Assembly: GCA_963823215.1 (NCBI GenBank)
Contig: CAWGKT010000015.1
Span: 152,013-216,012, forward strand
Source: an uncultured beta proteobacterium
Lineage (GTDB): Bacteria > Pseudomonadota > Gammaproteobacteria > Burkholderiales > Casimicrobiaceae
Direction of reading: 5' to 3'
DNA length: 64,000 bases
The position numbers and the translations under genes were made by a program. Below the pieces are notes generated by a model. That model saw nothing but the letters and a program-made list of their open reading frames with translations. It was not told the DNA's origin and made no database searches. Shown here piece after piece: positions 1 to 64,000 of this stretch; within the stretch, counting starts at the first letter, position 1; the number at the start of each line of letters is the position of its first letter.

Positions 1-1059
1 AGCGACGACAACGCGCCGCCGGTGGACCGGCCGAACCTGTCCAAGGACTACTTGGCCGGCAGCGCGCCGGAGGAGTGGGTCCCTTTGCGCGGAGACAACT
101 TCTACACCGAACAGGGCATAGATTTGCGGCTGAATACGGCCGTCACCAACATCGACCTACGTGCGCGCGCGGTCGTTCTCGACGATGGCAATACGGTCGC
201 CTACGACCGGCTGTTGCTTGCGACCGGCGCCGAGCCGGTGCGATTGCCGCTACTGGGCATGGACCTGCCGCACGTGCACGCACTGCGAACGCTTGGTGAT
301 TGCCGTGCCATCATCGCGCGGGCGGCAACGGCACGGCACGCCGTCGTGATGGGGGCGAGTTTCATCGGCCTCGAGGTCGCCGCCTCGCTTCGCGCGCGCG
401 GCATCGCGGTACACGTCGTGGCACCGGAGAAGCGGCCGATGGAGCGGGTGCTGGGCCCACAGATGGGGGACTTCGTGCGCCTCCTGCACGAAGACCACGG
501 CGTGATCTTCCACCTGGAGGACGCGGCGACGGCGATCGACGCGCGCCAAGTCACACTGAAGAGCGGCGGCACGATCGATGCGGATTTGGTCGTCGCCGGT
601 GTCGGCGTGCGGCCGCGACTGGCGCTGGCCGAGAACGCCGGCCTTGCGATCGACCGTGGCGTAACGGTCAACGAATATCTGGAGACCAGCGCACCCGGAA
701 TCTTCGCAGCGGGTGACATCGCCCGGTGGCCCGACAGGCACAGCGGTGCGGCGATCCGTGTCGAACACTGGGTTGTCGCACAGCGCCAGGGCCAGACGGC
801 CGCGCTGAACATGCTCGGCGGCCGGGAGAAGTTCGACGCTGTACCATTCTTCTGGAGCCAACACTACGACGTCACGATCAACTACGTGGGTCACGCCGAG
901 ACCTGGGACGAGCTTGCGATCGACGGTGCAATCGCAACCCGCGACTGCGTGTTGCGATACAAACGCAATGGACGCGTACTTGCCGTCGCCTCTATCTATC
1001 GCGACGTCGACAGCCTGATGGCCGAAGCAGCGATGGAGTGTGAGGCGATGGAGATATGA
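1..1059 (+). CDS. FAD-dependent pyridine nucleotide-disulfide oxidoreductase (ferredoxin-reductase/AIF-like), 5' end outside window
   Basis: Frame is open from base 1 (the 22..1059 ORF is in frame with base 1). Motifs LLLATGAEP, VVMGASFIGLEVAASL and FAAGDIARWP are typical of this flavoprotein family. Confidence 0.85.
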   Translation, partial: SDDNAPPVDRPNLSKDYLAGSAPEEWVPLRGDNFYTEQGIDLRLNTAVTNIDLRARAVVLDDGNTVAYDRLLLATGAEPVRLPLLGMDLPHVHALRTLGDCRAIIARAATARHAVVMGASFIGLEVAASLRARGIAVHVVAPEKRPMERVLGPQMGDFVRLLHEDHGVIFHLEDAATAIDARQVTLKSGGTIDADLVVAGVGVRPRLALAENAGLAIDRGVTVNEYLETSAPGIFAAGDIARWPDRHSGAAIRVEHWVVAQRQGQTAALNMLGGREKFDAVPFFWSQHYDVTINYVGHAETWDELAIDGAIATRDCVLRYKRNGRVLAVASIYRDVDSLMAEAAMECEAMEI

Positions 1060-1194
1060 GCCAGTTACGTCGTTGCGGAAACGGTGCCGACCGCACAGCA
1101 AGCGCTCTAGCGGCGGGGCAAGATAAGTGCGTTGGCGTGCGACGGCAGATGGAGTCCCGAATCGGAACGAGCGGCGTGATCGGCGGGGCTGCAA

Positions 1195-2787
1195 TTGCCT
1201 GATTCCGTGCTCCTCGAATATCACCACGGCAGCAAGCACCGCCTAGACCGGTACGCGCCCGGTCCCGGCCGACTGGATTGGGCGAATCAACCCGATCCGT
1301 TTCGGCACTATGCGGGCGCGGCCGCGATCGAACTGCCATTGGCGGCCGAAGCACTGCCCACACGCTACGCCGCGCTCCGGCGCGGTGAACTTCCGGCGAT
1401 GCAGGCGTTCGAAGTTCGCAGCATTGCAGTCCTGTTCGAGCTCTCGCTTGGTCTGTCGGCCTGGAAGTCTTTCGAAGGCAAGCGTTGGGCGCTGCGTTGC
1501 AATCCTTCCAGCGGCAATCTGCATCCCACGGAGGGCTATTTGCTGTGTCCGAATCTCCCCGGACTATCGGCAGGCGTCTATCACTATGTAAGCCGTGATC
1601 ACACGCTGGAACGACGGGCCGCGCTCGACGATCCGCGCTGGTCGGCCGCTTTCGGGAACGGCGGCGTCGTGCTGGGCCTTACCTCGATCTACTGGCGCGA
1701 GGCATGGAAATACGGAATGCGGGCGTGGCGGTACTGCCAGCATGATTGCGGGCATGCGATCGCCGCGCTCTGCTACGCCGCAGCGATGTTCGGCTGGCAG
1801 ACGCGTTTGCTTGCCTCGGCCAGTGATGAGCTAGTGTCCGCGTTGCTTGGACTCGATCGCGAGGTCGATCTCGGTGGTGCGGAGCGGGAAGCACCGGATG
1901 CTCTGCTTTGGGTTGGGCCAGCAACCTCACGACCGCGACTCGAGCACATGCACGACGCACTGCGCGATGTGCCCTGGTCCGGTCGCGCCAACCGCTTGAG
2001 CGCGGAACACGTGCCGTGGCCTGACATCGATTCGATTCACCGCGCCACGCGAAAGCCTGCGACTTCCGAACCGGTGGCCTATCGCCCGGCGCCGCTGCCC
2101 CCACCTCGTGGTCCCCTCCTCGATCCCACGTTCGCGACAATCGCCCGGCAGCGCCGCAGCGCGGTCGACTTCGACGGGGAAACGCACATCGCCGACGAAT
2201 CGTTTTTCGCGATGCTCGACGCGCTCATGGTACGCGCGAACACGCCACCCTGGAACACGCTCGCCACACCACCGCAGGTGCACGCCGCGCTGATGGTGCA
2301 TCGGGTGGCGGGGCTCGATCCCGGGCTGTACTTGTTCCTGCGAGCGCCATCGGTGCTTGCCGATTTCAGGTCATCGATGCACCAGGAATGGCTGTGGCAG
2401 AAGAAAGGCCCCGAACACCTACCGCTTTATCTGCTGTTGCCGTACGACCTACGCGCCATCGCGAAAACGATCTGCTGTCACCAGGACATCGCGGCCGACT
2501 CGTGCTTCGCCCTGGGTATGCTCGCGCATGTCGAACTCGCACACGAGGAACCGTGGCGTTACCGTCATCTGTTCTGGGAATGCGGAATACTCGGGCATGC
2601 GCTCTATTTGGAAGCGGAAGCAGCGGGCGTGCGCTCCACGGGGATCGGCTGCTACTTCGACGACGAGATGCACGGACTGCTCGGGATCGATGACGATCGC
2701 TGGCAAAGCCTGTATCACTTCACGGTCGGCGGCCCCATCGATGACACGCGCCTCGTTACGTTGCCGCCCTACGCCTTTCAGCCCTGA
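1195..2787 (+). CDS. SagB/ThcOx-type nitroreductase-fold dehydrogenase (two nitroreductase-like halves)
   Basis: 530 aa ORF with TTG start. N-terminus YHHGSKHRLDRYAPGPGRLDWANQPDPFRHY and a second half RRSAVDFDGETHI...GIGCYFDD resemble the SagB-type family. Confidence 0.8.
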   Translation: MPDSVLLEYHHGSKHRLDRYAPGPGRLDWANQPDPFRHYAGAAAIELPLAAEALPTRYAALRRGELPAMQAFEVRSIAVLFELSLGLSAWKSFEGKRWALRCNPSSGNLHPTEGYLLCPNLPGLSAGVYHYVSRDHTLERRAALDDPRWSAAFGNGGVVLGLTSIYWREAWKYGMRAWRYCQHDCGHAIAALCYAAAMFGWQTRLLASASDELVSALLGLDREVDLGGAEREAPDALLWVGPATSRPRLEHMHDALRDVPWSGRANRLSAEHVPWPDIDSIHRATRKPATSEPVAYRPAPLPPPRGPLLDPTFATIARQRRSAVDFDGETHIADESFFAMLDALMVRANTPPWNTLATPPQVHAALMVHRVAGLDPGLYLFLRAPSVLADFRSSMHQEWLWQKKGPEHLPLYLLLPYDLRAIAKTICCHQDIAADSCFALGMLAHVELAHEEPWRYRHLFWECGILGHALYLEAEAAGVRSTGIGCYFDDEMHGLLGIDDDRWQSLYHFTVGGPIDDTRLVTLPPYAFQP

Positions 2788-2893
2788 TCCCCGTTTTAGC
2801 TTTGCGACGGGCGCCGGCGACAAGTTGGCCGCGAACGGGGCCCTGGCGGAACACACTTTGGGTTCGCGTGCCCTTTGCTACCAGGCGACGCGA

Positions 2894-3259
2894 CTAATCG
2901 AATTGGTAGCCTGGCTCGGACTGGGCCTGCGCGTCGGGCTTGCCTTGGTGACGAAGGTTGCTGCCCCCATTACCGCGATACGCAACTGTCCGCTCCTTGG
3001 CAACGCGACCGGCTGGTGTGGGTGTCGAATCGCGCCAGAACCCGGTGACTTCCCCGAGCGAGCCTCGCTTTGCAGGCTTCCCCTCCTTGCCGACGACGCG
3101 GCTCAATCGCGCGAGCTCCTGAGCCATGCGCTCGTTCCGCTCCGCGACGTCGTTGAATACGTCGGCAACCCGGCCCGCCATGCCGGACCAATCCAGCGGC
3201 AGCCGCACCGCGGGATCGCCACGCCTGAGGGCGTTCAGCGCTCCGAGAATAACCGGCAA
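2894..3259 (-). pseudogene. N-terminal remnant of a large HAMP-domain histidine kinase
   Basis: LNALRRGDPAVRLPLDWSGMAGRVADVFNDVAERNERMAQELARLSRVVGKEGK matches the conserved N-terminus of multi-HAMP kinases. Similarity stops after ~80 aa and the ORF ends at 121 aa. Confidence 0.45.
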
Positions 3260-3742
3260 CTCGTCTCGGGGCCCGATGGAGCGTTCTATGGTTTGCGTGC
3301 TGTGCCTCTCACCTTTTCGGAACCAGGCAGCGGAGCGCGCTCATCAAGCGCACGGCGGCGCGTCGTCACATTGCGCCGCCACTGGTGCCGCGCCGATCCG
3401 CCTGCGCTTCGACCGGCGCCCCCTCCCGTCACGATCCGACAGACCGCCTATTCTTTCGCGCCACCCGATATCGCGCCGCGCTTGTCCGCTTCGTTGCGAC
3501 GTGGCCGCTTCACGGCGCGACGGGTGTCGAAAACATAGCGTAGATGGCATGGCGATTCAACGCCGTTGGGAAGGAATATCGAATGATCTATTGTAAGACT
3601 TGCAATGCACGAAATCGGCGGTGAGCGTCGATCGGCGCCAAGGCGCGCAACGGCACCCGGGTCGCGCGCGGCGCTTCGCCGCCCTCGGCCGCGGAGCCGA
3701 TCGTATAGACTGCGCAAAACCGGCTTTCACGGGGTGTCCGCC

Positions 3743-5014
3743 ATGCGCCTTTCCATTCCCCCGCTCTTTCTACCCTACGGACTTCTCGTTCTGGTGATCG
3801 CCTACGCGTTCGGCTCGCTGTGGCTCGGGTTGGCGCGCCTGGACGACCTTGCGCGGTTGACCATTTCGACGACGCACAGCGGCACGACCCTGGACGACCT
3901 GCAAGCCCTCCGAGATGCAGTCAGCGACATCGAGGCGGCGGGACCGGCCGCCGCAGCGTCGGTGGACGCTCCTGCGGCGAGTCTGGAGCGGGGCCGCAGT
4001 CGCGCTCCGGCGCTGCTGGCGGCGCTGCGCGACAGGATGCGCGACGACCCGACCGAGCTTGGCCTGCTGGAGGAGCTCGTTCCGATGATCGCCGAGCGGA
4101 CGGCACTTGCCGCGTCGAGCATCGAAGGAACCCTGAGCGCGAACGACCCCGTAGCCGACATACCGGTCGATCGCTCCGCCAAGGCGAATTCCAACGAAAT
4201 ATTCACGATCATCGCAACGCTCAGGTCGCGCGAGCTGCACGAGCTCGATCAAGTCCGCGAGTCGAGAAGGCGAGCCGTTGGCGATGCGCGCCGGGACCTG
4301 TTCATGATGGCGGGCGTGACGCTGCTGCTCGCCGGTGCGCTCTTCCTTGCGCTGCGGCGCCTGAGGTCATTCATCGTGGTGATCCCGCCCAGCGAGGTCA
4401 GGACGGCGCCCGTAACCGCATCGGACGCTTCGTCGACGGCACGGGACGCCGGAGTCGGAACTCTGTTGCACGATGCGCTGCTGCGATTGCCCTTCGTGGC
4501 GACGGAGGCGCCGGCCGACTCGGAAACGGGCGGGCACCGACGCTCACTACGGGCGGCGATCGAGCAGGCGCTGGAGGCGCACGCCGCTGCCTACGGCGAC
4601 GATCCGCTGCAGCCCGCACGGCACGGCCTCACGGAAGCGATGGCCAACCTGGCCCGCGCCTATTCGCGCGCCGGCGGCGTGGCGGTCGAGGCGCAGCTGG
4701 ATCAGCGCGTGAGGACGGAGGATCCGCAAATGGCGTTTGTCATCTTCCGATCGGCCGAATGGGCGCTCGACGCGATCGCGGTGCGGAAGCGCGCCGGCAA
4801 TGTCACCCTTGAGCTCTACGCTTCCGAAGATCGCTTCTTCCTCCGCGTTCACGCCCTCGTCGACGATTCCAGGCTGCCGGTCGCGCTGAGCCGCAAGGAG
4901 AGCGAGGAGGCCGACGCTCTCAGGCAGGGCGCGACGGCCTTTGGGGGCTCGTTCGTCGCGGGCGGAGGCCCGACTGGATTTTCATTGATGCTCACGCTTC
5001 CTGCGGCTTGCTGA
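3743..5014 (+). CDS. Membrane sensor with CHASE3-like periplasmic region and degenerate HisKA_3/HATPase-like C-terminus
   Basis: Start chosen at MRLSIPPLFLPYGLLVLVIAY (TM1). A second TM lies at LFMMAGVTLLLAGALFLAL. The C-terminus (FVIFRSAEWALDAIAVRKRAGNVTLELYA...FGGSFVAGGGPTGFSLMLTLP) resembles NarX-type ATPase domains, but the N-box and G-box are not recognisable. Confidence 0.6.
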   Translation: MRLSIPPLFLPYGLLVLVIAYAFGSLWLGLARLDDLARLTISTTHSGTTLDDLQALRDAVSDIEAAGPAAAASVDAPAASLERGRSRAPALLAALRDRMRDDPTELGLLEELVPMIAERTALAASSIEGTLSANDPVADIPVDRSAKANSNEIFTIIATLRSRELHELDQVRESRRRAVGDARRDLFMMAGVTLLLAGALFLALRRLRSFIVVIPPSEVRTAPVTASDASSTARDAGVGTLLHDALLRLPFVATEAPADSETGGHRRSLRAAIEQALEAHAAAYGDDPLQPARHGLTEAMANLARAYSRAGGVAVEAQLDQRVRTEDPQMAFVIFRSAEWALDAIAVRKRAGNVTLELYASEDRFFLRVHALVDDSRLPVALSRKESEEADALRQGATAFGGSFVAGGGPTGFSLMLTLPAAC

Positions 5015-5019
5015 GCAGA

Positions 5020-5053
5020 TGCAAAAAATGCCACGTTGGCAGGAGTTTTTGCA
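5020..5053. promoter_or_regulatory. Nested palindrome, candidate enhancer (UAS) for the downstream sigma-54 promoter
   Basis: TGCAAAAAA-TGCCA-CGT-TGGCA-GGAG-TTTTTGCA: outer 8-bp and inner 5-bp inverted repeats, about 55-90 bp upstream of the -24/-12 element. An AT-rich tract lies between them. Confidence 0.35.
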
Positions 5054-5106
5054 ACCGGCACGGTCGAAGAAAAAGATAAGTTGTTGTTTTCGCGAGCCTG
5101 ATGAAT

Positions 5107-5122
5107 TGGCACGCGCGCTGCT
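5107..5122 (+). promoter_or_regulatory. Candidate sigma-54 (-24/-12) promoter
   Basis: TGGCACGCGCGCTGCT fits TGGCACG-N4-TTGCW, with GG and GC at the canonical spacing. A sigma-54 activator gene lies 1.6 kb away. Confidence 0.5.
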
Positions 5123-5177
5123 CCCCAAGATGGGCAGGCGGGCGATGTTCGCCCTCGACCACATGAAGGAGAGCGCG

Positions 5178-5297
5178 ATGAATTGGGATCGAATCGAGGG
5201 TATCGAGGACCGGTACCGCGACCGGTCGCCGGACGAGTCGCTTCATCGGTCGAACGACGCTCCCGGCCACCAACAGCCGGCGAGGCCCAAATCATGA
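5178..5297 (+). CDS. Small (39 aa) ORF with CsbD-like N-terminus
   Basis: AAGGAGAG Shine-Dalgarno 5 nt before the ATG. MNWDRIEG... resembles the start of CsbD-family stress proteins, but the rest is divergent and short. It sits between the sigma-54 promoter and a terminator. Confidence 0.4.
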   Translation: MNWDRIEGIEDRYRDRSPDESLHRSNDAPGHQQPARPKS

Positions 5298-5443
5298 TCA
5301 GCCGTCCGTTGCATCGCCTGCTGGGAGCACGGCCAAGGATTCCTGCGTGAACGCCGCCAAGGCGAAGTTTCGCAAGTAGTCGCTCCTGCCCCCTCCCGGG
5401 GGACAGTCAACCGTCCGCGGATCCTCCCTTCCCGGACGCTCTT

Positions 5444-5472
5444 GGGCGGATGCCAGCATCCGCCCCTTTTTT
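5444..5472 (+). terminator. Rho-independent terminator
   Basis: GGGCGGATG-CCAG-CATCCGCCC stem-loop followed by C and TTTTTT. Confidence 0.6.
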
Positions 5473-5506
5473 GCCGGTGCCGACCTGCCGGTAAGCGGTG
5501 ACGGTA

Positions 5507-5980
5507 TCAGTGCGCGCCGCGCCGCATCGAACCGAGCAGCGACTTCAGGGCGCCAAACTGGGTGGACTTGTCGAAGAAGTAGTCGGCGCCCCGCTTCAGG
5601 CAAGCGGACTCGAATTCGGGGAATGCGTAGTTGGTCAGCACGATGATCGTCGGCGGCGCCGTAGTGTGCCGTGCGCGGATCGATTCGATCACGCCGATGC
5701 CGCTGCCTTGCTTGAGGTTGAGATCGACGATGGCGACGTCGACCGGGCGTGCGAGCAACTCGCGCACCGCATCGGCCTCGGTTTCGGCAAAGCCGGTCAT
5801 TTCGACTTCGCCCACCTCCGACAGGAAATCGGTGAGACGTTCGCGTACCGACGCCGAATCCTCGACGAGAAACACGCGCAGGAACGACGTTTCCGGCACG
5901 CCGTTCTCGGTGGCCGTGAGCGGGGTGACCCGTCGACGAGTTCCATCATCCGGCGGCAACGTGCTACTGAATGAGGCCAT
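5507..5980 (-). CDS. Single-domain response regulator (CheY-like receiver)
   Basis: VFLVEDSASVRERL...VDVAIVDLNLKQGSGIGVIESIR...IIVLTNY receiver motifs. Its start overlaps the stop of the upstream NarL-type regulator. Confidence 0.85.
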   Translation of the reverse strand: MASFSSTLPPDDGTRRRVTPLTATENGVPETSFLRVFLVEDSASVRERLTDFLSEVGEVEMTGFAETEADAVRELLARPVDVAIVDLNLKQGSGIGVIESIRARHTTAPPTIIVLTNYAFPEFESACLKRGADYFFDKSTQFGALKSLLGSMRRGAH

Positions 5981-6605
5981 TCTTTATCGCATAGTAGGTG
6001 AGATCGGCATTCGTCCGCGCGTTCATCTTCTCGAGAATGCGCGCGCGATAGGTGCTTACCGTCTTGTTGCTGAGAAACAGCTCGGTCGCGATCTCACCGA
6101 CCGTCCGGCCCCCCGCAAGCTTGCAGAAGACCTGGAATTCCCGTCTGCTCAGCTGCTCGTGCCGCGGGCGGCCGTCACCCCCGACGTCCTCGGCCAGGCT
6201 TTGCGCGACGGTCGAACTGATGTATTTGCGGCCGTTCAAGAGCGTGCGGATCGCCTGCACGACCTGCTGGGGAATGGCGTCCTTCGTGATATATCCATTG
6301 GCTCCCGCACGCAACAGACTCACCGCGAACTGCTCCTCCGGATGCATCGACAGGATCAGGATCGGCAACTCGGGCTTGTGCGGGCGAATCTGCCGGAGCA
6401 GGTCGATCCCGGAGCCGTCCGGAAGGGAGATGTCGAGCAGCAGCATATCCCACGGCTCGTTTTTGATCCGCTGCAGCGTTTCCTTCGCCGTTCCGGCCTC
6501 ACCCGCGACGGCGATGTCGGGCTCCTCGGCAAGCAGCGCTTTCACGCCCTCACGGAAGAGGGCATGGTCATCGGCAAGGAAAACCCGGTGCGGAGTGCCG
6601 ATCAT
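5964..6605 (-). CDS. NarL/LuxR-family response regulator (receiver + HTH)
   Basis: Start chosen at MIGTPHRVFLADDH. Motifs DMLLLDISLPDGSGIDLL and the C-terminal LSRREFQVFCKLAGGRTVGEIATELFLSNKTVSTYRARILEKM LuxR HTH. Confidence 0.9.
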   Translation of the reverse strand: MIGTPHRVFLADDHALFREGVKALLAEEPDIAVAGEAGTAKETLQRIKNEPWDMLLLDISLPDGSGIDLLRQIRPHKPELPILILSMHPEEQFAVSLLRAGANGYITKDAIPQQVVQAIRTLLNGRKYISSTVAQSLAEDVGGDGRPRHEQLSRREFQVFCKLAGGRTVGEIATELFLSNKTVSTYRARILEKMNARTNADLTYYAIKNGLIQ

Positions 6606-6746
6606 CGACTTGCCGTCAGGGTTCAGGTTACTCAATGATGGTGAAGACGATAACGACCAGTATGGCAAAAAGCACCAGTCGAGTGCCTGCCTCGTCACGG
6701 CTGATGCGATGCCGATTGTAACGCCTGCCGACCCTCACGGCGATCC

Positions 6747-7856
6747 TCAGCGCTCTCCGGCGGCCCGGAGCATCGGGAGGTCGTTCCCGTATCCGACGAG
6801 CTTGTTGTACACGGTCTTGAGGCTGACCCTGAGCACGTCGGCGGCGCGTCGCTTGTTGCCCCGGCAGTGCCGCAGGGTTGCGAGCAGCAATTCGCGCTCG
6901 GCATCGGCCATGGTCGTGCCGATCGGAAGACGAATGCATTGCCCGAAATCGGTTTCTTTGGCAATGTCCAGTACGGGCTGCACATCCAGCCTGACAACCT
7001 CGTCCGACAGGACATAGCTGCGCTCCACGCAGTTCTTGAGCTCGCGGACGTTCCCGGGCCAGGCATGCGTCATCGCAACCGCCAACGTCCCCGGCTCGAA
7101 CCGCTTTGCAGTGCCGAATGTCCGGTTGAGCTGTGCAAGGAAAGTCTCCGCGAGTAGCACGATGTCGTCGCCGCGGTGGCGCAGCGGCGGCAGGTGGACC
7201 ACGATGACGGCCAGGCGATAGTAGACGTCCTCCCGCAGGCGGCGCTCGTGGACGGCTTCGGCGGGCGATCGATTGGTGGCCGTCACGATGCGAACGTCGG
7301 TGGCAATCTCCTCGGTTCCGCCGAGGCGAACCATGCGCCCGCTTTCGAGCACGCGCAGCAGCTTCGCCTGCAACTCGATCGGCATCTCGGTGATCTCGTC
7401 GAGGAACAACGTTCCCCCGCAGGCACGCTCGAAGTAGCCGTGATGCTGCCGGGCCGCACCGGTGAAGGCGCCGCGTTCGTATCCGAAGAGCTCGGCTTCG
7501 ACCAGATTCGTCGGAATGGCGCCGCAGTTGACGCTGACGAACGGCCCCTTGCGGCGCAGGCTCTGCGTGTGCAGCAATCGGGCCGCAACTTCCTTTCCGG
7601 TGCCCGACTCGCCCACGAGCATGACGGGAGCGAGCGATGGGGCAATCCGTCGGATGCGCTCGACGACATCCTGCATTTCGGGTGCCTCGCCGATCAGCGG
7701 GGCGCTGGCGCCCGACGACGTCCGCGGCCTGCCATCGGGACCGCGGCCCCTCGGGGCGGAATAGGTGGCGATCGTCGCAGAGCCCCCCACCACCGTCGAG
7801 CCTTCCGTCGAAAAGTCCACAAAGGTGACATCCGCTTCAGCGAATTCGGAATTCAT
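6747..7856 (-). CDS. Sigma-54-dependent transcriptional activator (AAA+ EBP) without receiver or sensor domain
   Basis: Start at MNSEFAEAD (ATG at 7856). Walker A GESGTGKE, GAFTGA motif (ERGAFTGA) and a C-terminal Fis-type HTH (GNKRRAADVLRVSLKTVYNKL). Only ~60 aa precede the AAA+ core. Confidence 0.9.
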   Translation of the reverse strand: MNSEFAEADVTFVDFSTEGSTVVGGSATIATYSAPRGRGPDGRPRTSSGASAPLIGEAPEMQDVVERIRRIAPSLAPVMLVGESGTGKEVAARLLHTQSLRRKGPFVSVNCGAIPTNLVEAELFGYERGAFTGAARQHHGYFERACGGTLFLDEITEMPIELQAKLLRVLESGRMVRLGGTEEIATDVRIVTATNRSPAEAVHERRLREDVYYRLAVIVVHLPPLRHRGDDIVLLAETFLAQLNRTFGTAKRFEPGTLAVAMTHAWPGNVRELKNCVERSYVLSDEVVRLDVQPVLDIAKETDFGQCIRLPIGTTMADAERELLLATLRHCRGNKRRAADVLRVSLKTVYNKLVGYGNDLPMLRAAGER

Positions 7857-7946
7857 GGCCGCGCTCCCGCTATTTTTCGAGTTGACCTGCTGATGCCAAT
7901 ACTGGACGATTGGGGCGTCGGTGAATGTAAGTGACCAAAGGGAGTT

Positions 7947-7990
7947 CCTGTAGGGAACATCCTCTCGCGACGTCGGACATGTCCTACAGA
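7947..7990. promoter_or_regulatory. Inverted repeat in the divergent EBP/kinase intergenic region
   Basis: CCTGTAGGGAACAT ...(16 nt)... ACATGTCCTACAGA: about 11 of 13 positions are complementary, between genes starting at 7856(-) and 8005(+). Confidence 0.3.
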
Positions 7991-8004
7991 AAGCCGAACC
8001 GATA

Positions 8005-9393
8005 ATGCGTACGCTCGGGATCGAGGCAACACGATCCATGAGCTTTTCCCGATACGGGCTCTTCGGGCTCGCCGTTCTTACGCTCGCGGTCCTGCTGAAC
8101 ATCACCGCGCTTTACAGTGCCGAGCGCGGCTTCGCAGCATTGCGCAATGCCGCGCTGTGGGCCCGGCACACGCAAGAGGCCGAGCACCGGATCGCGCAGA
8201 TCTATCGCAGAGTCGTCGATGCGGAGACCGCGCAGCGGGGATTTCTGCTGACGGCGGACGCCACCTACCTGCAGCCCTACGAGGAGGCGCGCCGGGAATT
8301 GCCGAAGGAGCTCGACGACCTCGGGCGGCTGACGCATGAAAATCCCGTGCAGATCGCGCAGCTTGCCACGGTGAGGAAGCTGCTGGACGCCCGGATGGCG
8401 CAGATGGAGCGGTCTCTCGCCACCAAGCGCGATGGCGGTGACGATGCGTTACGCGCGTTCCAGCTTACGCGCGAGGGGGCGGTCACGATGAGCGGACTGC
8501 GCCTGGCCCTCGACGGCATGGCTGCGGAAGAGAGGACGCAAGACGATCGACGGATCCAGTCGTTCGGCGGCCACCAGGACCAGTTGCGCAGGGAGTTCCT
8601 GCTCGTGGTCGGCCTCAATCTCGTCCTGGTCACGCTGGGCGCCGTCACGCTGTACCAGGAAGCGCGGCGGCGCCGCCGCGAAGCGGCCGAAGTGACGGAG
8701 CGCAATGTGAAGCTGGAGAGGACCGTAAGCGAGCGTACCTCCGAGCTCACGGGACTGTCGCACTATCTGCAGCAGCTGCAGGAGGAGGAGCGGGCGAAGC
8801 TTGCGCGCGAGATTCACGACGAGCTGGGAGGAACCCTGGCGGCGGTCCTGATCGATCTGCATCTCCTGTCGGACAAGCTCGCCGCAAACCAGCGCGTTCG
8901 TCTGACCCGCGCGATGGTGGCGATCGACGAGGCCGTCCAGGTCAAGCGCAGGATCATCGAGAACCTGCGGCCGACGGCGCTCGACAACCTCGGCATCGGG
9001 GCGGCACTCAAATGGCAATGCAGCGAGTTCAGCAAGCGCATGGCGCTGCCATGCCGCGTGGAGATGGGGGACGAGGACCTCCAACTCTCCCCGGCCTACA
9101 GCATCGCGTTCTATCGCGTGGTCCAGGAATCGCTGACCAACATCGCCAAGTACGCCCAGGCGAAGAATGTCGCGGTCACGCTGCTCCGGGACGACGATCA
9201 ATGGGTGCTGCGCATCGCGGACGACGGGATCGGCATCGACAGGTCGAAACCGCACAACGCCACGGCGCACGGACTCCTATCCATGCGCGAGCGGGCGCGC
9301 GCACTGGGGGGCAAGTTCTCCATTCTGGGCGAGCCCGGCATTGGCACCGTGGTGGAGATCCGGGTGCCGGTGCAGAACGACCTTGCGCGCTGA
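8005..9393 (+). CDS. CHASE3-domain sensor histidine kinase (HisKA_3/NarX type)
   Basis: TM, then a CHASE3-like region (AETAQRGFLLTADATYLQPYEEARRELP), a second TM, the H-box REIHDELGGTLAAV and HATPase motifs (ESLTNIAKYA, DDGIGI, GLLSMRERARALGG). An alternative start exists at 8038. Confidence 0.9.
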   Translation: MRTLGIEATRSMSFSRYGLFGLAVLTLAVLLNITALYSAERGFAALRNAALWARHTQEAEHRIAQIYRRVVDAETAQRGFLLTADATYLQPYEEARRELPKELDDLGRLTHENPVQIAQLATVRKLLDARMAQMERSLATKRDGGDDALRAFQLTREGAVTMSGLRLALDGMAAEERTQDDRRIQSFGGHQDQLRREFLLVVGLNLVLVTLGAVTLYQEARRRRREAAEVTERNVKLERTVSERTSELTGLSHYLQQLQEEERAKLAREIHDELGGTLAAVLIDLHLLSDKLAANQRVRLTRAMVAIDEAVQVKRRIIENLRPTALDNLGIGAALKWQCSEFSKRMALPCRVEMGDEDLQLSPAYSIAFYRVVQESLTNIAKYAQAKNVAVTLLRDDDQWVLRIADDGIGIDRSKPHNATAHGLLSMRERARALGGKFSILGEPGIGTVVEIRVPVQNDLAR

Positions 9394-9518
9394 TCGCGCA
9401 AGATGCGACACGCCGTCCGGCCGCCCCCCCGCTGTCCACGCCGACTGCCCTCCGGGCGCGAATGGCCGACGCCAAGATGGTCACGGGCGCGCACAGAGCG
9501 AGCCGACGCCGGCATCGT

Positions 9519-10565
9519 TCAAACAGCGGACGCGCCGCGATGAGGCTGCGCCTCCCGCCGGGCGCCTGCGAACGCAACGCCGGCACCCGATGCGACGGTG
9601 TAATGAAAGCGCCTCGCAATCGGCGTGGCGGGTTGGTCCGTGGCGTCCCGCCCGGGAATCAGAAGGTCGAATTCGTCCCGGATCAGCGCGTAGCACTCGC
9701 AGACGAGTGCATCCAGGCGCGGCCGATTCAGCACGGTGATCCGGCCGCGGCGATAGCGGATCAGACCAGCGGTTTGCAGTCGTCCGGCCACCTCGGTGAT
9801 GCTCTCACGGCGTACCCCGAGGAGGCTTGCCATCGTGTCCTGCGTAAGCGCAAGCTCGTTCGCGCCAAGGCGGTCGAGCGTCGACAGCAGCAAGCGGGCA
9901 AACCGCTGCTCGAGCCGATGATGGCAATGACACGCGGCCATCTGCGTCGTCTGCGCGATCAGTGCCTGCGCATAGCGCAACAGCGGTTGACGCAACGCCG
10001 GGCAGCTCTCGAACTTCGCCTTCAAGACGTCGGCGCGGAGCCGGTACCCGTGCCCGCTGCTGCGCACGACCGCCCGGCTGGTCGGGCGGCTCCCGCCCAG
10101 GAGCAGGTGGATGCCGACCAGCCCTTCGTTGCCCGAGAGACCGACTTCGACGGAGGTTCCGCTTGCCGACTCCAAGAGAAACGATACGATGCCGCTCACC
10201 GGAAAGTAGACGTGCTCGAGCGCGCCGCCCGCTTCGCAGATCACCCACCGCTCCGGCAGGGCGACGAATTCCAGCTGCGGCAGCAAGTCTGCGTACGTGC
10301 TCGCCTCGATCGCGGCCAACAGCCGGTTTTGTCTGGGGTCAAGGGCCGTGCGCCGCGCATCGTATCCGATCGCGGGGATCTCCTGCGCGCGCTCCGCGAT
10401 GCGCACGAGCGTCCGCGCGTACTCGGCGCGGCGGTGATGGGCGATGTAGGTACCCAGCATCGTCACCGTGGATCCGGGCGACGAATTCCCTGACAACGCG
10501 AGCTCGTGCCGCGCGGTGGGAGTCGGCGGGTCGGGAAAGATCCGATCTTGGCGTAACGATTGCAT
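9519..10565 (-). CDS. Crp/Fnr-family transcriptional regulator
   Basis: A cNMP-binding-like domain (VICEAGGALEHVYFPVSGIVSF) plus an HTH (TQDTMASLLGVRRESITEVAGRLQTAGLI). Start chosen at MQSLRQ; the upstream part of the 476 aa ORF looks non-coding. Confidence 0.8.
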   Translation of the reverse strand: MQSLRQDRIFPDPPTPTARHELALSGNSSPGSTVTMLGTYIAHHRRAEYARTLVRIAERAQEIPAIGYDARRTALDPRQNRLLAAIEASTYADLLPQLEFVALPERWVICEAGGALEHVYFPVSGIVSFLLESASGTSVEVGLSGNEGLVGIHLLLGGSRPTSRAVVRSSGHGYRLRADVLKAKFESCPALRQPLLRYAQALIAQTTQMAACHCHHRLEQRFARLLLSTLDRLGANELALTQDTMASLLGVRRESITEVAGRLQTAGLIRYRRGRITVLNRPRLDALVCECYALIRDEFDLLIPGRDATDQPATPIARRFHYTVASGAGVAFAGARREAQPHRGASAV

Positions 10566-10967
10566 GTGGGCCCCCATCGAGTGGTTGGTTGGTACACACG
10601 ACAGGAGCAACACGCGTGCCGCGCGTTCGCACCGGCAACCCGCTCGCCGTGCCGATCTCCGGAAACACATGTTTACGCGACGGATTTCAGGGGATCGGCG
10701 GCAATACGCACGCGCGTGCATGATCCGAGCGGGTCTTGAACGTGTGGTAATCGTTACCTCGCCGCTGGCATTTTTTTCGATGCATGCTGTCCGTCCGAGA
10801 TGGCTTTCTTGCCAGAGCCCGAGAACGAGTTCCGCCGCAGAGCCGGCGAGCTGCCGCGCGTCGTCGCCTCGAGACCTGCAGGCAGTGTCGCGCATCCGGC
10901 AACCAGCAACGCGGCGGCAAACGCGATGACGTGCGGAAGGCGGCGCCACCCGATATCCGTCGCCATG

Positions 10968-12161
10968 TCAGGCGTCCATCAGCATGGCAACCGGCTTGAG
11001 GCGCTCGATTGCGCCGAAGACGATCTTGATCGTCACAACGATCGGGAACGCCAGCAGCAGCCCCCATCCGCCCCACACCATGCCGAAGTAGAGGAGCGCG
11101 ACGAAGACGACCACCGCATTCATGCGTGCGCTGCGGCCCATCAGCGCCGTTTGCAGCCAGACACCGATCAGCGCGGCAGAGGTCAGTGGCACGGCGGCGG
11201 CGGCGATCGCCTGGGCGAGGTTGTCGAACTGCAGGTAGGCCACCAGGCCGACGGCCGTGGTCACGGCAGCGGCACCAACGTAAGGTATGGTGTGGAGAAT
11301 CGCCATGGCAATGCCCCAGAACGCCGGGTAGCGGACATCGAGCAGGTACAGTCCTGCCGACGTGGCGATGCCGACGGCGATGTTGATCGCCAGGACCAGG
11401 GCAAAATAGCGATGGCTCACTTGATGGATCTGATTCAGGATCTGCAGCGCCTTCTTGCGCGGCGTCAATGACGGGCCCATCGCCTGCATGAGCCGGCGGC
11501 GGAAAAGGTCGCCCGCTGCGAGCAGGTAGTAGGTCAGAAAGAGGACCGAAGCGAGCTGGCCGACGACAATTGCCATGCCCACGGTGCCCGCCGCGACCAA
11601 CGCCTTGGGCTCTGGAGGGGGCGGCGCGGACGGCGTCGAATTGGTGCCGGGGGTCGTCGTGGCGCCTGCCAGCTTCTGGAGCTCGTCGGCAGTCTTGCGC
11701 ACCTGCTTCAACGGGCCTTGCCCGTCGCGCTGCCATTTGGTCACTTCAACGCGCAACTGCTGCACGGCATGCGGCAACTCCTCGAGGACGTCGGTTGCCC
11801 CGTTCAGTGCCTGCTGGATACCGATGCCGACACCGGCGATCACGAGCACCATGGTGATCGCGGCTCCGAAGTCGCGTGGCACCCGACAACGCTCCATCCA
11901 GTCGACGGCGGGAGTCAGGGCGAAGCTCATGAACAGGCTTACGAACAGGGGAATGAAGAAGGCTGCTCCGGCGTGGAGCACGAAGGGCGCCACGATCAAC
12001 GCGACCGTGACGATTGCGACGGTACGTGTATCGAGCGGGCGAGCCTGCTCCTCGACCGCTGCGGGGAGTGGCGACTCGGCGTCGATCGCTTGCACATCGA
12101 TCATTACCACTCCCCGGGTCGACTCGCAGTCAAAGGGCGGCCCGTCGCAGTCTCGGAACAC
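10968..12161 (-). CDS. AI-2E family transporter (PerM/UPF0118)
   Basis: Multi-TM protein with family-typical segments FIPLFVSLFMSFALTPAVDWMER and VVVFVALLYFGMVWGGWGLLLAFP. The start is uncertain (alternative near 12104). Confidence 0.85.
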   Translation of the reverse strand: MFRDCDGPPFDCESTRGVVMIDVQAIDAESPLPAAVEEQARPLDTRTVAIVTVALIVAPFVLHAGAAFFIPLFVSLFMSFALTPAVDWMERCRVPRDFGAAITMVLVIAGVGIGIQQALNGATDVLEELPHAVQQLRVEVTKWQRDGQGPLKQVRKTADELQKLAGATTTPGTNSTPSAPPPPEPKALVAAGTVGMAIVVGQLASVLFLTYYLLAAGDLFRRRLMQAMGPSLTPRKKALQILNQIHQVSHRYFALVLAINIAVGIATSAGLYLLDVRYPAFWGIAMAILHTIPYVGAAAVTTAVGLVAYLQFDNLAQAIAAAAVPLTSAALIGVWLQTALMGRSARMNAVVVFVALLYFGMVWGGWGLLLAFPIVVTIKIVFGAIERLKPVAMLMDA

Positions 12162-12296
12162 TGCGCCGGACCACCCGGCGCGCGACGGACGTCAATAGCT
12201 TTTGTGCTCCGGCGCTTTTGTCAGAAGGGAATGCCGATCTCGTACGGCCGTGGTGATACCGAAAGCCTTCCCGTTGCCAAGCAGCGCCGCAGCGGG

Positions 12297-12479
12297 TCAA
12301 TCGAAATCGGGGGCTGCGGTCGATCGCCACTCCGGCGGGCACAACGTACTGTAGTCGGGGGCGCCCCAATCGATGGCTTCGTCCCAGGCACTTGCGTCCC
12401 GAATCGACAAGGCCTCCGCCTTCGCGTTGAGCGCCGACAGCAGATCTTCCCCAGACTGGCTGCTGATCTTCCGATCCAT
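12297..12479 (-). CDS. Small acidic hypothetical protein (60 aa)
   Basis: GGAGGG Shine-Dalgarno about 6 nt upstream of the ATG. No recognisable family. Confidence 0.35.
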   Translation of the reverse strand: MDRKISSQSGEDLLSALNAKAEALSIRDASAWDEAIDWGAPDYSTLCPPEWRSTAAPDFD

Positions 12480-12813
12480 GTTCGCCCTCCATCAGGTGAT
12501 TTCCAGCGTGCGATGCAAGACTATTCGCGGCGACCGGGGAACGCCATACGGATGCGACCGATAGCCATGTAGTCTGCACCGCGAAACGGTGTAGGACTTG
12601 TCCGACGTTTCCGCTTCCGACAAAGGCGCGTTGCGCGCAGGGTACCTGGCGGTGATATTTGGTTGGCCAGCGCACATTCGCGTCGACCGATATCGGATAT
12701 GGTCGAACTGCAATCCGCACCCAGGGGGCGTCACGTGGTTCGTGTTGGCCCCACCCCGGACGGGCAGGTTGCCCGCGTGGCGCGCTTGCATCCGCTAACT
12801 CGTGGAGAATGGC

Positions 12814-13221
12814 ATGTTCGAAAGAATTCGAAGGCTTGGCGCGAGCCCGGCAGTCTCCCAGGCGTCGAAACATGGTTGCCTCCTGGGAGTGAGAAATCTG
12901 GTGGGGAACAATGTCTACGATGCCGACGGCAACTATGTGGGCAGGCTCGAGGAAATCATCATCGATCCGACGACCGGTTGTGTCCGACATGCGGTACTGG
13001 CTGTCGGAGGCGTGATGGGGCTCGGAGGACGCCGGCTCGCCGTTCCATGGAGCACGTTGACTCCGGATCCAGACTACCGGCGATGCGTCGTGGACGTGAC
13101 GCAGATGCAATTTACCGCGGCGCGGATTCCAAAGGACGACCCGTGGCTGCGACGTGCCGATGCGACACACACGATCGAGGACACTGTGTTCGTGTCACGC
13201 CTCCTCGGCAGGAGAGGTTGA
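12814..13221 (+). CDS. PRC-barrel domain protein
   Basis: VYDADGNYVGRLEEIIIDPTTGCVRHAVLAVGGVMGLGGRRLAVPWSTL is a typical PRC-barrel. ATG at 12814 follows GGAGAA; the ORF track starts at GTG 12802. Confidence 0.8.
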   Translation: MFERIRRLGASPAVSQASKHGCLLGVRNLVGNNVYDADGNYVGRLEEIIIDPTTGCVRHAVLAVGGVMGLGGRRLAVPWSTLTPDPDYRRCVVDVTQMQFTAARIPKDDPWLRRADATHTIEDTVFVSRLLGRRG

Positions 13222-13702
13222 GCGGAGCGTCCGCGAAAATGCCCGGTGACGCGCTGTCCACCGGGCATCCGACGATCGATCGCGCGATCGTCCACTTGCG
13301 GGCGTCAGCCCGTCGACTTTCACGGCAGAGATTATCGATTACCGACCTCACACCGCTGACTTGCTGCGCAGTCTGTGTCGCGCGCTCCTTCAGCGTCGAG
13401 TTCTCGACCACACCGGACATCGTCACGACGCCGTCCTTCGTGTCGACATCGATGCGCAGAGCACTCAGCCCCGGCTCGGCGATGATCGCCGACTTCACCT
13501 TGGCGGTAATGGCGGCGTCTACGACCGCGTTTGCGGCCTGCGACGTCGCACGATCCGTCGCGGCGGCGACCTTCTCCGCATTGCGCTCCACCTTCTGGCT
13601 GGTGGTCTCCGTGGAATGGCGGTCGCTGCACCCGGCGCTCGCCAGCGTCGCGCCGACGAAGAGAATTGCCAGTGGTGCCATCCGATTGTGCGCCTTCATC
13701 AT
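13112..13702 (-). CDS. BON-domain lipoprotein (OsmY-like)
   Basis: Start at MMKAHNRMAPLAILFVGATLASAGC (lipobox). BON motif ITAKVKSAIIAEPGLSALRIDVDTKDGVVTMSGVV...VSGVRSVIDNL. About 60 aa of low-quality C-terminal extension overlap the convergent PRC gene. Confidence 0.75.
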   Translation of the reverse strand: MMKAHNRMAPLAILFVGATLASAGCSDRHSTETTSQKVERNAEKVAAATDRATSQAANAVVDAAITAKVKSAIIAEPGLSALRIDVDTKDGVVTMSGVVENSTLKERATQTAQQVSGVRSVIDNLCRESRRADARKWTIARSIVGCPVDSASPGIFADAPLNLSCRGGVTRTQCPRSCVSHRHVAATGRPLESAPR

Positions 13703-14129
13703 CTTGGCTCCTTTGTGTCGTTGGCATTCCACACTCGCGTGGAATGGGGCGGCAGGGGCATTGAACCCTATGTCCGATCCACTGCCACGCATCCATCATC
13801 CACGGCCATCGCGTCCGCCGCACTCGGACGGGACCTGAAGCCGACGTAGGCGGGAACTTACGTCCGCGTAGGACGTCGGCTGCGCCCCGGTCCGCCAGAC
13901 GACGAATGGCTCGTTGATCCTGCGAGCGGCCACGCATTTGCCAGCAAGGGCATGCCCCCACGGGGCGTTGCCGGCCGTTTCCTACACCTGCATGAGTTGC
14001 TCGCCGACAGCGCGAACCGGTTCAGGGGACGATCCTGTAATCGCGCGTCTCGACCGCGTCCACCGCGTCCGGATTGGACGTTCGTGTTCAGATTGCGCGC
14101 ATCCCGGTTAACCAGGAAAGGAGTACAGC

Positions 14130-14849
14130 ATGGCTTCCTATACCGACATCACGCGAAGGGCCACACGACGATGGCTGGGTTTGCTCACGGTTGCATCGGT
14201 CGTCGCTGCCAGTGGGCATGCATTCGCGCAATCCGAGCAACAGGATCTTGTGAACGCATCCGAGGTGACGTTCAACAATTTCATGCGCGATCCCGACATG
14301 ACCTGGATGCAGCGGCACATCGGGCGCGCCAAAGGTGTTCTGATCGCACCGACAGTGGTCAAGGCGGGGTGGATCCTCGGTGGATCGGGCGGTCGCGCCG
14401 TCCTGCTCGCACGCGACACCCAGACGGGCCGCTGGGCCGGCCCGGCGTTCTATAACGTCGGCGCAGCGAGCGTCGGCTTTCAGGCTGGTGTCTCCGTGTC
14501 GGAGACGGTGACGCTGGTAATGACCGAGAAGGGCATGAACTCGTTGCTGGCAACCTCGGTCAAGCTGGGCGGAGACGTGAGCGTCGCCGCAGGCCCGGTC
14601 GGGGCCGGCGCAAACAGTGACATCACCACCGACCTCGTCGCTTTCAGTCGCTCCAAGGGAATCTATGGCGGCCTCAATCTCGAGGGCAGCGTGATCGACG
14701 TAGCCGACAACTGGAACCGGACGTACTATGGGATGGCCGTGTTGCCTCCGGATATCCTCATGCGGGCAACCGCGCGCAACGATGGAGCGGATCGGCTGAT
14801 TGCCGAGTTGAGACGCGCCGCTTCCGGTGAGAGGACGAGCTCACGTTGA
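14130..14849 (+). CDS. SYLF/Ysc84 (DUF500) lipid-binding domain protein, secreted
   Basis: AGGAG Shine-Dalgarno and a Tat-like RRATRRWLG signal. Core GWILGGSGGRAVLLARD...GPAFYNVGAASVGFQAGV...KLGGDVSVAAGPVG. Confidence 0.8.
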   Translation: MASYTDITRRATRRWLGLLTVASVVAASGHAFAQSEQQDLVNASEVTFNNFMRDPDMTWMQRHIGRAKGVLIAPTVVKAGWILGGSGGRAVLLARDTQTGRWAGPAFYNVGAASVGFQAGVSVSETVTLVMTEKGMNSLLATSVKLGGDVSVAAGPVGAGANSDITTDLVAFSRSKGIYGGLNLEGSVIDVADNWNRTYYGMAVLPPDILMRATARNDGADRLIAELRRAASGERTSSR

Positions 14850-14941
14850 GTTCGGGGATGGCTCGGCTCACCCTCGTCGGCCGGGCCATCTCTCGCGGCG
14901 CAGGTGAAATGGTCGCCATCTTCGCCGCATCCTGGGTCAGG

Positions 14942-16957
14942 TCACCCCGTGATCAGCAGAATCCATGCCGTCCCGACCACGAGAAACACGACGAGGAAGA
15001 ATAGCGTCACGAGCAATCCGAGCCGATAGAGTTCGCGCTGCGTCAGGTAGCCGCTGCCGACGAAGATGACGTTCTGGCTGCCCCCCTGCGGCGTGATGAC
15101 CGAGAAATAACTGCTCGCGAACAGCAGCGCGAACGCCATCAGCGGCGCGGGCACGCCGCCGCGGATGCCCACGTCGAGGAACACGCCCAGGAGGGCCAGA
15201 ACCTGCGACGACTGGCTCACGAACATGTAGTGGATCGCGACGTAGAGCACGACGAGCGTCACGTACGTCACCGGCCACGACAGGCCGCCCAGATGCGACG
15301 CGAGGCGCTGGCCCGCGTAACCCATGAATCCCAGCTCGTTCAACTGCCCGCTCAGGGCGAACAGGACCGCGAGCCACAGAAAGATCGTGAGCGTGTCGCC
15401 CTGCGCCGCGATGTCGTCCAGCGTCAGCACGTTGGTCATCAGCAGCACGCCGAGTCCGGCGAAGGCGATGCTGGTCACGTTGAGCTGCAACCGGTCGGCG
15501 AAGATCCAGCCGCAGACCATCAGCGCAAACGTCACCGCGGTGATTCGCTCGTCGCGCGACAGCGGTCCCAGTGCCGAGAGCGCCTTCCGCGCGGCGACCG
15601 GGGCTTCGGGCGTCGCGCCGACGCCGGGCGGGAAGATACGCGCGACGACCCACGGCAAGAGCAGGATCGCGGTCAGTGCCGGCACCGACGCAGCGATCAG
15701 CCAGCTGCCGAAATTGATGTTCAATCCGAACTCGTTGGCTACCTGGATGCCGATCGGGTTGGCCGACGTGGCCGTCATCCAGAGTGCGGACGACACGGCA
15801 AGACTCGCCATGCCGCAGAACATCAGGTACGCGCCGAGCCGTCGGCCCTCGGGATCGTCGGGGCGCGAGCCGGATCCCATCGCCACGGACAGCACGACCG
15901 GATAGATGACGCCGCCGCGCGCGGTATTGCTCGGGAATGCCGGCGCGATCAGCGCGTCCGTGAGCACGACGCTGTACGCGAGGCCCAGCGAGGAGCGGCC
16001 GAAACGGCTCACCATGAAGAGGCTGATCCGGTGTCCCAGCCCGGACTTGACGATCGCCTGCGCCACGAGGAACGCGATCACTACCAGCAGCACCGTCGCG
16101 TTGGCGAAGCCGCTGAACGCCTGTGCGGGCGATAGGGTGCCGGTCAGGACGACCGCGGCTACCGCCAGCATGGTCGACGTGAGGAGCGGGAAGGCGCCCG
16201 CGAGCACCGCCGCGATCGCCGCGACGAACACCGCAAAAAGGTGCCAGGCGGGCGGCGTGAGTCCGGCCGGGACCGGCGCAAACCAGATGCCGAATGCCAG
16301 AGCGAATGGCAGCGCGCGCTTGAGGATCAGGGCCGGACCGATCATGGCCGCGAACCTCCCGCGCCCGAGGTACGGTGAGGCGCCGACGCGCACCCGGCCC
16401 CTAAGTCCCTCCGATTGACCCTGCACAGTGCCGTCGTCGGCCTCGAGCACGAAACGCCACGAGAACTCGTAGGCCCCCGTCACGCCCACGTATCGCCCCG
16501 TGCCGCCAACGAAAGTGCCGACGATCCGGTTGCCCGTCGCCGTGCCTTCGCCGCGCAGCTCGCTGAAGGCCTGATCGCCGCGCTCGTCCGTCCAGACGGA
16601 ACGGCCGACCATCCCGGTGGCGCTGTCGTTGAGCACGATCGCTTCGGCGCGAAAACCCACACCCGGGCGCGAAGGTCCGGCCAACAGCAACGATCCGTTG
16701 AGTTTCACGATGGAGGCGCGCCGATCGCCCCCGAGGCGAATGGTCTGCCGGTTGCCGGCCGCGGTCCATGTTCCCTGGAACTCGCGCCACTCCCCACCGG
16801 CGGGAAGCGCCGGCGACGGTGGGGTTTCGGTACCGCACGCCGCCAGGGCCAACAGCGCGGCGCAAACGGTCGTTGCGAGCCGCCATGCGCCTTGCCGCAA
16901 CCTTGGTACTGCGCCCGCGGGCAGCGCCTCCCTCATCGCCGCGGAATCCAGTCGCAC
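14942..16957 (-). CDS. DASS/SLC13-family anion transporter fused to an N-terminal ~200 aa lipoprotein-like domain
   Basis: The C-terminal ~468 aa (from MIGPALILKRALPF, around 16345) match the DASS architecture (NTARGGVIYPV, SQSSQVLALL). The N-terminus has the lipobox LLALAAC and a beta-rich domain, with no stop between them. Confidence 0.85.
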   Translation of the reverse strand: MRLDSAAMREALPAGAVPRLRQGAWRLATTVCAALLALAACGTETPPSPALPAGGEWREFQGTWTAAGNRQTIRLGGDRRASIVKLNGSLLLAGPSRPGVGFRAEAIVLNDSATGMVGRSVWTDERGDQAFSELRGEGTATGNRIVGTFVGGTGRYVGVTGAYEFSWRFVLEADDGTVQGQSEGLRGRVRVGASPYLGRGRFAAMIGPALILKRALPFALAFGIWFAPVPAGLTPPAWHLFAVFVAAIAAVLAGAFPLLTSTMLAVAAVVLTGTLSPAQAFSGFANATVLLVVIAFLVAQAIVKSGLGHRISLFMVSRFGRSSLGLAYSVVLTDALIAPAFPSNTARGGVIYPVVLSVAMGSGSRPDDPEGRRLGAYLMFCGMASLAVSSALWMTATSANPIGIQVANEFGLNINFGSWLIAASVPALTAILLLPWVVARIFPPGVGATPEAPVAARKALSALGPLSRDERITAVTFALMVCGWIFADRLQLNVTSIAFAGLGVLLMTNVLTLDDIAAQGDTLTIFLWLAVLFALSGQLNELGFMGYAGQRLASHLGGLSWPVTYVTLVVLYVAIHYMFVSQSSQVLALLGVFLDVGIRGGVPAPLMAFALLFASSYFSVITPQGGSQNVIFVGSGYLTQRELYRLGLLVTLFFLVVFLVVGTAWILLITG

Positions 16958-16973
16958 GTTTGGCGGGGCGGGG

Positions 16974-17510
16974 TCATTTCATGCGCGAGGGCAGCGTCAG
17001 TGTCGGGCCCGCGAGCATGAACACGCCCCGGCCGCGGTGGTGAATCGTGCGCACTTCCTTCCTTCCCGGTTCGATCCATGCGTGCACCATCTCGAGGACG
17101 AAGAAATTGTAGGTATTCACCATTCGCCTGTCGACAACCTTGCACTCAAGGTTGGCAAAGCACTCGGCGACGAGCGGGGCGCCGACGAGCGTGGCCGGCA
17201 TCGGCGTGAGCCCGATGGCGGCGAACTTGTCGACGGAGCGCCCGCTGACATTGCCGCAGCGCACGACCTTGGGCGCGAGCTCGGCCGAGGGGATGGCAAT
17301 CACGCACTCCTTCGTCGTGCGCAGCGCTTCGAACGAGTGATTGCGATTGCTGACGACACAGCCGACGAGCGGCGGCTCGAATTCCAGCATCGTGTGCCAT
17401 GACATGGCCATGACGTTCGCGCGACCTTTGCGCGCGGTCGTGAGCAGGACGACGGGACCGGGCTCGAGAAGCCGGTAGACGTGCGCCAACGGCAGCGTTC
17501 GCTTGCGCAT
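16974..17510 (-). CDS. Flavin reductase-like domain protein
   Basis: Start at MRKRTLPLAHVYRLLEPGPVVLLTT. ANVMAMSWHTMLEFEPPLVGCVVS is typical of the flavin reductase family. Confidence 0.85.
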   Translation of the reverse strand: MRKRTLPLAHVYRLLEPGPVVLLTTARKGRANVMAMSWHTMLEFEPPLVGCVVSNRNHSFEALRTTKECVIAIPSAELAPKVVRCGNVSGRSVDKFAAIGLTPMPATLVGAPLVAECFANLECKVVDRRMVNTYNFFVLEMVHAWIEPGRKEVRTIHHRGRGVFMLAGPTLTLPSRMK

Positions 17511-17676
17511 GCGGACCCTCCTCCGGCTTCCATCGTACCGCGATGTGACCGCCGCGACGAATCCCGCGAACCGGAAGGTCGGTCGTGCATCGCGCGTGAG
17601 CGCCCGGCGCCCTCGCCCGGCTGCGCCGCGGCCTGCGGATTGACACTGGGCGGCGCGATGCGCCAGCATCTGGGAC

Positions 17677-18405
17677 ATGCGCGCCACCCTGCTCGCGCTC
17701 GCCGCCTGCCTGCTCGCGGCCTGCACGTCGACGTCGACCTCCCCACCCACGGCGTCGCCGACCGGTCGCCGGCCGACGCCGACCGAAGCGACCTTCAAGT
17801 TGAGCGATCTCGTCAAGTCCGACATCGACGCCGTCGCCGAGGTGCACCTGCGCGAGAGCATCGCGTCAGCGAAACTGCTGATGGAAAAGCTCTACCGGCG
17901 CAATCCGCGCGAGCTCCGCAAGAGTGACCTCCCGACGCCGGAAGCCGGCGTTGCCCGCGCGTTCGATCCGCGAAACGCGTGGCGCTTCGCGGAACTGTCG
18001 AACCAGCGCGGCATCGACGCCCTGCAGACCGCGTTTCGTCCCGACTTCACGGGCGACCGTGTCATGGCGTTCGGCGTCGGCCTCGGCAGCATGATCGCCG
18101 CGGCCTACGGCGACAAGTCGCAGTTCTACCTGACCGACAGCCTGGACGCTCAGCGTCTGTACAACGCCGCGCGCAATATCGAGATCGCCGCGTGGAAACT
18201 GGCCAGCGCGCGCGGGCCCAATGGCGAGCTGCTGCTCCTCAGCAACGAGATGTCGGCCGGCGCGCCCAACCTGTCGTTCGAGCGCGAGATCGGCAAGCTC
18301 GTCGCCTATCAGGACACGCTGGCCATGGTGATGGCCCAACGCACGAATCGCACGATCCGCCGCTTCAGTCAGTCGCTCGCGACCGCCGTGTTCCTGCCGC
18401 TTTGA
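17677..18405 (+). CDS. Lipoprotein, hypothetical
   Basis: MRATLLALAACLLAAC lipobox signal. No recognisable family. Confidence 0.6.
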   Translation: MRATLLALAACLLAACTSTSTSPPTASPTGRRPTPTEATFKLSDLVKSDIDAVAEVHLRESIASAKLLMEKLYRRNPRELRKSDLPTPEAGVARAFDPRNAWRFAELSNQRGIDALQTAFRPDFTGDRVMAFGVGLGSMIAAAYGDKSQFYLTDSLDAQRLYNAARNIEIAAWKLASARGPNGELLLLSNEMSAGAPNLSFEREIGKLVAYQDTLAMVMAQRTNRTIRRFSQSLATAVFLPL

Positions 18406-18582
18406 CGGACGCGATGTTCGAGGACAGCAGTCGGTTGACCGCATGCGAATTGCGCCGTCGCATCGTTGCTTCAGCAGGCACCGGCGCGCCAGAGCGGAGT
18501 TTGCTAACATGCGCGAGCGTTGCCCGCCTTGTTCGCCCGCCGACCGACGCTTCGTCGGCGCGGCGTGGGGTCGGGCAAGCAT

Positions 18583-18673
18583 GCCCGGGTGGTGAAACTG
18601 GTAGACACAGCGGACTTAAAATCCGCGGGCGCTTCACCGCGCCGTGCCGGTTCGAGTCCGGCCCTGGGCACCA
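18583..18673 (+). tRNA. tRNA-Leu (anticodon UAA), encoded CCA
   Basis: Acceptor GCCCGGG/CCTGGGC (one G-U pair). Anticodon stem GCGGA/TCCGC with loop CTTAAAA. Long variable arm, T-arm GGTTCGAGTCC and 3' ACCA. Confidence 0.9.
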
Positions 18674-18705
18674 TCGTTCCGGTCGGGCCTGCCGATGTGG
18701 GATTG

Positions 18706-20925
18706 CTATCGCCGCGCAGCGAGCTTGCGCGAGGCGGTCCGTCGCGGAGCCTCGCTTGCCACTCGATTGACGAACTCGGCGAGCATCGGCACGGTCAGCG
18801 GTCGGCTGTAGTAGTAACCCTGAATGTGGTCGCAACCGAGACGGGCGAGAATCGCCGCCTGCCGTTCGGTCTCCACTCCTTCCGCGACAACCCGCCGCTG
18901 CAACGCATGCGCCATGGCGATGATGGCCGCCGCTATCGCGCCTGAATCGTCGTCGGCGCCGAGGTCCGTGATGAACCTGCGGTCGATCTTGACGGTCCGC
19001 ATCGGAAAGCGCTTGAGATAGGCGAGCGACGAATAGCCCGTGCCGAAGTCGTCGAGGCCAAGCGTTACGCCCAGTCCCTGGATCTCGTCGAGCATCCCGG
19101 CGACATCAAGATTTGCGTCGATCAGCAGGCGTTCGTTGATCTCCAGCTCGAGGCATTGCGGCGCAATACCCGTCTCCCGCACGATCGACCCGACTTTCGC
19201 CACGAATTCCTTTTGCCTGAACTGACGCACCGAAACGTTCACGGCGAGATGCGGCAGCCGAACGCCTTCCTCCTGCCATGCGACGTACTGGCGGCACGCC
19301 TCGCGCAGCGCCCATTCGCCGATTGGCTCGATGAGCCCCGTCTCCTCGGCCAGGACGATGAATTCGGCCGGCCGGCGCTCGCCGCAGTCCGGACTGTTCC
19401 AGCGCAACAGCGCCTCGACGCCGGAGACGCGCCCGGTGCGCAAGTCGAGTTGCGGCTGATACTGGAGACTGAACTCGTTCCGGTCGATCGCCCGCCGCAG
19501 ATCCCGCTCCAGGTTCACGCGCGCGACTGCCGCGACGTTCATGCGCTCCTCGAAGTACACGAACCGTCCGCGCCCGCCCTCCTTCGCCCGATACATCGCC
19601 GTGTCGGCATTGCGCAGCAGGTCCTCCGCCGACTTGCCGTCTTCAGGGTAGAGTGCGATGCCGATGCTCGCACTCAGGAAATGCTCGTTGCCTGCGATCG
19701 TGAACGGGGCCGCCAGCGACCGCAGGACATGTTCGGCGACCGATTCGGGATCGCGGGTCGCGCGAATCTGCGCCAGTATGATCGTGAACTCGTCGCCGCC
19801 CAGACGGGTCACCGTGTCGGTCTCGCGCACGCACTGCTTCAGCCTTTCCGCGGTCTGGCGCAACACCTCGTCGCCCGCAGCGTGACCCACGCTGTCATTG
19901 ATCGATTTGAAATTGTCGAGATCGATGAAGAGCAGCGCGAACGGCTGCGGCTCCCGCTGCGCCTGCGCGTACCGACGGGCGAGCTGATCCTTGAAATACA
20001 GACGGTTCGGGAGCGCGGTCAGCGCGTCGTAGTTCGCCTGGTAGTAGAGCTGCTCGTCCTTCGCCGCCGTCGCGAAGGCGACGCCGACGCGATCGCCAAG
20101 GGTCCTGGCGCGCGCGCGCTCCTCGTCAGTGAGCATCGCCGAACTCGCGAAGCCCAGCACGACAGCACCCACTACGGCGTTCTGCCAGATGATCGGCAGC
20201 ACGAGCAGCGACTTCGCCCCGAGCTTCGCCGCCGGCGCCAGATAGGGCGTTACGGCCTGTGCGCCGTCGAGCCAAAGTCCGTCCGGGTAGGCCAGCAGCA
20301 CGCTCACATCGTCGATCGCGCAGGCGCAGCGCTCGAGCTGAAGCCCGTTGTCGGCGCCTTGATTTCTCGTGTAGATGCGCAGCATCTCCGGGGAATTGCG
20401 ATCCACGATCGCGATACTGACGAAGTCGGCCGGCACGATGTCGCGCATGCGCGTGACCACCGTTTCGATGACGCGATCGAGATCGAGCCGCGACAGGATC
20501 GCCTGGTCGATGTCCGTAAGGGTGAGCAAGGCCGTGAACTGACTGCCAAGGCGCGCCGCCATCGAGTTGAACGACGAGGCGAGCTCGCCGAATTCGTCGT
20601 CCGACGGCACATCCACTCGGACCGAAAGGTCCCCGTCACCCGCGCGGCGGGTGCCGTCGATGAGCGTCCTCAGCGGACCCAACGTGCGATGGATTTGCAT
20701 GGCGCTCAGCACGGCCACGAGCAGGACCGCCAGAGCGGCGGCCACGACGAGGATCGCATTCAGGTCGGCCATCGGCCCGATGGCGGCGGCCTCGAGTTGC
20801 GGGCTCCCTACCGGGTCCGCGGACAGGATGAAGATCAAGGCGAGCGGAATCAGCGCCGACACAACGAAGAGTGCAATGATGCGGCGGGCCGTCCGGCTGT
20901 GGAGAAAACCTCCTGCGATCCTCAT
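18706..20925 (-). CDS. HAMP-GAF-GGDEF-EAL signalling protein (c-di-GMP turnover)
   Basis: N-terminal TMs, a HAMP region (DEFGELASSFNSMAARL), the GGDEF motif RLGGDEFTIIL and EAL motifs EALLRW, DDFGTGYSSLAYL. Confidence 0.9.
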   Translation of the reverse strand: MRIAGGFLHSRTARRIIALFVVSALIPLALIFILSADPVGSPQLEAAAIGPMADLNAILVVAAALAVLLVAVLSAMQIHRTLGPLRTLIDGTRRAGDGDLSVRVDVPSDDEFGELASSFNSMAARLGSQFTALLTLTDIDQAILSRLDLDRVIETVVTRMRDIVPADFVSIAIVDRNSPEMLRIYTRNQGADNGLQLERCACAIDDVSVLLAYPDGLWLDGAQAVTPYLAPAAKLGAKSLLVLPIIWQNAVVGAVVLGFASSAMLTDEERARARTLGDRVGVAFATAAKDEQLYYQANYDALTALPNRLYFKDQLARRYAQAQREPQPFALLFIDLDNFKSINDSVGHAAGDEVLRQTAERLKQCVRETDTVTRLGGDEFTIILAQIRATRDPESVAEHVLRSLAAPFTIAGNEHFLSASIGIALYPEDGKSAEDLLRNADTAMYRAKEGGRGRFVYFEERMNVAAVARVNLERDLRRAIDRNEFSLQYQPQLDLRTGRVSGVEALLRWNSPDCGERRPAEFIVLAEETGLIEPIGEWALREACRQYVAWQEEGVRLPHLAVNVSVRQFRQKEFVAKVGSIVRETGIAPQCLELEINERLLIDANLDVAGMLDEIQGLGVTLGLDDFGTGYSSLAYLKRFPMRTVKIDRRFITDLGADDDSGAIAAAIIAMAHALQRRVVAEGVETERQAAILARLGCDHIQGYYYSRPLTVPMLAEFVNRVASEAPRRTASRKLAARR

Positions 20926-21360
20926 GTCCGGTGAACCTGCTCGCCAGGGCGCGTTGTTACACCATCGGCACCCATCGAGTCAGATTTCTATCGTTTCGTG
21001 TCGCTGTCAGCTACAGCGGCGGCGTGCGGGATTGCAGCCGCGAGTCGAGCGATAAACGATCAGCAAGACCCATGCCATCGCGCGACCACGGCCGGTTCTT
21101 CTGCGCTCATGCAGGCTTCGATCGCGCCATGTGTGCCACGGCGCCGTCGATCGACCGAGAGGCGCATGTCCCCTGTCAGACCATTAATCTAGCGCGCGGT
21201 CGCCGATGCTCGTTGCACGCCCCGCTCGTCGCCCACGGCTTGCCGCGGCACGTGTCGCATTGGGCACGAATTCGCGCGCGCCGCGGCGCGGCCGCGCAAC
21301 GCGTACGCTACAGGCGGGCGGCGCAGTGCCAGGCAGGAAGCGGAGTGCAGTCAGCGGATA

Positions 21361-21765
21361 CTAATCGCAGCGCAACCCGAGATCCCATGCCGACCGATTC
21401 TGCGGGTGCAGCTCGGCATAGTAACCACGCAATGCCGCCAGTTCCTGCGCGACCTCGAGCGGAAACCCGGTCCGGTCGCCGCGCAGGTCTACGACCAGCG
21501 TATCGAGGTATTCTTCGCAACGCGCGACACGCCGCCACAGCTCCGCGATGCTGTTCGCGATCCGCGGAAACCTCCGCGCCAGCACCACGGGCCGGACCGC
21601 CGGGGGCAAACCGTCCATCCACAGACGCGTCGCATCCAGCAGGACCGCGGCATGCTGTGGCGCACGCTGGCGCGATCGCTCCGGCGTGTCAACCCGCTTG
21701 ACCTGGCCGTGCAGTTCCCGCCGCGTGCTGGCAATGGAAAGTTTCTCGAATTCGAGCGACTTCAT
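21361..21765 (-). CDS. Hypothetical protein
   Basis: Start chosen at MKSLEFEKL. Coding-like composition; no family recognised. Confidence 0.5.
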   Translation of the reverse strand: MKSLEFEKLSIASTRRELHGQVKRVDTPERSRQRAPQHAAVLLDATRLWMDGLPPAVRPVVLARRFPRIANSIAELWRRVARCEEYLDTLVVDLRGDRTGFPLEVAQELAALRGYYAELHPQNRSAWDLGLRCD

Positions 21766-21952
21766 CGGCAAACTCCGTTGTTCTCGCGGGCCAATTGCCT
21801 GGACAACCGGCACGCGCATTCGGCGGACCGCAATCCGCCCCGGAGTCATCGAGAAGCAAGCGACGTGCCCGCCGCACCGGAGGATGTCCAGCGCAACTTG
21901 TTCACTTCGGATGGCCGGGCGCCCCTGCGCGCGCGGCCATCCAGCGCGATGG

Positions 21953-22619
21953 TCAGCGTTTGACTCCGGACATCCGCGCGAAGTCGCCCATCACCTTCTG
22001 CATGGACTCGAACGCCGACCCGCCCGACGACATCACGCCCTGCATCGCCGAAACGACGTTCTGCATCTTCGTCATGTCGGGCATCATGGCCATCGCCGCC
22101 TTGGCCTGCTTCACGCCGGGCACGTCGGACATCTGGCTCTCCATCAGCGCGAACAGCCGCTTCTGCATCTCCACGACCAGGTCGAACATCTGGCCCCAGT
22201 AGGCCATCGACCGTTCGATCGCTTCCTGCGATACGCTTTGCCCGGCGGCCATGAGCGTAGGCACGTCGCCCGCTTCGGCCGCGCGGCGCGCCGCCTTCTT
22301 CTGCATCGTGCGCGCGCGTCTCCTCACCCTCGAACTGCAGTCGGCGCATCTTGGCTGTGCTCTCGATCGCGGCGTCGATCACGTCGAGGGCGAGCTTCGC
22401 ATTCGCGCGGTAGAGCTCGAACGCCTGCTCGGGCGTCAGCGTCTTCGCGTACTCGGCGAGTTGCGTCGCATCGGGAAGCGCGAACATGTCGGGCGCATTC
22501 GCGGCGGATTTCGGGACGGCTTTCGTGGCGCGCTTCGCCTTCTTGCGCGCCGGCTTGCCGGTGGCTGCGGGTTTGCGGGTGGACTTCGGTGCGGACTTGG
22601 GTGCGGACTTCGTGGCCAT
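21953..22619 (-). pseudogene. Phasin-family protein with Lys/Ala/Pro-rich N-terminal tail; one apparent frameshift (~22305)
   Basis: AGGAG Shine-Dalgarno. MATKSAPKSAPKSTRKPAATGKPARKKAKR... then the phasin-like AFELYRANAKLALDVIDAAIESTAKMRRLQFEGEE. The frame changes inside a GCGCGCGC run to ...TMQKKAARRAAEAG...MAYWGQMFDLVVEMQKRLFALMESQM. Length is 667 nt (3n+1). Confidence 0.7.
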
Positions 22620-22741
22620 GCTCACTGCTCCTGTGGTAGGTTGGGGTGGGACGACGGACGGATCGCCATCCTCTTCGCTGCAGCGGTCCTGCTCGCGGTG
22701 AATGGCGGTGGAAATCGAAGCTCCTGGTTCATTCGACGCCT

Positions 22742-23733
22742 TCAGACGCCCGGCGTCAACACGGCGGCACCCGCCACGGCCCCGGCGCGCAACTGCGCGA
22801 GCGCGTCGTTGGCGCGTGCCAGCGGATAGGGCTCGACGTGCACCGACAGGCGGAATCGTCGCCGCGAGCGCGAGAAACGCGTCGCCGTCGCGGCGGGTGA
22901 GGTTGGCGACCGAGCGCACGCAGCGCTCGCCCCAGAGCAGCCGGTAGGGAAACGCCGGGATGTCGCTCATGTGGATGCCGGCGCAGACCACGGTGCCGCC
23001 GCGCGCCGTCGCCGCGAGCGCGGCGGGGATCAAGGCACCGACCGGGGCGAAGATCAGCGCGGCGTCGAGCGGTGCCGGCGCTGTGGCATCGCTGTCGCCG
23101 GCCCAATGCACGCCGACTTTCTGCGCGAACGCCTGCGCGGCGCGATCGCCGGGGCGCGTGAAGGCGAACACGGTGCGCCCCTGCGCGAGCGCGACCTGCG
23201 CGATCAGGTGCGCCGCCGCGCCGAAACCGTAGAGTCCGAGCGTGCGGGCCTCGCCCGCCAGCGCGTAGGCGCGATAGCCGATCAGCCCGGCGCACAGCAG
23301 CGGGGCGGCATGAACATCGTCGTAACGGTCGGGCAGCGGGAAGACGTAGCGGGCGTCGGCGACGGCATAGTCCGCATAGCCGCCGTCGCGCTGATAGCCG
23401 GTGAAGCGTGCGTCGGCGCAGAGGTTCTCGCGTCCCGTCGCGCAATAGCCGCAATGCCCGCAGCTGCCACCCAGCCACGGCACGCCGACCCGGGTGCCAA
23501 TGCCGGGTGCGGTGACGCCGGATCCGCGCGCAGTGATCGTGCCGACGATCTCGTGGCCGGGGATGACGGGGACCTTCGGGTCCGGCAGCTCGCCGTCGAC
23601 GAGATGCAGGTCGGTGCGACAGACGCCGCAGGCGCGCACGGCAATCTGCACCTCGCCCGGGTCCGGGCTCGGGCCGCGGCAGCGTGCGCAGCGCGAGCGG
23701 GCGCCCCGCGCCCTCGCATACCATCGCCTGCAT
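22742..23733 (-). pseudogene. Zinc-dependent alcohol dehydrogenase, two apparent +1 frameshifts (~23656 and ~22850)
   Basis: MQAMVCEGAGRPLALRTLPRPEPGPG / EVQIAVRACGVCRTDLHLVDGE...GHEIVG...CGHCGYC.../ LSVHVEPYPLARANDALAQLRAGAVAGAAVLTPGV lie in three frames. The first shift is an extra G in CCCGGG. Length is 992 nt (3n+2). Confidence 0.75.
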
Positions 23734-23906
23734 CGTCGCGCACATTGGAGTACCTTCGCGCTCCACGCTCCGGTATTCGCCCTTGGGGCGGCCCGGCGCG
23801 CTCATGCGATCACCCATGCCCAGTAAAAATGCATCCTAGCAGCACGCCGCGGGCCGATGTTGATGGCGGTCAACGCAGCGGCGGCCGCCGGTGCGCGCAA
23901 AGGGGG

Positions 23907-23934
23907 TTGACGCCGGCATCCGGCCGTCTATAAT
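23907..23934 (+). promoter_or_regulatory. Sigma-70-type promoter of lexA
   Basis: TTGACG (23907-12), a 16 nt spacer, then TATAAT (23929-34), immediately upstream of the palindromic operator. Confidence 0.55.
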
Positions 23935-23939
23935 TTGAT

Positions 23940-23959
23940 TACCGTATATCCATACGGCT
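23940..23959. promoter_or_regulatory. Candidate LexA operator (variant SOS box CCGT-N8-ACGG)
   Basis: TACCGTATATCCATACGGCT lies 5 nt after the -10. It matches the second site at 34293 at 17/20 positions and resembles the E. coli consensus TACTGTATATATATACAGTA. Confidence 0.55.
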
Positions 23960-23968
23960 TTGCAAAGA

Positions 23969-24039
23969 GGGGGCAGGCCACGTTCTTTGTCCCCGATACC
24001 GCTCGCACGAGGCTTTCCGAAAGAACGTGGTCTGTCCCC
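23969..24039. repeat. Palindromic element copy 1 (71 bp) in the lexA 5' leader
   Basis: GGGGGCAGGCCACGTTCTTT GTCCCCGATACCGCTCGCACGAGGCTTTCCG AAAGAACGTGGTCTGTCCCC. It ends 1 nt before the lexA ATG. Confidence 0.85.
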
Positions 24040-24040
24040 T

Positions 24041-24673
24041 ATGTCGATTCCGCTCACCGCCCGGCAGCAGAAGGTCCTCGACTGGATCCGCCGGCACCTG
24101 GAGTCCACGGGCATGCCGCCCACGCGCGCCGAAATCGCTGCGGGCCTGGGCTTCAGCACGGCGAGCTCGGCCGAAGACCACCTGCGCGCGCTCGCCCGAA
24201 AAGGCGCGCTCGAACTCACGCCCGGCGCCTCGCGTGGACTGCGGCTCGCCGAGATGCCGGAGCTGCCCGGCGCGGGCCTGCCGCTGGTGGGGCGCGTGGC
24301 CGCCGGCAGCCCGCTCCTCGCCACCGAGCACATCGAAACGCACGTGCGGCTCGACCCCGCACTGTTCGCGCCGCGCGCCGATTACCTGCTGCGCGTGCGG
24401 GGGCAGAGCATGAAGGACGCCGGCATCCTCGACGGCGATCTCCTCGCCGTGCACCGCACCGCCGATGCCCGCTCGGGGCAGATCGTCGTCGCGCGGCTTG
24501 GCGGACGGGGCGGCGACGAGGTCACGGTGAAGCGCCTGAAGCGCCGCGGCGGGCAGCTCCTGCTCGTCGCCGAAAACCCCGCTTTCGAGCCGATCGTCGT
24601 CGACCCGAAAAAGGCTCCGCTGACCATCGAAGGCGTGGCCGTCGGGCTCGTGCGCGGCGGCAAGGGCTGGTGA
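24041..24673 (+). CDS. lexA: LexA repressor
   Basis: [33 protein letters not shown] wHTH. Ala-Gly cleavage site in VGRVAAGSP, catalytic Ser in [10 protein letters not shown] and Lys in [10 protein letters not shown]. Confidence 0.95.
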
Positions 24674-24677
24674 GATA

Positions 24678-24747
24678 GGGGACAGACCACGTTTTTGTCC
24701 CCGACATCACTTGTGTGAAACTTTCCGAAAAAACGTGGTCTGTCCCC
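24678..24747. repeat. Palindromic element copy 2 (70 bp) between lexA and the GST gene
   Basis: GGGGACAGACCACGTTTTT GTCCCCGACATCACTTGTGTGAAACTTTCCGA AAAAACGTGGTCTGTCCCC, a perfect 19-bp stem. It starts 4 nt after the lexA stop and is followed by AAGGAGG. Confidence 0.9.
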
Positions 24748-24758
24748 AAGGAGGTTCG

Positions 24759-25391
24759 ATGTACACGCTCTACGGCAAGAAAGGCTCGGGCTCGGCATCG
24801 ACGCAAGCCGCGCTGGAAATCGCCGGTGTCCCGTATCGCGTCGTCGAGACCGCGTCATGGGAACCCAACCCCGCATTCGCCGAGCTGTTGCAGGTCAATC
24901 CGCTGGGCCAGATCCCGACCCTCGTGCTGCCCGACGGCAGCGTGCTCTCCGAAAGCGCGGCGATCCTCATCCATCTCGGCAGCGCGCACCCGGACAGCGG
25001 GCTCCTGCCGCGCGACGCCTCGGCGCGGGCGCAGGCGATCCGCGGGCTGGTATTCATCGCGGCGAACTGCTACGCCGCGATCAGCATCATCGATTTTCCC
25101 GAGCGCTGGTGCGAGAACGCCGACGAAGCGACGCAGGAGCGCATCCGCGCCGGGACGCGCGCGCGCCTGCACCGGCACTGGGAAATGTTCGCCGATCTCT
25201 TCCCGGCGCGACCGTACCTCGGCGGGGAGAAGATCGGCGCGCTCGACATCCTCGCCGCCGTCGTGTCCAAATGGTCGGGGTCCCGGCCGCACCTGCAGCA
25301 GGCCCGTCCGGCGTTTTACGAGACCCTGCTGCGCATCGAAGCACAACCGCAAGTCGCACCGGTGTTCGCGCAGCACTGGCCGGCCGGTTGA
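24759..25391 (+). CDS. Glutathione S-transferase family protein
   Basis: MYTLYGKKGSGSASTQAALEIAGVPYRVV...NPLGQIPTLVLPDGSVLSESAAILIHL is a thioredoxin-like GST N-domain. AAGGAGG Shine-Dalgarno. Confidence 0.9.
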   Translation: MYTLYGKKGSGSASTQAALEIAGVPYRVVETASWEPNPAFAELLQVNPLGQIPTLVLPDGSVLSESAAILIHLGSAHPDSGLLPRDASARAQAIRGLVFIAANCYAAISIIDFPERWCENADEATQERIRAGTRARLHRHWEMFADLFPARPYLGGEKIGALDILAAVVSKWSGSRPHLQQARPAFYETLLRIEAQPQVAPVFAQHWPAG

Positions 25392-25485
25392 AGCACCGGC
25401 GCGAGGCGGGATGCCGCGGCATTCGATCGCACCGGCACCACGCCCCGCCCGGCCCACGTCGCACCCCCCTCAAAGGAGGCAATCC

Positions 25486-25947
25486 ATGGCTGTGCAACCG
25501 ATTCCCGAGGGCTACCACTCGGTCACCCCCTATCTCATCCTCGACGACGCCACGCGCGCCCTCGAGTTCTACAAGAAAGCGCTCGGCGCCGTCGAGCTGC
25601 TGCGCATGCCTGCTCCCGGCGGCAAGATCGGCCACGCCGAGATCAGGATCGGCGATTCGCCGATCATGCTCGCCGATGAAAATCCCGAGATGGGCGCGAA
25701 GAGCGCGCGCACCATCGGCGGCTCGCCGATCTCGCTGATGGTCTACGTCGAGGACGTCGACGCGCGCGTCGCGCAGGCCGTTGCCGCTGGTGCCACGCTC
25801 ACGCGGCCGGTCGCGAACCAGTTCTACGGCGACCGCACCGGTGGCGTCGAGGATCCGTTCGGCTATCACTGGTACCTCGCCACTCACGTCGAGGACGTCC
25901 CGCCGGACGAGCTCGAAAAACGCGCGGCCAAGGCGATGGGAGCATAG
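25486..25947 (+). CDS. VOC-family (glyoxalase/bleomycin-resistance/PhnB-like) protein
   Basis: AAAGGAGG Shine-Dalgarno. VTPYLILDDATRALEFYKKALGAVE...GKIGHAEIRIGDSPIMLADE...FYGDRTGGVEDPFGYHWYLATH. Confidence 0.9.
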   Translation: MAVQPIPEGYHSVTPYLILDDATRALEFYKKALGAVELLRMPAPGGKIGHAEIRIGDSPIMLADENPEMGAKSARTIGGSPISLMVYVEDVDARVAQAVAAGATLTRPVANQFYGDRTGGVEDPFGYHWYLATHVEDVPPDELEKRAAKAMGA

Positions 25948-26014
25948 GGGACAGACCACATTTGTCCCTGACATTGCTCCTGCGAAGCTTGCCGAAAGGA
26001 CGTGGTCTGTCCCC
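25947..26014. repeat. Palindromic element copy 3 (68 bp) between the VOC gene and imuA
   Basis: GGGGACAGACCACATTTGTCCCTGACATTGCTCCTGCGAAGCTTGCCGAAAGGACGTGGTCTGTCCCC. Its first G is the last base of the VOC stop codon and its last C directly precedes the imuA ATG. Confidence 0.85.
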
Positions 26015-26731
26015 ATGAACCCTGCCCTCGCCACCGTGCTGTCCAACCCCGCCATCTGGCGTGGCGGCGACTGCGCGCCCGAGCCCGCTGCGCTGCCGTC
26101 GGGCTTTCCCGCGCTCGACGCCGTGCTGCCCGGCCACGGCTGGCCGGGAGCCGCGCTGACCGAGATCGTGCTCGAGCGCGAGGGCATCGGCGAGATCCGC
26201 CTCACACTGCCGGCGCTCGCACGGTTGCAGGCACGGGGCCATGACGTCGTCTGGATCGCGCCGCCTCAGGTGCCGTACGCGCCGGCGCTCGCTGCCGCGG
26301 GGCTCGATCTCGCGCGGTTCCTCGTCGTCCATTGCCGCAGCCCGGCGGATCAGCTGTGGGCCTACGAGCAGGCGCTGCGCGCCCCCGAGTGCGGCGCCGC
26401 GTTCGCGTGGCTCGGCCCGCACGACGACCGCACGATGCGCCGACTCGCGGTCGCCGCGCGCGAAGGCCGCACGTGGGGCGTGCTCTGGCGGCGTCCCGGC
26501 CAGCGCGCGATCGCCGCCACCGCGTCGCTGCGGCTCGCGCTCGCGCCGCAGGAGGGCCGGCTCGCGGTGCGGGTGCTGAAACGTCGCGGGGGCGATCTCG
26601 CGCAGCCGGTGCTCGTCGACGTGGACGCCGGCGGCGGCAACCTGCCACCGCTCCCCGATCCCCGCACGAGCGCGGGCCGTGCGCTTGCGTCACGCACGGC
26701 ACAACCGACGTCGCGAAGCACAGGAAATTGA
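26015..26731 (+). CDS. imuA: ImuA (SulA/RecA-like translesion synthesis protein)
   Basis: MNPALATVLSNPAIWRGGD...LPSGFPALDAVLPGHGWPGAALTEIV...GIGEIRL is typical of ImuA, and it sits in a lexA...imuB...dnaE2 context. Confidence 0.8.
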   Translation: MNPALATVLSNPAIWRGGDCAPEPAALPSGFPALDAVLPGHGWPGAALTEIVLEREGIGEIRLTLPALARLQARGHDVVWIAPPQVPYAPALAAAGLDLARFLVVHCRSPADQLWAYEQALRAPECGAAFAWLGPHDDRTMRRLAVAAREGRTWGVLWRRPGQRAIAATASLRLALAPQEGRLAVRVLKRRGGDLAQPVLVDVDAGGGNLPPLPDPRTSAGRALASRTAQPTSRSTGN

Positions 26732-26795
26732 TTCGATGCCTCCCTCTTCCCTCACCCGCCCGATCCGTCATCGCAGGCGTGCGCCCACTTGTTTG

Positions 26796-26812
26796 AGTCC
26801 CATTTTGGGACT
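26796..26812. promoter_or_regulatory. Perfect 7-3-7 palindrome upstream of higB (candidate TA operator)
   Basis: AGTCCCA-TTT-TGGGACT, 9 nt upstream of the higB ATG and overlapping a TATAGT hexamer. Confidence 0.4.
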
Positions 26813-26820
26813 ATAGTTCG

Positions 26821-27123
26821 ATGCGCATCATTGCGCTTTCGACGTTGCGGGCATTCTGGGCAGCGAACCCGGCCCTTGCGGACGCCCGTGAACCGGTGCT
26901 GGCATGGTACCGCCACGTCGTGGAGGCTGATTGGGCAGCACCTGCTGACGTAAAAGCGGACTTCCGGAGTGCGAGCATTCTCAAGGACGGGCGAGTGGTG
27001 TTCAATATTGCCGGCAACAAATACCGCCTCGTCGTATGGATCAATTATGGCTACCGGGTCGTATACGTCCGATTCATCGGCACCCATGCCCAATACGATC
27101 GGATCGATGCGCAAACCGTTTGA
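26821..27123 (+). CDS. higB: Type II toxin HigB (RelE/ParE superfamily mRNA interferase)
   Basis: MRIIALSTLRAFWAANP...ADFRSASILKDGRVVFNIAGNKYRLVVWINYGYRVVYVRFIGTHAQYDRIDAQTV matches the HigB_toxin family end to end. Confidence 0.85.
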   Translation: MRIIALSTLRAFWAANPALADAREPVLAWYRHVVEADWAAPADVKADFRSASILKDGRVVFNIAGNKYRLVVWINYGYRVVYVRFIGTHAQYDRIDAQTV

Positions 27124-27209
27124 GATGAACAGCCCCCACGCTCACTTCGTTCGCTGCCCCCCGCGGGGGCGCGCAGTGCCCTTCGGGCGGCCGAGCGGGC
27201 ACTGAAGCG

Positions 27210-27584
27210 ATGAACATCAAGCCCATCCGGACCCGAGCCGATCATCGCGCCGCGCTGAAAGCCATCGAAGCATTGATGGGGGCAAAACCGGGTACCTCCG
27301 ACGGCGAACGGCTCGATGTGCTGGTCACACTCGTCGAAGCTTACGAGCGCAAACACTATCCGCTCGACCTCCCCGACCCGGTCGACGCAATCAAGTTCGT
27401 CATGGACCAACGCGGGCTCACGGTCAAGGATCTGGAGCCGATGATCGGCCGTCCCAATCGCGTGTATGAAATTCTCAACCGCACCCGCCCCTTGACGCTG
27501 CCCATGATCCGACGACTGCACGCCCGACTGGGCATCCCCGCCGAATCACTGATCAAGCCTTCCGTCGACCGGAACGCGGCCTGA
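27210..27584 (+). CDS. higA: Antitoxin HigA (XRE-type HTH)
   Basis: MNIKPIRTRADHRAALKAIEALMGAKPGTSDGERLDVLVTLVEAYERKHYPL...LTVKDLEPMIGRPNRVYEILNRTRPLTLPMIRRLHARLGIPAESLI. Confidence 0.85.
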   Translation: MNIKPIRTRADHRAALKAIEALMGAKPGTSDGERLDVLVTLVEAYERKHYPLDLPDPVDAIKFVMDQRGLTVKDLEPMIGRPNRVYEILNRTRPLTLPMIRRLHARLGIPAESLIKPSVDRNAA

Positions 27585-27612
27585 CGTTCCGCCTGCGGGA
27601 TGATCGCGACCG

Positions 27613-29120
27613 ATGCTCTGGACCTGTCTTCTTCTGCCGTCGCTTGCCCCTCGACGTTTTCGCGCGGGCGGCCTCGCCTGCTGAGGCTTTGATGCCGTTC
27701 GCGGTGGGCAGCGGCGGGCGCACGCCGCGCATCGTCAGCGCGAACGCCGCCGCGCGCGCCGCCGGGATCCACCCGGGGCAACTCGTCTCGGCGTCGCTCG
27801 CGCTCGCGCCGGATCTCCTGCTGCGCGACCGCGACCCGGGTGCCGAGTCCGCTGCGCTCGCAGCCGTTGCCACCTGGGCGACCCAATTCACGCCGGCCAT
27901 CGCTCTCGCACCGCCCGATGCCGTGCTCGCGGAGATCGGCGGCAGCCTGCGGCTCTTCGGCGGTCTGCCGCAGTTGACGGCGCGCCTTGCCCGGGGCGTG
28001 CTCGACCTGGGCTATGCCGCGCGCTTCGCGCTCGCGCCCACATCGGCCGCGGCGTTGCTGTTCGCGCGCGCGGAAACGGCGGAGGGAAGCCGGCGCTCCG
28101 GGGAAAGCACGGGTCGGGCTCGATTTTTCCGGGACATCCGCGCTTCTTCCGCTGCCGCTCTCCCTTGCCGAGGCCGATCCCGCCGCCATCGCAACTCTCG
28201 CCGCTGCCGGCATCACGACCTTCGGGCAGGCGTGCGCGTTGCCGCGCGCTGCGCTGGCACGGCGCGTGGGCGAGGATTTCGTCGCCTTTCTCGATCGTGC
28301 GCGCGGCCTCATCCCGGACCTGCGACCGCCGTTCGTGCCACCGCCGCGCTATGCGGGAAAGCTCGATCTGCCGGCGCCGGTGACAAGCGTCGATGCGCTC
28401 GCGTTCGCGGTGAACCGGCTCGTGCTCGAGTTGGCGGGATGGCTCACGGGCCGCGGCCTCGGCGTGACCGAAATGTCGCTCGCGCTCGCGCACGAGCGTC
28501 ACGTCCGGGTCGCGACCGGCGTGCCCGCCACCACCGTCGGCTTCGCGCTCGCCGTGCCGGCGCGCGAGCCCGCGCATCTTGTCGCCGTGCTGCGCGAGCG
28601 GCTCGCGCGCATCGTGCTGCCGGCGCCGGTCGAGGCGATCACGCTCGCGAGCGAGGCGACCGCCCCTCTGGCCAGCCGCAACCTCGGACTGCTCCCCGGG
28701 GACGAGGCAGCCGCGACCATTCCGCTGCTCGACCGCCTGCGCGCACGGCTGGGCGAAGGCGCGGTGATGCTCGTCGCGCCGCACGCCGAGCACCGGCCCG
28801 AGCGCGCGTGGCGCGACGGGAAAATCGGGGACAGACCACGTTTTCCAGGAACAACGGAAGCCGCGAGCAAAACGTGCTCTGTCCCCCGCCCCGTCTGGCT
28901 GCTCGCCGAGCCGGAACCGCTCGGCCATCGGCTCGAAGCCCAACCGTGGGTGCTGCGCGACGGGCCGGAGCGGATCGAGTCGGGATGGTGGGACGGCGCC
29001 GACGTGCGCCGCGATTACTTCGTCGCCGAGAACCCGCGCGGCGAGACGGTGTGGATCTATCGCGATCACCGCTACGGGATCGATGACGGCGAATGGTTCC
29101 TGCACGGCGTATTCGGGTAA
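27613..29120 (+). pseudogene. imuB: ImuB (Y-family polymerase-like), two apparent frameshifts plus an in-frame 60-nt element insertion
   Basis: ATG 27613 gives MLWTCLLLPSL. The frame shifts at ~27645 to PLDVFARA...GIHPGQ...LAPTSAAALLFARAE, and again at ~28090-28150 to LPLPLSLAEADPAAIATLAAAGITTFGQACALPRAALARRVGEDF...RPVWLLAEPEPL. Length is 1508 nt (3n+2). Confidence 0.8.
28827..28886. repeat. Palindromic element copy 4 (60 bp) inside the imuB coding sequence
   Basis: GGGGACAGACCACGTTTT CCAGGAACAACGGAAGCCGCGAGC AAAACGTGCTCTGTCCCC. It starts on a codon boundary and encodes GDRPRFPGTTEAASKTCSVP (20 codons, no stop). Confidence 0.9.
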
Positions 29121-29131
29121 TGACAACAGGC

Positions 29132-29908
29132 TCAGATCCCGGCGAACCACTGATACCCCTGGTCCTCCCAGTAGCCGCCCTTGCCGCCCGCGATCCTGGC
29201 GAAGCTGTCGACCAGTTCGATCGCATCACGTACTTCGCGTGCTTGTAGCCCAGCTGCCGCTCGACGCGCAAACGAATCGGCGCCCCGTTGGCGATCGGCA
29301 GCACGGCGTCGTTCATCTCGTAGGCAAGGATCGTCTGCGGATGGAACGCATCCTCGAGATCGATGCTTTCGTAGTAGAGGCTGGTGCCGTCCGTCCTCCA
29401 TCGGATCGGCGCAGTGGAACACGACGAACCGCGCTTCAGGCGTCGGGCCGCACCGCCTCGAGCAGCGCGGCGAGCCGCGCGCCCTTCCACTTCGCGATGG
29501 CGCTCCAGCCTTCGACGCAATCGTGCCGCGTGATCTGCGTGCGGCTCGGCAGCGCGCGAAGGTCCGCCAGCGAAAGGCTCGCCGGCTGCGCGACCAGGCC
29601 GCCGACTTCGAGCCGGTACGTCGGCAAAGCCGTTCGCGGCGAGCATCCGGTACGCATCGCTGTCCGGCTCGGCGGTTCCATTGCTGCGAAAGCTCGGCGA
29701 GCGATCGGCGTCGGTGAACTCCTGCGCCATCGACTTGCGCGAGGTGACGGCGTGCGCCACCGCGCGAGCTGAGCTTCTCGCCGGCGCCGAGGACCTTCGG
29801 AAACCAGTCGCTGTTGGACAGCCGCTCGCAGCCGGCGACCAGCAGCGCTCCCGCCGCGCCGATCACGCGGGAGAGAAAGCGCCGCCGTGCGTCATGCGTC
29901 GTGTTCAT
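29132..29908 (-). pseudogene. Molybdopterin-dependent oxidoreductase (sulfite-oxidase fold, MsrP/YedY-like), about 5 frame changes
   Basis: A Tat signal RRRFLSRVIGAAGALLVAGC, then family segments spread over three frames: FRSNGTAEP / YRLEVGGLVAQPASLSLADLRALPSRTQITRHDCVEGWSAIAKWKG / ARFVVFHCAD / LYYESIDLEDAFHPQTILAYEMNDAVLPIANGAPIRLRVERQLGYKHAKYV / IELVDSF...GGYWEDQGYQWFAGI. Confidence 0.7.
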
Positions 29909-30757
29909 GGCCTGCCTCCGTCCGAATGCGATACCGGCCCGTGATCATCGAGCGCAGATGGTTCCAGAAGCCCGACACGATCACTTCGAACACGTGGATC
30001 AGCACGAACGCGACGAGCAGCCAGGCCGACGACGAAATGCATCGTCCGCGCCGCCTGCCGGCCGCCGAAGAGATCGACCCAGCCCGGCAGAACGCGAATC
30101 CATCCACGGCGACATCGCGACGCCCATCAGGATGATGAGCGGCAGCAGACAGGAAGATGACCGTGAGATACGCGATCTTCTGCAGCACGTTGTAGCGCCT
30201 GGCCGCCTCGCCGGTCGGATGGCGGAAGCGCAGGTGATCCCGGATCGACGCTGCCGATCGAGCGCCAGTCGCTCCGGTCCGGAGCGAGGTCGCGCGCGAG
30301 ATGCCGGCTCGCCGTCGAATAGGCGACGTAGGCCAGGCCGTTGATCAGCAGCACCCAGGCGAAGAAGAAGTGCCACGAACGCGCCATCGACAGCCACGGG
30401 TTGTTCGGAATCGTCGATCCACCACGGAAAGGCCCGCGCCGCAGGCTGGCCATCGGCAGTCTTCGACACGCCGAGCACGCCTGTCGTGACGAATTCGCGA
30501 CCGAAGACGCGCGTGGTGCCGACCGCCCCGGCTTCGCCGCTTTGCCGGGCGCCGATTTCCAGCACCGGCGGCGCGCCCGTGTACGACGACTTGCCCGCCC
30601 AGTACAGGCGCGGGTGCGCATTGAAGATCTGCAAGCCGCTCATCAGCAGGATCGTCAGCGCGACCACATTCGTCCAGTGCATCAGGCGCACGGGCAGCGA
30701 GTGGCGAAAGTACAGGTAATCCCGCGGACCCGCGCGGCCGGCGTCGGCGTGCGGCAT
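29892..30757 (-). pseudogene. Cytochrome b561-type membrane partner (PF01292-like), about 5 frame changes
   Basis: Segments RHSLPVRLMHWTNVVALTILLMSGLQIFNAHPRLYW / WLSMARSWHFFFAWVLLINGLAYV / IRDHLRFRHPTGEAARRYNVLQKIAYLTVIFL / LLPLIILMGVAMSPWMDS / VDLFGGRQAARTMHF / WLLVAFVLIHVFEVIVSGFWNHLRSMITG alternate between the three frames. Confidence 0.65.
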
Positions 30758-30908
30758 GGCCTGCTCTCCGATCAGGTGATGGCGTTGGTCGCGCATCGCG
30801 GCCCCGCCTTACAGCGACAGCCTGCTCAGGAACGCCGCGATCCCGACGACGATAGTGTAGTCGCGACCCAGACGGTTCGCGTCGGCGTTGTTGATGGCGC
30901 GGCCCGCC

Positions 30909-32437
30909 TCAGGGCGCAAATTCGAATGCCGCGGTGAGGTCGCCGGCGTCGGCACGCACGCCGGGCAGCGGCTCGAGCCCGAAGCGGCGGGTGATGAATT
31001 TGATGATCGACGTCGTGTCGTAGCTCGTGTGGTCGACGTGGCCACGCTTCGCGAACGGGGACACGATGATCGCCGGAATGCGCGTGCCCGGGCCCCAGCG
31101 ATCGCCCTTGGGCGGCGCGACATGGTCCCAGAAGCCGCCGTTCTCGTCATAGGTGACGATGACCGCCGACTTCGACCACAGCGGGCTCGCCCTGATCTTC
31201 GCGATCAGCGCCGCTATGTGCGTGTCGCCGGAGAGCACGTCGGTGTAGCTCGGGTGCTCGTTCAGGGAGCCCTGCGGCTTGTAGAACGCGACCTGCGGCA
31301 AGTCGCCCCGATCGATGCCCGCGACGAGGTCGGCGTAGTCCTTGAGGTGCCGTTCGCGATCCGCGGTTCCCGGCGCGAAACGCGCGAAGTAGTTGAACGG
31401 ATGGTGGTGCGGCTGGAAGTTGATCGAGCCGGGTTCCCGGTTGTTGATGACCGTGCGCTTCGCGTCGGGCGGCTGCATCGCGTCGGCGAGCGCCGCGTTC
31501 CATCCGCCCGCGTACCACGCCCACGATATCCCCTTGGCCGAGAGCGTGTCGCCGATGGTCTTCGTCGTCTGCGGCGGCAGCGTGTACTTCGACGGATCGC
31601 GCGAGCGCAGGTCGCCACCCGGCGCCGGCGGCACGGCCGAGGGCTGATACGGCGCGCTAACCCGAGTTGACGACGTAGCCATCGGGCGTGACGCTGCCGT
31701 CGAACAGCAGCAGATTGCCGTCGCGCGCGGAGGCGGGCGAGCCCGGACGGCGCTTCAGCCAGCCGCGCTCGTCGACCTGCGCGCGCAGGCTGGCCGGCGC
31801 GTGCTTCGTCGCGCGGCGTGCAGGCGCAGATCAGCCACTGGTGATTGATGAAGGAATCGCCGTGGGCCGCCATGAAGAAGTTGTCGGCGAGCACGAAGTC
31901 GCGCGCCCATTGCCACATCGGCAGCTTCGAGCCGTCGTAGTACGCCATCACGAAGCCGCCGGCGTCGGACATCGCGGCGAAGCGATCGTTGCGCCCGCCG
32001 TTGATCTGCTCGATGTTCTGGTAGTACCGGTGGACCGCGCCGCGCACGCGCTGCGACAGCGGCAGGTCGAACGGCGGCGCGTCGAGGCGGAACGGCCGGT
32101 TCGGCAAGCGGTGGGGAAACGCCGGGTCGGGGTCCTTGCCCCGCCATGCGGGCGGCAGCTCGGCGAGCGGCGTGCCGTCGCGGTCGACCTGCGTGTACTG
32201 GGCCGGGGTTGCCTGGGCAATGCCGTTCGCGCCGGGGAACAGTCCGTAGAGATGGTCGAAGCTGCGGTTCTCGGCGTAGATGACGATGATGTGCTCGATG
32301 CTCGCGAGCCGCCCCTTCGGTCCCGGTGTCTGCGCCGCGCCACCGGTGGCCGCGAGTGCGGCCGCCGCGACGACCAGCAGGCGCGCGGCCAATCGCCGAA
32401 GGATCCAGGACGACGTCCCTGCACTCGCCTGCGCCAA
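30909..32437 (-). pseudogene. Phosphoesterase-family protein (AcpA acid phosphatase / phospholipase C type), about 2 frameshifts
   Basis: IVIYAENRSFDHLYG...FINHQWLICACTP, then a shift (~31790) to VDERGWLKRRPGSPASARDGNLLLFDGSVTPDGYVVN, then a shift (~31675) to APYQPS...FNYFARF...AVIVTYDENGGFWDHVAPP...GPGTRIPAIIVSPFAKRGHVDH. Confidence 0.7.
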
Positions 32438-32470
32438 AGATCGTCGCCACGGTCGCTCCCGGTGTGACGA

Positions 32471-34157
32471 TCAGTCCAGCGTCACCACGGCCCGCACGGT
32501 TCCTGCCCGCTCGTGCCGCGCGACGAGGTCGATCCGATCGCCCTGCCGTCCCCGCACGACCCATTCGATCTTCGCGCGATCGTCGGTCACGTTGTAGTCG
32601 GGCCAGAACGACACGCCGGTGTGCTTCGACCACTTGCCTTCGAGCTGGCCCAGGTCCTCGCGCCGCTTGCCGTGGACGAGTTCCGCCCCCGCCGGCAGCG
32701 CGATCTCGGCGATGACCCCGCGCACGACCTTGCGCTCCAGCGCCCGCTTCGACACGTAGCTCGGCAGCCAGCCGGTGTTCTGGACGACGAGGCGCACCCG
32801 CCAATGGTCGTCGCCCAGCACGTCAGCTTCGGCGGCGACGAGCTCCATCTTGGGCGAGGTCAGCGCCTGCCACAGCAGCCACTTCGGGAAGCGGGCCAGC
32901 TCTTGCTCGAGAAAGGCCGGCGGCGGATTGCCGAACGCGTGAAAGCGGTTCCAGCCGCCGATTTCGATGCGTCCGAGCTGCGGGTGATCGAACGATCGCC
33001 ACGCAATGTGGGCGACACCGGCGAGCTTGTCGACGTTCCACCGGTAGACCTTGAGGTCGTCCTCGATCGGGTGGTCGCGGAACCAGTCGATGTACTTGTA
33101 GTTCGTGATGCCGGCTTCCCGCATCGGGCTCCAGATCTCGACCACCCAGCTGAACATGCCGAGGTGCTCGTAGATCCAGTCGAACGCGCCGCCGATCACA
33201 TCCTTCGGGTGGTAGCGGAATTCCTCGTAGACGGAGATCGCCGGATAGCCGGTTAGTTCGGTGCCCTTGGCGCCCACCCGACGGTAGTGCCAGAGGTCCT
33301 CGGCGTGCATCTCGTCGTCGGAGAGATGGTCGAACGGACGCAGCAGCACGCCGCTCCACGTGTGGAAGGCAACGCCCCCGGTGATGTTCGGATGGTCGAC
33401 GACGAACTGCGCGACCGCACGCACTTCCGGTTCCGACGTGGGATACGGTCCGCTTCCGAGCTGCTCGAACTCCTGGCGCCAGTTTGCAGGAAAATTTCTA
33501 TTTAGATCAAGCCCCTGCTTATTCTTCTTCACGCGCAACGTGAAGCCATCCCAACCCTCCACCGTGCCCTCGGGAAGGATCCGGTAGTAGTTGCCGCCGG
33601 TTTCCACGGGATCGCGACGGACCATCAGCCCCGGTTGCTCGGGGTGGTCCTTCCAGAGCCCGTTGGGGTCGGGGATGCGCATCTGCAGGATCCGGCCGTC
33701 GCCATCGATGTCCTCGACGGTGAGCCCGTCGATCTCCTCTTCGTCCCACGGATACGGACGGGTGCTCGAGCGGACCCATTTCGGCCTGTCGGCGAGCGCC
33801 CATTCGGCGCCGTCCGGGTTGATCCGCGGACAGACGTAGAACGCCCGGGTGTCGAGGGCCCGGGTCACGTCGGGATCCTTGCCGTATTGCGTGACCAGCG
33901 TCTGCAGGAAATAGAGATTGGCCGCCGATGCCGCGACTTCGGTCGCGTGGATGTTGCCGTCCACCCAGAACGCCGGTTTCTCTGCCGCCGGTCCCGTGTT
34001 CACGTTGGTGACGGTCAGCACCCAGATGTCGCGGCCCTCGTGGCTCTTGCCGATCGATTCGATCGACACGAGGCTGCGGATGCTCGGCGGCGAATGCCTG
34101 GAGGATCGCGGTGAGCTCGGCGTAGCGGTAGAAGCGGTCGAAGGCGATGGTCGGCAT
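32471..34157 (-). pseudogene. M14-family zinc carboxypeptidase, one apparent frameshift near the N-terminus (~34075)
   Basis: MPTIAFDRFYRYAELTAILQAFAAEHP, then a shift to LVSIESIGKSHEGRDIWVLTV...VDGNIHATEV (HxxE)...DLNRNFP...GGVAFHTWSG. Length is 1687 nt (3n+1). Confidence 0.75.
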
Positions 34158-34292
34158 GGTATGGCTTTCCCGTTCTGGGCAGGGCACGAAGGCCGCGACG
34201 CTGGCAGAGCCGGCATCTTACCGGCCTTCGCCGAACGACGGCCGGCGGGCACGGAAACCCTCCCCCGCCGCCTCTTCCCCGGCATGGCCATA

Positions 34293-34312
34293 TACCGTAT
34301 ATTCATACGGTG
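34293..34312. promoter_or_regulatory. Second candidate LexA operator, overlapping the dnaE2 start codon
   Basis: TACCGTATATTCATACGGTG. Its last three bases are the GTG start of dnaE2. Confidence 0.55.
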
Positions 34313-37300
34313 CTTCCCGACTACGCCGAACTGCACTGCCTGTCGAATTTCTCGTTCCTCCGCGGCGCGTCGCACCCGGAGGAACTGGTCGAGCGCGCGA
34401 GTGCGCAGGGCTACGCGGCGCTGGCGATCACCGACGAGTGCTCGTTCTCGGGCATCGTTCGCGCGCATCTCGCGGCGAAGCACGCGGGCCTTCCGCTGGT
34501 CATCGGCAGCGAGGTCGCGATCAATGACGGAGTGAAGCTCGTGCTGCTCGCCACCGACCGCGCGAGCTACGGCAACCTCGCGCAACTGATCACGCGCGGG
34601 CGGCGCAACGCGGTGAAGGGCAGCTACGCGCTGTCGCGCGACGACGTCGCGACGTTCGCGGACGGGCTCCTCGCGCTGTGGGTGCCGCCGGAACTGTCAG
34701 CAAAAGGGGCGCTCTGGGTCGCCGCGACCTTTCCGGGTCGCGCGTGGATTGCCGTCGAGCTCTTCGCCCACGCCGGCGACCGCGCCCGGCTTGCGCACTG
34801 CGCGGCGCTGGCGCGGCAGACAGGCCTGCCGCAGGTCGCCGCCGGCGACGTTCACATGCACGTGCGCGCCCGGCGCGCGCTGCAGGACACGGTCACGGCG
34901 ATCCGCGTGAAAAAGCCGCTCGCCGAATGCGGCTACGCGCTTCATCCCAATGGCGAGCGGCACCTGCGTTCGCGCGCGCGGCTTGCGACGATCTATCCGC
35001 CCGAGCTGCTCGCCGAGACCATCACGATTGCGCAGCGCTGCGCGTTCTCGCTCGACGAATTGCGTTACGAGTACCCGGAGGAGATCGTGCCGGAGGGGCA
35101 AACACCGGCATCGCATCTGCGTGCGCTGGTCGAAGCGGGATTGGCGAGGCGGTATCGGGGACAGACCACGTTTTCCGCGGAACTGACCGTGGCTTTGGGC
35201 GGAGGCGTAGTGGAAAACGTGGTCTGTCCCCGATTTCCGATCTGCCCCCCGATGTCCGCGCACTGGTCGAGCACGAGCTCGCGCTGATCGCGGAATTGAA
35301 GTACGAACCGTATTTTCTCACCGTCCACGACATCGTCGCCTTCGCCCGCGCGCAGGGCATCCTCTGCCAGGGCCGCGGCTCCGCGGCCAACTCGGCAGTC
35401 TGCTACGCGCTCGGGATCACCGAGGTCGATCCGGCGCGGATGAGCATGCTGTTCGAGCGCTTCATCTCGAAGGAGCGCAACGAGCCGCCGGACATCGACG
35501 TCGACTTCGAGCACCAGCGGCGCGAGGAAGTCATCCAGTACATCTACGCGAAATACGGCCGCGACCGCGCGGCGCTCGCCGCGACGCTCATCACCTACCG
35601 GCCGAAGAGCGCCGTGCGCGATGTCGGCCGGGCGCTGGGTCTCGACCTCGCGCAGATCGATCGGCTTGCCGGCATGTTCGCCTGGTGGGACGGCCGCGAG
35701 GTCAGGCCCGAGCGTGTCCGCGAGGCGGGGTTCGAGCCCGACAACCCGGTGTTCGTCCGCCTCGTCACGCTGACGGGCGAGCTGATGGGCTTCCCGCGCC
35801 ACCTGTCGCAGCACGTCGGCGGCTTCGTCATCGCGCGCGATCTGCTCGAGCGGATGGTCCCGATCGAGAACGCGGCGATGGCGGAGCGCACCGTCCTCCA
35901 GTGGGACAAGGATGACCTCGACGCGCTGGGCCTGCTCAAGGTCGATTGCCTCGCGCTCGGCATGCTGTCGGCGATCAGGCGCTGCCTCGACATGGTGTCG
36001 CGGAAAATGGCGGCAAACTCCAATTGCGAACGCGATTGGGGTCTGACCCCATTTTCCATGCAGGACATTCCGGCCGAAGACCCGGAGGTCTACGCGATGT
36101 GCCAGCGCGCCGACACCGTCGGCGTGTTCCAGATCGAGTCGCGCGCGCAGCAGGCGATGCTGCCGCGATTGAAGCCCGCGTGCTTCTACGATCTCGTGAT
36201 CGAGGTCGCCATCGTGCGCCCCGGCCCGATCCAGGGCGGGATGGTGCACCCGTACCTGCGCCGCCGGCAGGGCCTCGAACCCGTCACCTATCCCAGCGCC
36301 GCGGTGCAGAGCGTGCTCGCGCGCACGCTCGGCGTGCCGATCTTCCAGGAGCAGGTGATGCAGCTCGCGATCGTCGCGGCGGGCTTTACGCCGGGCGACG
36401 CGGACCACCTGCGGCGCTCGATGGCCGCCTGGCGGCGCAAGGGCGGCCTCGAGAAGTTCGAGCAGCGGCTGATCGACGGCATGGGCGCGCGCGGCTACGC
36501 CGAGGCGTTCGCGCGGCAGATCTACCAGCAGATCCTGGGCTTCGGCGAGTACGGCTTTCCGGAATCGCACTCGGCTTCCTTCGCCCTGCTCGTCTACGTG
36601 TCGGCGTGGCTGAAGCGCTACGAGCCCGCGGCGTTCTGCGGCGCGCTGCTCAACTCGCTGCCGATGGGCTTCTACGGGCCTTCGCAGCTGGTGCAGGATG
36701 CGCGCCGGCATGGCGTCGAGGTGCACCCCGCGGACGTGACGGTGAGCGAATGGGACTGCACGTTGGAGCACCCGGGGTTGCGCCTCGGTCTTCGCCTCGT
36801 CTCCGGACTCGCAGAGGCTGCTGCGCAAAGGATCGTCGACGCGCGGCGGACAGAGCCGTTCGCGAGTGTGGCCGATCTCGCGTACCGCGCGCGGCTCGAC
36901 CGCCGCGACCTCGCCTGTCTTGCCGAGGCCGACGCGCTGACAGCACTCGCCGGCCATCGGCACGGCGCGGCGTGGGAGGTCGCCGGGATCGAGCGGCTGC
37001 CGGCATTGCTCGCCGGCAGCGTTTTCGACGAAGCGGATCCCGCCTTGCCGCCGCCGACCGAAGGACAGGACATCGTCGCCGACTACCGCACCCTGTCGCT
37101 CACGTTGCGGCGACACCCGCTGGCCCTCTTGCGCGGCAGGCTGCAACGGCGGCGGCTCGCCACGGCGGCCGAGATCGGTGAGGCGCCGCAGGGCCGGATC
37201 GTCCGCACGGCCGGGATCGTCATCGGCCGGCAGCGGCCCGACACCGCAAGTGGCGTGGTCTTTGTCACGCTCGAAGACGAAACCGGCGCCACCAACGTGA

Positions 37301-37476
37301 TCGTCTGGCGCGACGTCGGCGACCGCCAGCGTCGCGAACTGCTCGGTGCAAAGCTGCTCGCGGTCTTCGGCAAGGTGGAGCGCGTGGGGCAGGTCGTCCA
37401 CCTGATCGCCGGGCGGCTCGCGGATCTCTCCCCGCTGCTGGGTGATTTGCAGACCCGCTCGCGAGATTTTCACTGA
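34310..37476 (+). pseudogene. dnaE2: Error-prone DNA polymerase DnaE2 (ImuC), split into two frames at the inserted palindromic element
   Basis: (M)[26 protein letters not shown] N-terminus (PHP domain). The frame changes between 35157 and ~35240; the second frame continues [33 protein letters not shown]...[10 protein letters not shown]...to 37476. Length is 3167 nt (3n+2). Confidence 0.85.
35157..35231. repeat. Palindromic element copy 5 (75 bp) inside dnaE2
   Basis: GGGGACAGACCACGTTTTCC GCGGAACTGACCGTGGCTTTGGGCGGAGGCGTAGT GGAAAACGTGGTCTGTCCCC, a perfect 20-bp stem. The flanks ATC/GAT extend the palindrome. It is open in both relevant frames. Confidence 0.9.
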
Positions 37477-37555
37477 CAGAGCCGTCACCGGCCGATTCTC
37501 GCCAACGGAAGCCCTGCGCTGTGTAAGATTCGCTCATCCGGTACGACGACACACA

Positions 37556-39031
37556 ATGGCCAGACCCGAATTCGACATCGTGGTGATCGGCGGCGGCGCC
37601 GGCGGGCTGGTGGTCGCCGCGGGCGGCGCCGCGCTCGGCGCCAAGGTCGCCGTCGTCGAAAAGCACAAGCTCGGCGGCGACTGCCTCTGGTACGGCTGCG
37701 TGCCGTCGAAGACGCTCCTCAAGTCGGCGCACCTTGCCCACGCGATGCGCCACGCCGACCGCTGGGCGCTCGCCCCCTCCGCTGCGCAGCCGGACCTCGC
37801 CAGAGTCATGGAGCGCGTCGCCGGCGTGATCAGGGGCATCGAGCCCCACGACAGTCCCGAGCGCTTTCGGGGACTGGGCGTCGACGTGATCTTCGGCAAC
37901 GGCCGGTTCGTGGGTCCGGATGCGTTCGAAGTCGACCGCCGCCGGCTCACCGCCAGGGCCTTCGTCATCGCCACCGGCTCGCGGCCCGCAGTGCCGCAGA
38001 TTCCCGGCCTGGACACGACGCCCTATCTCACCAACGAAACGCTGTTCGATCTGCGCGAGCCGGTGCCCTCGCTCATCGTCGTCGGCGCCGGACCGATCGG
38101 CAGCGAAATGGCGCAGGCCTTCCGTCGACTCGGCAGCGAGGTCACGGTGGTCGACATCGCGACGCAGATCCTGCCGCGCGAGGATCCGGACCTCGCCGCC
38201 GTCGTCTTCGCGGCGCTCGATGCCGAGGGTGTTCGCTTTCACCTCGGCGCGTCGATCGCGGGCATCGCCGGCCGGAAGGGCGACGTGCGCGTGAGCCTCC
38301 GCCTTGCAGACGGAACGTCGACGCAACTCGCGGGATCGCATCTGCTGCTGGCCGCCGGGCGCACGGCCAATGTCGACGACCTCGGCCTCGATGTCGCCGG
38401 CGTCGCGCTAGACAAGGGTCGCATCGTCGCCAACGGCGGACTGCGCACGACCAACCCGAACATCTACGCAATCGGCGATGCCGCCGGCGGCTACCAGTTC
38501 ACGCATCTCGCCGAGCACCACGCTGGCATCGTGCTGCGCCAGGCGCTGTTCCGGATGTGGTGGACGAAGCCATCGCCAGTCGTGCCCTGGTGCACGTTCA
38601 CCGACCCCGAGCTCGCGCGGGTAGGACTCTCCGAGACCGAGGCGAAACAGCGTGGCATCGCGCACCGCGTCTACCGGTTTGCGTTCGACGAGATCGACCG
38701 CGCGCGCGCCGAAAGCGAGACCGACGGGTTCGCCAAGATCGTCACCCACCCGAAGGGCAGGCTGCTGGGCGCCGCCATCGTCGGGCCGCATGCCGGCGAG
38801 CTGATCGCGGAATACGTGCTCGCGCTGTCGAAGGGGATGCACGCCAAGGACCTGACCGGGGTCATCCATACCTACCCGACGCTGGCGCAGATCAACCGTC
38901 GCGTCGCCGATCAACGCCTGAAGGAGGGGCTTACACCGACAGCGAAGACATGGATCCAGCGCATCTTCGGCCTCAGGGGAGCGCGCACCGCCGGGCCGAG
39001 CCATGGGGAACCCAATGAACGTGGCACCTGA
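37556..39031 (+). CDS. FAD-dependent pyridine nucleotide-disulfide oxidoreductase (dihydrolipoyl dehydrogenase / mercuric reductase-like)
   Basis: MARPEFDIVVIGGGAGG, redox-active GGDCLWYGCVPSK, a second dinucleotide fold LIVVGAGPIGSEMAQ, and a C-terminal dimerisation domain. Confidence 0.9.
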   Translation: MARPEFDIVVIGGGAGGLVVAAGGAALGAKVAVVEKHKLGGDCLWYGCVPSKTLLKSAHLAHAMRHADRWALAPSAAQPDLARVMERVAGVIRGIEPHDSPERFRGLGVDVIFGNGRFVGPDAFEVDRRRLTARAFVIATGSRPAVPQIPGLDTTPYLTNETLFDLREPVPSLIVVGAGPIGSEMAQAFRRLGSEVTVVDIATQILPREDPDLAAVVFAALDAEGVRFHLGASIAGIAGRKGDVRVSLRLADGTSTQLAGSHLLLAAGRTANVDDLGLDVAGVALDKGRIVANGGLRTTNPNIYAIGDAAGGYQFTHLAEHHAGIVLRQALFRMWWTKPSPVVPWCTFTDPELARVGLSETEAKQRGIAHRVYRFAFDEIDRARAESETDGFAKIVTHPKGRLLGAAIVGPHAGELIAEYVLALSKGMHAKDLTGVIHTYPTLAQINRRVADQRLKEGLTPTAKTWIQRIFGLRGARTAGPSHGEPNERGT

Positions 39032-39740
39032 ACCGCCACAGCAGACCTCGCGCGGCCATGGCGGAAAGATCGCGCTCCTCGGCGTCTTTGTGGTGGTCAT
39101 CGTCGCGTTCTTCGCGCTGGACGGCCAGCGGTATCTGAGCCTCGAAGCCGTCAAGGCGAATCGCGACGCGCTGCTCGCGTTCGCGGACGAGCGCTTCATC
39201 CTGGCGCTCGCGATCGCATTCTTCGCCTACGCGGGCGCCGTCGCCTTCAGCCTGCCCGGCGGGCTCGTGCTGTCGCTGACCATGGGCTTCCTCTTCGGCC
39301 GCTGGGTGGGCACCGTGCTAGCGGTGCTGGCGGCGACGCTCGGCGCGACCCTGGTGTTCCTGGCAGCGCGTTACCTGTTCGCCGACGCCGCGCGCCGGCG
39401 AATGGGTGCGCTCGGAGAGAAGATCAGTGCCGGATTCACGGAGAATGCGTTTCATTACCTGCTCTTCCTGCGCCTCGTCCCGCTCTTTCCGTTCTTTCTG
39501 GTGAATCTCGCCCCGGCATTCACAAACATAAGCCTGCGCACCTATGTGGCGGGAACCTTCATCGGCATCATCCCGGGGACGTTCGTCTACGTGAATCTCG
39601 GTCAGACACTGGGCCGCATCGATTCGCTGTCGGGGCTCGTCTCGACCGAGACCATCGGCGCTTTCGTGCTCCTGGGGCTCTTCGCGCTGGCACCCGTGTT
39701 CATCAAGAAGTTCCGCGCGGCGCGGTCGGCCAAGGCATGA
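39015..39740 (+). CDS. TVP38/TMEM64 (DedA-related, SNARE-associated) membrane protein
   Basis: Multi-TM protein with FHYLLFLRLVPLFPFFLVNLAPAFTNISLRTYVAGTFIGIIPGTFVYVNLG. It overlaps the upstream oxidoreductase by 17 nt. Confidence 0.85.
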   Translation: MNVAPEPPQQTSRGHGGKIALLGVFVVVIVAFFALDGQRYLSLEAVKANRDALLAFADERFILALAIAFFAYAGAVAFSLPGGLVLSLTMGFLFGRWVGTVLAVLAATLGATLVFLAARYLFADAARRRMGALGEKISAGFTENAFHYLLFLRLVPLFPFFLVNLAPAFTNISLRTYVAGTFIGIIPGTFVYVNLGQTLGRIDSLSGLVSTETIGAFVLLGLFALAPVFIKKFRAARSAKA

Positions 39741-39858
39741 TCCGCCGCTTCGCAATCGCCGCCGCCGGCACCGTCGCGCTATGCGGCCGGACCGGCAACA
39801 GCTTCGCCGCCGAGGCGATATACTTCGCCGTCAATCACGCCTAGGGTCTGTTCAAGCC

Positions 39859-40821
39859 ATGCACGCGACACTTCCCCTGCTTAAGGCGACCGACTTTCCG
39901 CCGGTGACGCGCGGCGCGCTCGACACGCTGCAGGTCAACCTCGGCTACAGGTGCAACCAGGCCTGCCTCCATTGCCACGTCAACGCGAGCCCCGACCGCA
40001 AGGAGATGATGGCGAAGGAGACGATCGACCAGATTCTCGCCGTGCTGTCGGTGCGGGGCATCGGCACCCTCGACGTCACCGGCGGCGCGCCGGAGTTGAA
40101 CCCGCATTTCCGGTTTCTCGTCCGTGGCGCGCGCGCCGCCGGCGTGCGCGTGATCGACCGTTGCAACCTGACCGTCATCAATGAACCGGGCTTCGAGGAT
40201 CTCGCCGACTTCATGGCGCGTGAAGGCGTCGAGATCGTCGCCTCGCTGCCGTGCTACACGAAGGAGAACGTCGACCGGCAGCGCGGCGACCACGTGTTCG
40301 AGTCGTCGATCCTCGCCCTGCAGAAGCTCAACGCGCTCGGCTACGGCCGTCCCGATACCGGGCTCGTGCTCAACCTCGTCTACAACCCGCTGGGGCCGAG
40401 CCTGCCGCCGGCACAGGATCGGCTCGAGGCGACGTACAAGCGCGAGCTCGCGGCGCATTTCGGCATCGTGTTCAACCGCCTCTACACGCTCGCCAACATG
40501 CCGATCGCGCGCTTCGGCTCGACGCTGGTCTCGCAGGGCAAGTTCGCCGAGTACATGCACCTCTTGCGCGGCGCGCACAATCCGGACAACCTCGACGGCG
40601 TCATGTGCCGGTCGCTGGTCTCGGTCGACTACCGCGGCTACCTCCACGACTGCGATTTCAACCAGATGCTGGGCATACCGATGATCGTCGCCGGCAAGCC
40701 GCGGCGCCACGTCACCGATCTCATGGCGATGACGCTCGAGGGCGCGCCGGTCGCAGTGGCTGATCACTGCTACGGCTGCACGGCGGGACAGGGATCGAGC
40801 TGCGGCGGCGCGCTGGCCTAG
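39859..40821 (+). CDS. Radical SAM/Cys-rich domain protein (ArsS-like; TIGR04167-type as I recall it)
   Basis: LQVNLGYRCNQACLHCHV (CxxxCxxC) and GAPELNP. The C-terminal Cys-rich tail is MCRSLVSVDYRGYLHDCDFNQ...DHCYGCTAGQGSSCGG. Confidence 0.8.
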   Translation: MHATLPLLKATDFPPVTRGALDTLQVNLGYRCNQACLHCHVNASPDRKEMMAKETIDQILAVLSVRGIGTLDVTGGAPELNPHFRFLVRGARAAGVRVIDRCNLTVINEPGFEDLADFMAREGVEIVASLPCYTKENVDRQRGDHVFESSILALQKLNALGYGRPDTGLVLNLVYNPLGPSLPPAQDRLEATYKRELAAHFGIVFNRLYTLANMPIARFGSTLVSQGKFAEYMHLLRGAHNPDNLDGVMCRSLVSVDYRGYLHDCDFNQMLGIPMIVAGKPRRHVTDLMAMTLEGAPVAVADHCYGCTAGQGSSCGGALA

Positions 40822-40859
40822 ACCCCATCCTGGAAACTGCTGCTCGCGACGTTGTCGAA

Positions 40860-41590
40860 ATGGGTTCCGGTCGTCCGGACCCCGACGCGAAGGAGCGGAC
40901 CGGCCCGGCGTTCGTGCGCGTTTCGATCATCGTTCCGGCGCTGGACGAGGCGCGCGCGTATCGTCGGCACGCTCGTCGCGCTGCAGCCATGGCGGGCCGC
41001 CGGCCACGAGGTCATCGTGGTGGACGGCGGAAGCCTCGACGCGACCGTCGCGCTTGCAACGCCGCTGGCGGACCGCGTCTGCGTTGCGCCAAGGGGCCGC
41101 GCGCGGCAGATGAACGCCGGCGCGGCCATGGCCGCAGGCGACATCCTGCTCTTCCTGCATGCCGATTCGCGCCTGCCCGCCGACGGCGTGGCGACGCTGT
41201 CGCGCGAGCTGGGCAGATCGGGCCGTCGCTGGGGGCGCTTCGACGTGGCAATCGCCGGACGCGCCCGCGCGCTGCGCTGCGTCGAGGCACTCATGAACCT
41301 GCGCTCGCGCGCCACGGGCATCGCGACCGGCGACCAGGCGATCTTCGTCGAGCGCGCGCTGTTCCGGGAGGTCGGCGGATATCCCGACCAGCCGCTGATG
41401 GAGGACATCGAGATGTCGCGGCGCCTGAAGCGCGCCGCCGGCTCGCCGCTTTGCCTGCGGCAGCGGGTCGTCACGTCGGCGCGCCGCTGGGAGCGGCACG
41501 GGCCCTGGCGGACCGTGATCGCGATGTGGCGGTGGCGCTTCGCGTACTGGCGCGGCGCGCAACCGGCCGACCTCGCGGCCGAGTACGGTG
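40860..41590 (+). pseudogene. Family-2 glycosyltransferase (rSAM-associated transferase 2 type), apparent frameshift ~40955; 3' end unclear
   Basis: VRVSIIVPALDEARA, then a shift to IVGTLVALQPWRAAGHEVIVVDGGSLDATV...ILLFLHADSRLP...TGDQAIFVER...EDIEMSRRL. The frame then stays open across the next gene, so the stop cannot be placed. Confidence 0.65.
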
Positions 41591-42247
41591 CGGCTGCGCG
41601 CGCCGTCGCGGGTGACCCTGCAGGTCTTCGCCAAGAACCCGATCCCCGGAACCGTCAAGACCCGGCTCGCGGACGCCATTGGCGCCGACGAAGCCGCGGC
41701 GCTCTATGTTCGCCTGGTCGAGCGCACGCTTGCGACCGCAGTCGCCGCGCGCGCGGGCGGCATCGTCGATCGCGTCGAGCTCTGGTGCGCGCCGGATGCC
41801 GACGCGCCGGCGTTCAGCGCGTGGCGCGAGCAGTACGACGTCGAGCTGAAGGCGCAAACCGGCGACGACCTCGGCGCGAAAATGCGCAACGCGCTGTTCG
41901 AAGCCGTCGCCGGCGGATCCCGGGCCTTTCTGATCGGCACCGATTGCCCGGCGTACGATATTTCCTATCTTGCGCAAGCCGTCGCCGCCCTCGATGGGCA
42001 CGCAGCGGTGTTCGGCCCCGCCGAAGATGGCGGTTACGTGCTGGTCGGCCTGGCGCGCGCCATCGACGCGTTTTCGGGCATTCCTTGGAGCTCGGCGGAA
42101 ACCATGGCGGCCACCCGCGCGAAACTGCGGGCTGCGGGCGCAAGCTGGCACGAGTTGCCGACGCTCTGGGATGTCGACGCGCCGTTGGATCTCGCCCGCT
42201 GGCAGGCGCTCACGGCTTCGCCTGCGCACACTTCGGCTCCACGGTGA
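41588..42247 (+). CDS. DUF2064-family (rSAM-associated transferase 1 type) protein
   Basis: GTG start. LQVFAKNPIPGTVKTRLADAIGADEAAALY...AFLIGTDCP...VFGPAEDGGYVLVGL. Confidence 0.8.
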   Translation: MRLRAPSRVTLQVFAKNPIPGTVKTRLADAIGADEAAALYVRLVERTLATAVAARAGGIVDRVELWCAPDADAPAFSAWREQYDVELKAQTGDDLGAKMRNALFEAVAGGSRAFLIGTDCPAYDISYLAQAVAALDGHAAVFGPAEDGGYVLVGLARAIDAFSGIPWSSAETMAATRAKLRAAGASWHELPTLWDVDAPLDLARWQALTASPAHTSAPR

Positions 42248-42320
42248 GCGCGCACCGGGCGCCTCGCGCGGGGGAGTTGGTCGACTGTCGTTGGACACGC
42301 AGTACGTCGACCGAGGCTCC

Positions 42321-43334
42321 CTACGACGTCGCGCACGCGGCCGTCGGCACCCGATCGCGCTTGGCGCCGGCGATCGTCGCACCGGTCGGAACGGCGACGC
42401 CGTTCTTCACCGCGGTGACCTCGGCCAGTATCGAGACCGCGATCTCCGGCGGTGTGCGGCTGCCGATGTAGAGGCCGATCGGCCCGTGCAGCCGCGCGAT
42501 CTCGGCGTCCGAAAGCTCGAGCTCCTTCAGCCGTATCCGTCGCTTGGCGTCGTTCGCCCGCGAGCCCAGCGCGCCAACGTAGAACGCCGGCGACTTCAAC
42601 GCCTCGAGCAGCGCCATGTCGTCGAGCTTGGGGTCGTGCGTCAGCGCGATGACGGCGCAGCGCTCGTCGGGCTGCATCGCGACGACGGTGTCGTCAGGCA
42701 TCGTCGTCACCAGCGGCGCGCCGGCGACGTCCCAGGTTTCCCCGTATTCGGATCGGGGATCACAGACCGTGACCTGATAGTCGAGGCCGAGCGCCATCTG
42801 CGCCAGGTACTTCGACAGCTGCGACGCGCCGATCACGAGCATCCGGTAGCGCGGGCCGTGAATCGTGGTCAGCACCTTCCCGTCGCACGCGAGCCCGTCG
42901 GTCGCATTGGCCCGGACCAGCGTCGCGGCGCCGGTCGCAAGGTCGAGCCGGCGCGCCACGAGCCGCCGCGCCTCGATTTCGCCGACGAGCGCGCGAATTC
43001 CCGATGCACGCGTCAACGGCTCGACGACGAGCTGGATCGTGCCGCCGCAGGGGAGCCCGAAGCGGCGCGCCTCGTCGGCGGACACGCCATAGGTGACGAC
43101 GTCGCACTTCGTCGCCGTGATCCCGTCGGCGCGGATGCGCCCGACGATGTCGTCCTCGACGCAGCCGCCGGAAACCGAGCCCACGACGAGCCCGTCGTCG
43201 CGCACCGCCAGCATCGCTCCCGGCGGACGCGGCGAGCTGCCCCAGGTCTTGACGACGGTGACGAGCAGCGCCCCGCGCCCGGCATCGAGCCAGTCCGCGC
43301 TGCGCTTCAGTACTTCCAGGTCGACGCTGTCCAT
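42321..43334 (-). CDS. XdhC/CoxI-family molybdoenzyme maturation factor
   Basis: MDSVDLEVLKRSADWLDAGRGALLVTVVKTWGSSPRPPGAMLAV...GSVSGGCVEDD and a Rossmann-like C-domain MLVIGASQLSKYLAQMA...HDPKLDD. Confidence 0.85.
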   Translation of the reverse strand: MDSVDLEVLKRSADWLDAGRGALLVTVVKTWGSSPRPPGAMLAVRDDGLVVGSVSGGCVEDDIVGRIRADGITATKCDVVTYGVSADEARRFGLPCGGTIQLVVEPLTRASGIRALVGEIEARRLVARRLDLATGAATLVRANATDGLACDGKVLTTIHGPRYRMLVIGASQLSKYLAQMALGLDYQVTVCDPRSEYGETWDVAGAPLVTTMPDDTVVAMQPDERCAVIALTHDPKLDDMALLEALKSPAFYVGALGSRANDAKRRIRLKELELSDAEIARLHGPIGLYIGSRTPPEIAVSILAEVTAVKNGVAVPTGATIAGAKRDRVPTAACATS

Positions 43335-44602
43335 GACTGCTCCCGCTCCTTCCCGCGCTCGCCGAGCGCCTGCCCCCGGCGCCGCGCCGATCCCGCTGCG
43401 CGTGGCCGGAGCCTCCAGCGCCCGTGCGAGCTGCACGAGGCTGTCGAGATTATGCACCGGCAGGAATTCGTCGACATGCGGGAGCATGGCCCGGATGCCG
43501 GCTGGGCGCGGCTCGAACCCCTCGTAGCGCAGCAGCGGATTGAGCCACACCAGCCGCCGGCACGACTTGTGCAGTCGTTCCATCTGCACGCCGAGCCCGT
43601 CGCCCGCCTCGGCGTCCAGCCCGTCGCTGATCAGCAGCACGACGGCATTCTGCCCGAGGAGCCGCCGCGACCAGCGTCGATTGAACTCTTCGAGGCAGGC
43701 GCCGATCCGGGTGCCGCCGGCCCAGTCGGGCACGGCGCTGCGCACGCGGGCAAGCGCCACGTCGACGTCGCGATGCCGCAGATGACGCGTGATGTTCGTG
43801 AGCCGCGTTCCGAACAGCAGCACGTGGATGCGGTCGCGATCGCCGGTGATCGCATGCAGGAAGTGGAGCAGCATCCGCGCGTAGCGGTCCATCGAGCCCG
43901 AGATGTCGCAGAGGATGACGAGCGGCGGCGTGCGCCGCCCGCGCCTGCGCCAGCGCAGCGGCGACACCGTGCCCGCCGCGCCGGTCGCCCGGCGCAGCGT
44001 CGCGCGCAGATCGACGCGCTGCCCGCGCGCGGCCGCCACTGTGCGGCGCGTCGGCAGCTCCGGCAGCGGCAGCCGGAGCGCGCCGAGCATCGTCTTCACC
44101 GCGGCGAGCTCGTCGGCCGTCATCGTCTCGAAATCCTTGTGCTGCAGCACTTCGCGCGGCGAGAACGTGAACGCCGGCTCGTGGTCGGTGCCCGCCTGCC
44201 GCCTTTCGCTCCGGCAGCGAGGGTGCCGGCAGCATTGCCTGGGCGATGCGCGCGGCGAATTCCTGCTCCGGATCGTGTTCGCCCGCAACCTCGCCCGCGG
44301 GCGCGAACGACGCCAGCAGCGCGTTGCAGCAGGCGCGGGTCCTGCCAGAAGAGGTCGAACGCCTGCTCGAAGACCGGCAGGTGCTCGTAGCGCGAGACCA
44401 GGACGGCCGCGAGCGCGGCGCGGAAGTCCTCCCGCTCGGCGATGCCGACGGCGACGGCCGCTTCCTGCGCGGCGAGCGTGTGCGCGGTGCCGACCGGCAA
44501 GCCCGCCGCTCGCAGCACGCGCACGAAATGGACGATGTTCTCGGCAACGCGGCCCGACGGCGCGACCGCCAACGGCACCGGCCGGCGGCATCGTTCCGGC
44601 AT
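43335..44602 (-). pseudogene. vWA-domain protein (CoxE-like), about 2 frameshifts, no in-frame stop before xdhC
   Basis: AENIVHFVRVLRAAGLPVGTAHTL..., then a shift (~44325), a shift (~44195) and ...PLVILCDISGSMDRYARMLLHFLHAI...VVLLISDGLD...VWLNPLL. The last frame runs without a stop into the XdhC ORF. Confidence 0.7.
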
Positions 44603-44614
44603 ACGTTGGCGCCG

Positions 44615-45585
44615 TCACGCGTGACCCGCGGCGCGCGCCTCGTCGAGGAGCTTCGCCACGACCTCCGGCCCGAGCGCGCCGATGTCGTCCTGATACTTCA
44701 GCAGCACGCCGGCGGTGTCGGCAATGGCCTGCGGGTCGAGCGCGACCCGGTCGAGCAGCGATCAATGCCTCCGCCCAGTCCAGCGTCTCGGCGATTCCCG
44801 GCGCCTTGAAGAGGTCCAGCGCGCGCACGCGCTGCGTGAAGGCGACGATCTCGCGCGCCAGCGCTTCCGGCACGCCCGGGCATTTGCGGCGCACGATCGC
44901 GAGCTCGCGCTCCGCGTCGGGGTAGCCGAGCCACTGGTAGAGACAGCGGCGCTTGATCGCGTCGTGGATCTCGCGCGTGCGGTTCGAAGTGATGACGACG
45001 ATTGGCGGCACCGTCGCGACGATCGCGCCCCAGCTCCGGAATGGTGACCTGAAAGTCGGCGAGGACCTCGAGCAGGTAGGCCTCGAACGGCTCGTCGGCG
45101 CGGTCGAGCTCGTCGATCAGCAGCACCGGCGGCACGCCGTCCTCCGGCGCGAGCGCCTCGAGGATCGGGCGCTTCAGCAGAAAGCGCGGCGTGAAGATGT
45201 CGTGCGCCAGCGCTTCGCGGTCGAGCTGCCCGGCCGACTCGGCGAGCCGGATCTCGATCATCTGGCGCGGATAGTTCCATTCGTAGACGGCCGACGCGAC
45301 GTCGAGGCCCTCGTAGCACTGCAGCCGCACCAGCCGCTTGCCGAGGGCCGTCGCGAGCACCTTGGCGATCTCGGTCTTGCCGACGCCCGCCTCGCCTTCG
45401 AGGAACAGCGGCCGCCGCATCGTCAGCGCCAGGAAGACGCTCGTCGCAAGGCGGCGGTCGGCGAAGTAATCGTGGGTGTCGAGCAGCGCGACGACGGCGT
45501 CGACGCTGGCGGGCAGCGGGGTTGGGGACACGAATGAGGGCCTGTTCGGATTAGGGCGGCGTCGGGCGATGCCCCGCGACAGCAT
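44615..45585 (-). pseudogene. MoxR-type AAA+ ATPase (CoxD-like), about 2 frameshifts
   Basis: PLFLEGEAGVGKTEIAKVLA...VLLIDELDRADEPFEAYLLEVLADFQVTIPELG, then a shift (~45010) to PPIVVITSNRTREIHDAIKRRC...GIAETLDWAEALIA, then a shift (~44755) to LDRVALDPQAIADTAGVLLKYQDDI...stop at 44615. Confidence 0.7.
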
Positions 45586-45731
45586 AGCAAGAACGACGTG
45601 CCTCCGGTGCCCGCGCGTCGAAAGTACAGTCTTGAACACCCTTCGGAGTTACTCGTGCTTTTCCGGTTTGTTTTCGCGCTTGCTTGGGATAAAGTGAGTG
45701 CCGCGATGGGTGACAGAAGGAGGCGGCGGAG

Positions 45732-46967
45732 ATGAAATACGTGCTCATTGGCGCCGGACCCGCCGGTGTGAGAGCCGCCGAAACACTGCGCGAGGAGGAC
45801 TCGGGCGCGTCGATCACGCTGGTCAGCGGCGAACGCGGCGAGCCGTACGCTCGCATGGCGATCCCGTATATCCTGACCGGGCGCATCACCGAGGAAGGCG
45901 CGCGTCAGCGCAAGACGGTCGGCCACTTCGAAAACCTCGGCATCCGTTATCTCAACAACAAGGCGATGCAGGTGCACGCCGGTGCCGACGGCGGCACCGT
46001 CGATCTCGATGACGGTTCGCGACTCGAGTACGACCGCTTGCTGGTGGCGACGGGTTCATCGCCGACGCTACCGCCGATCGGCGGCACCGACCTCGACGGA
46101 GTCGTCACCTGCTGGACACTCGAAGATGCGCGTGCGATCGCCGCCAAGCTCAAGCCCGGCGCCAGGGTCGTCATGGTGGGGGCGGGTTTCGTTGCCGGCG
46201 TCTGCATGAAGTCGCTCGTCGAAAGCGGCGTGCATCTGTCGGTCATCGCGGGGCGCGCGGGCCAGATCCTGCGCTCGATGATGACGCCGGTTGGCAGCCG
46301 CATACTGCAGCGCTGGCTCGAAAACAACGGCGTCAACGTCATCACCAAGGGACGGATCGAACGAATTGATCCGGGTCCGCGACTGGTAATGGACACGCAA
46401 GTGCTCGACGCGGATCTCATCATCCTCGCGACGGGCGTGCGCTCCAACGTTTCCTTCCTCGAAGGCACGGGCGCCGAAATCGATCAGGGCATAGTGATCA
46501 ATGATCGCATGCAGACGACGGTGCCGCACGTGTATGCGGCGGGGGACGTCGCTCAGGGTCGCGACTTCTCGACGGGCGAATGGGTCGTCCATGCGCTGCA
46601 GCCCACTGCCACCGAACACGGTCGGATCGCCGCGCTCAACATGGCGGGCAAGGACGTGCCGTATCGCGGCAGTCTCAGCATGAACGTGCTCGATACGGTT
46701 GGGTTGATTTCAGAGACGTTCGGGCTGTGGCAGGGAGTCGAGGGCGGCGAAAACGTCGAAAACGTCAACGAGGAGCGTTTTCTCTACACGCGCTTGTGCT
46801 TCGACGGCGACATCCTGGTCGGGGCAATCAGCATTGGCCCGAACCGGAGCGTAGGTGCGATCCGCGGGTTGATCCAGACGCGCCGTAAGCTCGGCGCGTG
46901 GAAGCAGAAGCTGCTGAAGGACCCGCAACTCGTGATGGACGCCTTCGTCGACATCGGGAACGCCTGA
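45732..46967 (+). CDS. NAD(P)/FAD-dependent oxidoreductase
   Basis: MKYVLIGAGPAGVRAAE, VVMVGAGFVAGV, VYAAGDVAQG. GGAGG Shine-Dalgarno. Confidence 0.85.
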   Translation: MKYVLIGAGPAGVRAAETLREEDSGASITLVSGERGEPYARMAIPYILTGRITEEGARQRKTVGHFENLGIRYLNNKAMQVHAGADGGTVDLDDGSRLEYDRLLVATGSSPTLPPIGGTDLDGVVTCWTLEDARAIAAKLKPGARVVMVGAGFVAGVCMKSLVESGVHLSVIAGRAGQILRSMMTPVGSRILQRWLENNGVNVITKGRIERIDPGPRLVMDTQVLDADLIILATGVRSNVSFLEGTGAEIDQGIVINDRMQTTVPHVYAAGDVAQGRDFSTGEWVVHALQPTATEHGRIAALNMAGKDVPYRGSLSMNVLDTVGLISETFGLWQGVEGGENVENVNEERFLYTRLCFDGDILVGAISIGPNRSVGAIRGLIQTRRKLGAWKQKLLKDPQLVMDAFVDIGNA

Positions 46968-47524
46968 GCGCCGCTCAGCGCGCTGACATCTTCAGGGACT
47001 CTGCTCAATTCGCGCGAAGTTATAAATGCCTCGACGACGATCGACGGCGAAAAGGCAACCGTCTCGGCTACTCGACGAGGACAGCGGACAACGACGCGAG
47101 GCTAGCTGTCTTAACCACGATTTGATCCTGCAGACAGTGTTGGATGTCCTCTGACCTTGACGGGCAGAGATCGGGCCGTCAGTTGTCGCTGGCCGGCGCC
47201 AACTGGCCGACCGCTTCAGACGGTAAGCAGGCGGTCGCTGCCGCTGCCCGAAGTGGCGCTATCGACCCGAACCTGCCTCTTGATATTCTAGATAGCGGTC
47301 GTTGCGGAAGGGTTCGATGGGACCTCAAAGATGAGATCCGGGGCGCCCGCGGGGGTAGGTTTTCTATCCAGTGCCGCCCTTGCAACGCGGCTCCAGACCG
47401 CCACGGTAGCGCTGTTGCCGAGCGTTCCGCGGGGGGCAGCGCGCGGGAACTGTTCGGGTCCACCAAGGGTCGAATGGGCACCCGAAGGAATGCGTAACGC
47501 ATTCTTTGCAGGTGGCGAGAAGCC

Positions 47525-47908
47525 ATGAACAACTCTTTCCCGAGATTGGGTATTGCCACCCTGCTCGCGGCAGCGGTTTTGTTGGCGGCGGGTTGCGACC
47601 AGCGCAACGACGTGAGCACCTTGGGCCAACGGCAGGGCACGTTGGCCAGCGTCGTGGCAAAAGGCAACGCGAAAACCATCGGCACCGACGAAGCGATCGA
47701 GGATTCGGAGGTCACAACGAAGGTGCGGGAGGCGATCCTCGCCGATCCGCAGCTGCAAGCACAGCACATCGACGTCGCGACCGAGGACTCTGCGGTCACG
47801 CTGACGGGCAGCGTCGATTCGCCGGCGCTTCGCGAGCGCGCCGTCCAGCTCGCAGGCTCGGTGAATGGCGTGGTACAGGTGCAGGAGAAGCTGGAATTAC
47901 GGCCCTGA
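47525..47908 (+). CDS. BON-domain lipoprotein
   Basis: Lipobox LLAAGC. EVTTKVREAILADPQLQAQHIDVATEDSAVTLTGSVDSPALRERAVQLAGSVNGVVQVQEKLEL. Confidence 0.8.
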   Translation: MNNSFPRLGIATLLAAAVLLAAGCDQRNDVSTLGQRQGTLASVVAKGNAKTIGTDEAIEDSEVTTKVREAILADPQLQAQHIDVATEDSAVTLTGSVDSPALRERAVQLAGSVNGVVQVQEKLELRP

Positions 47909-48227
47909 TTTGAGGCGCTGCACGTTATCCGATCTCGCCGCCTGTGCTCTGGCTTTGCCTGCTCGCTCCGGATGGAGTCGCGACGAACCTGCCGGCGTAT
48001 GGCAGCATCACTTCGCGTCCCCCGATTGGATGTGATGCGAGAGGATTCATGTGGACCTTGACGGGTTGTCCAACCTATACAGGAGCGGATGTTACGGAAG
48101 GGGCGTCCGTGCCATTTTCCAGTCTCCACTGGTTCGAATATCCAGACGCGGGTCAGACGAACTTATTGTGTTGCGAGCGCCGATCGGCTCCGCGCCCACC
48201 GCGTGACGTGTTCGGGTCTAGTGCCGT

Positions 48228-48538
48228 TCAACCCGGGTTGTCGTCGATCCAGAATCGTTCCATGGCGATATACGCGTAGGAAGCGGACCATCCGATCAAG
48301 AGCAACCCGTCCAACGCCTCGACTCCCGCAAGCAGCCGGACCGGGCCGGACTTGGTCCGGACGGGGATACCCAACCTGGAAGCCGAGCGTTTAGGCCGCT
48401 CAATGCTTCGTAGTGGATCAGAGTGGTCAACGCGATGAGCAGGATGCAGGACAGGGCAGTCGTAAGCATGTCGTGAATTGATGTCAATTTGCCATGAAGA
48501 AGGTTGGGATCTGCGGAAGGCACCAGCGGTAACGGCAA
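48228..48538 (-). pseudogene. Possible 5' fragment of an ion-channel (Ion_trans_2-like) gene, frameshifted and truncated
   Basis: MLTTALSCILLIALTTLIHYEAL in one frame and RLGIPVRTKSGPVRLLAGVEALDGLLLIGWSASYAYIAMERF in another. No pore region follows. Weak call. Confidence 0.25.
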
Positions 48539-48720
48539 CGAGCCACGGCTGGCAGGATCGTTGCCCCGGAGGAATCGAATTCATGCGTCGCGCACCACAT
48601 TCTCGATGATTGCATCGCCGCCCGGAACCCGTCCTTCTATTTCCAATTAGCGCAGCGACTGGCGGCTTCGCACTGTTTTTGCGTGAACGCGCGGCGGTTC
48701 TCGCGACTCCCATTCCCGAC

Positions 48721-49263
48721 ATGCCCGATTCGGCTCCGCCGATTGCTCCCACGTCGGCGCCAAATGCCGCAGCCGCTCGATCAGGGGCGGATTCCCGACG
48801 CGGGGAAAGGCTTGTTGCAATGGTCGAAGCGGGCAAGGGGCTGTTGGTTCTGATGGTTGGATTCGGGCTGCTATCCGTCGTTCACCAGGATGTGGAACAG
48901 GTCGCGGAAGAGTTGGTCAGCCACTTTCATCTTAATCCGTCGAGTCGCTATCCACGCATATTTCTTGACCTTACCAGCCACTTCTCGGACTTGCGAATGT
49001 GGCTGCTTGCCACATTCGCCTTCTGCTATGCGGGCCTGCGATTGGCCGAGGGATTTGGGCTGTGGCGCGGACGGCGCTGGGCGGAATGGTTGGCGGTCGC
49101 GAGCGGGACCATCTATGTGCCCATCGAGTTCTACGAGCTCTTCACCGGCCTCTCCTGGATCAAGATTGCTACGCTGACCGCCAACATCGCGATCATTGCC
49201 TACATGAGCCGTGTGCTCTGGCGGTCGCGGGAGGGTTCCCCGCCTACCGCCCCGTCGCTTTAG
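48721..49263 (+). CDS. DUF2127-family membrane protein
   Basis: GLLVLMVGFGLLSV...RMWLLATFAFCYAGLRLAEGFGLWRGRRWAEWLAVASGTIYVPIEFYEL. Start uncertain. Confidence 0.7.
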   Translation: MPDSAPPIAPTSAPNAAAARSGADSRRGERLVAMVEAGKGLLVLMVGFGLLSVVHQDVEQVAEELVSHFHLNPSSRYPRIFLDLTSHFSDLRMWLLATFAFCYAGLRLAEGFGLWRGRRWAEWLAVASGTIYVPIEFYELFTGLSWIKIATLTANIAIIAYMSRVLWRSREGSPPTAPSL

Positions 49264-49582
49264 CGAGCGAAACCAGCGGCTCGGCCGTTAGACTCGAATG
49301 TCCGCAAGCTGACAGACCCGCCTGCGCCGGCTTCTGGCCGACTGCTGCGGAGACTCGCAATCGACCCGTAGCGGTCATCCGCAAGGCCAGCTTGCGGAGG
49401 TCCTGATCGTCTCGTTGGGGCGGAATTGCTCGGAACCATTCCAACGGGGTAACGTCCCAATCGATTGGAAGGATGCGAGCCGCTGTCACATGTTGTGAGG
49501 TTTGCAGACCGACCACCACTATTGGCGACTAGAAAGTCAACTAATACACGGTGGGCCCTGGAAGTACAGAGAGGAGAGCACG

Positions 49583-49927
49583 ATGAGCAACGAACAGGTG
49601 GCACCTGAGACGAAAGGTGTTACGGTGAGGTTACTTGCAACGGTTGACCTTGGCCCTGAGATCGAGGGCATGGCAGGGCGTCAACTTCGAATGCGTATGG
49701 TGACCATCGAGCCTGGAGGCGTCTTCGGCCCGATTCACGACCATAAAGACAGACCAGGCACCGTCTACATACTGCAAGGAACGATCACTGACCATCGAAA
49801 TGGAGTCGCTACGGACTATGGGCCGGGAGTGGGCTGGCCCGAGGACAGGAACACAACACACTGGCTTGAGAACAGAGGAACGATTCCGGCGCTGGAAATC
49901 TCCGTCGATATAGTCGGGCAAGAGTAA
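49583..49927 (+). CDS. Cupin-domain protein
   Basis: GAGAGGAG Shine-Dalgarno. MRMVTIEPGGVFGPIHDHKDRPGTVYILQGTITDH...THWLENRG. Confidence 0.75.
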   Translation: MSNEQVAPETKGVTVRLLATVDLGPEIEGMAGRQLRMRMVTIEPGGVFGPIHDHKDRPGTVYILQGTITDHRNGVATDYGPGVGWPEDRNTTHWLENRGTIPALEISVDIVGQE

Positions 49928-50353
49928 GCGCAGGCCCGACATCTAACACGGTCGGGCCTAACACGCGGCGCAACCGGACGCGCTTCAGTCGGCTTCGTCT
50001 CCTTTCGCGCGCCGGTTAGCCACAACGTTGGCCGAATTTCCGCTTCTGGCCGAAAGCGCCATTTGATGGGCCTCGGCCGAACGACCGCAATCGCGGGCAA
50101 CTGGACTATGTTGCTGGGAGCCGTCGGCTTGTACGATGACGAAGCATCGACTCGCGCCCCGCTCGTTCTACGCGTGATGTAGGAAGTGCCAAGTACTCAG
50201 TACTCGGCACGAACCCTGGAGTGGGAAACTCGACCGCATCCTGTCGACCGCCGACCGATCGTAACGATCGTGATTTCCAGACCCACGGCATGAGCCGGCA
50301 TTTGCGGATTCCCGACGTCCGCTCTATAGCCGCCTGATAAACTTTGTCGTGCC

Positions 50354-50938
50354 ATGATCCGAGCCGCCTGCGCATTCCTCCTGGTATTCTGGATGTCGTG
50401 GCTGGCGTCCGCCGAGGACGCGAAGCCTGTAACCGCCATTCTCCTCGTCGCGCGGGCAGAGCTGCCCGATCCGAACTTCAAGGACGCGGTCGTGCTGGTG
50501 CTGAACAACATCGCGCCCGTGCCCGCCGGCCTCATCGTCAACAGGCCCACGAGGATTGCCGTTTCGAGCCTCTTTCCCGAACTCGACCGCCTCGCGAGGC
50601 TGGACGACAAGGTGTACTTCGGCGGGCCCGTCGAGATCGGGTCGGTATCCTTCCTCTTTCGCGCCGATGCGCCGCCCGAGTACGCGACGCGGGTTGTCGA
50701 CGGCGTCTACCTCAGCGCAAACGAAGAATTGCTCCGGAAGCTCCTCGGCCGCGAGAAGCCGATGGAGGGCTTGCGGATCTTCGTCGGCCGCTCGGGCTGG
50801 GGTCCCGGCCAGCTTCAGGCGGAGATTGCGCGCGGCGATTGGACGTTAGGGCCCGCCGAGGCGGGCGCGATCTTCGACGGCAAGTCGGAGCACCCGTGGC
50901 CCGGGCCGCCAGCGCAAGGAGTCGGGCCTCGCACTTGA
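50354..50938 (+). CDS. YqgE/AlgH-family (UPF0301) protein with an N-terminal signal-like segment
   Basis: LLVARAELPDPNFKDAVVLVLNN...GLIVNRP...VYFGGPVE...RIFVGRSGWGPGQLQAEI. Confidence 0.8.
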   Translation: MIRAACAFLLVFWMSWLASAEDAKPVTAILLVARAELPDPNFKDAVVLVLNNIAPVPAGLIVNRPTRIAVSSLFPELDRLARLDDKVYFGGPVEIGSVSFLFRADAPPEYATRVVDGVYLSANEELLRKLLGREKPMEGLRIFVGRSGWGPGQLQAEIARGDWTLGPAEAGAIFDGKSEHPWPGPPAQGVGPRT

Positions 50939-51311
50939 GTCCCCGCAATCGATTCAACTGGGTGCAACGGCTCGCAAGCAACCGTTCACAACCGCAACCG
51001 GATCGACGCACGTAGCACTGGGTACGAAGCACCTGGTACTTAGCTCTCAGTTCTACGAACGCGAAGCAATTCGTACGTAACCGAAACACTGCCTAGCGCC
51101 GGCCTCGTTCTCAGCACGAGGCACTTCGTTCCTGGTGCTAGGGACTTCGTTTGAAGTACTCCGTACGACGACGCGAAGCAACGCGCGGACACGGCAGAAT
51201 TACGCCTACGGGACGCAAGCAATGACCGGCGTGGCGACGTACCGGGCGTGCCGATCGCGTATCTTGAAGTAGAGTATGGAGCGTCTTCAGAATGCCAAGA
51301 GAGGGGAAAAT

Positions 51312-51746
51312 ATGAGCGCTTTCCGAGTTTGCATTCCGAGTGTACTTGCGCTGGTTGCTTGCGGCGTTTTCGCGCAGCCAGAGACGGGTCTGCCCAAAAC
51401 GATGAGCGGGAGTTGGACTGGCGTGTATCCCCGGGGAAGCTTTTCCGACACCATGTCCGTCGTCTTGGATGCTCCCGATGTAAGTGGCGCGCTGAAGGGC
51501 CTCCTGACCTACCAGGGCTTGAGTTGCGGCGCAAAAGACGAACCGCTGACGGGGACATGGAACGGAACCGAACTGCGCTTCGAGTCGCAGCTCCGGCCCA
51601 ACGTCAACTCCAAACGACTGAACGGCCAATGCGGCACTGGCCTGACAAAGTTCGTTTTGACGCGGAAGCCCGGACAAGGCAGCTTTGTCGGGGAGAGCCG
51701 CACCGAAGGGACTCAGATACCCGACCAAATTCAGCTCTCGCCGTAA
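51312..51746 (+). CDS. Secreted hypothetical protein
   Basis: MSAFRVCIPSVLALVACGVFAQ signal peptide. No family recognised. Confidence 0.5.
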   Translation: MSAFRVCIPSVLALVACGVFAQPETGLPKTMSGSWTGVYPRGSFSDTMSVVLDAPDVSGALKGLLTYQGLSCGAKDEPLTGTWNGTELRFESQLRPNVNSKRLNGQCGTGLTKFVLTRKPGQGSFVGESRTEGTQIPDQIQLSP

Positions 51747-52271
51747 TCAAAGCAAGCTACCGATCGGGCTTGCAGGATGGGTCGTGGTCGGGGCGGGAGC
51801 GCACGCGCGGCATCCCCTTGCTTGTCCGCTTCGGTCGCAAGCAGCTTCAGACGGACACCGGCCGTTCGGCAGGCACGGGCGAGTGGCGGTCACCAGCCAC
51901 GAGCGGTCATAGAAGTTTGGCGCTGAAATCGCCCCACTCCGGACATTGCGCCGAGGCCCGGGAGCTGCTCGACCGCTACAACCGATCGATCGTTCACCTT
52001 CCAAGACCGAATGCATCGAAGTCTTTCGATACTCGCACGCCCAAGTACGGCATTGCTTCAGCTCCGTTAGAGCGACAACGAACTACGCGATCGCGATCGC
52101 GCGACATATTCCCGCGTTTGAGCATTCCCTTCCACCCGCCAACTCAATTTGATGCGATTGCGCTCGGCCTAGCACACTACGCGATCAACCCCTCGCTCCT
52201 TGCACGACGACGCACGCCGCAACGTTCGCAAGCAGGATGCAAACAATTCGGCCGTGCTGTGCATCCAAACC

Positions 52272-52670
52272 CTATTTCCACTCCCAAGCCTTGGAGTGCG
52301 TGTTGCCTTGTGCGTCGACTTCGTATTCAAATATGGCAGCCACGGAGTTCAACCGCGCCAACCTTTCGGACATTGTCCGATAGTACAGAATCCCTCGATA
52401 GCTGATGGCACCGTGTTCCTTAAATGTTCCAAGGCCCGAGCCTTTCCATGTGAGCATTTCGCCATCCTTGGTAGTGGTAACTCCTTCACCTTCTCCGTAA
52501 ATGGTGCCATCCGGTCGGACCACTGCCGTATAGGTGCCAAAGCCGGTAACCTCAATGCCCAACATCTTGCCACTATCCTCGAACGAAACCTCAACCCTGG
52601 GTGGCTCGCTCGATAGCACTCTTCTGACGATTCTCTTCCCAGTTGTTTCACCCACCAATTCGCCTAGCAT
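52272..52670 (-). CDS. Hypothetical protein (133 aa)
   Basis: Start chosen at MLGELVGETTGKRIV. Coding-like, beta-rich sequence with no family recognised. Confidence 0.45.
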   Translation of the reverse strand: MLGELVGETTGKRIVRRVLSSEPPRVEVSFEDSGKMLGIEVTGFGTYTAVVRPDGTIYGEGEGVTTTKDGEMLTWKGSGLGTFKEHGAISYRGILYYRTMSERLARLNSVAAIFEYEVDAQGNTHSKAWEWK

Positions 52671-53001
52671 GGTGTCACCTCCTGTTGGCGTGGAACCGGA
52701 TCTCCAATTTCTAATCTCCGGCGAGGGTGAGTATAGACCCGGCGCGTTTCGACAAGAGGGCAATCGCACCGCATTCGCATGGCGTAGACGGGTCCGAATG
52801 GCCGCTCCTCAGAACATCGACCGGCTGGTCAGGGTCGAACTGCGACCGTCAACGATCAAGCCCCTCGCGTTCAGACTCGATGGTCGTTGACTGGCCAGAA
52901 GCGGAAGTTCGATTGATGCTTGCCTTCCATCATGGTAAGCGAACGTTGGTGTGCACCGAATCGGCAGCAGCGCTGCATCACCAGCGGAATATCGAAATCC
53001 G

Positions 53002-53460
53002 ATGGCTGGATCGGTAAAATCGCCATTCATGAACGTCCACAACCCCGCAGACGAACTTCACGCCCTCAATCGCCTGAAGCCACAGCATGTGGCGCAGTTG
53101 CTGGAACTCTACCGACACGAGTGGTGGACAGAAAAGCGCACGTTGCTGGATGTGGACGGAATGCTGAAGGGCAGCGACCTGGTCTTCGCGTACGTGACCA
53201 AAACGGACGAACTTGTGGGTTTCGCTCGTGTACTCACGGACGGCGTCTACAAAGCTTTCCTCTTTGACGTGATTGTCCGTCCCGACTACCGAGGCAGAGG
53301 ACTGGGAGGGCGGTTGATAAGTGACGTGATCCACCACCCAGTACTTTCCAGGGTGGCGACGATCGAGCTCTATTGCAGACCCGAGCTGGAGCGACTGTAT
53401 TCTTCCTTCGGCTTTAGCGTTGACGTTGGCAACATCCGGCTGATGCGTCGCACGGCTTGA
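53002..53460 (+). CDS. GNAT-family N-acetyltransferase
   Basis: VGFARVLTDGVYKAFLFDVIVRPDYRGRGLGGRLISDVI (acetyl-CoA binding R/Q-x-x-G-x-G/A motif). Confidence 0.8.
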   Translation: MAGSVKSPFMNVHNPADELHALNRLKPQHVAQLLELYRHEWWTEKRTLLDVDGMLKGSDLVFAYVTKTDELVGFARVLTDGVYKAFLFDVIVRPDYRGRGLGGRLISDVIHHPVLSRVATIELYCRPELERLYSSFGFSVDVGNIRLMRRTA

Positions 53461-53742
53461 GGCTCAAAACCGGAACAGGTCGTTCTCACCCGTTGACCTG
53501 ACCGGCCTAGACCAGCCACAAAGGGCCGTGCCACCGACCATTGCCTGACCTTCTATCCGCAAGGCTCAAGGCATCGGCGCCGAGCGGCCTTGAGGTCATC
53601 CGCGGAGAGTTGCCGGTGGCGCAAGACCGCGCGGATTCCGCGAACGCGGGATATGTTGGCCTCGGACCCGACGATGGTACGCTCGTCCCTTTGCCAAGCG
53701 GCACGCCCCGTTGCACTCTGTGCCGGCCCCCGAGGAGACTCT

Positions 53743-54546
53743 ATGAGCCAAGATCCGTTTGCCCAACTGAAGCAGCGCCAGCGCGAAATGTGGGCCTCGT
53801 TCGGGCCGACGGCACTGTTCACCACGCCGGTAGCGGGCCATGTCGTCCGCTTCACGGGCATCGTCGCTGGCGAGACCGTGCTCGACGTGGGCACCGGCAC
53901 CGGCGTGCTGGCGCTCACTGCGGCGCGCCGGGGCGCGAAGGTCACCGGGCTCGACCTGACACCCGAGCTGATCGAGCAGGCGCGCGAGAACGCCGCCATA
54001 GCCCGCCTGCCCGAAATTGTCTGGACCCAGGGCGATGCCGAGGATCTGCCCTACTCTGACGCATCGTTCGACGTCGTCGTCAGCCAGTTCGGCCACATGT
54101 TCGCCCCGCGCCCCGATGTCGTCGTGGCCGAGATGCGGCGTGTGCTGAAGCCGGGCGGCCGCGTCGCGTTCGCGACCTGGCCGCCCGAGCACTTCATCGG
54201 ACGAATGTTCGCGTTCGTGGGCCGCAACTCGGCGCCGCCGCCGCCGGGCGCCGCGCCGCCGCCGCAGTGGGGCGACCCGGCGATCATTGCCGAGCGCCTA
54301 GGCGACAAGTTCGCTCCGCCGTTCTTCGAGCGCGGAGTCATGAAGTTCTCGGCGCTCAGCATCCCGCACTTCCGGCTGTTCATGGAGCGTTCGGTTGGCC
54401 CGATGCAGAAGCTTGTCGAGAGCTTGGTATCCGATCCACAGAAGCTGGAGCGCTTCCGCGCCGAGTTCGATGCGCTGGCCGCGCCTTACCACTTCGACAA
54501 CCAGATGCACCAGGACTACCTCCTGACGCGCGCACAGGCGGCCTGA
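53743..54546 (+). CDS. Class I SAM-dependent methyltransferase
   Basis: VLDVGTGTGVLAL (motif I), DLPYSDASFDVVVSQF, LKPGGRVAF. Confidence 0.85.
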   Translation: MSQDPFAQLKQRQREMWASFGPTALFTTPVAGHVVRFTGIVAGETVLDVGTGTGVLALTAARRGAKVTGLDLTPELIEQARENAAIARLPEIVWTQGDAEDLPYSDASFDVVVSQFGHMFAPRPDVVVAEMRRVLKPGGRVAFATWPPEHFIGRMFAFVGRNSAPPPPGAAPPPQWGDPAIIAERLGDKFAPPFFERGVMKFSALSIPHFRLFMERSVGPMQKLVESLVSDPQKLERFRAEFDALAAPYHFDNQMHQDYLLTRAQAA

Positions 54547-54954
54547 TCGTCAGCGGACCTCTCGGTGCAGTTGATTTGGAAGGTCAGCCCCATCGGAGGC
54601 AGGAATCTTCCCAGTCCACTTCGCGCCTGTGTTTCGGTGAGGCGCTCAGCCCACGTCGACAACGCGCTGGAGATTGCGGAGCAAACTGAGGTGTAGGCGC
54701 ATGTCGCTCGATCGCGATCGTTAGATCCGACGGTCGCGGTTCAGCCAACTGCAGCCGGTGAACGTCGCGATCGAATCTACTTCTATGCGGTCGTTCCCGT
54801 CATGTTGCCAACGAGCGCGGCCAAGAAAGCCTTGCCTTGACCCCGGCCATCGTCGTCGCCGACAATCGCGCGTCTCGTCACCGCCCGATGGAACAACAAG
54901 GTGGATATTGACCGCACTGGGCAGGCGGCCGTGGTTTGATCCGTGGAGAATCGC

Positions 54955-56452
54955 ATGAAGAGGAATTCGATCATATGGACGCTTGGGATGGCGTTCATCG
55001 CGAGTGCAATGCTCGGCTGCGGGCAGAAGGCCGACACCACCGCCGAGCAGGCGGCGGCCGAAGCAAAAGACAAGGTCGCCGCCGTAGCCAAGGACGCCGA
55101 GGCGCTGGTCAAGGAAAAGGAAGCGCAGGAGACGGGCATCGACGCCTACATGTACGCCTATCCGCTGGTGACCATGGAGCTGACGCGGCGCGTTTCGACG
55201 AATGTGGTGGCACCGGAAGGCAGCAAGGCGCCGATGACGCAGTTTGCCAAGTTGCGTGGTTATCCGGCGGTCGACGACCATACCGTGACGGCGCCGAACG
55301 CGGACACGCTGTACACCGTCGTCTGGCTGGATGTTTCCAAGGAGCCATGGATCATCAGCGCACCCGACATGAAGGGTCGCTTCTTCGTGCTGCCGATGCT
55401 GGATGGCTGGACGACTGTTTTTGCCGACCCCGGCAAGCGCACTACAGGTACCGCCGCGCAGAAGTTCGCGATCACCGGCCCCGGCTGGACGGGAACACTT
55501 CCGGCCGGAGTCACGGAATACAAGTCGGCGACCGCGATGGTGTGGCTGCTGGGCCGGATTTACTGCACCGGCACGCCGGAAGATTACAAGGCGGTGCACG
55601 CGCTGCAGGACCAGATGACGGCGGCGCCGCTCTCTTCGTATGGCAAGCCGTACACGGCGGCGCCGGGGATCGTCGATCCGAGCATCGACATGAAGACCTC
55701 GATTCGTGATCAGGTCAACGCCATGGACGCGGCCTCCTACTTCAAGCTGTTCGCGCAACTGCTGAAGGCCAATCCTCCGGTGGCCGAGGACGCGCCGATG
55801 GTGGCGAAGCTCGCCAAGATCGGCATCGTGCCGGGCCAGGACTTCGATGCGTCGAAGCTCGACCCGGCAGTCGCCAAAGGACTCGCGGCCGTTCCCAAGC
55901 CGGCGCAGGAAAAGATCATGGTCTGGTTGAAGGAAGGCGTCGTCGCCGGCGAATGCAAGCTCACAGGATGGTTGGGCCTTCACGACCAAGACCGGCCTGT
56001 ACGGCACGAACTATCGGCAGCGGGCGCTGATCACGGCCATCGGCCTAGGGGCCAACCGCCCGCAGGATGCGGTCTACCCCACGTCCGAAGGGCCGGACAT
56101 CGTCAAGAAGTACAGCGGCGCGAACAAGTACGTCCTGCATTTCAACAAGGGAGAGTTGCCGCCGGTCGACGGCTTCTGGTCGCTCACCATGTACGACGCC
56201 AACTACTTCTTCGTGCCAAATCCGATCAACCGGTACACGTTGAGCCAGCGCAACAAGTTGAAGGTCAACGCCGATGGATCGGTCGATCTCTACGTCCAGA
56301 ACGAGTCGCCCGGCAAGGACAAGGAGCAGAACTGGCTGCCGGCGCCGAAGGACCAATTCATTCTGATGATGCGGCTGTACTGGCCGAAGGAGAAGTCGCC
56401 ATCGATCCTCGACGGCAGTTGGAAGATCCCGCCGGTCAAGGAAGTTAGCTGA
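54955..56452 (+). pseudogene. DUF1254/DUF1214-domain lipoprotein, one apparent frameshift (~55950)
   Basis: MKRNSIIWTLGMAFIASAMLGC lipobox. YMYAYPLVTMELTRR...NADTLYTVVWLD (DUF1254), then a shift to GWAFTTKTGLYGTNYRQRALITAIGLGANRPQDAVYP...FWSLTMYD...NWLPAP (DUF1214). Length is 1498 nt (3n+1). Confidence 0.75.
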
Positions 56453-56512
56453 CATCAACTGGTAGGGTGCCGACGGTGAAATAGCACATCAGGAACCATA
56501 GACGAAACGAAT

Positions 56513-56545
56513 GGGCCGTCCCCGGGGAGGGCGGCCCGTTTTGTT
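56513..56545 (+). terminator. Rho-independent terminator
   Basis: GGGCCGTCCCCGGGGAGGGCGGCCC hairpin followed by GTTTTGTT, 60 nt after the stop at 56452. Confidence 0.6.
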
Positions 56546-57001
56546 CAATGCCTTTATTCCGCGAAGGGCCGCTTCCATGGGAAATTGTGGCCGCTTAGAA
56601 GCACTCGTTTCGTCGGCTTGGGGTCGTGAACGCCCATCGGAACCGCGGCGCCGCCCGGCTGCTCTCGGGCTTATAGTTGACCTTCGCGACTCGATGGCGT
56701 CTGTGCGCTACGCAGCGGCCACTCGGTCAAATCGCGGCAACGCCGGCAGCCGGCCAGAAGCTGCCGCGGGTGGCGGGCAGCTTTGCGGCTACTCGTCTGC
56801 GTTGGACATTCGCTCTGCTTCGACCCATGGCCTGTCGAGCAGCAGTACGACGTAGGCATCGCCCTCCTGTGCGCGCCCTGAGGTGGGCATCACAAGTCCT
56901 TCACAAGATCATGACCTGGTTCAGTGCGTGGGGCTATTGACCGACCGTATCGCCGAGAGCATATTTGCCTCGCAAGTTTCGCCACAGAGAAGGAGTTGCC
57001 G

Positions 57002-58372
57002 ATGACGAGGCCCACGATCGAGACGGTCAGGGAGCGCGCTCGCGGCCAGGTGATTACCTCCGCCGACGACGGGTACGAGCAGGCGCGCAAGGTCTACAAC
57101 GCGATGATCGACAAGCGGCCTTCGGTTGTGATCCGGGCGGTTGACGTAGGCGACGTGATGGCCGGAGTCGACTACGCCCGGGAGAACGACCTCGACCTGT
57201 CGGTGCGCGGCGGGTCACACAGCGTGCCCGGCTTCGGGACGTGCGACGGCGGCGTTGTGATCGAGCTCTCGCAGATGAAGGGCGTGCGAGTCGATCCGAA
57301 GCTAGAGACGGCGCGGGCGGGCGGCGGAACCTTGTGGGCCGACTTCAATCACGCAACGTACCCGTTTGGCCTTGCGACAACGGGCGGAATCATCGGCTCG
57401 ACCGGGATTGCCGGGCTCACGCTTGGCGGAGGCATCGGCTATCTCACGCGCGGGTTCGGACTGTCGCTGGACAACCTGGTCTCGGCAGACGTCGTGACAG
57501 CGGACGGACAGTTCCGCGTGGCGAGCGCGAAGGAGAACGAGGACCTCTTCTGGGCGATCCGCGGCGGCGGCGGTAATTTCGGCGTGGTGACTTCCTTCGA
57601 GTACCAACTGCATCCGGTGAAGGACATCACAGCCGGCATCTTCTTCTACCCGATCGACAAGGTTCGCGAGGTATTGCAGTTCTACCGCGACTACGTGGCG
57701 AAGGCGCCGGAGGAGATGGGGCTGTTCCCGGCGTTTCAGATTGCTCCGCCCCTGCCGTTCATCAAGGAAAAGGACCATGGCAAGCCGTTCATCGCGATCG
57801 TCTCCTGCTGGGCCGGGCCGATGAACAAGGCGGAGGCGGAAATGGCGAAGATCCGCAGCGCGGCGCCGGTGGTCGCGGAGATGGTTGCGCCGATGCCGTA
57901 CTACGTGATCAACGGCCTCTTTGATGCACTGCTGCCGCCGGGCCTGCAGCACTACTGGAAGGCCTCCTTTGCGACGGAGGTGACGGACGGCGCCATTGAG
58001 GCTCACGCCCAGTTCGGGCCACAGGTGCCGGTGGTGAACTCGACGATGCACATCTACCCGATCAACGGTGCCTGCCACCGCGTGAGGCCTGACGCGACCG
58101 CCTGGGGACACCGCGACGCCAGCTTCGCGACGGTGATCGCGGGGATGTGGCCGGACCCCGCCGACAACGCCAGGAACACGAAGTGGGTGAAGGACTACTA
58201 CAAGGCCCTGGAACCCCACTCACAGGCAGGCGGCTACACCAACTTCATGTCCGACGATGACCAGGGCCGGGTCAAGGACAATTACGGGCCGCACTACGAG
58301 AAGCTGGCGTCGATCAAGCGGAAGTACGATCCGGGCAACCTGTTCCACCTGAACCAGAACATCAAGCCGTAA
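57002..58372 (+). CDS. FAD-linked oxidase (PCMH-type FAD_binding_4 with C-terminal BBE-like domain)
   Basis: AAGGAG Shine-Dalgarno. RGGSHSVPGFG, TGIAGLTLGGGIGYL, LFWAIRGGGGNFGVVT. The C-terminus YDPGNLFHLNQNI is typical of the BBE domain. Confidence 0.85.
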   Translation: MTRPTIETVRERARGQVITSADDGYEQARKVYNAMIDKRPSVVIRAVDVGDVMAGVDYARENDLDLSVRGGSHSVPGFGTCDGGVVIELSQMKGVRVDPKLETARAGGGTLWADFNHATYPFGLATTGGIIGSTGIAGLTLGGGIGYLTRGFGLSLDNLVSADVVTADGQFRVASAKENEDLFWAIRGGGGNFGVVTSFEYQLHPVKDITAGIFFYPIDKVREVLQFYRDYVAKAPEEMGLFPAFQIAPPLPFIKEKDHGKPFIAIVSCWAGPMNKAEAEMAKIRSAAPVVAEMVAPMPYYVINGLFDALLPPGLQHYWKASFATEVTDGAIEAHAQFGPQVPVVNSTMHIYPINGACHRVRPDATAWGHRDASFATVIAGMWPDPADNARNTKWVKDYYKALEPHSQAGGYTNFMSDDDQGRVKDNYGPHYEKLASIKRKYDPGNLFHLNQNIKP

Positions 58373-58379
58373 GACGATC

Positions 58380-58920
58380 ACGGGGCGTTGAATAGCTGGG
58401 CCGGGTCGAGCTTCGCCGCCCATGGCAGGGACAACTCGCGAGCCGCAGGCACAGGTGCACGGCCTTGACGCGGGTGCGCGAGGCGCGCAGCGCCGCAACG
58501 ATGGGCTCGAGGCGCCAGCCTTGTGCGACCTCGGTCAATGCGATGGTCAGCCGCTGCACTCGCTGCTCGGCGGACTGAGCGGCGAGCTCGCATTCCGCCA
58601 CGGCGCGATAGGGTCGCCTTCGTGATCGAAGTGCAGGTCCGCGACCCAGCGTTGATGGGCCTGGGTCCACGATGTCTTGCCGGGCAGCGCCGGGCCTGGC
58701 GCAGCAGGAACGCCTTCAACCGCTGGCGAGCCTCCCGCCTCTGCGACCGAACGTCGGCTTCGATCCGTCGAATTCGATGAGGTGGATTTCCGCTCAGGGT
58801 CGGGTCCGGGCGTAGAACTGCACGCGCCCAACGGCCGCTGTACTTCCCTCACCAGGCACAGCAAGGTCGAAATTGGCGGGCTTGAACCGGCCACAACCGG
58901 CCGGTCAGCGTCATCGTCCA
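58380..58920 (-). mobile_element. Degraded IS110-family transposase fragment
   Basis: Segments in different minus frames: SWTQAHQRWVADLHFDH and RVQRLTIALTEVAQGWRLEPIVAALRASR resemble the central part of IS110 transposases. No start, multiple frame changes. Confidence 0.45.
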
Positions 58921-59037
58921 AGTTGCCGGGAAGGTCATGCCCACGGAGCTGAAGTTGCGCCGGGAGGCGTAGTATTGCCGAATCGGCATTTGTCGACGAG
59001 GTGCTTCAGTCATAGATCGGCGAACATTCGTCGCCTT

Positions 59038-59190
59038 AGCCGGAGGATCTTGAAGGGTGCCAAACCAGGCGATCTTTCCATCGAACAACCGACGCGATTC
59101 AATCTCGTGATCAATCTCAAGGCGGCCAAGGCGTTCGGACTGACGATAATGCAATCGCTCCTCGTGCGGGCGGACAGAATACTCCAATGA
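59038..59190 (+). pseudogene. 3' remnant of an ABC substrate-binding protein gene (PF04392-like)
   Basis: RRILKGAKPGDLSIEQPTRFNLVINLKAAKAFGLTIMQSLLVRADRILQ* parallels the C-terminus of the intact paralog at 62012-62998 (KIFKGAKPADLPVEQPTKFDLVINRKTAKALGLTIPQALLVSADKVIE*). Confidence 0.6.
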
Positions 59191-59397
59191 CGATTCGTGG
59201 AACGGGTTGAGCGCGTGATTCGCGCTGATCGCCGCGGCGAATCCGGCCATGGGCAGGACCCACCATGTGCTCCGGTGGTGATCAGCGGAACGTGATCGGC
59301 CTTGACAACGATTGCCGCGACGTCGAAACTTCACGGCACCATCGACCGCATTTTACGGACTCGATGTCCTCGTGTGTAGCCGAGGAGAGCTGCAGCC

Positions 59398-61029
59398 ATG
59401 GGATCGAGTCGTCGGGTGGCCGATGCGAGTGCAAAGCGACGAATCTCGGCCGCCGCCCTTCGTGTAGCGTTTGACGGGTTCGTTATCGCGGGCATAGTGT
59501 GGTCAACGTGCGCCCACGCCCTTCCCGGGCCGGCCGACGATAACAACACGTTCAAAAACGTCGGGGCAGCCTTCCTCGTAGACAGTTCCAACAACATAGT
59601 CGGGTTTTGCAGCGGCACGCTCATTCACGAGCGCCTTTTCCTCACTGCCGGGCATTGCTTGGGGCTTGGGCCAATACCCGAAGGGCTACGCGGGTTCGTG
59701 AGCTTCGCCCCGCTCGATGCTAGGAATTCGTCGACATGGATCGAGGGCGATTATGCGTTGGTCCATCCCTCGATGGCGGACGTCCCTGCGCTGACTGGCG
59801 GCGTAAGCGACGTCGGGCTGGTCGTGCTCACCGCACCGGTGAAGGACATACCGCCGGCACCCCTTGCCGCGGCAGGTACGCTTAATGCCTTAGCAGGAGC
59901 ATCAATGACCGTTGTCGGTTACGGCTGCGGCCCCGTCAGCAGCTGGGACGGCGTGCGCAAGGTCGGAACCTATGCGCTGTTTGATGTGTACAACGCCGAG
60001 TGGGCGCGATTCATTCCGAATATCCTGTGCGGTGGCGATTCCGGAGCGCCGACCTTTTACGAAGGACGCATCGTTGCCGTGACATCCGATGGCGGTTCCG
60101 GGTACGCGTATCAGGCGCGCGTGGACATACCCTCGGTGCTCGACTGGATTCAGAGCGTAATTGCTTCCCTCAGCCCGAACGTCGACCTCAATCAGCACGG
60201 CTTGACCGGTTCCTGGTACGAGCCGGCGACCCGCGGCCAAGGACTCGAAGTCGAGGTGTTTCCCGATCAGTTGGCGCCGGGAACCGGTTCCGTCCAAGTG
60301 AGCTGGTTCACCTTCGACCCGGTGATCGGAGCGGCCGAGCGGCAGCGCTGGTACACGCTGAGCGGCCCGGTGGTGACCGGACAGGCCAACGCGACGCTGA
60401 AGATCTACCAGAACGTCGGCGGCAACTTCAATGCGCTGCCGATCACCACGGCACAGCAGGTCGGCACCGCCACGTTGAGCTTCGACACCTGTTCAAACGG
60501 TCAACTCTCGTACAACTTCACCGACGGCAGCGGCCGCACCGGGTCCATACCGTTGACGCGGCTGACCCAGAACGTGACCTGCTCCACGTCGAGCGCGCGG
60601 CCCACCAACGCCGACTTCGCCCTGTCCGGGAACTGGTACGACCGCGTGACATCGGGTCAGGGCCTGACCATCGAAGTCAACCAGAATTCCGGCACCGTCT
60701 TCGCCGCCTGGTACACGTACGCGCCGAACGCCGCCGGCGCCGGGGCCGCCGGACAGCGGTGGTACACCGCGCAACCCCCGCCTTCCGCCACCTTCATACC
60801 GGGCTCCCGCTCGATCCCGCTGACCATCTACGAGACCACCGGCGGGATGTTCGACACACCGACGTCGCCCGGACAGCAGACCGGGGCCGTGGGCAGCGGA
60901 ACGCTCACCTTCCAGAACTGCTCGGCAGCGACCTTCGGCTATACCTTCACCGGAGGCAGCAGCAGCGGCTCGTCCGGGACCATCAACCTGCAACGCGTCG
61001 GCCCCGTGCCCAGTGGCTGCACGTCATGA
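59398..61029 (+). CDS. Secreted trypsin-like (S1) serine protease with two tandem ~130 aa C-terminal domains
   Basis: Signal or anchor segment, then His FLTAGHC, Asp SDVGLVVL and Ser CGGDSGAP. Two homologous units follow, at aa ~266-396 and ~407-541. Confidence 0.8.
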   Translation: MGSSRRVADASAKRRISAAALRVAFDGFVIAGIVWSTCAHALPGPADDNNTFKNVGAAFLVDSSNNIVGFCSGTLIHERLFLTAGHCLGLGPIPEGLRGFVSFAPLDARNSSTWIEGDYALVHPSMADVPALTGGVSDVGLVVLTAPVKDIPPAPLAAAGTLNALAGASMTVVGYGCGPVSSWDGVRKVGTYALFDVYNAEWARFIPNILCGGDSGAPTFYEGRIVAVTSDGGSGYAYQARVDIPSVLDWIQSVIASLSPNVDLNQHGLTGSWYEPATRGQGLEVEVFPDQLAPGTGSVQVSWFTFDPVIGAAERQRWYTLSGPVVTGQANATLKIYQNVGGNFNALPITTAQQVGTATLSFDTCSNGQLSYNFTDGSGRTGSIPLTRLTQNVTCSTSSARPTNADFALSGNWYDRVTSGQGLTIEVNQNSGTVFAAWYTYAPNAAGAGAAGQRWYTAQPPPSATFIPGSRSIPLTIYETTGGMFDTPTSPGQQTGAVGSGTLTFQNCSAATFGYTFTGGSSSGSSGTINLQRVGPVPSGCTS

Positions 61030-61233
61030 AACCAACTTCGGAGCTTGCGCGCTGACTGCGCATTGATGTTTCGGTCTGGACCGCGGCGTACCGCACACGC
61101 AGCCGTTTGATGCCGGCCACCTTTGTTCGTTGAATGTCCGCGATCGAGAAACGCGACTGACTGGAACGGGTCGACAAGCGCCCTTGATCTAGGGTCAACA
61201 TACGGTTCCTCTCCTACAAACAAGGAGCCATTC

Positions 61234-61877
61234 ATGTATGCTGCTATCAACACCGCCCCCAAGGCTGACGGGCGTGTAGTAACGTAGAACAAAGGGAAGC
61301 TGATCGGCCAGAAGCCACCGCTGAAGCTGAAGGAGATCTGGGCCATCCGGATTCGACTGCAACTGGATCATCGAGCCCGGGAACTTGCGTTGTTCAACCT
61401 CGCGATCGACAGTAAGTTGCGCGGGTGCGACCTTGTGGGGCTTCACGTTCACGTTGTGTTCCAGGGCAGTCATGTCGCCCCACGCGCGATTGTCATGCAG
61501 ACGAAGACCCAGCGGCCGGTGCAATTCGAGATCACCTAACCTAACAAACGCGGGACGCGGTCGGTGCCTGGATCGCGGCCGCGCGCCTGAATCCGGAGCA
61601 GTTCCTCATTCCGAGCCGTATGTCGGCGTCGCCTCACCATTCGACTCGGCAGTATTCGTGAATCGTTCATACCTGGGCGGGATCGTTTGGGCTTGATCCG
61701 GCGGTCTACGGCACTCATTCAATGCGGCGAACCAAGCCCACTTTGAACTATCGCCGGACCAGGAATCTTCGGGCCGTTCAGCTCCTGCTCGGCCGTACGA
61801 AACTCGAAAGCACCGTGAGGTACCTCGGAATCGAGGTCGACGACGCGCTCGAAATCGCCGAACAGACCGAGGTCTAG
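61234..61877 (+). pseudogene. Tyrosine recombinase/integrase pseudogene
   Basis: AAGGAG Shine-Dalgarno plus ATG. In-frame TAG at 61285, a stop/frameshift at an ACCTAACCTAAC duplication (~61540), and TGA in RQYS*IVH. Family segments: KGKLIGQKPPLKLKEIWAIRIRLQ, LFNLAIDSKLRGCDL, YGTHSMRRTK, AVQLLLGRTKLESTVRYLGIEVDDALEIAEQTEV. Confidence 0.7.
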
Positions 61878-62011
61878 TCCCGCCGGGCCGGTCGGCGACC
61901 GCCGGACTTGACGGTCACGGACCGAATGCAGCCACTCGGCCGATGCAGGGGAGCGGCGGCCAACGACCCTAACCGGTCAGCGGCTCTCCTCCACACCGGA
62001 CATTCGCATTC

Positions 62012-62998
62012 CTACTCGATCACCTTGTCGGCACTTACCAGGAGCGCCTGTGGGATGGTGAGGCCCAGCGCTTTGGCCGTCTTGCGATTGATGACAAGAT
62101 CAAACTTCGTGGGTTGCTCCACGGGAAGGTCGGCTGGTTTGGCTCCCTTGAAGATCTTGTCCACATAGGTTGCGGCGCGTCGGAATTGTTCCGCTTGATT
62201 CACTCCATAGCTCATCAATCCGCCAGCCTCTGCGTAATTTTCCCGCTCAGATATGGACGGCAGCCGGTTCTTCAGCGCCAATTCCGTGATCTGCCGCGTC
62301 CGGTTAATGTAAAACCCGTCACGCGCCACGATGACCGCACCGGCTTTCCCCTGGGTCATTGCGGAAAAGGCATTTTCGATCTCCGGTGCGGTCCGCGCTT
62401 CCAGGGGCAGTATCGTTGTGCTGGTTTTCAGCGCTGCAGACTGGATGCTCTTGAGAACCAAAGGATGCGACTGGTTGCCAGGATTCAACAGAACAGCCAC
62501 ACGGGAAAATTTCGGCGCCACGCTGAGCAGCATTTCAAGATGCTTGCCACCGATATCGCCACCAAGACTGGAAAGCCCGGTAATGTTGCCGCCGGGCCGT
62601 GCCAGGGTTTTCACCAAGCCGCTACCAACAGGGTCCAAGGTGTTTGCCATGACGATAGGGATCGTGCTGGTCGCTTTCTGCAAGGCGATGGTGGTGACCG
62701 TTCCTGCGCTAACGATAACGTCTACTTTGAGATTTACCAGTTCGGTCGCAAATCCGGGAACGAGCTCGAATTTCCCGTCTGCGAAGCGCCATTGCAGAGT
62801 GAGATTCTCCCCTTCGACATAACCGAGTTCCTTTAGCCCCTGCTTGAAGGCAGCGACAACGGTCTGGGCACTCAACTGGTCCTCAGTTGCCAGGATTCCA
62901 ACCACGACCGACTTCTTGACTGGCTGAGCGCAAATCCGAAACGGCGCTGCGAGCGCACTTGCGCCAAGCGCAATGATTAGTTTGCGGCGGTTGTTCAT
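62012..62998 (-). CDS. ABC transporter substrate-binding protein (PF04392 family)
   Basis: Signal peptide MNNRRKLIIALGASALAAP. VGILATEDQL...IPIVMANTLDPVGSGLVKTLARPGGNITG...LMSYGVNQAEQFRRAATYVDKIFKGAKPADLPVEQPTKF. Confidence 0.85.
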   Translation of the reverse strand: MNNRRKLIIALGASALAAPFRICAQPVKKSVVVGILATEDQLSAQTVVAAFKQGLKELGYVEGENLTLQWRFADGKFELVPGFATELVNLKVDVIVSAGTVTTIALQKATSTIPIVMANTLDPVGSGLVKTLARPGGNITGLSSLGGDIGGKHLEMLLSVAPKFSRVAVLLNPGNQSHPLVLKSIQSAALKTSTTILPLEARTAPEIENAFSAMTQGKAGAVIVARDGFYINRTRQITELALKNRLPSISERENYAEAGGLMSYGVNQAEQFRRAATYVDKIFKGAKPADLPVEQPTKFDLVINRKTAKALGLTIPQALLVSADKVIE

Positions 62999-63112
62999 TC
63001 ATCCCCCCAATTGGGCGGCCATTATGCTCGCTTACGCCAAAAACGGCAGACTAGCGCGTACTTCGTAGGGGGAACTTCTGAGTGTCCGAAAATGGCCGCA
63101 TCCTGTCACTGC

Positions 63113-63490
63113 TCATTTCTGCCGCGCCTTGCGCGCGGCGTATTTGGAGTCGCGCGCGGCCTTCTGATCCTGTTTGAGCGCTGCATCGGCCTCCACTTGG
63201 GCAACGCGCTCGGCGTCCTTCCGCGCCTCTTCTTCCGTGACAGCGTGTGCTTGTCTGGCTTTCTCAGCCTCGCGTTGAGCGTCTCTCAGTTCGGCGGTGA
63301 CCCGGTTCGCGTATTTGTTTTCGGCAGCTCGAATCCTGCGCGCTTCTGCCGTTTCGACCCGTGTGGCCCGCCGCTGGGCAGACTGTGCGTCGTTAGCCAG
63401 CGCCGTTGCCCGCATCTTTTCCAGCTGGGCTTGCTTCGCCTTGACCGCCGTCTGCAGGCGTTCCGCGAAACCTGGTTCTTTACGAGACAT
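63113..63490 (-). CDS. Small Lys/Arg/Ala-rich coiled-coil protein (DUF6481-like as I recall the family)
   Basis: MSRKEPGFAERLQTAVKAKQAQLEKMR...KAARDSKYAARKARQK. Start chosen at the second Met. Confidence 0.55.
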   Translation of the reverse strand: MSRKEPGFAERLQTAVKAKQAQLEKMRATALANDAQSAQRRATRVETAEARRIRAAENKYANRVTAELRDAQREAEKARQAHAVTEEEARKDAERVAQVEADAALKQDQKAARDSKYAARKARQK

Positions 63491-64000
63491 GTCTTCGGTT
63501 TCTCTCTTCAAAGCATGCTATAGGCGGCTGATACTGCCCCGTATGTTAGCTTGCGGTCAGGGAAGTTGACCCACTTTTTGATCAAATCTTATGGCGCTGC
63601 TGGTTTGCGTGTGCGTCGCGCGAATACATGCAAACTGGCCGCCACTTCGATACACACGCGAGGCTCAATCGAGCAGGAGTTTACGCGCCGCTGCACCGGT
63701 CGTGCCGACTAGTTTTCGCTTCTCCGCAGCAGGCAGTCTCTTGATCGCCGCCTCCAGCTTGTCGGCCACCGATTGATTCGGGCAGACGAACTTGGTGACC
63801 AGCCGACGTGGGGGATTCGCGCGCGTGTATCGCGCCCCAGTGCCGGGCAGGACCGTCACCCGCGATTTCGGAATGAATGTCAGCTATCGGAATACGGCCC
63901 CAACGGCCGCTCGGGGCCGGGTGCTGCCGGATGGTCGACGCCATCATCCGGCAGAAGCCGACGCTTCTCGGTCATACGCTCGAGGAAGCCGACCGTCCGC

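Follow-up and report, generated by a model that had tools for sequence, protein, structure and literature searches.

Dimers of TIRYT-type terminal inverted repeats cluster in the SOS mutagenesis genes of an uncultured betaproteobacterium

The window, a 64-kb stretch of betaproteobacterial DNA, carries its SOS mutagenesis genes in the order lexA, GST, VOC/glyoxalase, imuA, higB, higA, imuB and, beyond ~5 kb of unrelated minus-strand genes (MFS, phosphoesterase, M14 peptidase), dnaE2. Thus, the plain lexA-imuA-imuB-dnaE2 locus or operon of the original prediction does not hold, because GST, VOC and higBA intervene and the ~5 kb unrelated block precedes dnaE2. Two perfect LexA-box-like palindromes, the only such matches in the window (Table 1), delimit two transcription units. 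Compared with an intact 501-aa ortholog, imuB has two +1 indels, at 27644 and 28110, that split its reading over three frames, and dnaE2 changes frame at a C-run (35243-35250) just 3' of the fifth repeat copy described below; the assembly is rich in frameshifts. Among the related loci, labelled L133 to L139 here, the cassette is a mosaic: higBA is found only in the window, the entire GST-VOC segment is missing from L135, and L139 includes a dinB-like gene.

Both transcription units of the window contain palindromic repeats. Searching the window for GGGGACAGACCACGTTTT with up to 3 mismatches returned exactly 10 arm matches, where 0.08 were expected by chance and none of 100 shuffles reached 10. 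These form five convergent (inverted) pairs at the positions first reported for them (Table 1). The remaining ~53 kb hold no further copy of this arm family by searches with an 11-mer core and the generic GGGG[AT][CG]A[CG] motif, as had been claimed from reading by eye. Elements of other kinds had nevertheless been missed: a palindrome of another family in dnaE2 and a decayed single arm (TIR-B) in imuB. The stems of copies 2 and 5 are both 100% complementary, as proposed, over 19 nt in copy 2 and over 23 nt in copy 5, longer than the 19-20 bp first given; the single mismatch in the 18-nt stem of copy 4 is confirmed. Copy 1 was said to have one indel plus one mismatch, which is slightly off: its 21-nt stem has two mismatches (90% complementary) and no indel. 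In each case G replaces A in the left arm, which would give a G.U pair in the sense RNA. Copy 3 pairs perfectly over only ~13 nt. Copies 1-3 share an internal block and copies 4 and 5 have unrelated loops, which bears out the two subtypes described earlier. No target-site duplication is present at the window copies.

Table 1. Genes, LexA-box-like palindromes and repeat elements of the locus (window coordinates)
Feature	Position	Strand	Arm pair	Remarks
lexA promoter TTGACG-16-TATAAT, then LexA-box-like palindrome CCGTATATCCATACGG	23907..23957	+		box conserved in L133 and L135
Copy 1, TIR-A dimer, lexA 5' leader	23968..24040	.	23969-24039	21-nt arms; ends 1 nt before lexA ATG (24041); fold -40.8 kcal/mol, z -5.4
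lexA, 210 aa	24041..24673	+		Pfam LexA_DNA_bind, Peptidase_S24
Copy 2, TIR-A dimer, between lexA stop (24673) and GST start (24759)	24678..24747	.	24678-24747	19-nt arms, 100%; starts 4 nt past lexA stop; AAGGAGG ribosome-binding site directly 3' of stem; fold -40.1 kcal/mol
GST (24759-25391) and VOC/glyoxalase (25486-25947)	24759..25947	+		between direct-orientation copies 2 and 3
Copy 3, TIR-A dimer, between VOC stop and imuA ATG (26015)	25947..26014	.	25947-26014	shares final base of VOC TAG stop; 0 nt from imuA ATG; fold -36 kcal/mol
imuA, 238 aa, SulA/RecA-like	26015..26731	+
imuB, read in three frames	27617..29120	+
Decayed single TIR-B arm (GGGTCGGGCTCGATTTTT), within imuB	28111..28128	+		encodes ...RVGLDFSG...
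Copy 4, TIR-A dimer with GGAAAATC flank, within imuB	28819..28886	+	28827-28886	60 nt, in frame; encodes GDRPRFPGTTEAASKTCSVP
LexA-box-like palindrome CCGTATATTCATACGG, perfect	34295..34310	+		abuts dnaE2 GTG start (34310)
dnaE2 (error-prone Pol III alpha)	34310..37476	+
Copy 5, TIR-A dimer with GATTTCC flank, within dnaE2 after ...ARRY	35154..35241	+	35157-35231	23-nt perfect arms; fold -59.9 kcal/mol, z -9.2
Sixth palindrome, other GGGGWSAS family (GGAAAATGGGGTCAGACCCC), within dnaE2	36002..36057	+		54 nt in place of relatives' 21 nt, in frame

Judged by its sequence and its neighbors in other genomes, the arm gaAAATnGGGGACAGACCACGTTTT (~25 nt) is the terminal inverted repeat (TIR) that bounds TIRYT-type Y1/HUH transposase genes of TnpAY1 subclass 2.1, and the window copies are, on the same grounds, transposase-less TIR dimers, that is, two head-to-head arm copies of REPIN/MITE-like build. 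In fact, the same 18-mer lies in at least 8 other genomes as a + arm to the left and a - arm to the right, at 26-136 bp, of a gene with the NHVH and YIELNP motifs; subclass 2.1 and its motifs were described by Quentin et al. 2018 (PMC6006769). At locus L035, two + units and three - units flank the gene of a 232-aa Y1 protein that matches Pfam Y1_Tnp (5.7e-14), scores 76.8 bits against NCBIfam REP_Tyr_transpos (below its cut-off of 80) and matches E. coli TnpArep 4er8 weakly over its full length. Homologs of this protein occur in 23 of 120 loci among the matches listed. The "REPIN/MITE-like" label was thus correct in kind, and the flanked transposase genes sharpen it to TIRYT arms. A cognate transposase or RAYT had been envisaged as well, but neither the window nor ~90 kb of related loci contains a TIRYT gene.

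Repeats of this kind had been called normally dispersed, and the family is indeed scattered elsewhere, over at least 120 stretches of Gamma-, Beta- and Desulfobacterota-type genomes. There the 18-mer also occurs singly, in convergent dimers with unrelated loops and in direct arrays; among the matches listed, arm pairs are convergent and close (55) or direct (34), never divergent, with dimer spacers of 1 to 75 nt. Singles, dimers and clusters are the forms taken by the GGGGWSAS class of TIRs (Di Nocera et al. 2013, PMC3733652).

Orthologs of the window copies are found in five related assemblies, and copies 1-3, which are old paralogs, cluster according to site. Copy 1 recurs in L134, L135, L136 and L137, copy 2 in L133 and L137, and copy 3 in L134, L137 and, decayed, in L133. 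The comparison of orthologous loci suggested at the outset yields an L134 site 5 that is empty and 75 nt shorter, and a site 1 without element in L133; at site 2, L134 retains only a degenerate remnant. Occupancy of sites 1, 2 and 5 thus varies between relatives that are 92-96% identical, and L139 has no hairpins at all. As translated, the internal copies of imuB and dnaE2 are in-frame linker insertions. Copy 4 lies in a hypervariable ImuB linker between PERAW and RPVWLL, and the insert is shared by ImuB orthologs P0001-P0010 and by L133 and L134. At the site of copy 5, L133 has a diverged copy and L138 a different TIR family, also in frame. The sixth element, seen as a gap in the BLAST map, replaces QRGRELR by 18 residues, and the TIR-B arm has a better-preserved copy at the same imuB place in L133.

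Three further GGGGWSAS families occur in close relatives, where they occupy the same sites in imuB and dnaE2 as well as additional ones and vary in presence or absence. In all, at least four families of this class made independent insertions at four dnaE2 and two imuB sites in relatives 92-96% identical. All five window copies fall within 13% of the window (p = 3.8e-5), and 9 of the 11 sites in the window and its relatives lie within SOS units (p = 5e-7), the events behind both values being not fully independent. The clustering of hairpins in SOS mutagenesis genes is real and recurrent within this lineage. The claim that the repeats mark exactly the SOS genes stands for the window and is strengthened by its two LexA-box-like palindromes and by the relatives, but it is not an exclusive rule, since in L134 a pair of related hairpins lies immediately beyond the SOS units. 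Across the family as a whole there is no SOS association among the matches listed: lexA, imuA, imuB and dnaE2 occur in none of the at least 120 family loci listed from other genomes, and recN is a neighbor in only 1 of 120, a Halioglobus MAG with a TIR-A cluster directly upstream. The loop-specific subfamily of the window copies is found in orthologous SOS cassettes only, so that direct evidence of copies moving outside the locus is absent.

To explain these results we propose, with a probability of about 0.65, that these are TIRYT-type TIR dimers that piled up in SOS genes through insertion bias and/or tolerance, with no purpose-built regulator. A TIRYT protein acting in trans on single-stranded DNA may have made or moved the dimers, as proposed for REP/REPIN-RAYT systems. 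To our knowledge, TIRYT action on TIRs has never been shown by experiment. It was without experimental demonstration at the time of the 2013 survey (PMC3733652). Local spread could have followed by duplication and recombination, for which we cite the GST-VOC segment: it has a direct copy on either side, and one relative lacks it. The imuB and dnaE2 copies would persist because they are in frame within permissive linkers. Ancestral host sequence seems partly recognizable in the copy 5 loop and in the sixth element's left arm, and templated palindrome growth or two separate arm insertions would fit this better than insertion of a ready-made dimer. Their accumulation in the imuA-imuB-dnaE2 cassette, which LexA controls, probably reflects an insertion bias for, and/or unusual tolerance by, dispensable damage-inducible genes. 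The three hairpins between genes fold at -36 to -41 kcal/mol and lie at distances of 0-11 nt to the start codon and 0-4 nt to the preceding stop; as a by-product, they probably affect how the operon is translated or how stable its mRNA is.

A possible, if somewhat unlikely, alternative is mechanistic targeting, in which single strands arising during the SOS response in strongly induced LexA-regulated genes, or in DNA processed by the mutasome, would be the preferred landing sites for TIR/REP units of several families. Y1/HUH transposition requires single-stranded DNA and is active upon DNA damage; single-stranded DNA is the substrate of both IS608 and ISDra2, and irradiation induces ISDra2. 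The repeated use of dnaE2 and imuB by several families, the 9 of 11 sites in SOS units, the recN cluster and REP insertions in the literature (dnaE2, uvrA, uvrB, uvrD) would all follow. However, tolerance by a dispensable cassette with flexible linkers accounts for retention equally well, and both the scarcity of such genes among the family loci listed (cassette genes in 0/120, recN in 1/120) and the two outlying L134 hairpins argue against targeting.

We regard it as unlikely that domestication turned the dimers into RNA (or DNA) structures tuning the SOS mutagenesis operon. They might couple or occlude translation at the starts of lexA, GST and imuA, guard against 3' exonucleases, direct RNase III processing or stall ribosomes at stop-proximal hairpins, an effect reported for E. 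coli REPs. The folds are very stable (z -3.9 to -9.2) and, in the window, confined to the two LexA-box units. Their start- and stop-adjacent positions are kept in relatives, and neither lexA nor imuA has a Shine-Dalgarno between stem and ATG, where L133, without copy 1, carries GGAGG. The mismatches of copy 1 are G.U-compatible in the sense RNA, and one compensatory C-G pair is present. That copies 1 and 3 run right up to start codons, in relatives too, could reflect co-option rather than neutrality. Against this, covariation gains no statistical support (95.0% paired cells versus 94.7% in shuffles), no Rfam family covers the hairpins, occupancy differs among close relatives, sites hold different families or none, some arms have decayed (L133 sites 3 and 5) and elements occur in unrelated contexts elsewhere. 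No T-run follows the hairpins, which leaves a terminator without support. The dedicated function in RNA structure, processing or protein binding put forward initially is thus unsupported.

Arrival of the cassette from an element-rich donor, with the copies as passengers marking foreign DNA, was the other early suggestion, and we find it quite improbable. imuA-imuB-dnaE2 cassettes are patchily distributed, this one is mosaic and the 22-46 kb stretch has a slightly higher GC than its flanks; but the elevated GC starts before lexA and runs ~9 kb past dnaE2, and is therefore not cassette-shaped. Moreover, synteny extends to the flanking genes in L133, L134 and L138, the ~5 kb imuB-dnaE2 block of the window has no copies, and insertions differ among close relatives and so arose within the lineage. 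Operator sites, inverted 18-mers bound by a host transcription factor controlling the SOS mutagenesis genes, would suit the palindromic design and the position of copies 1-3 at gene starts, but are very improbable given two copies deep within ORFs, the family-wide variation in spacer among the matches listed, the same sequence flanking transposase genes and forming direct arrays in unrelated bacteria, and a candidate LexA box that is a separate, different palindrome.

TIRYT dimers accumulating by insertion bias and/or tolerance would have a precedent. The sequence GGGGACAG conforms to the GGGGWSAS TIR motif of PMC3733652, and TIRYT proteins are relatives of the REP-associated RAYTs, the REP transposases. 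In the literature, unrelated REP families sit in dnaE2, uvrA, uvrB, uvrD and further repair genes, which for many species are the sole REP-tagged coding sequences, a bias shared with this locus and reported without explanation. Thus, we envision the window as an unusually dense case of REP-tagged repair genes, one that extends a pattern noted in 2013 and never explained to the TIR dimers of an SOS mutagenesis cassette.

When the window was searched with GGGGACAGACCACGTTTT at up to three mismatches, ten sites came up where 0.08 are expected, a count that no shuffle reached, and the ten sites pair up as five convergent pairs that coincide exactly with the five palindromic copies of the original prediction (copies 1-5, at sites 1-5 of the table). 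All ten arms start with GGGG(A/G)CAG, in keeping with the GGGGWSAS opening of TIRYT-type terminal inverted repeats (TIRs), which flank Y1/HUH transposase genes (TIRYT) related to the REP-associated RAYTs. We call this family TIR-A. In each copy the inverted units and their short spacer form one long hairpin, as in a REPIN, with RNA folds of -28 to -60 kcal/mol (z-scores -3.9 to -9.2). The stems are perfect in copies 2 (19 nt) and 5 (23 nt) and carry one mismatch in copy 4 (18 nt), much as first read by eye; the 21-nt stem of copy 1 has two mismatches and no indel, in place of one of each, and about 13 nt of copy 3 pair perfectly. Neither the 11-mer core nor the generic GGGG[AT][CG]A[CG] motif revealed a further TIR-A copy in the window. 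The claim that the window holds no further copy is therefore right for TIR-A, but a sixth palindrome and a decayed arm, both of other GGGGWSAS families, had been missed. The decayed arm coincides with one of the window's +1 indels in imuB.

Features of the window and of related contigs, with the occupancy of each TIR-A site (window coordinates unless a contig is named; gene layout from translation and Pfam scans)
Feature	Coordinates	Description	Occupancy
TIR-A unit		GGGGACAGACCACGTTTT	
TIR-B unit		GGGTCAGACTCGACTTTT, also with leading (GTA)	
TIR-C unit		GGGGTCAGATACGAATCTT	
TIR-D unit		AAATGGGGTCAGACCCC	
lexA	24041-24673		
GST gene	24759-25391		
VOC/glyoxalase gene	25486-25947		
imuA	26015-26731		
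higB and higA	26821-27584		
imuB	27617-29120		
Unrelated genes		~5 kb between imuB and dnaE2, mostly minus strand: MFS, phosphoesterase, M14 peptidase	
dnaE2	34310-37476		
Copy 1 (site 1)	23969-24039	lexA leader	window, L134 and L135-L137 filled; L133 other sequence with normal GGAGG
Copy 2 (site 2)	24678-24747	lexA-GST	window and L133 filled; L134 degenerate remnant
Copy 3 (site 3)	25947-26014	VOC-imuA	window and L134 filled; L133 filled, decayed
Copy 4 (site 4)	28827-28886	imuB linker	window, L133 and L134 filled
Copy 5 (site 5)	35157-35231	dnaE2, after RRY	window filled; L133 filled, diverged loop; L134 empty, 11 nt vs 86
Sixth palindrome	36002-36057	inside dnaE2; other GGGGWSAS family, GGAAAATGGGGTCAGACCCC type; from inverted-repeat scan	
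Decayed single TIR-B arm	28111-28128	N-terminal half of imuB; GGGTCAG(A/G)CTCGA(C/T)TTTT	counterpart in L133 at ~10390
Genes in two to four frames vs orthologs	22745-23733, 27617-29120, 30923-32332, 32477-34157, 35243-35250	ADH, imuB, phosphoesterase, M14 peptidase, dnaE2	
Other-family elements, L133	16698-16766, ~18799		
Other-family elements, L134	18483-18567, 16009-16094, 6434-6509		
Other-family elements, L138	11247-11322, 20180-20253, 20716-20809		

Where does this repeat come from? A GGGGACAGACCACGTTYT scan of one genome per species found at least 120 stretches, in Pseudomonas, Accumulibacter, Noviherbaspirillum, Thiogranum, Desulfobulbaceae, Desulfobacterium, Parabeggiatoa and others. 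At one of these loci, L035, a 232-aa gene lies between two direct units (left) and three inverted ones (right); its protein matches Pfam Y1_Tnp (5.7e-14), scores 76.8 bits against the NCBIfam model REP_Tyr_transpos (REP-associated tyrosine transposase; cut-off 80) and aligns weakly, though over its whole length, with E. coli TnpArep 4er8 (E = 0.026). Y1 transposase homologs lie in 23 of the at least 120 listed loci, and in at least eight loci a gene with NHVH and YIELNP sits between a plus arm and a minus arm, 26-136 bp off and in either gene orientation. Such inverted-repeat flanking of a TIRYT-type gene (NHVH, WE, YIELNP; ~230 aa) recurs in L035, L121, L022, L032, L052, L026, L129 and others. 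Over 273 arms (264 units in the consensus) the conserved unit is ggaAAATaGGGGACAGACCACGTTTT, and close neighbour pairs among the listed stretches are convergent (55) or direct (34), never divergent. Loops of TIR-A pairs are unrelated from genome to genome, and the repeat is found as singles, dimers and groups, with several loci in one and the same complete genome (at least four in CP070646.1, at least three in OZ242169.1). Viral contigs hold 12 matches to the 15-mer, mostly single, and in the searched literature the 18-mer is not quoted and gave chance primer matches only.

TIRtrons, i.e. RAYT-like TIRYT genes between TIRs that share GGGGWSAS, have been described together with TIRs that occur as singles, dimers and clusters (Di Nocera, De Gregorio & Rocco 2013, PMC3733652). 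Their transposases, equated with TnpAY1 subclass 2.1 by Quentin et al. 2018 (PMC6006769), are present in ~15% of strains (PMC6006769), and the motifs of the flanked protein are those of this subclass (PMC6006769). The window contains no TIRYT homolog and the related loci no TIRYT gene; it is in other genomes that the 18-mer flanks TIRYT genes. Judged by sequence, the five copies are transposase-less TIR dimers of the TIRYT TIR class, functionally REPIN/MITE-like, because the repeat matches TIRtron TIRs and the window lacks the gene; motif, flanking of TIRYT genes elsewhere and the singles, dimers and clusters together argue for membership of this class. To our knowledge, movement of TIRYT transposases and their end-repeats has never been shown, and we know of no established role for the repeats.

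The first description as REPIN/MITE-like thus captures the long inverted-pair hairpins and the tie to a Y1 transposase, but neither a canonical REP nor a classical MITE fits. Canonical REPs are excluded because the GGGGACAGACCACGTTTT unit has no GTAG/GTGG head and no self-complementarity. A classical MITE, the deletion derivative of a DDE transposon, is ruled out by the absence of target-site duplication between filled and empty dnaE2 sites (86 vs 11 nt in the related contig L134; 54 nt at the sixth palindrome vs 21 nt in L133 and L134), where host bases were replaced and none duplicated. TIR-A units also form direct tandem arrays, 4-8 units long and with 11-52 nt between units (L063 562-894, L013 3464-3578); the L063 array stands directly in front of the start of a TIRYT gene (MPRRARLVL). 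These arrays raised the idea of Tn7/Mu/Tn5053-like multi-site transposon ends, which is dismissed because the flanked gene is a Y1 transposase.

Within the locus, a single strong sigma-70-like promoter occurs in 14 kb, TTGACG-16-TATAAT at 23907-23934, and the palindrome CCGTATATCCATACGG (23942-23957) comes after it. CCGTAT-N4-ATACGG has two perfect matches only in 64 kb, this palindrome and a second (34295-34310) that abuts the dnaE2 start. Because they resemble CTGT-N8-ACAG, are well placed and are conserved in relatives, both are probably lineage-specific LexA boxes, with CCGT...ACGG instead of CTGT...ACAG, and the window would then contain two SOS transcription units. All window elements fall inside these two putative units. 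Copy 1 ends 1 nt upstream of the lexA ATG; copy 2 starts 4 nt past the lexA stop, with AAGGAGG and the GST start directly behind; copy 3 stretches from the VOC stop, which it overlaps, up to the imuA ATG.

Compared with relatives, the phosphoesterase gene is spread over four frames, ADH and imuB over three and M14 over two. Breaks in imuB map to +1 indels at 27644 and 28110, and the dnaE2 frame change maps to the C-run CTGCCCCCCGAT (35243-35250) behind copy 5, where L134 reads TGC CCC ACC GAC in frame; each indel mapped in imuB and dnaE2 involves one base only, and two of them fall in short base runs. The window has the look of a long-read MAG-type assembly that is prone to indels, and we take the imuB and dnaE2 indels as probable assembly errors because many other frameshifts occur in it. 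That these genes are pseudogenes, with copy 5 as the disruptor, was rejected: the frame changes after the element, the copy 5 allele exceeds the empty one by 75 nt, and the window has many other frameshifts relative to its relatives. Copy 5 is probably a frame-keeping insert, and only probably so because the window frame breaks in the adjacent C-run.

ImuB homologs belong to Betaproteobacteria/Casimicrobiaceae-type MAGs, and orthologous loci could be compared in four ImuB-ortholog contigs (L133, L134, L138, L139) and three short metagenome contigs (L135-L137). The gene order of the window through dnaE2 is common to L133, L134 and L138, and L139 carries neither dnaE2 nor TIR hairpins in its 21 kb. 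There are three exceptions: the window alone has higBA, L135 lacks GST-VOC, and a DinB-family (PF05163) gene lies between imuA and imuB in L139. The higB-higA toxin-antitoxin pair (window 26690-27604) separates imuA from imuB and is missing in L133 and L134. This comparison of orthologous loci, which the original prediction had proposed, yields both filled and empty alleles, site 5 of L134 being an empty one, and occupancy varies among assemblies that are 92-96% identical.

Copies 1-3 cluster by site across genomes (85-100% identity within a site, 77-90% between sites), so that they are old paralogs, vertically inherited. In a metagenome scan, a pattern specific to their shared loop matched three contigs only (L135-L137), all of them orthologous lexA/imuA cassettes. 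Copies 2 and 3 bracket the GST and VOC/glyoxalase genes (24748-25946) in direct orientation, and at 3100-3260 of L135 a lone copy-2-like element joins lexA to imuA in place of GST-VOC, which suggests that these genes were deleted or inserted through recombination between element copies. At the lexA-GST junction of L138 (7817-7867; site 2), an unrelated hairpin with 20-nt arms (GTCGGGTTATGTTATCAAGC / GCTTGATAACCTAACCCCAC) replaces the TIR-A dimer.

Inside genes, in-frame insertion into a variable linker is seen for copy 4, for the sixth element and in L138 dnaE2. Copy 4, a 60-nt insert, falls between PERAW and RPVWLL in the hypervariable linker of ImuB; ten close orthologs carry the same insert. 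The sixth element, specific to the window, adds net 33 nt, and copy 5 occupies a place where nearly all DnaE2 proteins have R(Y/F/W)-P-x-G-(V/I)P. Other families have settled in the same genes: TIR-B in the ImuB linker of L138 and many orthologs ('RLDFS...KVESDP' inserts) and at ~nt 385 of dnaE2 in L133, L134 and L138 (empty in the window), a hybrid unit at ~nt 2460 of L133 dnaE2, and TIR-C at the RRY site of L138 dnaE2, read through in frame over 33 aa. Across the clade, elements occupy four or more different sites in dnaE2. In other genomes, eight ORFs span TIR-A dimers, nearly all of them spurious high-GC frames, and thus the dimers are essentially intergenic there. Copy 5 in its loop and the sixth element in its left arm bear a partial resemblance to the ancestral host sequence that they replaced. 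There are hints that these two arose by templated palindrome growth or separate arm insertions, not by insertion of a ready-made dimer.

Because the hairpins stand against start and stop codons, they are likely to affect translation or mRNA stability, and by analogy with E. coli REPs such effects would be by-products, with no sign of selection on them. A dedicated function of the repeats, as originally suggested, is not supported. Stem covariation is no higher than in shuffles (95.0% of cells paired vs 94.7%), which gives selection for RNA structure no support, and Rfam at E <= 1 over 23-36 kb returned noise only, with a plant miRNA model scoring 29.9 bits where 137 bits are required. A terminator-like T-run is absent behind all five copies, so that they are not intrinsic terminators; terminator resemblance is limited to the sixth element, in its core, and to the decayed arm at 28110. 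The other suggestion, co-transfer of the locus from an element-rich donor, is not supported either: insertions differ between close relatives, and no cassette-shaped GC anomaly marks a foreign island.

How tight, then, is the link with SOS genes? When sites and not copies are counted, the SOS units, 13% of the window in length, contain 9 of 11 (binomial p = 5e-7), and for the five original copies p = 3.8e-5; in both counts the events are not fully independent. Two TIR-B dimers of L134, one just upstream of the lexA promoter and one at the phosphoesterase/M14 junction, lie outside SOS units. In this lineage the association is strong but not exclusive. A general SOS association of the TIR-A family was rejected: cassette genes are absent from the at least 120 listed loci, and recN is a neighbour once, with TIR-A units directly upstream (L038 3231-3306, Halioglobus MAG). 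The early statement that the repeats mark exactly the SOS genes is thus true of the window, where all elements sit in two SOS units, but extends neither to L134 nor to the family as a whole, and a family found in diverse bacteria away from these genes is not restricted to one regulon.

We envision, as a tentative reading to which we give about one chance in five, that palindromes mobilised by Y1/HUH transposases, TIRYT TIRs and REPs alike, are mechanistically drawn to LexA-controlled imuB and dnaE2 by damage-induced single-stranded DNA and have become built-in modulators of SOS mutagenesis. Such DNA would be needed by SOS genes and transposition alike, which is one example of how the attraction might arise; the modulators would be the hairpin at every cistron boundary and the peptides inserted in the ImuB and DnaE2 linkers. 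If true, a family of selfish elements would be functionally tied to the inducible mutation machinery of the cell. If instead a dispensable cassette merely tolerates insertions, the locus is an ordinary, though dense, build-up of selfish DNA.

REP-type palindromes inside DNA-repair genes, DnaE2 included, have been an unexplained curiosity since 2013, and tagging of DnaE2 by palindromic repeats of unrelated REP families was already known. New here are the TIR family itself, which is specific and very widely conserved, the tagging of a second protein, ImuB, the presence of a hairpin at each cistron junction of the lexA operon, and several families with filled and empty alleles in close relatives. 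The locus is a compact natural experiment, with at least 11 insertion sites and four related repeat families in or next to one LexA-controlled cassette. Because filled and empty alleles occur in relatives just 4-8% diverged, SOS targeting, effects on operon expression and effects of the ImuB and DnaE2 peptides become testable. What makes the locus most valuable is that the association of Y1-transposase palindromes with repair genes, so far unexplained, becomes tractable in it.

Small palindromic mobile elements are also known from Rickettsia (RPE, 100-150 bp), in frame within genes, and from Neisseria (Correia), where they are co-transcribed, alter mRNA fate, duplicate TA and carry IHF and promoter features; we know of no transposase for RPEs. 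The window copies may resemble them in kind but bear no sequence relation to either. REP/BIME sequences of E. coli stabilise mRNA, and those proximal to stop codons reportedly lower translation (Liang, Rudd & Deutscher 2015); they share with our copies the stable intercistronic hairpins a few nt from stop codons, but belong to another sequence family.

In the REPIN-RAYT system (Bertels & Rainey 2011, PMC3116915; Nunvar et al. 2010, PMC2817692), as here, two short inverted repeats enclose a spacer and pair into a long hairpin, and the elements are non-autonomous, tied to an IS200-like Y1 transposase, without target-site duplication and vertically inherited at orthologous sites. The window unit differs in its missing GT[AG]G head and palindromy, in loops unrelated among most copies, and in an associated protein just under the NCBI RAYT cut-off. 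With the TIRs of TIRtrons (PMC3733652; PMC6006769) the window copies have these features in common: the arm GGGGACAG opens with GGGGWSAS, elsewhere flanks, inverted, a Y1 gene with NHVH, WE and YIELNP, occurs as singles, dimers and clusters, and by itself forms no hairpin. Unlike them, the window copies come without a TIRYT gene and concentrate in one LexA-controlled cassette, some intragenic and in frame, a placement described for GTAG/CGTC REPs and not for TIRs (PMC3733652). The 18-mer arm is also identical between bacterial classes while the flanked transposases are just 41-69% identical (loci L013-L132), a conservation far above that of REP/RAYT pairs, which co-diverge.

Finally, repair genes are sometimes the sole REP-tagged ORFs of a genome, and DnaE2 is tagged by palindromic repeats of unrelated REP families (Oter_4053, Swit_1119; Additional file 3 of Di Nocera et al. 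2013, PMC3733652). There, as here, the error-prone polymerase DnaE2 carries palindromic dimers as in-frame inserts of 20-30 aa. In our locus, by contrast, the repeats are TIRYT-type TIRs, ImuB is tagged too, no intercistronic junction of the lexA operon is left free, and close relatives show several families in competition for the same sites.
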